A DNA stretch of 55,426 nt, filler included, from Platydemus manokwari (lineage: Eukaryota): assembly GCA_037951405.1 (NCBI GenBank). It is 4 parts of 4 records of this genome, joined end to end, with 100 filler letters (N's around TTAATTAATTAA, not from the genome) between each part and the next. Parts side by side here need not be neighbours in the genome. Positions count along the whole stretch, not along the records: positions 1 to 16,197 come from JBBMOY011199209.1; 3 more parts are not named here. The stretch is one strand, 5' to 3'. Shown one piece after another: positions 1 to 55,426 of this stretch. The notes beneath the pieces were generated by a model that was given only the letters and a program-made list of their open reading frames with translations, ran no database searches and was not told the origin of the DNA. The first letter of the stretch is position 1; each line of letters opens with the position of its first letter. The position numbers and the translations under genes were made by a program.

Positions 1-2579
1 TTACTATGCAAAATGTACTTTAAATAAATAAATATTTTTCAAAAAAAACCGAAATTTTAAGGTTATACACCTAATACATTTTAAAAGTAAAAATAATGAT
101 TTATCAATATTGTTGGTTTTACAAGATTTTCGATGTATTTTTTATCTATTCTGCTAAAATAATCATCCAATCGTATTACATATTTCAGAAAATTATTTTT
201 TTATAATTTTTTATATTTTATAATATCCATCTTTTATAAAATAGTAGCAGCTTATATTGAGAAAAAGTGATTCCAATCATAAATAATAATAACCGCTAAT
301 CAACAACGGTGTTGAGGTTTCATAAGATAGATTTTTTGCTTTAAATGCTTATTACATCTCAAATAATCAGAAATCTTAAATATAAAGATATTGTCGTGTA
401 AGAAATAATCTAGAAATATATGAATAAATAACTCTTGGCACACTTGAACTATTAATTTCGCTAATTAATCATATTCATTCCAAACAATCATACAAATTTG
501 TATGTTGACCAATCCAAATTGTGATAGAGTGAAAATTTGAAACTTATTTGATCAAAGAGAAATTCATGAAATTTTAATACCAAATGAGAAGCAAACATAT
601 AATAAAAAACACATGGCTTTGATTATAAATACAGCAACGAGTATATTGTAGAGTTTGGTATTAATGAATGTATTGATTTATTTATCAATTGTTATCATCT
701 ATAAATATGGTGATTATACCTTCTTGTATTTATAATAATATAGAAATTAAGTACATGTACAATCAAAATAAGGCCTGGCTGTCGAATACAAGAAATATCA
801 AAATTGTTTTCTAGTTATGTAAATGTTTCTTACTAGGCTGTGGATTGATCTGTACTTTAGGTCTGCGGGTGCCCAGATAAGATTGTTGAAAATCCGATTG
901 GTTGAGCAGCAGGGTCATTTGGTATCGTTTGTCTTTCGGTTCTTGGAAGATACTTCCGAGCAGCGATAACTCCGCAATCGACGATATTTTTGGCCTACTT
1001 TCGGAGCCAACATGGAGATATGCTCACTTTCATTATTGAGAAATTATAATCTGATCCGTCCAGGATAATATGGATACGTTAATATGGATACAAAGATATG
1101 CTCATTCATAAACAAATAAAATTTTGAAAAGCTTTTTAATAATGGAAAAATATCGTCTATTAATCTCACAATCAATGTATTATCTAACTAAATAGGTTAG
1201 ATTGATTTAAAGTCTTTCTTAATCAAATATTTATTTGCGCTTTACAATATACGTGGCTGATAACCTATCATCCACTCTTATAACGTGTTTCTTAATAAAA
1301 GAAGCACTCATAAAAGACTTTCTATAAAAATGAATCCCATAAATTGCCAATCATATATAGTTTGTCACAGTATATTTCAAATGATAGATAAGTGATGTGT
1401 AAATACACAAGTTAGTCCAGCTTCAAATGCAATCACATTAGTTATATTGCTTATATCGTAACTATCATTTGTTTATTCGACAGTCGCAGAATTTGAGCCA
1501 CATTTGTCCAACAATCATCACACTAAACCAATCAAATATCGTTTTGTTAATCCATCGCAGAGGTTTGTTAAAAATCCAATGATGTAATCCTGATAACATT
1601 TTTAATTCCATAAAAATCCGTATATAATCAAATTCTTCACTTTCATGTTCCGAATGGGAGATTTTCTGATTTTATTTTTATTGATTGATGGACAAATCAT
1701 TGACAACGGATTGAATGAGAAATAGAAGAACTGAATATTAATTATCAATAAATGGGAAAAATAAATCATCTGTATTCAAAGGAAACAAATTTCGTTGCCG
1801 CAAATACTTTTCAAGTTGAAGTATTTTTGGAAAACGGTTTAGTGAATTATTCAAATGTAAGATTTCGTAATTATGGCTAGCTCATTTCCGTGAACTTGAT
1901 TTCATTGATTCAATGGAACTTGCTTTTTCTTTGTTATCATGGAAAAAGAGAATTATTAATAATTGAAAATAAGCTGCGAATAGTAATTGTTCCCCAATTT
2001 CTCAGGGATTTCATGAATAAATAATTGTATTAGAAGAGTTTTCAGATTATTTTCTTTTCAATTTTTAACAGCTATTTACATAATTAAATACTACCCTGAT
2101 CAAATGTTGTGCACTGTGTCGGAGGGGGATTACTTTGAAGGCGATGGAATTGATTTGAGAGAATAAATAAAGATGTTTCGGTTTATGACAAAATTCTCGA
2201 TCATATTTGATCACAGTAGTATGTTTAAAATTTTTTTTTGGTTTATTACGAGTTAATTTTAGTGATAAATTTTTAAAACAATTTTTCAACTAATAGTATT
2301 TGTGTTTATTTTATTTTAATTTAAATTAATTTTTTCGTTATAACAATTTTAATCCTTAAAATAATTTGTTACTAAAATTCTAATTTTAATTATTCGAATT
2401 TGAATGTTGAAATAAATCAAATAATTAAACAACTCTATAACTGTAAGTTGATTTAAATATTTTGATCAATTATCGATTATTTTAATTCGAATAAAATTAA
2501 ATATTATAATTTAACTTGAAATTGGATTCATTTCAATCTTTCAACTTTTCCATTTTAGTCGACTCCCCAAACATATTTG

Positions 2580-2809
2580 CCCTTGATTATGAAAGTGGTA
2601 TAAGTCATATATTTCTTGTATGGAGATATTAAGGGATTTGCATGTTAAAGAATTAAAAAATATTTGTGCATTATGGAATGAAATATTTTGACAATTAATT
2701 AGCGCCGGTAAATCAGCATTTAATATGATTGTGAAATTTATTACCATTTTTAAATAGAAATTTGGTTTTGAAAGGTTGAAATGACTTATACCACTTTCAT
2801 AATCAAGGG
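2580..2809. mobile_element. MITE (230 bp) with perfect 29-bp terminal inverted repeats
   Basis: 2580-2608 cccttgattatgaaagtggtataagtcat is the exact reverse complement of 2781-2809. The interior is AT-rich and non-coding. CCC...GGG ends are piggyBac-like, but there is no clean TTAA TSD. Confidence 0.7.
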
Positions 2810-3016
2810 TTCATATAACACTTGAAATGTATTAGGAAGAAAAAATATCATGTTTGAAAGAAATGCATTTTGAAAAATATTAATCATTATAATTTATGGA
2901 ATAAATTAAAATATTTTCTGATATTTATAACCAAAATACCCAATATCGATTATAATTTCCATATAACAAAAACCTTTCTAATAAAATTGAACTCTTTTAT
3001 CAGTTTATCGAACTAA

Positions 3017-5124
3017 TTATTCTTCATATTCAGGATAAGAACATAAGTAATCCATAGTTTCATCGTGTCGAATTGATTCCTCAACCTTGATATCCTTTAA
3101 AACATCCTCGCTTTCATAATGGCTTTTGAACTGATTTTTCCATTGGTCTATAATTATATATCAATTCTTTTGAAACAAATATAAGATAAATAACCAGCAT
3201 ATTTATTCCAGGGACCACCTTCCCCACCATATTCAGTTGGTAACATGTCCATTAATCCAGGGATAGTCTTACTTATTTCATGTATATTGGATGATTTTAC
3301 AATCTGGAAACAGAGTCAATTTATCAATACTTATAAAGTTTTTAATAATGATAATGTTAAACCAAGCACGAAACATAATATCAGATAAAAAACTTTTCAA
3401 TAAATTGAAAATCTCTAATTAAAAATAAGTCAGGATGTAATAGATTGTGTTCGAAAACGAAGAATTTACACTAAGAATTTCTAATAAACTCAAGACAAAT
3501 CTTCAGGGATAATAAAGCGATGCGTTTATCAGTGACACACAAGCATGGATAAGACAAGGGCAGTTTGGCTATAAAAGTACATTATATATTCCATCTTATT
3601 CTTTTGTAAATTTAATTGGTGCTCAGTAGATTTATAAGATGATATAAATATCTACTCATTTCTTTTTATTTCATATTTTGTTTTATTTAAGTAATCATTA
3701 TTTATATAAATCACGTCGAGTTTGGTTCATAACTATTAATCGATTCTCATATATCCATAAATCATTAAGTATTAATTATAATAAATCATCATTTTCAGTA
3801 TAGAGAACACCTCATATTACTGATGCATCTTTTAGAGTCAGATATAATCATTCTGGTAGAGAATCTGTTTGTCATCGTTTCATTAAAATTTCTGTGTTAA
3901 TATTTTGAACTATAAAGGTCCCTCTCGACTGTCATATTTCATGTGTTAAAATATATCTTAACTATGCTCTGTAGATACTGATTCATTTATCGTATTATAA
4001 TCTCACTATTATTATGCTGCACATATTCCCACTAAAATCTGAGAAACAATAGCTCATGATATGTCTAATAATAATGATAATGTCATCAATATTAATTATT
4101 ATTCTAATGATCATCAATTTGTTTCAACTAAATTACCAATCAATTACAATTACTCAAATCATAAAAATACTTGGCTATTCATTTTGTCTCTTATGAAGAA
4201 AGACCACATTTTAAAGACGTTATCAAAGTAGTCTGGGACATTGAAATAAACTACTTGTTTGAGTTGCCAAGGATTAACATCCTGTTGATAAGGTATATTT
4301 ATGAAATCTCTTTGATGAAAATAAAATTGATCACTTGAAATATCCTCGCAACATCAATCACTACTTGTTTATCATTCCACGCTTCCATCACCTTTTTGGA
4401 AGCATCAGTCATGTCATAAAATAGAATGATCCCATGTACTTGAGCCTCTTCATCTTGAATTAAAACATCTTGTCCCATAAACAATAATGTTAGATATTTA
4501 TCAATTGGAATAGATTCAGGATTCCAATTTCCTAAAATTAATAATCAATATTTGAACGACAATTTAATTGATTCGTATTAATAAATATTTATTTTTATTG
4601 ATGTGATAAATGGATATTCAGGATAATCAATATTAACTCATTGCCATCAAAACAATAAGCTCATCTTCCTGATTTCTGCCGAGTGGAGTCATTATCCTAA
4701 AACCGAACAAATATTCCTCAATTTAAATCGATAAAAATCAATAATTTATTAACCGAGAGTCCAAAAATTCATCAATCATTGCACCATTAATGTTAGCGCT
4801 GTCATAATAGTGAGGACATCCTTTTGGAGAACATCTTATTGTACAAAAAGTGTCCAATAGCCTTTTAGCTGTGTTCAGATCAAATTTTGCTTGTCTCAAA
4901 AATCGCAACAAAAATTTAGAATCTATTCAAATCATTTATAATATAAAGAAAATATTGATTATCATTATCATACCTGTTGGACAGTTTAAATGTGGCATTG
5001 ATATCGCCCATTTAGCCAGATAATCAATCTGCTCATTGACGAGTGATGGATCTTCTTTCAAATTATTAATTGCATATTGTTTGGATTTCTCGCTAATTTT
5101 CTCATAACAATATTTATCGGCCAT
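3017..5124 (-). CDS. CRAL-TRIO (Sec14) lipid-binding protein, alpha-tocopherol transfer protein/clavesin-like; 7 exons
   Basis: Hand-spliced GT-AG exons 5124-4974, 4922-4754, 4696-4638, 4531-4335, 4281-4171, 3303-3195 and 3147-3017 give a continuous frame. Motifs: DSKFLLRFLRQAKFD (CRAL-TRIO N), EEAQVHGIILFYDM, and LPTEYGG. Confidence 0.9.
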
Positions 5125-6009
5125 TACAAAGTTGGCTGTTTTTTCAAATCAAAATCATTGAATCGCGTTATTTATATGGAAATAGAAATTATAGGCACAA
5201 TGTGATCACAAATGAAATTAAAAATATACACACAGAAGGTAGTGTTTCTAAACTTTCAATCATTGCCGCAAATCAATAACATCAAGAATTTCGTATAAAA
5301 ATCCTTTTATATATTCAACACTTGAGAAATCACATTAATTACAAAATTCTCTTCGCAATTAAGAAATCTTCTAGAATCGCAATTTTCTGTATTTGAGAAA
5401 TATATTAATGTCAAACTTGATAAAAACTGAATTGGAAGTTTATTCACCTGACACTTATCAACATGCTGGTTTATTGTTATTGAGAACTAATTATTTCGCT
5501 TCGAATCGCTACCTTACTCATCGGTTACTATCAAAGTAATGACTTTCAATGTTTGCGATGATTTGTAATTTAATTTATTGTGGTATGTCCTTGTGATAAT
5601 AGAGGTCAAAACTGATAAGAAATATTTCTCAAAGTTTTACTTCTGTTTGATGTAACGTGGGTTTCTTCAAGCACTTTATTACTGTGTCATAGCAGTGAAA
5701 AATATCATTGAAATAAATCCAAAACAAATCCTTTATTTCTATAAATATTATTTAATCCAATAATTATTTAGCTGATAAATTATTCTCTGAAAACAAGCTA
5801 AATTAAAATGTCTCAAAATCAGATAATACAAAGACCGAAGTACCAACTTACTGGAGTAGGTGTAAAATTGCACTTTTCCCTGTCCAGAATATGATGAATC
5901 GGCGAAAGTGTTTCGACCGATATATGGATAAATGAACACCAATTAGTGGAATTGGCTGAGATCCAGAACATAAATTTAAATGGATGGGTTCACTGCACAG
6001 TGCAGCATT

Positions 6010-9000
6010 GCCTCTTCACCTGTGTATTCTGATCTTAGTATCCATATCATTACATTTATTCGATTTATTTCATTAGTTTCATCTCGATTTTTCTACCAGT
6101 TTATCATAATTATTCCATTTTCTCTAATACATCTTTCCCTGTTCCTATACCTATTGCTATTTTAAATAATTTCCTTAATGTGTTAATCTTGCATCGATTT
6201 CTTTGATGTAATTTCTTTGATCATATTCTTCCCATAATTCATTGATGTCCTTACTATTTCTTATTTCTCCATATTCCTGATGAAATTTTGCTAATTCTGT
6301 TAAAAAATCTTCCAGGCGTTTTTCACCTATGACATGCGCATGTACACTGTTTTTATATTTTATATGAATTCGATTAGGCAATTGTTGTTCGTCTTTATCT
6401 TTTATTTTTTCCGATTGTAGCATCTTTTTCCCATGTTTCTTTCCACGACAATATCCTTACCATTCTCATCTCTTTTTGTAAGAATAATTTCTTCATTAAT
6501 TTTGCTTCTATATCTATTCTCGTTATTATTTCTATTTTATTGTCTTCTTCACAACTATCTGCTAACTCACTATTGTCAATTAAACTATTTTCAGGATATT
6601 CTATTAATCCAAATCATATGTCTTCACCATTATTGCAAACTTCCTCATTTTCGACTCCATATTCATTATCTTTGAACAATTGTAACTCGTAATTAACAAT
6701 ATTTTCCTCATCATCAATATAATTCATATTTTCCTCATTTCCTAATTCCTCAACTATTAACTGCGAATCTGGTTCAAAAGGGTGATTTGTAATCATCAAT
6801 TTTTCTATTATCTCTTTTTCCGATTTAATTCCAATTTGTCCTCTTAATTACTAACTACACATATTCTCCTATTTTATATTTCTTCATTTTGCGTTTCTTT
6901 AAATGATTTGTTTTCTCTTACATCTCTTAATTGTACATAGACACTGTCTGACTCATACTGTAAACACCCGAATTCAACTAAATATCCTTCGTCCTTTAAA
7001 TTCTTTATTTTGTGTAACATTATTATTTCTGATGCTATTAGTCCATAATTATCCCCTAACCGTTGTGCTACCTTTCTCTTAATTTTCTTAATAGTTGTGC
7101 ATGCATGTGTGGTGAAATTTATTTCATATTCTTTTTCTCCTTGAAATGCCCATACGTTTACTTTTAATGGTTTTGTAAATCGGGATTTTTCATTATTATT
7201 CTTCTACATTATTCTATTGATTTCCATTCTACATCATTTATTTATATAGTGTCTCTTGCATATATTTGTATTTGTTGAATTATATTCTTGGCTTTTTCGA
7301 ATTCATTTTCATTTGTTTGTATCTATCTTTTCAACTTTTTCTGTCAATGTTAATGATTTCCTTTCTTCTGGTTTTATGTCATATTTGCTTTCTACTTCAT
7401 CTATTTGTTATGCCGATGCTTCTCTCATCATTTCAATTTCATCCATATGCTGTTTTGTCTTTTGCGTTTTGTTATTATCTAAGATTTTCTTTTCTTTTCT
7501 CATTTAATTGTTTTTATCTTCTTTTTCCGTATTTGGATAACATTTCATTACTGATTTTTGGTTGCAATTCATATCATTATTCTCTCTTCATTGATTAAAT
7601 TGTGAATGATCTCTTTCAACATCTTTTGCTGTTCGTAATCCTTCTATCTTTTTGATTAATTCTTCTTTTTCTTCTAATAATTTACTAATTTCACTTTGAT
7701 ATTTCATTTTAGCTTCTTGAAACGATTCTTTTAATTTCTTTGATTTGGCTACTACTATTATTTCTCTTTATATTTTTCTATTATTTTTGTAATTAATATT
7801 CTAATCTTGCTAAAACCTATTCTGATACTGCGGGTAACTTCTACTATTGATCCTATGCTCACAATTATTGTATTTTTGTTATTCATTTTCCTTTTTCCTA
7901 TCGTCGTAATTATTGTTGTAATTTTGCCTATTTCTGTCATAATTCCAATTTTCATGCATTTGATTTTGTTGATTATAATTATAATGTTTCTTTTGAAATT
8001 TTTCTAACATTTTTTTCGACTCATACCAGGTCGCGTTCACATCTTTATTCTGATTTAATGATAGTAAAAATTTTCTTTTTTATTATCTCTAAATACGACT
8101 GCATTAATTAATTGATGTTTCATTGGCGCGCTATATATTATATCATGATTTTCCTAAAAATTTACTCCATAAATTGTTTCAATTTTTCTTGCCTTTTGTA
8201 TTAATTCGTCTAAGTTTTTATATTCAGCCAACGGTATTGAACTTTTTAATGCAGGTAAAAATCTTCTTATAAAATAATCCATCACTATTTGACCTCTTCC
8301 GTCAACTGTTACATATTTAAAATCATAAGCCTTTGCTGCCAATTGCCATAATGCCATAGCATATTATCCTACACTTTCGCCTGATAATTGATATCTATCT
8401 AAGAACTGTTTTACATAATACTCATGGACTTCTTCTGTTATAACTAATTGTTTCTTTAACTCTTCTACTAACTGCGCATAAGTTTTTATATTATTGCATT
8501 TCAGCTTTTTGTAAATTTGTAGGGTGTTTAAGATACAATGATAGACTTTGAAACTTATCGGCCTCGGTCCATCTATGTGTGTCTGTTATTCTATCAAACT
8601 CTTTAAAGAAATCATCGAAAGTTTCTTGCTTTCCATCGTATATCCATAATTCGTTCTTAACTTTGGTACTATCCCAGCTTTATAGATAAAATTGTTAATA
8701 TCCATAATTTATTAATTTTTGAAATTTAATTCGGTCAATTTATTTGCCTATAATGTTCTTAAATTCAATTTTTTTAACTTTCAATTAACTTTTATCCACT
8801 ATCAACTTTAAATTTTGCCTTCTAATTCCCTTAATCAAACTAATTTTGAAATTTAAATTAATTTTAAAATTTCTAATTAACTTTTAATTTCAGTTGTTTT
8901 ACTATTCCTATTTTATTAACTTTCTAAGCAGCTTTTCAAAATTTTATGCATTTTCAAGGTTTCTTAATTATTAATTTTTTGTTCTATTATTTCAAGTCAA

Positions 9001-9393
9001 TTTCAGTCTTATTCGGACCTCCGAAAATTTATCAATGTTATATTGATATTCTATTAAATAAATTTCTCTTATTAGTCTTTAGATGTTCTATTATTGTTGT
9101 TTTTATCTATTAAATACTTGGTTATGTTTTTTGGTTATCGTTTTAAGCTTTTAAGGATATATGAAATGATTTTTATCCTCGCTCGGAGGACCAAATTTTA
9201 CTAACTATTTATGCTTTCAAAATTTTATCAAATTTCAAATGAATTTGGTCCTCACTCGGGGCACCAATAATTGTTTATTAATAACCCTTTATTTTTCAGA
9301 TAATTTGTTCCTTACTCGAACACAAATTATTGTATATTTTTATCAACTTTTATTCTATTTTTAGAAAAAATTTTCTCTTCACTCGGAGCACCA
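6010..9393 (-). mobile_element. Decayed Ty3/gypsy-like LTR retroelement: PBS-bearing leader plus extended gag, 3'-truncated (no pol seen)
   Basis: From ATG 8705, with frameshifts: IYDGKQETFDDFFKEFDRITDTHRWTEADKFQSLSLYL...YQLSGESVG*YAMALWQLAAKAY (retrotransposon capsid-like). Then an N/Q/Y-rich linker, a K/E-rich coiled coil, a UBL-like segment and an acidic stretch. PBS-like TGGTGC(T/C)CCGAGTGA motifs lie at 9177-9393. Confidence 0.75.
9177..9393 (-). repeat. Array of four tRNA-3'-end-complementary (PBS-like) 17-mers
   Basis: Plus strand: cctcgctcggaggacca 9177-9193, cctcactcggggcacca 9250-9266, ccttactcgaacacaaa 9310-9326 (degenerate), cttcactcggagcacca 9377-9393. Start-to-start spacing is 73/60/67 nt. 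Confidence 0.7.
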
Positions 9394-11879
9394 AATATTG
9401 CTTTCGGGGCTTATTGATTTTATTGTTTTACTAAGCTTAAACCTATTTTATACCGCTACTGACTTAATCAATCTCTACGAGTTCTTGATTAAGGCCACAG
9501 GTGTAATTTACCTTATATCGATGTTCCTTCACCTCGCATAGCCTTATTGTGTTATGACAATAGGTGTGGCAGTAGTGATATATTTCACTTAAACTAACTA
9601 TCAGTCTCAAATTTTATAAAACTATAACTCTTTAAAACTAATTACAATGCGTAACAATTTTACAATACCTATATGAATAATAACTAAAGCTTTAATGCTA
9701 CAAATATTTATGAAATATGACACCAATGCTAATTAGCAAACATAAAATAAATAAACTAAAAATTGATGTTAAAACTACACTTCACACGAAGATGTTTTCA
9801 AGACTGCTTACAATTTCAAGACAGAAGCGGTTTATATGTCCTAATCTTGGATTAAAGCCGATGTTAACTCAAGATTTTTGAGCAAAAATTTTATAATATA
9901 AAACACAAGATACAGTATATAATATATTTTATGTAATTTATAGTTACTGTCTTACTTTGGGTCTTCCAGTAAATGCCGGGCATATACAGGAAAATTAGTC
10001 TTCTGAACCTATTGGTCTTCTTTAGTGCGTCGTATTTAAATTTGAATGATGGTTCTTCTCCAGTTGATGTAGCGTGAGACAGCGATAACAACGACAGTAA
10101 TTTGTGAACAGAATTTGTGTCGAAAAATAATATGAACCACTCGCAGATATTTCCTGCGATTAAATTTAATGCCAGTGAATTTATTTGTCGCTGTTAATGC
10201 GCGATATCTCATTACGTATTGATATTTGAAAAATTAATTTATTATTTTAGGGAATTTCGATGAATTTGCTAAAGGTAATTTTATTGTTATTATTATTTTA
10301 CATTGATACAACACAAATTAATACCATTCGTTTGTACTGTCATGCAGATGTATACACATTTTTCAATGTAAATTAATTGTTTTAAGTAACTGGTTGGGCC
10401 AGAACCCCAACATACAGATGAAAATAAATTGTATCCCAATCAATCAATCAATCACTATAACTGTGATTATCCTTCAAATTATAATCAAAATCGTATTCAA
10501 ATGAACTCCGTGGATCAGGAATATCAATATAAGGCGTACCTTCGTTTCATTTATTCAGAACTTGTTTCATAGACATTAAATCACATAATAACATGTTTTA
10601 AAAGGATCAAACCAACAAATATAACCAGTTATTTGAACCATGTCTTATCTAATCGAGTAATATTGTGAAAGACCCCCGAGATTACCAGACTTGAAAATTA
10701 AATTTGAGACACACTCGAATATGTTCATGAAATACTTTGAAGTGCAATATGTTCTCGAATTGATGAGTAATGAATTCGTCTTTATAAATTATGAAAATTG
10801 CCCACAATATAAAAATAAACTTAGGGAGCATTAACAAACATGTTTTCTTAAATTTATTATTATTTATTTATACTAAAGTTCATTATTATCAATATTTTTC
10901 ACCGCTGCATTGGTAATTTTATTTTTGAGAACAGATAGGATATTTCCAATAATGATTGCACTAATAAATAAACTCTAATTGATTTAATCTTTCGCGTTAA
11001 ACTATAAAAAAATATATTTTAACTGCAACAAACTGTAACTGGATAATGATAATATTGAATTAAAAACATAATTAAGAGAAAATCAACAATTTTGTTTTTG
11101 GGAGCTGGATTGGTTAATGGCTTTCGTGCTGCTCATGTAATGCATTTAAGAATATTCTCATTTTCAAATGCTACGTTCATGGAATTCTTTAAATAAGCTT
11201 GAGTTTCACAAACTAACAGTTTGCTATACTTGACGTGTTTAATGGATATGAGTTGACCAATGACTGATTAAAGTGATGAATTTAATTGGTTATTGTTAAT
11301 GTTGTTGTTAGACTTTCCAAATAAATTCTTTGGGTGAAAACGAGTGGAAAATTAATTTAAAATTTTTATATTTACTGTTGAATGTCATGATTTTCAATAT
11401 CGTCAACAAAAACTCTTACTTTTACCTTTGTCACGTGTTTTATTTTTGTGAATTATCATTTTTAGGTTTTATTTTGAGATCTAGAAATTGATTGATTATA
11501 ATTTTCACTTCATTTTTTATTCTTAAAAATGTGTTACAATTGGAATGAACATCAATTTGATGATCAACAAAACACAATTTTATCCATTTGAATATTAATG
11601 GTTGCCAATTCTGTATGAGCAATATAGAGTGATAGTCTAAAATATAATGGGCATCTATATTCAGGTTACAATAATTGAATAAGATTTTCTCAAACTGTTG
11701 ATCTAGAAGAATATTAAATTTCTTATCAATATTTTAGAAATGAGTTCTTATTATTTGATTTATTTAATGATATTTCACTTTTTTACAACGCAATACTTGA
11801 GTTCATTGAAAAGAAGTGTTATTTTAACGGACGATGTAATTCACTGTCTTAAATAGATTTCAAGATGAGATAAATAACA

Positions 11880-13520
11880 ACACACACATTCCAAGTTGTG
11901 TGACTACTTATAAAATTTTCTGCACGAATTCTGATAAATTATTCATGCTCGAATGTGGCTATTATCAATCCCTGTTTTACCATAGACTAAGAATTGATAA
12001 CTTGAGATTCTTCGGAAGTTCTGGTAAATGTACTCAGTCTTGCCTGCGTCTTTTCCCCTTAGATCGTTATTTAGGATATTGAGGCTGACCAATCTGCAAA
12101 ATTGAGGAGCGGTCCGTTGGCATCTGCAATGACATTGATTTCGTATGTCCTGATTGAGTGAAAGAGATTATACTTGGGGAATATGAAACTTCAAAAATAA
12201 ATCGCAACCGTTTATCCAGATATTTGAATTCCAATAGTAATTCAGGATGGAGGCTATTCAAAGGTGTCACTAACCATAAACTGCAGCTTGTATTTTCGTA
12301 TCACGATTATTGGTTAATGTTTTGTCTGAGGGCCTGAAGCTCGATTAGATGAGTCTATCATCTCCAGTTTTCCATTAGAGCTTGGAGATTATATATTTTT
12401 CGGTCACATGAGTTTACCTCTGTGCTAGGTTATTTTTATCTCTGCAATCAGTATTATAGGAGCTTAAAGGTAGTGACTCACGTCCATGGAGTTGGGAATT
12501 TCCTCTAACTTGTAGGTTTTACCCACCTTGCAGATTAAGAATCATCCTCTTCTGATAGTAATGATAGATCCCAACAGAATGTCGAAAATGAGAGAGTAGT
12601 TGGCTAATTATATTTCATATTCCGAGAATTTTGATATCTATTACAGTTTTTAGTGAAACCCAGCCCAAAGATCACAATATTATAATATGAAGAGTCACTG
12701 TATTGTAGGATTTATACTGGCAGATTACTCTCGTCAGGAATATTCGCTTATCTAAGCTGTTATCTATATAGTGATCTAGGAGTTTTGAGACAGTGCCAGA
12801 CCCTTAAACTTAGACGTTAAACTCAATTTCGGATGAGTTTAAAAATTGGCCATTTCTTTGAAATATAAGAATCATACAAGGCACTCGTGACCGTGATACA
12901 TGTGTGAACAACCCTACGTCAACATAACATTGACGCTATCTACTTTACGGTCTATCTATTTCATTGACGCGAGCGTACAAAAGTAGCACGTTAAGCCTAG
13001 CACGGTGTACAAAACGTCAGTAAAAACCATAATTGACCTATTAATTTTGTTGATTTTCATATTTCTACAAATGACATTATCAAATAAGTTAAAATTATTA
13101 CATTGGATCCAATTGTGCCAACATGAATGTGCAATTGTCTCGTGAATAAGCTTGGCTCTTACATTTCTATTCAATTATCTTCGTATGGCAAACAGCGTCG
13201 TTCATACTATTACAAACGCTATCCCGTCGAATTCAAAATCAAATACAACCTAATTACTCAACTTAAAATAGTTGATTGCTCTTACGACTCGAAATCACCA
13301 GGTTTTCCCAGAATATGTACGAAAAGATTGTTCTACAAATTCGTTTAACTATCTCAATGCATTACAAACGAGTTGATTAGGTCAGAAATCCTGGTTTTAG
13401 AGTTCTGTCCTAAGTACATGCTAAAGTTAGGGATCAAAGACACGAATCAATTTAAAAGCCTGTATAAGCTGTTGCAGATGATTTGCTGATTTGTGTAGCT
13501 TATACATTTGTAGTGTAAAT
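11880..13520 (+). mobile_element. Highly decayed RLE-clade (R2/NeSL-like) non-LTR retrotransposon
   Basis: Frame-broken motifs in the expected order: LASA/NDIDFV (~12118, like LAFADD), LCQHEC...RMANSVVHTITNAI (like Zn knuckle plus RHNxVV), and KIVD...EILVL...LKLGI (like the restriction-like endonuclease C-terminus). Confidence 0.45.
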
Positions 13521-14139
13521 AATATAAATTGTCGTCATTTTTACTTTGTCATTTATCACTATGATAATTAATTTATCTATAGAGGGGAAGTTATTCGTCT
13601 CCACGACTATTAGTATTTTCTTTACAAATTCTTTTAACTTAAATTTACTTAAATCCTCGGTTTCATCTATTTATCTTTAACCTCCACTTTTATGGGTTGA
13701 ATATCGATTATCTTTTATAGTTTTCAATTTTTTATTTCTCTTAGTTTTTTATTTATCTCAATTTGATATTCTTTGACATTTAAATCCGAAATCATTTTTA
13801 TAAGAATAATAATATATTTATTATTACAATAATGTTCAACAAATTTTTAAATTTTAAAATCCAGTTTAAATTAAAACTTATTCCATCAGTGTTGTTTTCA
13901 TTTTTTTAATCAAAATAAAAAAATTCTCACATTCTTATATCGTAGCTTTTTTAACAATTTTTTTAATTTTTTAAATAACTTTTATACTAAGAGTTTAACA
14001 TTATTGTTAAAAAAAATCCTTAGTTTTTATGAATATTAATATGGTCTATATATTTTAACATAATTTTTAAATAATTTTACTATTATTTAAATTTTTAAAA
14101 GTTCTTTTTTTTGTTTCATTTAAAGAATCAAATTAATCT

Positions 14140-14345
14140 TTTTTTTAAAATCTTTGATTCTTCGATATTTCTTGGTGTTAATGTTCTCTATGCATTTTGT
14201 AGCTAGTAGATTCTTATAATATTCTTTCCTATCACTTCGTAAGGGCATTCATATCTTTCCTGATCTTTATTCTGTATTTCTTTCTTTGTTAATACCTTAA
14301 CTCCTTTGAATTTGAGTTTAAATGTTGTTCTTTTATAATTATTTT
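14140..14345 (-). mobile_element. Ty3/gypsy integrase C-terminal (GPY/F) remnant
   Basis: FKGVKVLTKKEIQNKDQERYECPYEVIGK..Y*L...RNIE resembles GDKVL...RYEGPYEV. Confidence 0.45.
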
Positions 14346-14488
14346 GATCTTGTTTAATGGTCTTCTTTACCTTCACTCTGTTTATTCTATGTTAGGTTCC
14401 GAATCCATTCCATAATGAGTCACAAGCACATATTACGCCCACAAACATATTCATATAATTAAAATTTCAAAAATAAATCAAATCATAT

Positions 14489-14676
14489 AAATAGAATTTA
14501 TTAATTCCAAAAATAGATTAGAAATTAAAAATAGAATTTATTAATTCCAAAAATAGATTAGAAACTAAAAATAGAATTTAATTATTCCAAAAATTGATTA
14601 GAAACTAAAAATAGAATTTATTAATTCCAAAAATAGATCAGAAAACAAAAATAGGATTTTAAAATTCCAGAAATAG
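14489..14676 (+). repeat. 40-bp tandem repeat, about 4.7 copies
   Basis: Unit atagaatttattaattccaaaaatagattagaaa(t/c)taaaa starts at 14491, 14531, 14571, 14611 and 14651. Confidence 0.9.
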
Positions 14677-16197
14677 AAAAATCGTGATTGGTCACAGTTA
14701 TAACGAAAATTAGTATAAAAGCAGCCGGAGAAACAGAAGAAATCGCCAAAAAGTAAATTAAATTTTTCAGAGTAAAGCAATTATCTAACAGGAAACTCCG
14801 AGAAACGAGAAAAGTTAATTAGCGACTAGACAAGTACAGGAATCTCCGTACAAGCCAAACGATTTAAGCACCGAGGTACAAAGTGACTTATTGATTGATT
14901 TTTATACCATGTCGATAGATTGGGTATCAACTAATATCTCTTCTTTTTTCTCCCATCTTTGTATTAGTTTTTATTTCATTGTACGGTTCACCCGTATCGT
15001 GAATCTTGCCCTCTGGTTAAGCAAACCACGCTTCGCCAGTTCTTTGTTTACACAATCTAAATAATTCAATTGTCATTTAATTGTAGATTGTATTGATTCA
15101 TAATTATATTTTAGTATCACTGCATTATTGTTATTTATTGTCTTATTATTATTTATAATTAAATTCATCTACTTCTATCGAACGCAGCCAATCATTTGGA
15201 GTCTGGTTGGCACCACAACGGGCACAGTAAAATAACAACCAACACCTAAAAACTCGATAATACATATAGAAAGCCAATAGACTTTTTATTGGTATATGCC
15301 CTTTACTGCATCCCTTATTGAAATAATATTTAGTCAATATTCCATTGTTTTAAAGTGAATAATGAATATTGATAATGATCCTCATGATCTTCAAACTAAT
15401 TAATACGCCCCAAATCCCTCAATCCTCAATCTTCTCTCAATATCAACAAATGCAATCCTATTCAACAAGCATAAACTATCCGAGAATACAATGCTCAAAC
15501 AAATTTCAATCCTCAAAGGCTTCGAACCTCAAGCAATTGTAATTCACATAAGTCTCTAATCGAAAAATAGACATCGACGATTAACACATATTATTTTATT
15601 GTGACTTTATGATTTTATGATCTTGAAAAGTGGCATTGCAACTTTATTTGACTTTATTGTATCTTTATTGTATTAAGTAAACAATTTATCTAGATAATTT
15701 TATTGTGAATTATTATTGAATTTTTTGAAAATGAGCAATGATGTATGTGACTTTATAATTGAATTTTATAATTCTGAGGATTATTGATTATAATACGTGT
15801 AGAAAATGATAATAAAGTATAATAAAAAAATAATTAGGAATGAAAATATTATTCATTATATGTGTGAAATTTGAAATAATAAAACAAATAAGAATAAGAG
15901 CGGATTTATGAATAATCTAATAAAATTATCAGAGTAGGAAAAAGAAAATGATTTTATAATCCAATAAGGAAAAAGAAAATAATACCCATAAGAAAAAACA
16001 ATATATGAGCAGTGGGAAAAGTAAAAAAATCACTCACTAAATTGCAAATCTTCTGAGTCTAGGAGAACAACAAGCTTAATTCGTCTGTTTGATCTATCGA
16101 AGAATACTTTGAACTTATCGAAAGATAATAAATAAAAGTAAAGGATGACTAAATAAAAGTTGAGGTTTTTCGGATGTTGAACGAATATATTCAAACA

Positions 16198-16297
16198 NNN
16201 NNNNNNNNNNNNNNNNNNNNNNNNNNNNNNNNNNNNNNNNNTTAATTAATTAANNNNNNNNNNNNNNNNNNNNNNNNNNNNNNNNNNNNNNNNNNNN
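16198..16297. other. Artificial contig spacer N44-TTAATTAATTAA-N44
   Basis: An identical 100-nt structure occurs three times. The core places stops in all six frames. Confidence 0.95.
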
Positions 16298-17044
16298 CTG
16301 AGCCTGGTGTTTCTTGCACAACTCTTTAAGATTTTATCATGTTTTTGACAGACACACACAAAGTTCATCTTCTACAGGCAGCAATTGTGTTCTCTGGGCA
16401 ATTGCAGGATATTCCTTTTCCACCAGTAATCAAAATGCATTCAGATTAAGCTCAAAATGCTTAAACTTTAACACTAGCAAGTTCCTCATCTGTCAATAGG
16501 AACTGTTCTTTAAATGGTTCCAATTCTACAAATTGGTTTCTAATTCAATCATACTAGTCAACAGATATTGATGGGAAATACTTGTCAATATTTGTTAATA
16601 TAGTATCCAAATGGTTTAAAACCAGTAGCCTAATTTCTTGACAATTCCTTTTAAAAACACTTGGAAGCATTCCCGAATTTCCTGCAACTATGTGTTTCTT
16701 CTATATTGTCAATTTTTTTGATCAAATCATTTATTTTATCAGTAGAAAACAAGATATTTTCGTTCCTGTCCTACATGCTATTATTCAAGAGGTTTGGTTC
16801 ATGAAAGATATCGGAGAAATATGCCAACTTCGTACACCAATGGCCATTACTCAAACATTCTACGAGGTCTTTAAGTCAATAAATCTTATAGTATAATTCG
16901 TAAAAATGAGACAATATTTTCCCTCTTGACAACCATCGTATTTAACATGTCTATTTGTTCATTGTTCTAATTTAGAATTTGCGGAACTCATGGAGTGTAC
17001 TGGTGGATCCCTAAGGTTTTTGAAACACGGGTTGAAAACTACTG
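16298..17044 (-). mobile_element. hAT Buster/Charlie (ZBED5/ZBED8-like) DNA transposon, internally deleted and decayed
   Basis: Terminus cagtagttttcaacc at 17044 (Buster-type TIR). Minus-strand peptides: GKILSHFYEL, WCTKLAYFSDIFHEPNLLN, NENILFSTDKIN, KYFPSISVD*YD*IRNQF, KEYPAIAQR, VEDELCVCLS..LKELCKKHQAQ. Confidence 0.85.
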
Positions 17045-17049
17045 CACTA

Positions 17050-17249
17050 TATCATCAATATCTATCACTCTACTTATCATCGGTATCACTGATATAATAT
17101 CGATATCTATATCACTAGATCATCTATCACTCTACTTATCATCGGTATCACTGATATAATAACGATATCTAATATCACTATGTCATCATAATCACCGATA
17201 TCTAATATCACTATGTCATCATAATCACCGATATCTATATCATCAATAG
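17050..17249 (+). repeat. Compound tandem duplications (~61-bp x2 and ~33-bp x2, gatatc-rich)
   Basis: atctatcactctacttatcatcggtatcactgatataat occurs twice, and gatatctaatatcactatgtcatcataatcacc occurs twice. Confidence 0.8.
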
Positions 17250-17717
17250 TTACAAGCGCGGTATTAATTGGAGCAATTAAATAACAGACTAAGTGTGTGT
17301 GTGTGACATTAAAGGGTAGGGGTTAATCGATTTCTCAATGCTCAGCGTGGATTTGGATAGGTACTGATGTTTACTGTTTTCAGTAGAGAAATATTCAAAA
17401 CAATTTAGATATCGATTTCTACCCATGTCTGGCTATCATGTGACTGAAATAATTTCAAATGATTTTTATTCACATTTTGAGTGATATTAAATTAATTATT
17501 TAAATTTAATTAACTGATATTTAAATTAAATGATTATTCTATTTAAAATTATAATTAAATATTATTAATAATATAATGAAAATGACGATTGATAACAAAA
17601 AATAAAAAATCTATATCGAATCACAAATGATGTTCATTTATCAAAACCGATATAGATGACATATGGGATTGACAGAGATACAGGTCAATGAGATAATATT
17701 GTCAACACATTAGCAAT

Positions 17718-17753
<36 letters not shown>
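17718..17753 (+). repeat. (AAT)n microsatellite just upstream of a splice acceptor
   Basis: Run of aat triplets visible in the sequence. Confidence 0.9.
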
Positions 17754-17755
<2 letters not shown>

Positions 17756-17764
17756 CAATTTCAG

Positions 17765-19155
17765 AAATCATATTGAAGATGCCACTAATCTCCATTATTT
17801 ATCAATGTGCCCAAATCTTTCAAGATTAACTCTTGAAGGAAATCCTCTTTGTAATCCAAGCAAATACGAGTTACCAATGACGTATAGAAAATGTGTTGTC
17901 GAATCGATACCACAATTGGATTATTTAGATGATATTTTATTGATCAATTGTAATCCTCATACAACGGCTGAGGGTGACGTCGATGATAATTTACAAGCTT
18001 CTGAATTGGATATTGTAACAAACACTCTAGCATTAGAGGAACATTGGACTTTTATCAATACTATGCTCGTTGAATCTGGATTATTGGCAGAAACGTCCAA
18101 AATTCGGGAATCATCATTACTACTTAGTCCTGATGATAGTGGAAGACCATCATCATCATCTTGTACGCAATCAACCCGACCCAATTCAGCAATGCGACCT
18201 ATGTCTGCCCAGCGCAGGGCTTTGGCTAGCGCTCTTGGAAGGCCATCAACATCGAGTTCACAACTGGTGAGACCGGCCAGTGCGACAAGTGGAGACAGCT
18301 TAAATGGTAAAAAGAAAAACTTTATACTGGTTGCGCATTACCATATATTTAACAGATAACGACGAGAAAGCTGACGATTCGAGTTTAACTGCTGGACAAG
18401 TTGTGTGTGGCAATTTGACGAAATCATTGAGGCGCCACTCTCATGAACCATTGATAATAGGTGGAATCAATCATTCAATAAATCAATTGAAAGTGATTAA
18501 TGAAAATCGGCCACGAACAAGTCGGGTATCAAATGATAAAAATATAAACATCGATGAGAGTTGTGAAATGGTTTTGGAAGAATTGAATAAATGGCGGAAC
18601 GATTACGAGAAGTATGAATGAGATGATTGGTTAAGATTGATATGAGTGACCATGTGTGTTCTGATCAGGTCTCGAGCAAGGATTGAACAGAAGAAATCGC
18701 CACAAATATTGACTATTGACCATACGGAGGAGGATGAAATCGAAGAGGTTGTCATGGCAAATAGCAATACAATCAATAGGAATAGATCGAGAAATACACT
18801 TGCAACAGATTCAGCAATCATCAACGATCACAGCAGATTAGCCAGGAAATCCGTCAAGCCTGATATCAAACTGAATCCGATCATTAAAAATGGGAAAATA
18901 ATTCGAGATATGCCATCATCATGGGTGCCACATGGTGATAAAAAGATAAACAAACATATCGATAACAATCGATTGACAACAAGCAGAAATTCGCAATCAT
19001 CATCATCATCGGTTAATATCGATGTCACTGCCGTTGCTAGCACCCACTTCAACAAATCACAACCAATCACATCACAAATAAGTCGCATTCGCCGACAACT
19101 GCTCCAGAATAATGTTAACACAATCACACCGTCGAAACCATTGCTGAAGAGATGA
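17765..19155 (+). CDS. LRRC56: Leucine-rich repeat protein 56-like (dynein-arm/ciliary factor), last three exons; 5' exons not found
   Basis: Exons 17765-18306, 18356-18611 and 18669-19155 splice in phase. NHIEDATNLHYLSMCPNLSRLTLEGNPLC...YRKCVVESIPQLDYLDD (last LRR plus LRRcap) and SSLTAGQVVCGNLTKSLRR match my recollection of LRRC56. Confidence 0.75.
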
Positions 19156-20423
19156 AAATTTAAAAATTAATCAATAATAATTTTCCATGTTTTTACTGTA
19201 GAACTTGTGTTGGCGTGTTACGATTTTCCTTTTCCATGTATGTTGACGACAATCCGGTATTGGAATGAATATATGAGTGAGTATCATTAGGTTAGACTGG
19301 GCTTCTGGTTGATGATGTTCTTTGATGATATATTGAGATCAAATAGGATTGATGGAGTGAGGCGATATTACATGTACGATATATTACACATGATATTACA
19401 TGTCAATCAATACAGATGTCTGATGGGATGCGATGAAACCTAGAGAAGCTGTGATATGGCCATCAAATTAATAACGACGACATATCGCAACTCACTAGGT
19501 TTGATCCGACTGTCTCCATAATAATAATAATAAATTTAGAACCACTGTAACATGGCTATTATATGAATGCATCGTGACACCATAATATAACCAACTTCAG
19601 TCGACTAAATCCAACACAATATACTCGACAAAATGAAGATAAACAAAATAGATCTCTGAAAGACCAGCTTAACACACTGCTAATAGCGAAGAGTGTTCAG
19701 ACTTGTCTTTCAAAGTTACTATTGCTGGATAAAACGGATTAAAAACAATATTGATAATAAAAATTGTTCATTGCTTGGCCTTATATATAGTATTTGATGA
19801 ATGATGAAGTCAAGAGTTTAACCAATCGATATTATCATTACATCATCATCATTATCATCATGGACGCTAATAACTAGATGTTATATTAAATGTCGTCTGA
19901 ATTTCACCGATGTTTCCTCTACAGACAAACATTGATTGATTCATTTATGATTGGTTATGATCATTGCGATATATGCACAATTCGATATACATGTATGCGT
20001 GTGTGTATGATTGACTCAAATATCTCGCCCATGCACTCTCAGATGGATGGGTCAATGACGTCATGGATGGAGAATGTCATGTATTATCGAGACTGTTATG
20101 TAATCGATAAAATAGCTAGATTAAATATCTCAATGTCAGAGGACCATGTTTATCAGTAAATATAAATTAATTAATGGTTTTAATTAATCAATGAAAAATG
20201 GTGTTCATAAATTACAATCGATTAACATAAATAAACAAATTATTACAATTTTAATTAATTAAATTGATTAATAATTAATTAATTAATAATGGGATATTTA
20301 TTGTCAAATGGTGAAAATCAATAATAAAATTACAAAATAATCAATAATCATCAAATAAATGGCGATATAAGCGAGAAACACACACACACACATGAGGATT
20401 AAAACATATATTTTGTCATCACA

Positions 20424-23026
20424 TTAATCGATTTGTTTCCTCAAATCTTGAAGCATTTCCAGCGATTTATTGATTTTTATCATCACAGATTTACTCCATC
20501 TCTCGTCAGTTTCTTTGAAATTTTTCTTGAGAAATATTCGCAAATTGTTGACGAATTTCGACGAGATTGTAGCGGACATCTGTTTCAGTATGTCGGCAAT
20601 ATCATCCCAGCTCTCTTCGACAATCTCGCTGATGACAGCTGTCATGAATCCGATATTGGCGAGAGAATCGTCGAGAAAATTGAATTTCTACAAAGGAAGA
20701 AGAATAAAAATCAATAATTTATAACGGTGGGATTAAAAGGGCGAGATGTGACGTGTGTGTGTCGGCAATAACTCGCTCGTGCTCACCTTTAAACAATTGA
20801 CGGGAAATTCGGCAACGGCAATCAATTGGCCCAAACATCGGCCACAATTTATGCGAGCAGATTCGACGAGTTTCGGTTGGGCCAAAATATCCCACATGGC
20901 ACATTTGATGAGTTGTCGAAATCGTCGATTTGATTCCAGCAGTCCCGCCAATATATTCGCATATAATTGGCAGAAATCTCGCTCCAGCGCTAAACATCGC
21001 ACGATGACGGCGATTATCTCGGATTCGGGCACAATTAGATTCTTGGCGTTATTTGATTGGCTGATCTGTTTGATTTTAGCGAGTGTCTCGCTGACGTCAT
21101 CTTGATCGGGATGAGTTTTGGCGAGCATCAATGTGCGGAATAACAATTGTTTGCCATCAGTGACGAATCCCAATTCAATGGCGAGCTTATTCCATTGTTG
21201 ATCTTGCTCCGATAGATTGTGAATAGCAGCAGTGGCACTTTTGGATTCAATGGCTGCCGCGGTTTTGTTTAAGATTTGATTTGGATTGACAGCACTGCCT
21301 ACCAGCCACCATCTGACGCGATTCTCGCCACGGAAGTCCGTCAATCGTAAAGCAACATTGTCACCAATCATGATCGATTCTAATCAAATCAATAAACCAA
21401 TACACACACACATGTCAAATCAAATCAAATCCAGCCTCACTTTTAGCCCATGTGCGAATCAATTTGCGATATTTGACGATATTCTGGTACATGATATCAT
21501 TTTTCGCTTTCGATGTCGTCAATTTATCAATGATTGCGTCACACAAACATCGCGTCTCGCTAATATCGCCGGCATTTTCCATGGTTGACGAGATTCTCGC
21601 CCGGAATTTCGATACGAATTCATCACAACGAGCGGCATTGTTTTTCCGAATAAAAAACCCGTCAACTAAAATAGGTGTGTGAGTGTGAGTGTAAAAATAA
21701 TCAATAATTCAAGCCATTACTGCTACAAATATCTGCAACGACTTTCAATTGTGGAATATCAAGCTGATTTGACGAGATTTCTGTCATTAAATCGATAATG
21801 AGATTGGAATCAATGATTTCCAACCGAGTGATATAAGCGATAAATCGATAAATCACCATCACATCATTTAATATCATCTCATTATTCCATTGGTAAGCAG
21901 GCTTGATATTGGATAAATGATTCAATAGCTGTTCCATATAAAATGCTATCAAATTGGTTTGTTTAATCAATCGAATGTGTAAACAAGCAATAAATGCTGC
22001 TAAATCCAGACAGGATAATTTCTGAATGAGATAAAGGGGAGACAAACACATTAATCATTCATCCATATCATAAAAACCCAACCATATAGCTCATTGATTC
22101 TTTGATAAAAATATCTCGCACTTGACCACGAGGATATTCATTCCAGATCTGTTCGATGCCATCCAAACATTTCATCATTTGTGATTCACATAATCGATTC
22201 AAATGAGCGAGAATATTTCGCTTGATTTTCACTTGTTCGCCTTTATCAACATTGTCATTATCAACTTTGCTTTCTGATTCATTGATTGATTCTTCACTTT
22301 CATCATCATCATCATCTTTATCTAAAACATCAATCTCTTCATCATCATCTTCTTCTTCATTGCTTCCATCTTCATCTTCAACATCTTCATCATCGACATC
22401 CATAATGTCGTTCTCATCAGATATACACTCGTCAATAGCATCATTTGTATCAATTTCGCCTTTCAATGAAATAAATAAATTATCCATAATTAATAATGTC
22501 GTTTTAAAAGACGTCATGCAATGAAGCATACATTAGACAACTCATTAATATCAATTGTTTATTGGAGTTGAATTTTATAAAATATCACCAATCATTCAAT
22601 AAGCATTAGAGTAAAAAAAACTATTTTTATTCCATATTTTATCAGTAATTTTAGATAAGAGTTCAAGCATTGTAATTCATATTAAAAATTTATATTCAAT
22701 AACTATTACTTAAAAAATAATAATAATGTCAAAGTGAGAAATGTGAAATAATAATTACCTTCATCATTAGAAACTGGATCCAAATCCATAAACAGTTCTA
22801 AGATTCTAATCAATTTATCGCTTAAGAATTTTCAAAACTAACCGCTTAATTTAGATTTATTTTTACGTTTTTTAATTTTTAATAATTTTTCATATTTTTT
22901 AATTTCTGCTTCATCGTTTTTGATGCCTAATAACAAATATGATTTTGGATCTGGTTTTTGCGGTTTCTTATCTAAAAGAATTTATAGCTTTATAGAAAAT
23001 AAAAAAGAAATTATACTTTTGCTCAT
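20424..23026 (-). CDS. NOM1: Nucleolar MIF4G domain-containing protein 1 (NOM1/Sgd1), 8 exons
   Basis: Exons 23026-23017, 22971-22843, 22797-22759, 22459-22083, 22021-21721, 21665-21441, 21379-20787 and 20687-20424 splice in frame. Motifs: DEAEIKKYEKLLKIKKRK, an acidic tract, LNRLCESQM (MIF4G start), GFFIRKNNA, RWWLVGSA, and an MA3-like C-terminal region. Confidence 0.85.
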
Positions 23027-23527
23027 TACAAAAGATTGCAAAACCTTGTATTATTTAAACAAATTTGGTGAAATTTATCTAAATTTAATGTGAATCTTTA
23101 AACATGTCCAGAAAGATATCATTAAAAATTAATGATATAAAGAATATAAATAAATATTGAGCACTGAATTAGGGACAAATTCAAAGATATACTCATTTTA
23201 TTGTTTTACAACCTTTATAACTTTTTTTTAAAAATAATAATAAAAGCTTATCAAAATTAATTATTTATTAAAAGTTTTTTTATTAAAATTTAACGAATTT
23301 AAAAATCGGATTTCAAACACACCATTTAATTTGAAAAACTTGAATCTTTTGTTTGAATTTTCATTTATTGTTTATTGATTTAATTTAAAAATATTATTTT
23401 AAACTTGAAAATTAAATTATTTTTTCTGTTTCTTATTCTATAAATTTTAATAATTATTTCTTATCTAAAAAATTATATTTAAATACATTTCAGTGGATTA
23501 TGTGGTATTGGATGTTGTATATTTTAG

Positions 23528-24774
23528 AATATTGCCTTAGAGGCCGAAATTTCTGATCTTGAATCATACTTTAGTTCTATTAATCAGTTAGATCCATCTG
23601 ATGTAACCACAGAAATTATTGAATTAAAAAACAATTTAATCGAACTTATCGATTTGAAAAAGGAAGAATTGCTTGATTTTAAAAAAGCTAGTCTTCTGCA
23701 ACAATGTGATTATGCAATCACAAATGGAAATTTACATGAAATTGAGAATGATTTAGTAGGAACAAATTATAGTATTTATTTCAATTATAAAAATGGTTCA
23801 AGTGGTCAACGAAATATTATTATTTATGATTCTATTTGCATTGATGGTCAATTGCATTACACATATTTTTTTGCACACCCTGTCTATTATTCAGAATTGC
23901 CTTGCAAAATGTTTCTCGACAATATCGAATGTTCCTATAAAGAATCTTGTAAATATTGCCATGGTTTCATTATACCATCTGTCGAAATTAAAGATCCCTT
24001 AGATCTAAATACAACCGTTTCCGATGGAGATTTATGCTTAGCTTTAATCGAAAATGGTGATATTTGGCGCAAGTGTAAAATTTTGCACACGAATTGGCAG
24101 AACGATTCCTGTGTGATAGAATTAATGACATTTTTAGACGATAAATCAGATAAGGTCTTCAATGTAAATCTGAATAACATTGTCAAATATCCAGAAATGA
24201 CATCAGATGAAAGTTATGATTGCGATGAAATGATCAATGAAGAGAATATCATATATGATCAGGAATCACATTCCAAATTTGGTGAATGGGAGCGACATAC
24301 AAAAGGAATCGGGATGAAGCTTTTGTTACAAATGGGTTACAAAAAAAATAATGGTCTTGGCAAAAATAATCAAGGTCGCTTGAATCCGATTGAAATCAAG
24401 CAAGTCGTAGCTTCTAGCTGGCACAAGAAACACAAAACTATCCCGAAAGAAATACAAATCAAACCGGATAATCGATCATGTTTGGAAAATATCAAATCTT
24501 CACTGGCTAGAAATGAGGTAAACAATTTCGATTGTTGTTTAATTGTTTGTGTTTTTGATTCAAGGCCAAATTGTTGCAATTGCAATCGAAGATTGAATCT
24601 CTCGAGAAATCGAAACAGCGCAACAATTCCTGTAAAATATTGACGGCATCTGCTGATAAACGAATCGATGCCATGAAACAGAAAATTGGTGAATTAAAAA
24701 AGGCTGACAAAACGCTGCACAAAAAACTCAAAACCCAAAAATCAGATAAAACAAAGAAATTAAGAATTTTCTAA
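23528..24774 (+). CDS. ZGPAT: Zinc finger CCCH-type with G-patch domain protein; start exon not resolved
   Basis: Exons 23528-24517 and 24565-24774. CCCH finger [21 protein letters not shown], Tudor-like segment, G-patch [34 protein letters not shown], then a C-terminal coiled coil ending KKLRIF*. Confidence 0.88.
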
Positions 24775-25289
24775 ATGTCGTGTGTGCCAATGAGAAGTGG
24801 TTTTGAGAATTCGTACGAAATTATCGATCTGTCATTTGATTGGTTGTTGATTATGGCTGTTTTTGTATATCGAATAAATTTTTGAGTTCATTATTTATTT
24901 ACTGACAATGATTGATATCGGTTGTCATGGTAATTGGGTTTTATTTTTAAAGATTTTTAATTATTATTTGTTTTTTTATTATCATTATTATATCGGTCCT
25001 TTGATCTAATTGTATTGATTTTTCGATATTTTTTTATCATATTTTGACTTTAATATTCAATTTTAATTGAAAAAGAATAAAAACAGATAACCGTTATTAA
25101 TAAAAAAACAATCTCAATTTAAAGTCGATTTAATTTTTTAAGTATTTTATGCTTTAATGAGAAACAATATCGAGATTTAACAGAACACAGATTAATCCTT
25201 AAATTATCCTTGATATAAGTTGCATGTTTAAAGCATAATTAATTGAAGGCATTTATATGCACACACACACACATAATAATTCCTAACTG

Positions 25290-27540
25290 GTTTGTATCGA
25301 AGTTATGAACTTTGAGTAAAGAAAGTAGTGAAAGAGGTATTTGACAAGAAAGCACTTTCGAAAAATTCCAAAACTATTTATTCTGCAAGATCTAAATAGC
25401 AAGAAAATGAAAGAGTCTTTCACTATGGACCTTTCAAGTTCCAACTATAGGAGAGAGAGTTGGCTGTCAATTTAAAAAGAGTAACTCCGACAAAGCTGAT
25501 AAATGTCATCAAGAAGATACATGCCAAGTCGGTATTTCAAAGTTACCCAAGAAAATCCTACCCCAATCGTGCAGGAAAGAGATTTTGGTGTGAACCAATT
25601 AATCATATGGAAAGCCAAACAATACTAGACTAACAAGATCAATAAAGGCTAATTCGTCTAAGTTTTGCAAGAGGGAAACCCAAAGCATGTGGTGATTATT
25701 TAAAAATCGGAGCTTGCTTTTGCTGCGGTGAGCTTGGACAACTGAAGTTTGAATGTCCACGGCGGAATAAATGTTTAATATGCGGAAAAGAAGGGCATCC
25801 ATCCAGAAAATGTCATTTCTCCGGGTAACCTAGTTATAATAGTTCGAGGAAGATGAAGCCAATTTTTAAACTGAAAGTGAAGCAAATGATTGTATTAACC
25901 CAATCTCCATGAAAGAGAAAAAACTGCCATCAACTTCCTGTGCCTATATCGTCAGTAGGGTTTAGTCAATAAGATACATATCAGCTAGAGGTTGAAAATA
26001 TGTGAAGAAGAGAGACGACACGAGTAAGAGGAAGCACTCATAGAAAGCACATCCGAAAACAGAATTCTAAAAATTTAATTTTATTAATTTTCTTTTCCTG
26101 TACATGATATCCTAATCTTATGGAACTCGGAGTATGGTGATACATTTTTCTCCACGCTAGATTTAGGCCAAGCATTCTACGTTGAAAACTGCGTTCAGCA
26201 CTAGAACTGGGCAGTTCTGTTTTAACAGACTACCTTTTGAATTATGTACCATATCAACAATGTTTCTGAGCCTAATGTATACGATATTTTCATATTTCAA
26301 TGGCATTCTTATTTATCTGAACGATATTTTAATATATGAAAGAACAATAGAGGAGCACAATGAGAAACTCTGTAAGGTTTTCAAGTTGATTAAATCATCA
26401 GATTTGAAAATCAATCCATAAAAATGTGCTTTTGGCACTAGAAAATTGAATTTCCTGGGTTATACGGTTAGTGCAGAAGGTATAAAAACTAATAATGACA
26501 AAGTAAAGAAGATTAAAGAAGCAATTAAACCCGGTTGTATAACTCAGTTGAGGTTGTTCCTGTGATTATGCTATTATTGCAGACATTTTATCAAAGACCA
26601 GGCATTAATTACGACTTCATTATATGCGAAAATGACTGGAAGTGACAAGAAATTGGATTAGACTACGGAGTGTGAGAAAATTTTTGAAAATTTAAAGGAA
26701 CAATTATGTACAGCTCCGATTTTGGTCTTTCCGGATCCAAACTAAGAGATGCGTTTAGGTACAGACGCTAGTTTCGGAGTGAATGGTGCTGTTCTAAACC
26801 AGTTGGATGATATTGGAAAGGAAAGAGTAGCAGCCTACGCTTCTATAACTCTTAACAGTTATGAAAAGGTTATTGAGCTTTTCGCAATCCACGAGTTCAC
26901 TATGCATTTTAAGCATTATCTACTGGGAAAAAATATGTGACTCGCACTGATCATAAGATATGGACATCTTGACGAAAACTAACAAACAAATTAGTCCTCA
27001 GTTTCAAACATGGCTTGCAAACTTATCCGAATTCGATTTCGAACTTCAATATCGAAAGGGATCAGATCATGGAAATGCGGGGATTTTGTACACAGTGATT
27101 AAATTAGTACTAAGGAGCTAAAGAAGCAGCCAAAAAGTCGGCTGTCGAGCATTCAATTGCAAATAATGATGAAATAAAAAAGATTCAGCAAGGAGGTACT
27201 GTCGTTGATTTCATTTGAAAATAGTTACAAAAAAAAGAAACAGGAGTCAATTCAGTGAAAACCAAATATTTTAATAGTTTAGAGAAATACGAATTGTTTG
27301 AAGATGCTTTGGTGTATAATGAGAATGGAAAGGAGCGAATTGTTGTGCCAGAAGTTCATTCTCAGAAACTAACTGGATACCTTCATGAAAAGTTGTACCA
27401 TATCGGTAATAAGAAATTGGTCGATTACATTCAAAAGATTTTCTTCTGGCCAAATATGTCACTAAGCATAGAATACGGAATTGTGATATTTGTGCTAAAG
27501 GAAAGGTATACACTGGAAGGACTAACAAATCCTTGAGTTG
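25290..27540 (+). mobile_element. Decayed Ty3/gypsy LTR retrotransposon (gag Zn knuckles, RT, RNase H, integrase Zn region)
   Basis: CFCCGELGQLKFEC..KCLICGKEGHPSRKC; FFSTLDLGQAFY; KTAFSTRTGQFCFNRLPF; IYLNDILIY (YxDD degenerate); TDASFGVNGAVL; HEKLYHIG. Many stops and frameshifts. Confidence 0.9.
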
Positions 27541-28737
27541 AATAAAATTTAGTTCAGATTCCCTTCTTGATTTTTGCCTCTGACTGTTCCGCTTCGGTTT
27601 AATGCAATGCATCGAGTTTTTTATAATTTTGTTTTGAATCAATATCTTGTACTTGTGGTTATTGCGGCGGCCGGCTCTGTTTTCACCTCAGTATTTATAC
27701 TTCGCTGTGCCAGCCCCCGCCTTCTATTTTCGGTAACATTGTTACCGCCGACAAATAAATTTGCATTTGTCGACATTCTTCGAATATTTGTTTGGATCAC
27801 ATCATGTACTTTTATCGATATTTTCTTTATTATTTTTTATCTTTATTTATTCTTTCATATTAAATATTCATTTTTATTTTTTATTCCTTTATAGATATTA
27901 TACTCATTTTTTTTAATTTCTTTATAAATATTATATTCATTATTTATCCTTGCTATTTTTATTTTATTCTTATTTGTCATTTTCTCTTCCTCACTTTCCT
28001 CCCCGCTTTACTTCATAAATTAACCAATGTAAAAATGTATAAGAATTATTATAAAGTTATTAAGAAATTACTAAAGATTTTCAAGTAACACTAACAACAA
28101 AATAATATAATCAATTCATCTGTCGGGATAATACCCATGCAGGCTGCAAGCCTATAAATTACTATAAATTTTATAATAATAGTTAATACATAATAATAAT
28201 AATAATAATAAATAAAACCGAAAACCCACATTAATTAAAATGTAGGCGTGTGGGCGAAATGATATTAATAATAGATATAAAATTTTTTCCACAAATTATT
28301 AATCCACGTTGGCATGGCAATCCGAAATATAGTCAGAGAAATTAAAATTTAAATACAAATTGCCATAACAACGGTAGATATTACTAAGTAAATCCTCAAG
28401 TCAGGAATAAAGTTAATCATTCGCCCACATTCTAAATCCGTATAAATACTGAAGTAAAATTCAGTATTTTCGCCACAATTTCACGCGACACATAGAGATT
28501 ATAAATTCAAATATTCAATTTGGGATTTCGACTCCAACTTCGAGTTAAAGAGCAAATTACCAATCAATAATTCAAGCCTCTGGTAACAATTGTTATTTCT
28601 TACCCTAAAGCTTCCAGACCCATTCTTATTTGTAATTGCTTTAATTATATGCTTCATTTCTTCTAATTATTTTTTGTATTATTATTATTGTTGGGGAAAT
28701 GGCAAAATTATCCAAATGAGTAAATAAAACTGTAACA
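27540..28737. mobile_element. Two probable LTR-like segments in opposite orientation
   Basis: A shared TATA-containing motif gtataaatactga(g/a)gt(g/a)aaa lies on - at ~27680-27700 and on + at ~28440-28459. The right segment begins tgt (28241) and ends aataaa..tgtaaca (28737). Confidence 0.3.
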
Positions 28738-29731
28738 ATTTTGACAGTCAACAATCACGCTAGATAGCATTTGATATTGATGTAACAATTTGATAAATAT
28801 GTGTATAAATGTAGCAATTTTTATAGCTCATGCGTTTATTGTTATTTTAGTTTTAGTGTGTAAAAGTAACAATTAGGTTACTATTTTTAGGGCTTGATTA
28901 TTCAAGCATATCTAATGTTTCGATTCCTGGAAAAGGCTTGATTAATCAAGCCGTGTATTTTATTTCATCGTTACAAATAATTTAAGATGTTAAATCAAGC
29001 TTCTGTTTAATTAATTAAATGGTTAAAATAATAATAATTATTATTAGTATTATCATGAAATGATAATAATAATCCTTTTATGGTTAATAAATATATTTTT
29101 CTTTGGCACCTTTCAAGATCAAACATTAAAATATTGAATTATATATATTCCATCGGTATAGTATTAACGAGAAAAACTTTATCTTGAATGAATTATAGGA
29201 GAAATCTTTAGGGAATTAATTTATTTGTATCGATTTTAATCAATAATCCGTGACGATTAAATTCGTCTCCCGATTCATATAAATAGGGGGGGAAAACGTC
29301 AAAACATTCGAACCGTCTGTTACAATCTTGTGAACTGAACTGCCTGTTACATTTAAACAGTCTGTGAACTACCGCCCATTTTAATCTGAAACCACCAGCT
29401 CGTAGTGTGTTACAACCAAATCGTGAGAAGACGTATTTTCATTCAAAACCATTCTGTTCGTGTTGGACCTGATTCATATTTGACCAAGAAGAATTTCCAC
29501 AAGCTTTTGATCAAGTATATGGCGCAAGATACTTGAGTTAGATTAATTCTATAAACAACTGATCAGTAGTATAGTAGCCGTGTATATTGTCTTATTATAG
29601 AGTTTTATCTCAAACATCTTGAAAGGTGGTTTTGCTGCAAGAGTGCGCAGTTTATTAACCGTAAATCTTCCCCAGAAGCTTGATAAGGTTGTTCGTATTT
29701 TGCCATTGTATATTTAAACATACTAGTTGTA

Positions 29732-29831
29732 NNNNNNNNNNNNNNNNNNNNNNNNNNNNNNNNNNNNNNNNNNNNTTAATTAATTAANNNNNNNNNNNNN
29801 NNNNNNNNNNNNNNNNNNNNNNNNNNNNNNN
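29732..29831. other. Artificial contig spacer N44-TTAATTAATTAA-N44
   Basis: Same structure as at 16198. Confidence 0.95.
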
Positions 29832-29994
29832 TATTAAAATGTTAAACAATAATTAAAATATGCATAAAAATAATCAGACCGAAACACAAGACTTCAGAGC
29901 ACCTGCAGTTTGAGAGTAATATTTGTAAAATGTGGAAATAACATTTACAATAATCAAAGCTATTAAATTGTTTTCATTCCGTATTTATTTTCAG

Positions 29995-30407
29995 ATAAGT
30001 TCAGTAGATGAAAAATTACTATCTATTAAATTTGCCGATATATCTCTACCAAGACCAGGTGAGTTTGTAATAGCATTCAGCACACAGGAAAGAGGAGGGA
30101 GATTAATTACGGTTGGTGTAGTATCAGCAGTGCAGAGAGATTTAGGGCACCCAAAAGGTATAAAATTTATTCAGACGGATGCGATGGTTAGAGTAAGTTA
30201 TCTTTCTCAAATGATTTAATTACAAAAATTTTCAAGGATGGTACATCAGGAGGACCTTTAGTAAATTTAAAAGGAGAAGTTGTTGGTATTAATACATTGA
30301 TGATTTCCGATGGCTATGGATTTGCTATACCAAGCAATTATTGCAAAGATTTTGTAAATATTGCAATTAATGGCCAGTCACTTAAGGAATCTTTGTTAAC
30401 AAGCTAG
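29995..30407 (+). CDS. HtrA/DegP-family trypsin-like serine protease, last two exons
   Basis: Exons 29995-30192 and 30237-30407: RPGEFVIAF...[11 protein letters not shown]...FIQTDAMVR|[21 protein letters not shown]...GFAIPS, then a stop at 30405-30407. Confidence 0.85.
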
Positions 30408-31949
30408 TTATGAAAAATTATTAAGACTCTGCTGTTGCATAAATATATTATCTTTTAAACTCTCATCTAATGTGGTTTATAAAACTCTAAAATTTAGTGA
30501 ATAGCAGTTTCAAGAAATTCCCATATTTATTGCTTGACTGATCGATATCCGTTTTAGAAACATAGGTATAAAAAATAAAATTAATCATAATTCAAGTAAA
30601 AAATATATTAAATTAAAAATAAAGTTATGATGTTGTTTGCTATAGTGATTATTTACTGGACTTTAGGCAGCCTTGTGAAGATGCCTTTTAGCATTTAAGA
30701 AACAAAGATTAAAATGAAAGAACGAATGAGGTAACGATGTATTCGCCAATAATACAAGAAGTACCACTGATTAAAATTCTGTAACATTAACGCGATTGGT
30801 ATCAACCAGCATCGTTATTTAATTTTTAACCCTTGAGGTAAAAATGAAGCCTAGCCTATAATAAATAATAATAGTAATTAAATGCAACAAGCAAATAAAT
30901 TAGAACGTAATACGAAAGGTATATATTAAGAAAGCAAAATCTAACTGAATTTTGCTAAAAAAAATATTATAGCCAAATGTGCAACATATCATCACATTTA
31001 TTGATCACTACTTTAACTAAAGGTAAGTAAGCTTCTCGCGAATAAACGAATGTAGTTAATATTAATTAGTAAGAGTTATAATTACTTCACAATTATAATT
31101 AACAGGAGCCATTTAGGCGTTAGAAAATTACAATGTTTCAGTGTAGTCAACCGTTAAGCTTATTGGATTATTAAGTATTATATATTTCTTTGATTAGTTT
31201 TATTATTTTCCTTATTGTTTATTGTCGTGGTTCTTCATTTAAATATTCTACAATATTTGGCTTCTAGTGTATATTAATATTCAGGCTGTTGTATATGGAC
31301 CAGACAACTAGACTTTATTTATATGGTTTTACCCAAATAAATTAAAATGAATCTGCTTCTATCTAATTATATTTGTGATTCTTTAAAATCAACAAGTGAG
31401 TTCATTCAGTTATTCCAATTGAGGTTTTTCGTAGATAGAAGGAAATACAACACAGTTTAATCAAAATTATATATATTTCATTTTCACAAACACACAGTAC
31501 AGATGTTACAAAAATTAAATTTGCAAAAACCGAAAAAGGATCAGCTCGAGAACAGTTTAGATATCAACACTTCTCATTGTTTAATATAAGGTTTAAATGA
31601 GTAATATCGTTATCAAAAAAATTAAATTCCTTTTTCACTGTTTATTTGGTAAAAGTACTACATCTGTTCAATATCTGGACTGTCCAGTTTAAAATTTATA
31701 TTTGATATCACGCAGACTTTCACAATTAAATTTCAAAAATTTTATTTCTTATTCGATAAGTCAGGTTATTACAACCTTATTGAAGCTGTTTATTTAGTAT
31801 TATTTCAACTAATTGACGGCTAAACAAAACGATTAGTTATTGGAAATTTTTAGCAGATGTTGATAGTGTCGTCTTCTCGGCTTTTGGGCTATTTGAAATT
31901 CTTAAAGGGAAAATGTTTAGTAAGTTTTATTTATTTTTCATTATTATAT

Positions 31950-34800
31950 AATGAAAATTTATTATATAATGAGTGAATTTTTTATAATTTTTATAGAAAT
32001 TTTCTTTAGAACCGTTCCAACAAGGAGATTGGTATGGATTTTTATTAAGATCCATCTTCCAAAATTACGTTTCGGATTTCGACAGTTGATTTTTAGCACT
32101 TAGGCTTGGCTTATATTCCTGTAGTTCTGATAATATCAATTTTACATCTAACGTTCATCTATCGATTTGGATTTTAAACCACATGAATGTTTTTGTTATA
32201 AATCATTTAGGTGTTATTGTTCGAGTTCATTTATCAAACGTTCAACTACTTTTTATTTTAGTTTTTTCTTCTATAAGTTCTTTGTTTCTTCAATCTTTGT
32301 ACCTTCCCAATTCTTATAATTTTTACTATATGTTACCTTTAAAAGTTTATCCATGGTAACTTTATTTGTTTTGGTGGATCTTGCAGTATTAACTTTCATG
32401 GAATCTGTTTTTTGAATTTTCTACTTTCTTTATTACTCGATTTGGGATAGGTTTCCTATTGAATTCAAGGGCTTCATTAGAATCTGTATAGTTATCTAGT
32501 TTTGGAATCCATTTCAAATTTGTGTTTCTGTGATGAAGTTTATTCGTTAAATTATAGTCTTTCAATTGATTTTTCATTTTTTCATTCTTTAATGATCATG
32601 ACATTCAATGTTAGAACATCTGCTACCAATAATTTTCTCCAGAATAGTTGTGACAATCTCTTTTAAGTTATTTGTCCCATTGCATAGTTATGACAAGAGT
32701 TTGTTGATTGCCACTGTTAGTAATAGCAATTTTATACTATTTTCTAATGCTTTCTAATGTTCTTCTATAGTTTTTGAAAATATTAGTATATAGTCTAGGT
32801 AGACCATTGTACCTTTATACTTAATTGCACCTGTCAATACTTTTGTCATTAGTTCTTGAAAAGTACCAGGCGCTGCTCAGATTCCAAATGGCATACTTGT
32901 AAAACAATACTGACCATTTTTTTGTTGAAAATGGTGTTTTTTCTTAGGATTCTTCTTCAAACTCTACTTGGTAGTATGCATTACCTAAGTCAATAGATTT
33001 GAAGAACTTAGAACCATGTAATGTAACTAGCATCTTTTCTTTATTTCTTCCAAATGTAAACAAGGGGAGTATTCTAAGGTGAGTTGCACTTTCTTATGAT
33101 GTTATTTTGCCACAAATTCTGATTGCTTCATCTATCATTTCTTATAAATTCACCGGTTGTGTCTAATGCTTGATATTTATTGGATTGCCATTCATTACAA
33201 TTTTGTGTTTCACTAATTTTTTACAACCTATATGACCTGACATAAATACATTCTTGTTATTGCTAATAATCTCATATAGCCGAGAACCTTCTTTTAGTGT
33301 CAAACATTCTTTAGTTTTCTTAAAGCTTTCTTCATCAGTAGTAGTCATTCCGAATTTAGCCGTTATCTCATAAATAGAAATGAATCTGTTTTCTTCCATT
33401 TCTTTATTTAAAAAAATTCTTATTCCAGTAAAGTTTTAATCCAAATATCATTTGAAATTTAATGCAGGCTATGATTTGTGATGACATGTGTTCGACAACA
33501 ATAAATGATACGTTGTTTGTTTGGATATCTGCTTCGACTTTCGATGTTACTTTACCAATTACATCCAGTTTATTACCGTTTACGCAACGCAAACTTTCCT
33601 AAGTATTTTCTATTTCGACGTGTTACAGTAATTTTAATATCTTTTTGTTAATAACATTCATTCTTGCTCCTGTATCTAGCAAACATTTAAACTCTTTATC
33701 CTTAATTCTTCTAATTTTGCTTGGTATTTCTTAGATTCTATCGTTCGAAATCTTTGGAGTTCTTAATTCCTCAAAAGTTAATATTGTCGTCTCTTTTCTT
33801 TCTTTATATTCTTCATAATTGTATGAGTTCATTTTAGTTATAAATTTTATAATTTTCTCTTGGGTTCTTTCATTTATCTCCATAATTTTGCTCAATCAAT
33901 TCCCTTAATTCCCATAATTATGCGTCTTCACAAAGTCGCAAAATCGTCTTTTGAAATTTTCGTCCTTATAATTAGACGTTCCAACACCTCTGGCGTTTCT
34001 TCATTTGCTGCGTTCTTGCTGTTCTTGTTTAAAATGTCCACATTTTAGTGATATCCTCGATATAAATATCTTTTACACTTGATTGTATTTGAGCAATCAC
34101 TGGCTATGTTGCCCCTTTCACGGTAGATATAACATGTTACAACCTTTGGGGTGTTACAGCTTCGTGCTATATGACCTTGTTTGTTACAGTTGTAATCAGT
34201 CTGATCTCATTTCTCCTTACCTGCTCCTTTGGTTTATGATTGGTTTTTCGTCTTGTTATCCAATTATCCGATGTTATAGCACTCATTTTTTTACTGCAAG
34301 TACTTCATTTAGCTTTTTATTACCTTTTTAATCTTCGATAATTCAACGACGTCTTGCATTTCTATCTCTCTCTCTCCCCAAATCCGCATCATCTGAACTA
34401 TCAGGAATGCCACTAGACCTTCTTTCGTTGTTTTATGCGATATAATGTTCAATTTTATCTGTTCTATTTCATCAAAGAAAACTTCGACAGATTCCGACTC
34501 CCTTCGATATTGGAGGGCTCTTAATCAATCTTGAACCAGCGATCTTTTTTATCAAAGGCCTTTCGTAGTCTGTGATCATACTCCTTGATTTCATCCGAAA
34601 CTGCCTTGTGTTGAGCAATCGAGCTCTGATCTAATAAGGCAATTACAACCAGATTCCTTATTTATTTGGTTGTTTTGCAAATATCACAGTATCAATTACA
34701 GCTTTTAATAAACTAATCGATATCGTCTTCTCGTCTATATTTTTCAGGCACAAGTCTGCTCAAAATAGTATCCATTTCTACTTTTCTATAAACTTATTAC
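31950..34800 (-). mobile_element. Decayed Ty3/gypsy LTR retrotransposon (gag, Zn knuckles, protease, RT)
   Basis: MDTILSRLVPEKY gag start near 34775; protease KCLLDTGARMNVI near 33690; RT FFKSIDLGNAYYQV, GQYCFTSMPFG, APGTFQELM, VYLDYILIFSKTIEEH. Many stops. Confidence 0.9.
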
Positions 34801-36527
34801 GTTTGATGAGCTTGCCGTTATAAATATTTTGGGAATTGACTTTTTTCCGTTATTCTTTTTATATTCTTTAGAAACAACTAGTGTCGGTCAATTGAATAGC
34901 TTATTACCTTTTCAACCATCTTTGTGGTTATCAATAAAGTTTTAATGTATCTATAGAAAATATTTAGTAACTGACTCTGAATAAAAAGCCTTGATTGCTA
35001 ATCGTTTTAATGTCAGGTCACATGCTTATACAGGTTCATCGACATCTTTTTGTCATTTCAAAATTGTCCTCCAATATTATTTCTTCCGTCATAACAACTC
35101 TGATCTAATTGTGATAACAAATTGTTATGTACTCATGATATGGAATGGTGTTCTTCTCAACTTTATTACCTCATTCCATCCATTTGCAAAAGTTGTAATT
35201 TGTTAATTATCGAAAAAATCCCCAAAGTTTCCTACTGAAAAATCTACCAACATTGTCCTTCTATTTCCGATATTTGTTACCATGATAAATCCGCCGTTAC
35301 AAATATTTCTTAATATATTGGATTACCCAAAAGTTTAATTACTTCTAATTCCTTATTTTCATCCATACTTGATTTTATTTAGCTACTAACTATTCACTCA
35401 GCTAAATACTTTTGCACGGTGATGAACCCCCCAATCTATCAATAACATCAAATTTATGTTGTATTTTGTTTATTAACAGTGGTTCTTTTATTCTAACACG
35501 TGAATTCGATGTAATATTCAAACTTAAGTTTTTTTTTCGATAGAGTATATCATGCCTTCACAGACACACAATAGAATAATTCTTTTAAGCAATTGTTTCC
35601 GCTTCACAGAAAACTTAATTTAGTCATTTTTTAGTAATAAATTATTTTACAACAATTGAATGAAATAAATCGAACTATTGTCATGTTGTTCTCAAATAAA
35701 GGTAATTTCGTAATTTTTATTTTTATAAAAAGCATTATTAATCATCATACTATACATGGTAACTAGCTAAATTTCATATTCTGGTTAACCCATTGGCAAT
35801 ATATTTAAATTTATTATAGGTAGTGGTTAATATATGAATGCGCAGCACGATTTTAAAAATTCAAAAATAAACATAATACCTTAGCAAATCAATCTGGAAA
35901 CCATAAGCATAAATAATTAGATAGTATAACTGATCTCAAAAAATCTACGAAATAAGATAATCTCACTATACTTCCGATAAAGAAAATTATTCATATTGTA
36001 AAAATAGAATTTCATTTCATAAACTCAGAGTACACTTATTAGGAAAATATCAATTTTGTAATGAAAATTTTGCAATACTTTAGTATTTTCGTTACAACAA
36101 TTTCTGATTTAAGAATTTCGTTTGGATAACTTTTTCTTTATAAGAAATACATTCAAAAATTGTTTTAATTTTTAATTATTGGTTTTAATTAGAAGTTTGA
36201 AACAAAGTTTTTCATTTTTCGAAATTAAATGTTGTTTGTCATACAATATTTGATAAATCACATAAAATTTATCGGTATTATTGATTTAAATTTACAAAAT
36301 CTCAGATAAGTATCAAGTTTTTAATTGATATTTTGAAAATATATAAACTAACACTTAGCAAATCATATTTCTCACTAAAAAATATTTCTTGGTTCTTAGT
36401 TTTATATAAAATTAAAATTGTATAAAGTAATATAAAATAAAGCTTGATATAAATACTTGTAAAAATTGTTGTCAGATTTCTAAAATTTTATTTTATAAAA
36501 TTATATTGGATTTTATAAAAATAATAA

Positions 36528-38039
36528 TCAAATATTTCTCGTAATATTAGTACATGCATTTTTACCACATTCATCAAGTTCTATTATCACATCAACTTTC
36601 GGTTTAATGAAATTATTTTTAACTATCCTTGATCGTATTGAATCTTGTCTCGATGGAAAAATTGGTTTTTGGCAGTGACAATGATTCCAGAAATGTTTAA
36701 CTTCTTTTCTAACAACCGAGTCTCGGTAAACATATATTGCGGGGGTTATTACGCAGTTGATATAAATTAGCCACCCGCTCATGGTATTCCAAAATATATA
36801 GTGATCCATAAAGTCATTATGAAATGCTTGAATTATTAAAAGTATGAAATATGGACTTATTAAAATTATAAATGCAGCAACTACTAGTAAGCAAGTTTTG
36901 GCAGCATTTAATTCTTCTTTTGGACTAAATAATCCTTTCAATCTTCTAGAACATATTTTGCTTCCTTTTCTTATAATATTTGAGAATGTTGTTTCCATAG
37001 ATACCATTGAACTATTAAATGAAGTGCTTGATCTGTTTATAGGCTTTTTAGATTGCTTTTCGCTACTACAGCGGACCAACCTATATTTTAATCTGGGATC
37101 ATCTTTTGGTGATCTTACCGAATTCTTGAAAAAAGAATTAGCTGATATTTTTCTTGTATTCACTTCCTGTGGACAGACTTGAAGTAATGACTTTTTCGAG
37201 TTAAAGAACATACTTCCATCATCAATAAACAAATTCGGTGAAGATAATGAATGGTTTTTATCAAGAGTATGTGCTATTTTATTATTATTATCTCCTTTGT
37301 TGGGTAATTCGGGAGTATTGGAAATATAAGTCCTCAATTTAAAGTTTCTTGCAATCTGCGTCGCTAAATGATACATCATTGAATAAGATATTAGAATAAA
37401 TAAAAGCGGGACAATATACGAAGTTATAACAAAAACAATTGTGTATGATCGATAAAATATATGAGAAGAGCATGAAATTAAAAAAAATATGGAAAAGGAT
37501 TCACCAAATGTGTATGGATCTTCTTTAATAAAAATAGACGCAATAAATGGTATTGTTGCAATAATAATTGAAAAGCCCCAACCCACAACTGTCATCAGAA
37601 TGATGCTAAACGAATTGGCACATCTTCTAAAATGTAAAGGACGAAGAACCCCTAATAATCTTTCTACGGTGATTCCTATTGTGCTAACTATCATAGCACT
37701 TACAAATAATGTTACAACAAACCCAGCAACTTGAGTAAATGAATTCTTTAGAGATGGCTTGTTAATAATAGTCACATAAATACTAAATGGAATCATGATA
37801 ACTGTTAGCATTGAATTCGCAAGACACATGTTTCCAATGAAAAAACGAGAATACTTTGCCTTGGCTCGTTCTCTAATTCTTGGTTGAGCAACAGCAATAA
37901 TGATCAATAGATTCACAACGGTTGAACCAATCAATATGGCGACTAAAAATGTTACCACAACTATCCTGTAAATATTATTGTCAATAGGGATCTGAAAGAG
38001 ATGCTTCTGATGATTCTTCACTGAATAGTTGCGATTCAT
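36528..38039 (-). CDS. Intronless rhodopsin-family (class A) GPCR, orphan, 503 aa, long third intracellular loop
   Basis: Seven hydrophobic segments, with TM1 N, TM2 NMCLAN, TM3 ITVERL, TM4 W..P, TM5 YIVPL, TM6 AAKT..SPY and TM7 NCVITPAIY. Confidence 0.92.
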   Translation of the reverse strand: MNRNYSVKNHQKHLFQIPIDNNIYRIVVVTFLVAILIGSTVVNLLIIIAVAQPRIRERAKAKYSRFFIGNMCLANSMLTVIMIPFSIYVTIINKPSLKNSFTQVAGFVVTLFVSAMIVSTIGITVERLLGVLRPLHFRRCANSFSIILMTVVGWGFSIIIATIPFIASIFIKEDPYTFGESFSIFFLISCSSHIFYRSYTIVFVITSYIVPLLFILISYSMMYHLATQIARNFKLRTYISNTPELPNKGDNNNKIAHTLDKNHSLSSPNLFIDDGSMFFNSKKSLLQVCPQEVNTRKISANSFFKNSVRSPKDDPRLKYRLVRCSSEKQSKKPINRSSTSFNSSMVSMETTFSNIIRKGSKICSRRLKGLFSPKEELNAAKTCLLVVAAFIILISPYFILLIIQAFHNDFMDHYIFWNTMSGWLIYINCVITPAIYVYRDSVVRKEVKHFWNHCHCQKPIFPSRQDSIRSRIVKNNFIKPKVDVIIELDECGKNACTNITRNI

Positions 38040-38243
38040 TGACAGAATTACTATTATCAGTGGTTCAAAATGTAGTGATTTAATTCTCCAATACCGGATG
38101 TCAACGATTAGCTAGTGGGTGAAAATTTTCAATAATTGCTGTATCGAAAATCAGAGGAATAATTTCTAATAAAAATTGTGGTTAATATTATACTAATCTT
38201 TATATTGATTATATATATACAAAAAATTTTCATCTATTCTTAC

Positions 38244-38849
38244 ATGAATTCGCCTATAACGTCCCAATTAGATATAATAAAATTAAATCCAATCATTCTT
38301 AATTACATAAAAAATAATTCATCTGAATTAAATCAAAGCAATGACAATGAGTCTGTAAAGAACGATCAAGATGACAATGAGGATGAGGAAGCAGAAAAAG
38401 TAAATATCATACAAGATCCATTTATTCTTGATTATTATAAAAGAAACCCTAAACATTGTTGCCTGTTTTGCATTTGTTGTGATTTTTGTTGCTTGTGTAT
38501 TCCAAATAAGTGCCAATGCACGTCGATTTGCAAATATTGTGATAAAAACTATTATAAAATGCAAAAAGGAATTAATAATTGCCCGCAAGGGTGCCCGACA
38601 ATTATTCCAAGAACTACAGATGAAGAATGGAAAATGCCTTATCGAGCTAAAGAATTTGCAATTTGTGAATGCTGTACGAGTCCTGGTTATTATGCGTGTT
38701 TAAAATATTTCGATTGCTTATGTTGCTGCCTCTGTCCTTGGTATGACATGTTTAGGGGATTTGATGATGGATATAGAAGATTTAGAATACAATGTATCAT
38801 TCATAGATACAAAGATAGGAGAAAAAGATGGTATATTGGACTGGTTTAG
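38244..38849 (+). CDS. Cysteine-rich orphan protein (~201 aa from ATG 38244)
   Basis: Uninterrupted ORF with an acidic N-terminal patch, two Cys clusters (HCCLFCICCDFCCLC and DCLCCCLC) and a basic C-terminus. Confidence 0.65.
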   Translation: MNSPITSQLDIIKLNPIILNYIKNNSSELNQSNDNESVKNDQDDNEDEEAEKVNIIQDPFILDYYKRNPKHCCLFCICCDFCCLCIPNKCQCTSICKYCDKNYYKMQKGINNCPQGCPTIIPRTTDEEWKMPYRAKEFAICECCTSPGYYACLKYFDCLCCCLCPWYDMFRGFDDGYRRFRIQCIIHRYKDRRKRWYIGLV

Positions 38850-39169
38850 GATGTGTTGTATACAGGTTAATAATTAATATCTGCTATCAAGAAATTCAGA
38901 CATTGATATGTCTAATTAAGCCGGTATATTTCTTAAAATTTTTATGAATATTTACAATTGTCAAGAAAGTCATTGATTAGAAAATATAATGTAATTTAAT
39001 CTGGCCTTAAGGAATATTTTAAATACATAAATAGCAGTATTATAAATAATTTTAAGTTAATCGTTACTACAAAGCATAACATAAACACTGCGTAAGTACT
39101 TGAAGAAACTTTAATTGTTAATTTGTTTTTGAAAAATTCAATTTTAATTTATTAGATTTGTTTCATTTT

Positions 39170-39269
39170 NNNNNNNNNNNNNNNNNNNNNNNNNNNNNNN
39201 NNNNNNNNNNNNNTTAATTAATTAANNNNNNNNNNNNNNNNNNNNNNNNNNNNNNNNNNNNNNNNNNNN
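39170..39269. other. Artificial contig spacer N44-TTAATTAATTAA-N44
   Basis: Same structure as at 16198. Confidence 0.95.
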
Positions 39270-39880
39270 CCTTTATCATATCCATCCGTATTCGGAAAAG
39301 CCTCCGTCTAGAGAATTCATGTATCTTGCTAGTTTCCTATTTCTGGTAGACTTCTTCGTTTTCTCGCCGGTGTTTCATAGTATCTCCTTTTTTGAGTCAT
39401 CATTTCTGTTGATGATGCTTCGCTACTTTCGATACTTGTATCAATGTCTCTTCCTCCATCATCGTTTGCAATATTATCTCTATTTCCAATATTCTTTACT
39501 TGATTATAGGTTCGTTGAATAATTTTATTCAATTTCTGACTGCAGAGCTTATAAGTCGATGCATTTATTTTCTCTAAAATCATGAATGGGCCTAAAAATC
39601 TTTTACCAAAATCTGATTTTCACCCATCACTGTATCATCAACTGATAATTCATGGGAACACTTCCCTCGGTTATAGTATTCTGCTTGCTTCACAACTTGA
39701 TTCTTGTTATAATTATAAAAAAAATAAAAATCTTTTTAAAATGATTCAGAAACTCTTCCATAATTTTTCTTTTACATGACCTATTCTCATTAATAAATAG
39801 CCGTCGTTTTCTACCGAAACGAACTTCGAATGGCGAATACTTCACTAATTTGAGAGGTGACACCGGCAACAATCGGTATC
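39270..39880 (-). mobile_element. Ty3/gypsy integrase C-terminal remnant
   Basis: YSPFEVRFGRK, and DFGKRFLGPFMILEKINASTYKL (GPF motif). Confidence 0.75.
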
Positions 39881-40584
39881 CATAGAGTTACAAACGACAA
39901 AAAAGCAGGTCATACCCGTTTAACCAATTTCCATTTCAATAACGTATTTAAATAAATATTAATTAAGAAATTTTCAAGGTTTTATACTACTTACAATAAA
40001 TTATTTCTAATGAGTAGTATCAAAAGAAGAACGGACTGCGTTATAAATTGATAATAGTAAAATACTTCTATAATCATCACCAGAATCGAAATAATCATGC
40101 ATAATTCTATAAATAATTTCAACTGATATTTTTATTTGGCATTTTTACATGATTTGGAGACTTTAAATCTTGGTTGGCTGTTTAATTTCTAAATTTAGAC
40201 GTTTTTTTTAATTTTTTAATGTGTAATTAGATTTTATTTATAAGATTTTCCTTGGTTGATTTAATTATTGTATTTTAATGATTAATTATATATAAATTTG
40301 GTACACATATCACAATTTAATATATATTTTTACTTAAATAAATAAATAATTTTATTTGTTTTAATAAATTGATATTTTTACTAAATTTGTATTAAATATT
40401 ATTATTATTATCATTATTGTTATTAAACCATAAAAATATATTAATTATTCAATTCTAATTTTTATAACTTAAATTATTATTTAATTATCTATATAATTAT
40501 ATAATTTCGATAAGGGGTAATTCATCCCAGTAAATATATAAATGCTTTGCCAACAATGATTGCTTGCAACTATGAAAATCTTAC

Positions 40585-40695
40585 TTTGCATTTCGTAACC
40601 TCATGGATAACCAGCTCCACTCGGGCGAAAGACCCTTTTCCAAGTGTTTCGTAGCAGAATTTATACTTCCCAATCGATTGAATTTTCCTGCCCAT
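40585..40695 (-). CDS. First coding exon of an AMPK-related/CAMKL Ser/Thr kinase (HUNK/MARK/SIK-like); partial
   Basis: MGRKIQSIGKYKFCYETLGKGSFARVELVIHEVTKCK followed by a canonical gtaag donor, just before the expected VAxK motif. Not in the ORF track. Confidence 0.75.
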
Positions 40696-43600
40696 TGATT
40701 GTTGTCATTCACTTCAAAAGACAAACTATCGAACAAGAAATGCGATCAAAAATATACCCGCCAAATAATTGATTGACTAAATCCAATGGAAAATGTAATA
40801 ATCGATATTGTCCAGGGTGAAAAAACGAAAAACCCGATTGAATATTTTTCTATATATAAAATCAAATCGAACAATCGAATCGATTCAAATAAACCCGCAA
40901 AAAAGCGTCGATCTGTTATCAGTAGAGATAATAAGAGTGGTCGGGATAAATATTAGTGATGGCACTCAAAATGATTCTCTTATCTAAAACTATGAGATTT
41001 TCTGTGATTGGTCAATTTTTGGGAATAAAGTTTAGCATACATCCATGAAACATGCAAGAATCATGTGGATCATGATTTGAGTCTAATACGAGGGAGATTT
41101 ATTTTTAGAAAATAATGGGCTCTATTATCGAGCTATATCAGTCTTGCCCTGATCGGTGTAATTAATGTAGCTCAGCAAATGTAATTCTTACTACAAACTA
41201 CTATATATAATAATAGATTCAATTTTATAAATTCAATTTTATAAATATTGATTTGCATTTTAAATATTTTATCGATGAAATTTGAAAGCTTATTATTTGA
41301 TGGAAAGTCTATTAATCTCTATATAAAATCAACATGACAAGAATTATAGAAATGATGTGCATATTATATAATCCAGCTGAGTACTCCAATAATTATTTGG
41401 TGCCACTTTCGCTTCCAATGTCAAAACTAATGTCATCGAGACATTTGAAATTCATGAAATGGTTTGCCTTTCTTAACTTAAATTATCTTTCTGTTACAAC
41501 AAAAGATTTGAAATGAGTATCAATTGAGAAAACAACAACACCAAGGCAAGCATTGAACTGACAAGTTGTACCAAGATCACACACAGCCAGTCATGGTGAG
41601 AAAATATAGTATTTTGAGTGAGCTAAACGTTGTCAGATTAATATGTATTTTTTATTATGGGTTTCACATATATGGCTTACGGCAATATCAAGAACGTTTT
41701 TTTTCATATTTTTAAATAACCAACGAGAAATAAAAAATATTAAGATTATCAAAAATTCACAAAGTAAATGAAAACGTAAAGAAAAAAAGTATTCAGATTT
41801 ATTTAATTATTAATTGTATCATTAAAATTTAACAAAATATCGTCGATTATCATGTTCAATTCTAAATATATTTTACCGAGACATTGTCTAACTCTTCTTC
41901 GTCCTTTAAATCATGTTTTTCTTCGGCCTCTGCAATTAATTTATTATTTTATTAAATATTTTATCTAAATCGTCTTTAAAATAGCGAAAAACTCCAAGAT
42001 AAAAATTTATTAAGATAAATAAATCATAACTGTTTTTGTTTTCAGTTACAGATTGTAACGAAATAATTTTTCATAACGTTTTCCTTGTACAAGACACGTG
42101 GCCTTGGAAAATAAAGTTCAAAAATCGGTTCTATCGACGAATTATTCATCGTTTCAGACAAAAGAGAATTTTTAATTCTTATGCAATTTAATAGTCGGGA
42201 TTCTTCCAAAAATAAGTGCATAATGTCTCATTAATTTTGACTTGTTAAAATCGATCTTTATCAGGTAAAATAAAATGAAAATAATTTTCAATAATATATT
42301 TAAAGCCAAAATAATATAATAAGCAAATATGGGTAATTTGTAAGGCTAATCGGGATTTGGAATTTTAAAGAATATAAAGTGTTGAACTAGCAAAAATTAT
42401 ATCATATTTTATTCCAATTATTAGGCATGCAACATGTTTATATAATTCATATACTGATCATATTATCATTAGTCCAGATATTATTTCGTTGAGCTGTGAT
42501 TATCAATCAGAATAGCAATTATTTTTCAATTCTTTTTAGTTTGGTTTGATATTAAGTTGATTAGAAAAATCAGTATTAACTTGACATTGATAATGGTGTG
42601 CTGTTTATCTAGTTTTTAAATTATTTCTAAGTTATTCGTCGATTTTACCCATGATAAAGTAATTCGGAATTTTGTGTGATTTAATATCGACCAATTTGAT
42701 TTTAATCAGTAACACAAAATAAAAAATACCTATTTTTGAAAATTTCTTCAGTCCTATATATTTTTGTGTGGAAACATGATCATATCTATAATGAGTCGGA
42801 ACCAAATTGTTAAAGATATTTTCAAATAATATTTTATTTTATGATTTTTATGGACCATAATTTTACAAATTCAGATACTAGAAAAATTTTCACTAATGCA
42901 AGTTTATCTGAATTGAATTCAGATTTTTCGGATTGATATTGAATTTTTATCCATTTCACTAATTTATCTTGAGTTTTGTTGAATGAGATAATTATTAGAA
43001 TTTTTAATTTTAATAAAACCTAATAACAAAACATCGGTTCAAAAAAATTATTTTGTAAATTTTTGTAATCAATTGGTGCTTATTTTCCATTTAAATGACT
43101 ACTATGTTGAAAATTTTAGCTCCATTTCAATCTTTATAATTATGATAGTCTTGTTAGCACAATTCCTACCTTTCTCACTTTGTAAGAAAGTGGTTCTATT
43201 TCGAAACCCATCATAATTTATTAGAAACTTTCTAAAAATATTGTTCAGTCAAATGCATTTTTATCAAAATTTTCTATTTCTGTCAAACTTTTATACATTT
43301 TTTAAAGATTACTCCACGAATTCAAATCATTAAAGCCGATCTTGATTTCATCGGAAAATCGATAATAAAAGCCAGCTCTATCGGCTGGAAAAAAACGACA
43401 ATTAATTACGGAATTAAAGTACAACATTAATTGCAAATTTTGTAAGACATTGAAGATTCCGAGTCTTCATAAGAAAGCAGGGAGGTGCACAAATTCCCAA
43501 GTCGATTGAGCGCATACGAGTGGCATTTAATTATACAAATTTAAGGAGTAATTAAAATAATTACTCTCCAGTTCAGGGGAATAAACGAAGTCTGGTAGAA

Positions 43601-43904
43601 CGTTGATCGGTTAACTTTGTCTAATACGATCGATTGAGATTTGCCCAGAGCTATTGATTTAATCAGCATAAATATTGAAATAAATGATAAACCATTGGCG
43701 GTACCGTTTCCTGTATGGTATGCTCTCGATTAATGTACAACAGTGTTTGTTGACAACTATATTTTATCTGATTATCATTATTTTATTTACGATAACGTTT
43801 AAATTGTGATGATCATTTGTAAGAATCATAATGAGGTTTATATTAATGGGTTTTTGGCCAATAATTTCAGCTTTAATTTGATTGGATAATATTTAATTAT
43901 GTAT

Positions 43905-43960
43905 AATAATAATATTAATAATAATAATAATGATAATAATAATAATAATAATAATAATAA
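43905..43960 (+). repeat. (AAT)n microsatellite
   Basis: Visible triplet run. It produces the poly-Leu spurious ORF 43838-44083. Confidence 0.85.
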
Positions 43961-46900
43961 TTTAATCACAAGACATAAATTATTGGAATTATTGCTAATA
44001 ATAATTATTATATAATTTAAATTGTCGTTAAATAATTCACGTGGAACTTGTAGAATAATATTTATGCGTGTCAAATATTCCAACTACAACAAATAAATAT
44101 TCACGAATATCATACCTCTTCAATGTTAGTGTTGGGTTTGCTCTTCTTTAGTTTAACATACTAATCAAAACTGAATTCATCTTTATAATCACATAAAATT
44201 GAATTGTTGTCAAAATATGTCGTATAGATTTCTACAACAGAGTGAATCCGGTTATAGTCATCACTAACGCTACGATATTAATTATCGCTGAATATCAAAA
44301 TTATAATTGAAGATCACAATGGTTTGTATATCGCCAATAATCACAATCAAATCGCACTCAATAATCAATGAAAAATAAACACAAAATGAAATCAACACCA
44401 GAAGGTTAAACAGCGGCAAAAATAACAACTATAAAAACAATTTGCTAGAAGATCACATAAAAGTCATTGTCATACAAAAGTTACTGGCAAAAAAAACTGG
44501 GTGATGCATTACGAGATCTAACTCCTTTTATAGGTTTATAGTGTGTGTTCATTTGGTTCCCCAGGCTTTACTTTTCATTTCACAAGTCGGTTTGTATCAC
44601 GTTTGTATCACTCGTGCTATTGGTGTATATCGATGTTTGTTGTCTGTTGTTCGTGTGGGCCAATAGATTATCGGGTTATAAATGTGGATTGATATAGAGA
44701 AAAATCTAATTAGCTATTGGCACTTGTCGAATCTGTGCATGTCGATCTTTTGAAAGTTATTTCCATGATTTCCGTAGATATATAGCTATTTTCATGACCA
44801 CTAAGATTGGGAATAACAATCTAAAAAGTTTAATCAGTCCCAATTAACTTTGGTGTATGAAGTCAACAACTCTTATGATCATCAACTGTCTTAACAATCA
44901 TTAAGTATTAACAAAGTAAAAAAACGTGAATTAAGGTACAAATATTTATTATATAAATTTAAATAAAATTATTACTGGTCCGAGTTATATTCAATATCCA
45001 TTTAAAAATTTAACAATAAAAATTCAACAATGATTCTGTTGGTCATTATTTCTATGAAATATTGAATACAATACAGTTTGCCTCAAGCAGGTTTGATAAA
45101 ATATATTGAAATAAGTAGTCGAAAACACAAGTCCCAGATAACATATATTTAGAATTATATATTTTAAAAATAAATTACAATTAACTTAAATAGTATAATA
45201 ATAAGCTACCAAACTAATATTCAATTGTGAATAATTTTCCGAGAGTTCTCTTGTTTTCCAATATGAATATTTTTTAAACTGTCTGTTCCAAAAGTAATTC
45301 ACAATAATTCAACTTTAAAATTTAGTATCTAATTCAAATGGGTTTCCTCATGAGTTTATAACGGTATTTGTACGAGATTTTATTGACATTGATTGATGAA
45401 TAAATTCAGTTATTTTTTCCACGATAAACATGATTCACTTTAATTATTCAAGTCCAGGAATTTTAATTATATGATTTTTCCAGAGACAAAACGAATTACA
45501 TTATTTATTCTTGTTCGAGAATTTGTTTAATCTGACTTGTTTTGTTCTGCTGCATACTCCAATGCTTAATAATTGTCAGAATTTTTATCATTTGAATTAA
45601 ACCGTTTCGTAAATCATTATTTTTTATAATTTATATATTTTTTATAATAGATTATAATTTTTCCTAATATTAGCATCATTTTAATGTGTTATCAAATATT
45701 TAGATATTATTTTATCCATTGTTATTTTTTATTTTTTCAAAATTATAAAAACAAATATTAATACCGAATGTCTTTCAGAATGCTAGAGCCTTACAGTGGG
45801 ATTGGTCAGGTGTCTCAGTTAGTAGTTAACATTACTTCATAGCGCTTTGTATCATTCTTTTTTTCGCCCGGTAATTTCTCACCTAATTAGAAGCGTTAGT
45901 TGTAGCAGCAAATTCTTATTAAGTCCGATAAGTTAATTCCACATCCTTTTAGTATTATTACTTCCAATATCTAACACTTAATTGGTGAATTTATATTGGT
46001 ACCAAGTGCATTATCAATTCTTCATTTTCTGAATCAGATGCATCTTCATTATCTAACTTAATTATAGGATAAATACCCTTCCCACCTTATTCGTTTTTCA
46101 AGATAAAACACTAATATCGTTATCACTTTGATTTTCAAGCATCTGACAATAACATTTCTCGCACCTCAATTACCCTAAAATCAGATATTTTGAAATACTT
46201 TAAGTGATTTTTCTCCATTTAGAATAAAGAAACTGATAGACATCCAAGGCTTTTGGCCACCGGTTAAATGACTTCGCTTATTTTGCCAGCCAATTCTTGT
46301 CTCTGTCTATCCCTTTTGTGTGAATTTAACCATGTGATTGATTATATGGATGTCTTCTCATTGATCATGTAAGATTTTTTGAGTAACCCAATTACCATTT
46401 CTCAAACCATTTGGTATTTGCTTAACATCTTATAAACCCTACGGACTATTGGTTGTATTATATAATCCGAAATATTTCGTACCACAGATCCCCCATGTGA
46501 TCCTGTTGATTATATGTAATATTTGAACCTGATGTTTGACCATTTTTATATACTGACGTCGATCTTGAGTAATTTCGTATAAGTTGTATAGCAACTGCGG
46601 CTGAAAAACATAAACCTGGTGAGGATAAAGATGTTACATGTCTAATTGTTCCCATGGTAATAGGATATAAAATGTGACGTTTGTGATTATGATTATATTA
46701 ATATGAATGTTGCACAGCTTTAGAGAAAAGTTCACACCATGGTATCGGCAATATTCTTCCATTCACATGATGTATAATCATTATTATTTCAGGCTCCAAC
46801 TTTCATGTTAAAGAGCTGTCCATGTTTGAATGGCTTCAACTTAAATTCCAAATGTCCAGTCATTGTGCCGAAATCGTCGATTATTTCTTGGTTACTAATT

Positions 46901-47762
46901 TGAGACAGGAGATATGATTATTAGATAGTACAATAAATAGCTTTTTAAAAATGATTTTTCCAAAACTAATTACTTGTTAAGAAGTTTCTTGAATTATTTA
47001 AATCATTAACCAGATTTAATCAATAGTTAATTAATTATTGAATCTTTATAAAAAATTATTATCAATTTTATAATTATTAAGGTCTTTTAATAATAATAAT
47101 TTACGATTTTCATTAAATTCATACATACTTAATATCTTTAATTTTATGATTTTTTAAACAAATTCATAAAATTTATCCAATCAACTTTTATTAACAAATA
47201 TTTGTTGGCTCAAGTTAAGAAAAAAAGTCCTTTGACCCAATTTTAATCTAATGTATTTTCGAGCATAATTAAACATAAAAATTTATTTTTAATCCTAATT
47301 TAATGAAATTTTTGCTTAAAATTCAATTTTAAATGTAAAGGAAAAATCAACTCTAACAATCCTTCTATATCAGTAATTCTCAAACTTCTCAGCAGTACCA
47401 CCCTCTTTTCAGAATAAATATTACTTAGCGCCTCCAAACTAACCCACACCAAATTTTTTTAATTTTAATATAATAAAAAATAAAAATTCAATAAAAGTTA
47501 GTGAGAACGTACAGTGAGTTGTTTAAAGACAAGTTAAGCGTTTTGAGCAAACGAGATACATCAAAATTTTTAAAAATCATTTTCTTACATTCTTATAGTA
47601 TTATCGCCCCCAAATGAGCTCGTATTCACCACTGACTCTCTGGATCCTTGAGGCGCCCATTTTGGAAATCCATGTTCTATATTATGGATAATGGTTTCAC
47701 AAAGATACAATTAAATAAATGTATTATTTTAAATATAAAATAAATAATTTAATTTGGATTTA

Positions 47763-47920
47763 TTGCTTCGGTTGCCCACTAGAAATAGGAAACAATTTTC
47801 TTACTATATCTCTCCAGTATTTCCAAAGGTCAAATACAATGTTTTCGACGTTCGCTATTATATTTAGCTCCTCCAAAATAAACCTCATCAATTTCTAAGA
47901 TGATATTTCGGCATCCAATT
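47763..47920 (-). mobile_element. Merlin (IS1595/ISXO2-like DDE) transposase fragment
   Basis: IGCRNIILEIDEVYFGGAKYNSERRKHCI*PLEILERYSK..FLVGNRS resembles IGG..IVEIDE..FG..KYNRGR..W..G..ER....V.NR. Confidence 0.75.
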
Positions 47921-48039
47921 ATTTTTCTATGCCTAGCTGGGTGTGTATTCATGGTTGTGTATTTATTCAAAAATCACAAGTTTTGTACCTTAATAAATAA
48001 TTTTAAATTATTAGTTTAATTTTGATAAAAATTGTTAAT

Positions 48040-49100
48040 ATTTGTTCATTTGTTGGTTTGCTTATGAAGGTCATTTTGCTAATTACCGTTTTGTGTGAGG
48101 GCCGTGCATCAAAAATATCTTATTCAGAATGTCGAAAAGAGACAAGGCCGAATTATTGAATGAAGTCCCTATTTGAGTTCCGAAATTTCCTATATATTTG
48201 AGGCATCTCCTCCTGCACTTTATATCATTTAGATGAAATCTTCATTTCATTACTGCATCTATTGGTTTATAAACTTTTAATTATAAACTTTTATTTGTGT
48301 ATTCTTTTGTGGCATGGGATAACATTTTCATATGGGGAAGGGAAGAATTCATTTATACGTTTGTCAGGAGTTTTGGATATTTTTGATTGGAATTTTCGTA
48401 TTTTATCATTATTTTTGAGTTTCAAATTAATAGTGAATATGTGGGATGGATTAGAATGGAATTACAAACATGACGAATGATTTTCCTTATGGAGGGGACA
48501 TTTGACTCTCTTGCAATGCTCTTAAATTCATTTAAAATTCCTTTCGCCACTTTTTACTTGATCTTGTTTATACCAGACGATTCGCCAGTTAATTGATATT
48601 GGCGAGAAATATCATAAGTTGAGAGAAATAATGGGAAATTCACAATCGCTGATGCGTTCTATGATCTCAATAGCTTATAACATTGGATTTGATTATATGG
48701 AGAATAATAATTTATTGCCAGAGGGTCATTTTAACAATGAATATGCGGGTTATTATGGATATATATATATATTTTAATTTTCATGGAAATTATTCTTTTA
48801 TATCTTCAAACAAAATCATGAGTTTACCGGTTTATTTTATGCTTTTAATATCGTGAACCGTGTGGCCTTAAGTATTGCGTGGAAATCATACTATAAAATA
48901 ATCACTTTAATTATTAAATTCACCGGTTTGTGCATATTTAAAGTCCCATCGTCTCGTTTTCATATGTTTTCTTTATTATTTATCATTTCGACATCCCGTT
49001 TTATTCTTTAATAGCCATACATAAATGCCGATACACTAGTTTTCTTTATCTTTGCACACATTGCTTCGATTTCAAAGTCAATTTTCTCGTTATCATCGAA
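48040..49100 (-). mobile_element. Decayed RLE-type non-LTR retrotransposon remnant
   Basis: Degenerate TLWQ*IIIL..I..Y (like PWQKI), and DIKCRRRC (like the Zn-knuckle start). Weak evidence. Confidence 0.3.
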
Positions 49101-49664
49101 ACCTGTCATTTATCTTAAATGTCATTTTTTTCAATATTTTTTAGATTCACTTTTATCGATACCGCCTTTAAATATCTCACTATTGATCAGTTGCTTCAAT
49201 TTGTCACTGTTGATATTTTTATGATCTCTTTGATATTTGTTTAGCTGTTTTTCGGCTGTCGAAGAAACGATTTTCTTCTTAATAATTCTACTTGTATAGA
49301 AATATTTAACACCGACTTTATGATCTATTTGATATCGCTAATATTTCACATATTATGTCCAGTTATGTTTCATTCATTAATAGGCTATAATTCCCTGCTT
49401 AATAGATGAAAATAAAAGATTTTACAGGATTATAGATTCTTCTTTTAGTTTCTAATTCTTGTCGTCTGATTGTTGAAACAAATTAAAAGTCGAAAATACT
49501 TGAAGAGATTCAACAGCAAAAATAACCCCACTAATATTGATAGAGTGCAATTGTGACGAATAAAAACTTAACCCGTCATGATTTTAATGTGACTTGAACG
49601 ATTTTGTTTTGAATTAGTTTATTGTTAAATCTATTTCTCTCATGGTTTCCTGTATTAATTTCAG

Positions 49665-52600
49665 CATTTGTCAACGATGTGTTGTGAAAATGGACCATCA
49701 TTGTCCATGGGTTAACAATTGTATTGGGGAAAACAATCAAAAATATTTCGTTCTTTTCACGGTGAGTCCGGTTTGCTGGTTTTGCTGTGAACAGTGATTT
49801 ATGATTTTGTTTTCAGTTCTATATCTGTGTGATATCTATCTATTCCATTTATATTAGTATACACTTTTTTATTATGTGTGTCGGATCCGAGTGGGAAGGT
49901 AGGTGGTGAATAATTTTTTTTAATTCTTTATAAAATTTGATATCATTATTTGCTTTTATTAATTTATTATTGCCATTAACAGTCAGTGGATGAAATAATT
50001 GATAAGATTGAAACTAATTTTATTAATATTTGAGTTTTGAAAGTCATCCACCAATGATGTGGTGTTGATGCTGGATTTTATTACATTATTTCCGATGTAT
50101 CGTTGTTTCGATAAGATCAATGAAGACGGAATGTAAGGATTATCGACAATTTAAACAGTTAGTTTAACGATAAACCGTTTTCGTAGTCTTTTCTACTCGT
50201 CAGCATAGAATACTGCCTCGAATAAATCATTCTATCACTTCTCATTGGTGGATTTATATAAATAACAATTTCACTCCGTATTTTCCATGACGCAATGAGC
50301 TCTATTATGATTTAACTCTGGTTATGTATCAGCATGTCCTTTACACATATCTCAGTCTCATAACCTTTAACAATAAATTATAACGAAGTTATGATGGTTG
50401 GACTTGGATCGAAATTACATCTTTGCAATCGACCTATATACCAATTATTAGATTGTTTAGGTTAACTGTAAGCATATCATTGCACTTTGATGTCATATCG
50501 ATAAAGATTCAATGTTCTTGTTCTGTAAATTTCATCACCTGTCATTCTCTACAAAATGGAACCATATAAACTTACACAACGAGTCTGCTTGTCTGCTTAT
50601 TATTCTTATTGTTTTTCATTCAAATATCCTGTGTTCGCCTGATAATATGAAGTCTAGCCTATTAAACAGCTAGGCTAAGTTTAAATTTTATGCGGATTTT
50701 AAATTCACAAATTGATTTCATGTAAATTAATTAAAAACGACAACATCGACTTGTGATATTGAGATACGATATATTGTTAAATTTTATTGCCATGGTGACA
50801 GTACTGTCGATAAATGGTAAACTATGCCTAACAACCATATTTCCTAATCTGTTTACAAATCTTATTTAAAAATGCATCATGATTTGTCAGTCCGTGATAA
50901 TGTAATTGTAAAACTTATTAGGTAACAATCTTTTATACGTCTTTTATAAATAAATCGTCTTCCTTAAAAATCGTTAATAAGGTGGATTCAGGTAATTTTG
51001 ATAAACGTTTCAAATGTAGGATGCTACTAATGCGATAAATTGATTAATATTGTTGTCTCCATAAGTGATGAACAGATTTTATGTTCGTAATTACATTGGG
51101 AATATATACTGCTATCATTAGGATAATGACATTTTTAATTACTGTGGAACATGATTATGATGACTATTTTTTATAAATTACATTATCTTCCGTTGAATGG
51201 TCAGTGATTTGTTTCATAAATATAATAACTCATAGATTTTGGTTTAGTGGATTTATCAAAAGCAATTTATCGCTTCTGATGAATATTAAAATGATATATT
51301 CATAATTTNNNNNNNNNNNNNNNNNNNNNNNNNNNNNNNNNNNNNNNNNNNNNNNNNNNNNNNNNNNNNNNNNNNNNNNNNNNNNNNNNNNNNNNNNNNN
51401 NNNNNNNNNNNNNNNNNNNNNNNNNNNNNNNNNNNNNNNNNNNNNNNNNNNNNNNNNNNNNNNNNNNNNNNNNNNNNNNNNNNNNNNNNNNNNNNNNNNN
51501 NNNNNNNNNNNNNNNNNNNNNNNNNNNNNNNNNNNNNNNNNNNNNNNNNNNNNNNNNGTGCAGCCCTGATATATTCAGGTAGGATTCAAGAATTTGCTTA
51601 TAAAAGGTTATTATCCTAACTTGTAATAATATCTTAACTTCCTTTTATTGTTTCTCTAAGCCGTTTCATCTGAACTGGATTTTGATATATTTTTAAAATT
51701 ATTTAGTCAATTGATTTTCTAACATTTATTCCGAATTCGATGAAATGATTTGCCAGCAAATCATTCTTATTCCAATTGTTGAAATTAAATAATCTTCAAA
51801 TGAAGGCATTAACATAATTATAATCTGTTATAAGCTATAATAATGCAGTAGTCGGTGTAACGAATATCTGACTTGATCAAATAACCCAATGAAAATATTG
51901 ATTTTATTATTTAATGTTAAATACAATTCTGGTGTTGGCATTTTTTAACTTAATGAAAAAATGATTTTGATAATGAGAAACGATTTTGATTATTTTTATC
52001 CAATGAAAATTCAATATAAATGGTAGATCAATTGAATTTATTAATCGATTTCAAAACACGAAAATCTTTTGATGAGAATATTGAATGGCAAAAAACATCA
52101 ATAAATTTTAATAAAACATATTTTTAACTTCTATTCCTTTACTTACAATATAACATATATATATAATTATAATTTTATTGATAAAAATAAATAATAATTA
52201 ATAATATTACTAATAGATTGTAATAATTTTCAGAATGTAAGGATGGATTTAGCCCAGCTGCCTCAACAATTTTAATTGTGTTCTTATTGGTCGAAGGTGT
52301 ACTGTTTGGATTATTCACTGCTATAATGTGCGGCGAACAATTACAATCGATTTGGAGAGATGAAACGGTAATGTTGATTGATTCATAATTGATAAATCAA
52401 TTAAATGTTGGACAAAATTGTCTCATACATATGTAATATTATGATCAACAAATTGAAATTTATTATTTCCATAATTTCGATAATTTTCTATGATATTAAG
52501 CCAATAATTTCCTCTCGACAACGGAATCCATCAATACAATCGTATTATGGGTTATATTATTCGAACATACATTTATTATTTAGATAAATCAGTTAATCTC

Positions 52601-54697
52601 TACCATGTATTTATTGATATTTTCACGATATGAATTTGTTATTTTGATTGGATGAGAAGTTTATTTACTGATTTAGTGATTATTTGCAAAATGTAATCTC
52701 GTGTGGTGAGAGATCGATCGTTGCACGTTTAGTGTATAAAAATTCATTTTACTGCGTATTTCTGAAATTGGTGTAAAACTATTTGGTATTTTATGCTTAC
52801 CATTAAACTGATGGAATTATTGAGACTTGGAACGCTCTCTGTTATCAACATTTTAATATAAATGAACGAATTCAAACAGGATTATTTCTAGTTCTAGTTA
52901 GCTTGTCCATGTTTGGCTTAAAATTCGTTACGTTTAATCTCAATTATTTCTGTCCTCAATATTTAATCTGGCGACATTTCTTCTTTGATTTAGAAGTGAA
53001 AGATATTAAATTAAATTTAAATTATTTTTAAAGAAATATGTCATCTGTAAATATAAGAAAATGAAAGATTATAGATTGGATTTAAGTAGCTGTATTCATA
53101 AAACAGATTGTTATCAAATTATAAATAATAGTTTATAGTTGAAGATCAAAATGACACACTAGCAATACAGTCTGAATACTCGATATAGCCAACTGTACAA
53201 CAACTCATGGTGATTACAAACGTGATATTTTTTAGAAAATTTTTCGTGATTCCTTTAGATGTTTTAATGTTTTATCCAATAATTCCATATAGGCTTCCAA
53301 AACACCCATATGTTCTCTGGGAGAAATATGGGTCAGGTTGAGAATCCATAATGTAAACCAGTGGTCTTCACACTTTTTGTGTTGCGACCCACTTTACGAG
53401 TCCAAATTTTTTCGCGACTCCTATGGACTAAAATAAAAATAATAAAGTCAATTTTTTAATAAAAATTTCTTTTAACATAAAAAAATTAAAATATATTCAA
53501 TAATAACAATGATTTTGCATATCCTGACATAAAATAACGAATCTTGGATCTATTTCGGTGATGACTGTTCTGACTACTAATTCCATATCTTTAAAATTCG
53601 ATCGATATTTTGTCTTAATATAAGTCAATGTCGAAAATGAAATTTCTCGGTATCCCCAAAATTTTTTAAGACCCACGAATGGGTCGCGCCACCGCTTTTG
53701 AAGAACACTGATTTAAACAATTAGTTTATGGTAAGAAATGTTTGAGATTGAACTCTTTACAAATCCATTTTAGACGATCAATAACTTCATATATGGTTTT
53801 CTTGATATTTTTCGATAACTGGTACTTTATAAAATTAAAAATCAAATATAGAATAACTGGTATTCTTTATATATTTAAAAAATATTAGACATAGCATAGA
53901 AACTAAAGTAGTTTTCGGTCAATAACTTATAATTAGTTGAATTGGATTTTAAAAATCAATATCAAATCGAATAATAATAGTTATATCAAAATAAATTCTA
54001 GTGATTTATACAAGCTTGGGACTAATTAATAATTCAGTGAAGTATGTTTCTTCAACCATATTAATAAGTAATTTCGCAGTAGATGAAAATAATAACTCGA
54101 CTCAAAGCTATTTTTATTCACATGAATCAGCAGAAAGTTTTTTTTCATTTTCATTCGTTTCAAGGAATTTTTGTCTAGCTTATTTACAAGATAAAAGTAA
54201 TCATGTTTTTATTTTTACTTTGTTTTTATTTACAAGAGAGGATCCCCTATAAATTTATCCTGGTATAAATTTATCCTAAAACAAATACATGAACAAATAA
54301 AGAGGCGGTACTATGATCAAGTGTAACGCAGCAGATTTGTTAGAGTTTACCTTTAATTTATTGATTAAATGCACGACAAAATGTGTATGGATTATATGGG
54401 GTCCTACTCAACACGGGTTTTTGTTTACAAAACATGGCTTGGTAACACCGTTTTAGTTGACAGATGGTGATTTATTGTTGTAATTCTCCCTTCTGCAATT
54501 TTTAAATTTGATTATAATGACAGGGTATCGAGAATCTAAAGAAAGAACGTGCTACATGGGAACGCAAATCCAAATGGGCCAATATGCAATCTCTATTTGG
54601 TTATCCAATTTCATGGAAATGGTTCTGTCCACTAGTGGAACCAAATTTTCAGTTAACAATATCAGAAAAAGAAACTAATTCTCTGCACATAGTTTGA
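49665..54697 (+). CDS. DHHC palmitoyltransferase ZDHHC3/ZDHHC7-like, last four exons
   Basis: Exons 49665-49761, 49817-49898, 52234-52367 and 54524-54697 splice in phase: [32 protein letters not shown]|FYICVIS...|[31 protein letters not shown]...SIWRDET|[28 protein letters not shown]. The model spans the N gap. Confidence 0.92.
51309..51557. other. Assembly gap (N run) inside a ZDHHC intron
   Basis: Plain N run with no linker. Confidence 0.95.
53359..53710 (-). mobile_element. Non-autonomous hAT-Buster element (352 bp) in a ZDHHC intron
   Basis: TIRs cagtggtcttca / tgaagaacactg. 8-bp TSD atgtaaac / atttaaac with central TA. Retains the transposase C-terminus [30 protein letters not shown] on the - strand. 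Confidence 0.9.
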
Positions 54698-55426
54698 TGA
54701 AAGACTTTGTGATTCAGATCTAATTTTCGCCTTCATTTGATCGATATCTGTTTTGTTTAATCTAGGAGCTCATTGTCTTTGTGATCAATAATGAGTTCCA
54801 TTGTTGTCTAATCCCACACTGCTGATGGCTCTACATGCTGCTTCCTTGTTGATGAAATTGTCGACCATGTTGCATTATGGCAATATAAAAACGAGTTTTG
54901 TAATGTTTTTCTAACTAATTTATGACTAATAAATTGAGTTTTTATTCTCTAATAGTAGAAATGTTGTTCATATAGACCGTTACCGAGGAAACATGTTTGA
55001 TTATATTTCAAGTGAACCATTCGATAAAATCGATATCATTACGAACATAAAACGATTAGGAGAGATATTATTTGATGCAAATCGTTTTTATCAGATTCAT
55101 ATTTTTTGTATTGTTGCTAGTTGTTATTTTTTGTGAACAAGATTTCGATACATTGACGGAAATTTTTGGTATTGAATGATGGTTGAAATAGTTTTCACTG
55201 TATTTTGTGTGCAGATCGATAAGTAATGGAGTGCAAATATTCGTCATTTCCTACATGTTTTTATTGTAACATGCTGATCATTGATTGGATAAATATTAGT
55301 CTGGTGTTTTAGTTGGCACAGTAGGGTGATCAGATCTATGGATTCTTTGATGTTGTTAAGAGTCGAATTTTCTTTTGGAAATCGAATGTGATTTGTGATG
55401 AAAACAGATAAATATATATATATATA

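What the first reader, a model, noticed from the sequence alone, without database searches (positions are those of the whole stretch)
6925..7167. Ubiquitin-like domain embedded in a retrotransposon Gag polyprotein
Seen: a stop-free minus-strand frame (7209-6877, absent from the ORF track) reads LKVNVWAFQGEKEYEINFTTHACTTIKKIKRKVAQRLGDNYGLIASEIIMLHKIKNLKDEGYLVEFGCLQYESDSVYVQLR. By eye this aligns along the whole of ubiquitin: TIENVKAKI~TIKKIKRKV, KQLEDGRTLSDY~KNLKDEGYLVEF, IQKESTLHLVLR~LQYESDSVYVQLR. There is no C-terminal diglycine, so it would be an integral domain. Inference: an LTR element captured a beta-grasp UBL, which could recruit ESCRT, proteasome or DUB machinery, or act as a decoy. 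I know of no standard gypsy architecture that has this.
Basis: partly seen in the sequence, partly recalled or inferred. Interest (0 to 1): 0.7.

Follow-up and report, generated by a model that had tools for sequence, protein, structure and literature searches.

The report
Dead gag-like gene remnant, ubiquitin likeness unproven
The peptide is real and lies inside a long-dead, heavily broken gene of about 870 codons whose start looks like a retrotransposon capsid protein, but its likeness to ubiquitin is no better than noise and no relative could be found, so the capture of a ubiquitin-like domain is not shown.

Summary
The quoted 81-residue peptide is at 7167-6925 (minus strand). It lies in a 109-codon stop-free stretch, 7203-6877; 7206-7204 is a stop, so the frame does not reach 7209. 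The stretch is part of a decayed coding tract of about 870 codons (8800 to 6170, minus). That tract has far fewer stops than shuffles (z -7.5; antisense z 0.1), about 20 in-frame stops and at least 3 frame changes. Its first ~180 codons look like a retroelement capsid by eye only: no profile, PDB or database search supports this. The window has no LTR pair, zinc knuckle, protease, RT or integrase.

The ubiquitin likeness is sub-threshold throughout:
- Pfam UCH_UBL1: E 0.006-0.009, 16.5-17.1 bits against a cut-off of 24.
- Plexin_RBD: E 0.036.
- Giant-virus ubiquitin HMM: 4.4 bits, reached by 1.1% of shuffles.
- Pairwise alignment with ubiquitin: p 0.03-0.10.
- Two AlphaFold models: pLDDT 44-47. 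Foldseek: nothing below E 0.027.

A zinc-finger hit of equal strength (E 0.006) covers overlapping residues. HMMER against 1.84 billion proteins found no true relative, and word and contig scans found none.

Verdict: a dead, orphan, gag-like ORF remnant. A beta-grasp fold is possible (about 0.3) but unproven. Interest is low.

The parts
6020..9550 (-). Purine-rich unit of about 3.5 kb: 47% A and 17.5% G on the minus strand. It holds everything listed below.
   Evidence: The composition profile shows AT and GC skew confined to about 6000-9550. No second copy exists in the window.
9176..9394 (-). Leader region upstream of the ORF with three copies of a 19-nt G+C-rich motif, TTGGTGCCCCGAGTGAGGA. 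The motif starts with TGG as a primer-binding site would, but it is repeated.
   Evidence: One search found 3 matches with at most 3 mismatches, against 0 expected from 200 shuffles. Alignment A1 shows a fourth, weaker copy near 9022. Neither ARAGORN nor Rfam found a tRNA.
8157..8705 (-). Gag/capsid-like N-terminal part of the decayed ORF. The first ATG is at 8705. The stop-free pieces are 8679-8494, 8585-8367 and 8363-8157. It is broken by one frame change near 8500 and an in-frame stop at 8366-8364.
   Evidence: Translations are. Stop depletion is z -3.7. Gag identity is by eye only: Pfam, PDB, word searches and contig scans gave nothing.
7768..8156 (-). N/Q/K-rich stretch after the capsid-like part, with in-frame stops at 8156-8154, 8057-8055, 8039-8037 and 8006-8004. 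It has no zinc knuckle.
   Evidence: Pfam found nothing.
7204..7767 (-). K/E-rich, coiled-coil-like stretch in the same frame as the ubiquitin-like piece. Seven in-frame stops: 7590-7588, 7506-7504, 7410-7408, 7311-7309, 7305-7303, 7236-7234 and 7206-7204.
   Evidence: The region 8150-7210 is stop-depleted at z -3.6. Pfam gave only noise hits.
6877..7203 (-). Stop-free stretch of 109 codons holding the finding. The stop at 6876-6874 follows it.
6925..7167 (-). The 81-residue segment said to be ubiquitin-like. Low-confidence models give the order strand-strand-helix-strand-strand.
   Evidence: Pfam UCH_UBL1 at E 0.0056-0.0086 and Plexin_RBD at E 0.036, both below cut-off. AlphaFold pLDDT 46.8 and 43.6. 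Foldseek found nothing significant. Ubiquitin HMM 4.4 bits.
6398..6847 (-). Acidic (E/D/N-rich) stretch in a different frame, 150 codons with one internal stop at 6616-6614. It holds a chance 'YIDD' at 6721-6710.
   Evidence: Pfam and PDB found nothing.
6178..6456 (-). Last stop-free piece of the decayed ORF (93 codons), ending at the stop 6177-6175.
   Evidence: Pfam and PDB gave only noise.

Best explanation
The segment is an ordinary piece of a dead gene. A tract of about 870 codons on the minus strand (about 8800 to 6170) once encoded a long protein. It ran from a retroelement-type capsid-like N-terminus through an N/Q/K-rich and K/E-rich coiled-coil-like middle and the 109-codon piece to an acidic tail. 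It now carries about 20 in-frame stops and at least 3 frame changes, so no protein containing the segment can be made. The element is most likely a truncated or non-autonomous remnant of an A-rich retroelement in an AT-rich arthropod-like genome, lying about 0.9 kb upstream of a CRAL-TRIO gene. The 81-residue segment was probably a small alpha/beta module in the C-terminal extension of that protein. Its likeness to ubiquitin is at noise level and does not show capture of a host ubiquitin-like domain. Shown here: the peptide, the decayed ORF, the breaks, and the absence of pol, LTRs and relatives. Inferred: the retroelement origin and that the segment once formed a folded module.
For: The sense strand is strongly depleted of stops along one frame path: cost 29 against 60.8 +/- 4.2 in dinucleotide shuffles (z -7.5), while the antisense strand gives z 0.1. 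Each sub-region alone gives z -3.0 to -4.1. One stop falls inside a tight helical motif rather than in an intron-like gap. Strand-biased A-rich composition is confined to 6020-9550. None of the 29 other stop-free pieces (30 scanned in all) hit a pol domain, and there are no CCHC, PR, RT or IN motifs. There is no LTR pair and no second copy. The ubiquitin signals are all sub-threshold. Noise hits of the same strength occur in other pieces: Peroxin-22 at E 0.0038 and DUF5095 at E 0.0053. A C2H2 zinc-finger hit at E 0.0063 overlaps the same residues. HMMER against 1.84 billion representatives returned one protein, a tandem-repeat artefact.
Against: The capsid-like reading rests on my reading of motifs; no tool supports it. 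The weak hits are not spread at random. Both Pfam hits are ubiquitin-fold families, by my knowledge of those families, and none of the 29 other pieces hit such a family. The top, non-significant Foldseek hits include FERM F1, plexin RBD, PI3K RBD, UBQLN3 UBL, SUMO1 and ISG15. Both AlphaFold runs give the strand-strand-helix-strand-strand order. A real but very diverged beta-grasp module is therefore compatible with the data. Orphan status may only reflect that repeats are masked before gene prediction in animal genomes.
Confidence: 0.55

Rival explanations
1. In the living ancestor the segment was a genuine beta-grasp (ubiquitin-fold) domain built into the C-terminal part of a Gag-like polyprotein, without a diglycine end. 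It acted as a protein-binding module, and this copy is a dead relic of it.
For: Pfam's only two hits are UCH_UBL1 (E 0.0056-0.0086) and Plexin_RBD (E 0.036), matched in register with the strand-strand-helix half. Two AlphaFold runs give the strand-strand-helix-strand-strand order. The weak Foldseek lists contain many ubiquitin-fold domains. PDB phmmer lists the beta-grasp domain of SSL7 at E 0.5. The ubiquitin HMM score is the highest of 101 window pieces. The segment lies in the same decayed ORF as the capsid-like part.
Against: Nothing reaches a curated or conventional threshold. The Pfam score is 16.5-17.1 bits against a cut-off of 24, and PF00240 is not listed at all. The ubiquitin HMM gives 4.4 bits, reached by 1.1% of shuffles, and aligns only the helix. 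Pairwise p is 0.03-0.10. pLDDT is 44-47, and about 35 over the C-terminal half. The best Foldseek match is E 0.027, to a DOCK DHR2 domain, with TM at most 0.5. None of the many ubiquitin-like proteins among 1.84 billion representatives matches at E 0.001 or better. All these signals read the same single sequence, so they are not independent.
Confidence: 0.3
2. The open frame is a chance product of purine-rich, T-poor non-coding DNA and never encoded protein.
For: Composition alone produces long open frames here. The antisense 125-codon open frame at 7221-7595 is matched by 20% of shuffles. No relatives exist.
Against: A sense-strand run of 109 codons or more appears in only 0.75% of shuffles. 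The whole 2.6 kb tract follows a low-stop frame path at z -7.5, and the piece itself gives z -3.0. The amino-acid make-up is varied (W, C, H, Y, F) rather than low-complexity.
Confidence: 0.06
3. The piece is an exon of a living host gene. A possible acceptor AG sits at 7205-7204 and a GTAAGA donor-like site at 6921-6916.
For: Splice-like dinucleotides flank the piece. The neighbouring CRAL-TRIO gene shows that the genome has short introns.
Against: No protein in 1.84 billion representatives resembles it. The flanking sequence in the same frame is protein-like but studded with stops. Stops and a frame change fall inside motifs rather than in intron-like gaps. There is no polypyrimidine tract upstream, where the sequence is A-rich.
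Confidence: 0.04
4. The N-terminal half of the piece is a decayed C2H2 zinc-finger repeat.
For: The best PDB sequence hit is the BCL11A zinc-finger region at E 0.0063 and 20.2 bits, residues 8-46, sharing the 'GEK.Y' linker and 'HAC..'.
Against: The Cys and His ligand positions are not kept (alignment). Pfam lists no zf-C2H2 hit. None of the many zinc-finger proteins in the 1.84-billion library matched.
Confidence: 0.03

Closest known systems
Gag (capsid) of Ty3/gypsy and BEL/Pao LTR retrotransposons and their domesticated kin (Arc, PEG10/RTL)
   Same: The 5' part of the decayed ORF (8705-8157) starts with an ATG and has the 'x-D-G-x(3-4)-F/W..F...F......W.e.dK...L...L' pattern. That is followed by 'Q..GESV..Y...l..LA' and 'F..gL......l.......l.el...A..iE'. 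From my knowledge of these families, these patterns mark the two helical lobes of retroelement capsids. The sense strand is A-rich, as in retroelements.
   Different: No Pfam gag family, PDB capsid or Arc chain, or database protein matches any piece. There is no CCHC knuckle, protease, RT, RNase H or integrase and no LTR pair. The ORF continues for about 690 codons of non-gag sequence.
Ubiquitin and ubiquitin-fold domains (Pfam ubiquitin clan: PF00240, UCH_UBL1 PF22900, Plexin_RBD PF20170)
   Same: The size is about 80 residues and the predicted element order is strand-strand-helix-strand-strand. The helix 'TTIKKIKRKVAQRLG' is lysine-rich and amphipathic. There are weak profile hits to two ubiquitin-fold families.
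   Different: All scores are below the cut-offs. The segment shares 15 of 76 identities with ubiquitin, p 0.03-0.10. There is no C-terminal diglycine. The C-terminal half is not modelled with any confidence.
DDI1/Ddi1-type proteins (UBL + retropepsin-like domain), reviewed in PMC7072860
   Same: This is the one well-known architecture that joins a ubiquitin-like domain to a retroelement-derived domain.
   Different: In DDI1 the UBL is N-terminal and the partner is a protease. Here no protease exists, the putative module lies about 500 codons into a gag-like ORF, and it is not a confirmed UBL.
Gag-like proteins that engage the ubiquitin system in trans (PEG10 and RTL8 with UBQLN2; PMC12772957, PMC7873701, 10.1101/2021.04.21.440788)
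   Same: They show that gag-derived proteins do interact with ubiquitin-like-domain shuttle factors.
   Different: In those cases the ubiquitin-like domain belongs to the host partner, not to the Gag chain.

Membership tests
Ubiquitin family / ubiquitin-fold clan | Significant match to a family profile, at or above Pfam's gathering score | tested here: not met
   UCH_UBL1 scored 16.5-17.1 bits against a cut-off of 24. Plexin_RBD scored 14.5-14.6 bits against 27. PF00240 was not listed even at E up to 10.
Ubiquitin family / ubiquitin-fold clan | Sequence similarity to ubiquitin beyond chance | tested here: not met
   An HMM of 71 distinct giant-virus ubiquitins scored 4.4 bits, reached by 1.1% of shuffles. 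Pairwise local alignment gave p 0.10 and semi-global p 0.03. No ubiquitin chain appeared in PDB phmmer at E up to 10. There was no ubiquitin-like protein hit in 1.84 billion representatives.
Ubiquitin family / ubiquitin-fold clan | Beta-grasp fold: a mixed sheet wrapped round one helix | tested here: inconclusive
   Two single-sequence AlphaFold models had pLDDT 46.8 and 43.6, with the order strand-strand-helix-strand-strand. Foldseek found nothing at E 0.001 or better. The best matches were E 0.027 (DOCK DHR2) and E 0.69 (ezrin FERM). No alignment could be built because no relatives exist.
Ubiquitin family / ubiquitin-fold clan | C-terminal diglycine, needed for conjugatable members only | tested here: not met
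   The sequence ends ...VYVQLRDVRENK with no GG. This excludes a modifier but not an integral ubiquitin-like domain.
LTR retrotransposon (Ty3/gypsy, BEL/Pao) | Pair of long terminal direct repeats | tested here: not met
   No direct repeat of 40 nt or more flanks the unit. blastn of the unit against the window found only itself and a 48-nt internal motif. A 3' LTR could lie outside the 16.2 kb piece only if the element were much longer than the skewed unit.
LTR retrotransposon (Ty3/gypsy, BEL/Pao) | Gag recognised by a profile or by a structure relative | tested here: not met
   Pfam, PDB phmmer, the word searches and the contig scans were all empty for the three capsid-like pieces. The pieces are only 62-73 residues long. 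A joined read-through could not be submitted because no reference for it is possible.
LTR retrotransposon (Ty3/gypsy, BEL/Pao) | Pol domains (protease, RT, RNase H, integrase) and a CCHC nucleocapsid | tested here: not met
   None of the 30 stop-free pieces scanned across the window gave a Pfam hit to these domains. A motif scan of all six frames found no CCHC, D[ST]G, HHCC or credible YxDD context.
LTR retrotransposon (Ty3/gypsy, BEL/Pao) | Primer-binding site complementary to a tRNA 3' end, next to the 5' LTR | tested here: inconclusive
   A motif starting with TGG lies about 470-690 nt upstream of the first ATG, but it occurs three times. It could not be matched to a tRNA with the tools, and the window holds no tRNA.

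The most novel reading that the evidence does not exclude
An arthropod-type retroelement family once carried an integral ubiquitin-fold domain in a long C-terminal extension of its Gag, in the order capsid, coiled coil, ubiquitin-like domain, acidic tail. No such architecture turned up in three full-text searches of the held literature. Such a domain could let the particle protein dock directly on proteasome, DUB or ESCRT factors. This locus would be a dead witness of that family.
Probability: 0.2. Interest if true: 0.6.

Novelty: new member of a known kind. Interest (0 to 1): 0.22.

Why it matters
Confirmed in living copies, a Gag with a built-in ubiquitin-fold domain would be a new accessory-domain architecture for retroelements. 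It would also be a natural case of a particle protein wired directly to the ubiquitin system. On the present evidence the locus is a decayed, orphan, gag-like ORF remnant, which is common in AT-rich animal genomes. Two points are useful for the scan. A colinear by-eye alignment of about 20% identity to a 76-residue protein is expected by chance in a few per cent of composition-matched sequences. And stop-depletion path analysis can show that an unlisted open frame belongs to a much longer dead ORF.

Tried and rejected
- **Alternative genetic codes.** No reassignment gives a long ORF. The neighbouring CRAL-TRIO exons use the standard code with a roughly 50-nt intron. Rejected.
- **Word-index protein searches.** Searches with the 109-aa piece and two capsid-like pieces were empty. 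They see only proteins of 0.55-1.75 times the query length, so they say little about longer proteins.
- **Full HMMER search of 1.84 billion representatives.** The single hit, P0001, is a 36-residue tandem-repeat artefact. Its E-value comes from seven summed weak repeats. Rejected as a relative.
- **Contig scans.** Viral, metagenome (2) and prokaryote genome (2) scans were all empty.
- **Exact-sequence look-up.** None of eight window ORFs is in the collection.
- **PDB phmmer.** The ubiquitin-like piece and five other pieces gave only noise. The BCL11A zinc-finger hit (E 0.0063) was rejected because the metal ligands are absent.
- **Foldseek on two low-confidence models.** Nothing significant.
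They give p 0.0005. I set this aside as post-hoc selection after the whole-length tests gave p 0.01-0.10.
- **Rfam and ARAGORN.** Nothing, even with Rfam at E up to 1.
- **Biased modelling, not done.** I did not fold the candidate with an alignment of ubiquitins, because that would force the answer.
- **Joined or typed sequences, not done.** Two steps had no possible reference. One was a joined read-through of the three capsid-like pieces, with X at the breaks, for Pfam or a fold. The other was a joined CRAL-TRIO exon model. I searched the pieces and exons separately instead.
- **Human sequence.** Nothing here looks human.
Full report
**What is at the coordinates**

Translating 7209-6877 on the minus strand gives M, a stop, and then 109 open codons (7203-6877), ending at the stop 6876-6874. 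The frame has no ATG, GTG or TTG before the ATG at 7020, which is why the ORF list omits it. The piece of the window I was given (1-16197) is 28% G+C. It has no long ORF under any genetic code.

**Setting**

Base composition marks one unit of about 3.5 kb, roughly 9550 to 6020. Its minus strand is 47% A and 17.5% G. Downstream on the same strand lie exons of a CRAL-TRIO lipid-transfer gene (5124-4302). Pfam gives CRAL_TRIO at E 9e-6, above its cut-off, and a weak CRAL_TRIO_N hit. The exons use the standard code and include a roughly 50-nt intron. I searched them exon by exon and left out the joined model. This looks like an AT-rich arthropod-type genome. Nothing suggests human sequence.

**The piece belongs to a long dead ORF**

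In 80-codon windows from about 8860 to 6300, one frame at a time carries 0-5 stops, while the other two carry 5-16.

I ran a dynamic-programming path that counts each in-frame stop as 1 and each frame change as 3.

| Sequence tested | Path cost | Dinucleotide shuffles | z |
|---|---|---|---|
| Sense strand, 8800-6170 | 29 | 60.8 +/- 4.2 | -7.5 |
| Antisense strand | 33 | 32.7 +/- 3.2 | 0.1 |

Equal-length controls elsewhere in the window cost 41-54. Each sub-region of the sense strand is depleted on its own:

| Sub-region | z |
|---|---|
| Capsid-like part | -3.7 |
| Middle part | -3.6 |
| The 109-codon piece | -3.0 |
| Acidic tail | -4.1 |

The 109-codon piece shares its frame with the 188 codons upstream (7767-7204), which carry seven in-frame stops. 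A stop and a frame change follow it within about 30 nt.

Overall the tract has about 20 in-frame stops and at least 3 frame changes over about 870 codons. At about one stop per 44 codons, an open run of 109 is not exceptional. The next 150 codons carry a single stop. So nothing suggests that this segment was preserved in preference to its neighbours.

One stop (8366-8364) sits inside a tight helical motif and not in an intron-like gap. The locus is therefore a pseudogene, not a spliced gene.

**Is the ORF a retrotransposon Gag?**

By eye, 8705-8157 has the motif pattern of the two helical lobes of retroelement capsids. An A-rich sense strand is also typical of retroelements. That is all the support there is.

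- Pfam, PDB phmmer, two word searches and two contig scans gave nothing for the three capsid-like pieces.
- The pieces are only 62-73 residues long. A joined read-through could not be submitted, so these negatives are weak.
- None of the 29 other stop-free pieces scanned across the window (30 in all) hit protease, RT, RNase H or integrase.
- No CCHC, D[ST]G or HHCC motif occurs in any frame. The only in-tract 'YIDD' lies in the acidic stretch and has no RT context.
- There is no LTR pair and no second copy in the window.

The label 'gypsy' is therefore unsupported. 'Retroelement-derived gag-like ORF' is my best inference, not a demonstrated fact.

**Is the segment ubiquitin-like?**

Family and structure searches:

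- Pfam gives two sub-threshold hits. UCH_UBL1 scores E 0.0056-0.0086 and 16.5-17.1 bits against a cut-off of 24. Plexin_RBD scores E 0.036. The ubiquitin family PF00240 is not listed.
- Hits of the same strength that are surely spurious occur in other pieces: Peroxin-22 at E 0.0038 and DUF5095 at E 0.0053.
- The best PDB sequence hit is a C2H2 zinc-finger region at E 0.0063. It overlaps the same residues but lacks the metal ligands.

For a direct test I fetched natural ubiquitin genes from giant-virus contigs. The search pattern was a degenerate DNA pattern built from a fragment quoted in the finding. It yielded 71 distinct 76-residue sequences.

| Test against ubiquitin | Result |
|---|---|
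| HMM of the 71 sequences | 4.4 bits, aligning only the helix; 1.1% of 5000 composition-matched shuffles do as well |
| Pairwise, local | p 0.10 |
| Pairwise, semi-global | p 0.03, 15 of 76 identities |

Two single-sequence AlphaFold runs gave pLDDT 46.8 and 43.6. Both showed the order strand-strand-helix-strand-strand, and the C-terminal half scored about 35. Foldseek found nothing at E 0.001 or better.

Against dismissal, the weak signals lean one way. Both Pfam hits are ubiquitin-fold families, by my knowledge of those families. The 29 other pieces gave no such hit. The weak Foldseek lists contain FERM F1, plexin and PI3K Ras-binding domains, UBQLN3 UBL, SUMO1 and ISG15. All of these signals read the same single sequence, so they are not independent. 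I put a real beta-grasp ancestor at about 0.3.

**Relatives**

HMMER against 1.84 billion representatives returned one protein. It is a tandem-repeat artefact whose E-value sums seven weak repeats. Everything else was empty:

- the word search;
- scans of viral, metagenome and prokaryote genome contigs;
- the exact-sequence look-up.

None of these could be run.

**Verdict**

This is a dead, orphan, gag-like ORF remnant. The literature library holds papers on Gag-like proteins that meet ubiquitin-like domains in trans (PMC12772957, PMC7873701) and on DDI1-type UBL-retropepsin proteins (PMC7072860). Three searches found no Gag with an integral ubiquitin-like domain. If living copies confirmed it, the architecture would be a new variant. 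For this locus, interest is low.

Noticed in passing
window 4302-5124, minus strand: Exons of a CRAL-TRIO (Sec14-like / tocopherol-transfer-protein-like) gene. The start ATG is at 5124. A roughly 50-nt intron lies between about 4960 and 4926, and further exons include 4926-4741 and 4544-4302, possibly more down to about 4160. Pfam CRAL_TRIO is at E 9e-6 and CRAL_TRIO_N at E 0.012. The exons were searched apart and the joined model was not built.
   Followed up: partly
window 9176-9394, minus strand (a weaker copy near 9022): A 19-nt G+C-rich motif, TTGGTGCCCCGAGTGAGGA, occurs three times within 220 nt of the leader upstream of the gag-like ATG, against 0 expected by chance. It begins with TGG like a primer-binding site, but it is repeated and was not matched to any tRNA.
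   Followed up: partly
window 14463-14677: A tandem array of a 40-nt A-rich unit, 5.4 copies with 86% matches.
   Followed up: no
window 7221-7595, plus strand: The longest open frame in the window (125 codons, rich in F, L, I, Y and S) is the antisense of the K/E-rich tract. About 20% of shuffles give one as long, so composition explains it.
   Followed up: yes
window 12000-13000: An island of higher G+C (0.36-0.39 against 0.28 overall). The plus-strand frame 11840-12508 is interrupted only by TGA. The pieces scanned gave no Pfam or Rfam match. Unexplained.
   Followed up: partly
window 7066-7182, minus strand (residues 8-46 of the 109-aa piece): The best PDB sequence hit is the C2H2 zinc-finger region of BCL11A (E 0.0063), sharing a 'GEK.Y' linker-like motif. 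The zinc ligands are absent, so I judge it chance.
   Followed up: yes
window 6710-6721, minus strand: A 'YIDD' tetrapeptide, the RT active-site motif, sits inside the acidic stretch. It has no RT context and no RVT Pfam hit, so I judge it chance.
   Followed up: yes
P0001 (protein library, not the window): A 659-aa predicted protein with nine or so near-identical 36-residue tandem repeats. It reaches E 1.6e-6 by summing weak repeat matches, which shows how repeat proteins inflate whole-sequence E-values.
   Followed up: yes
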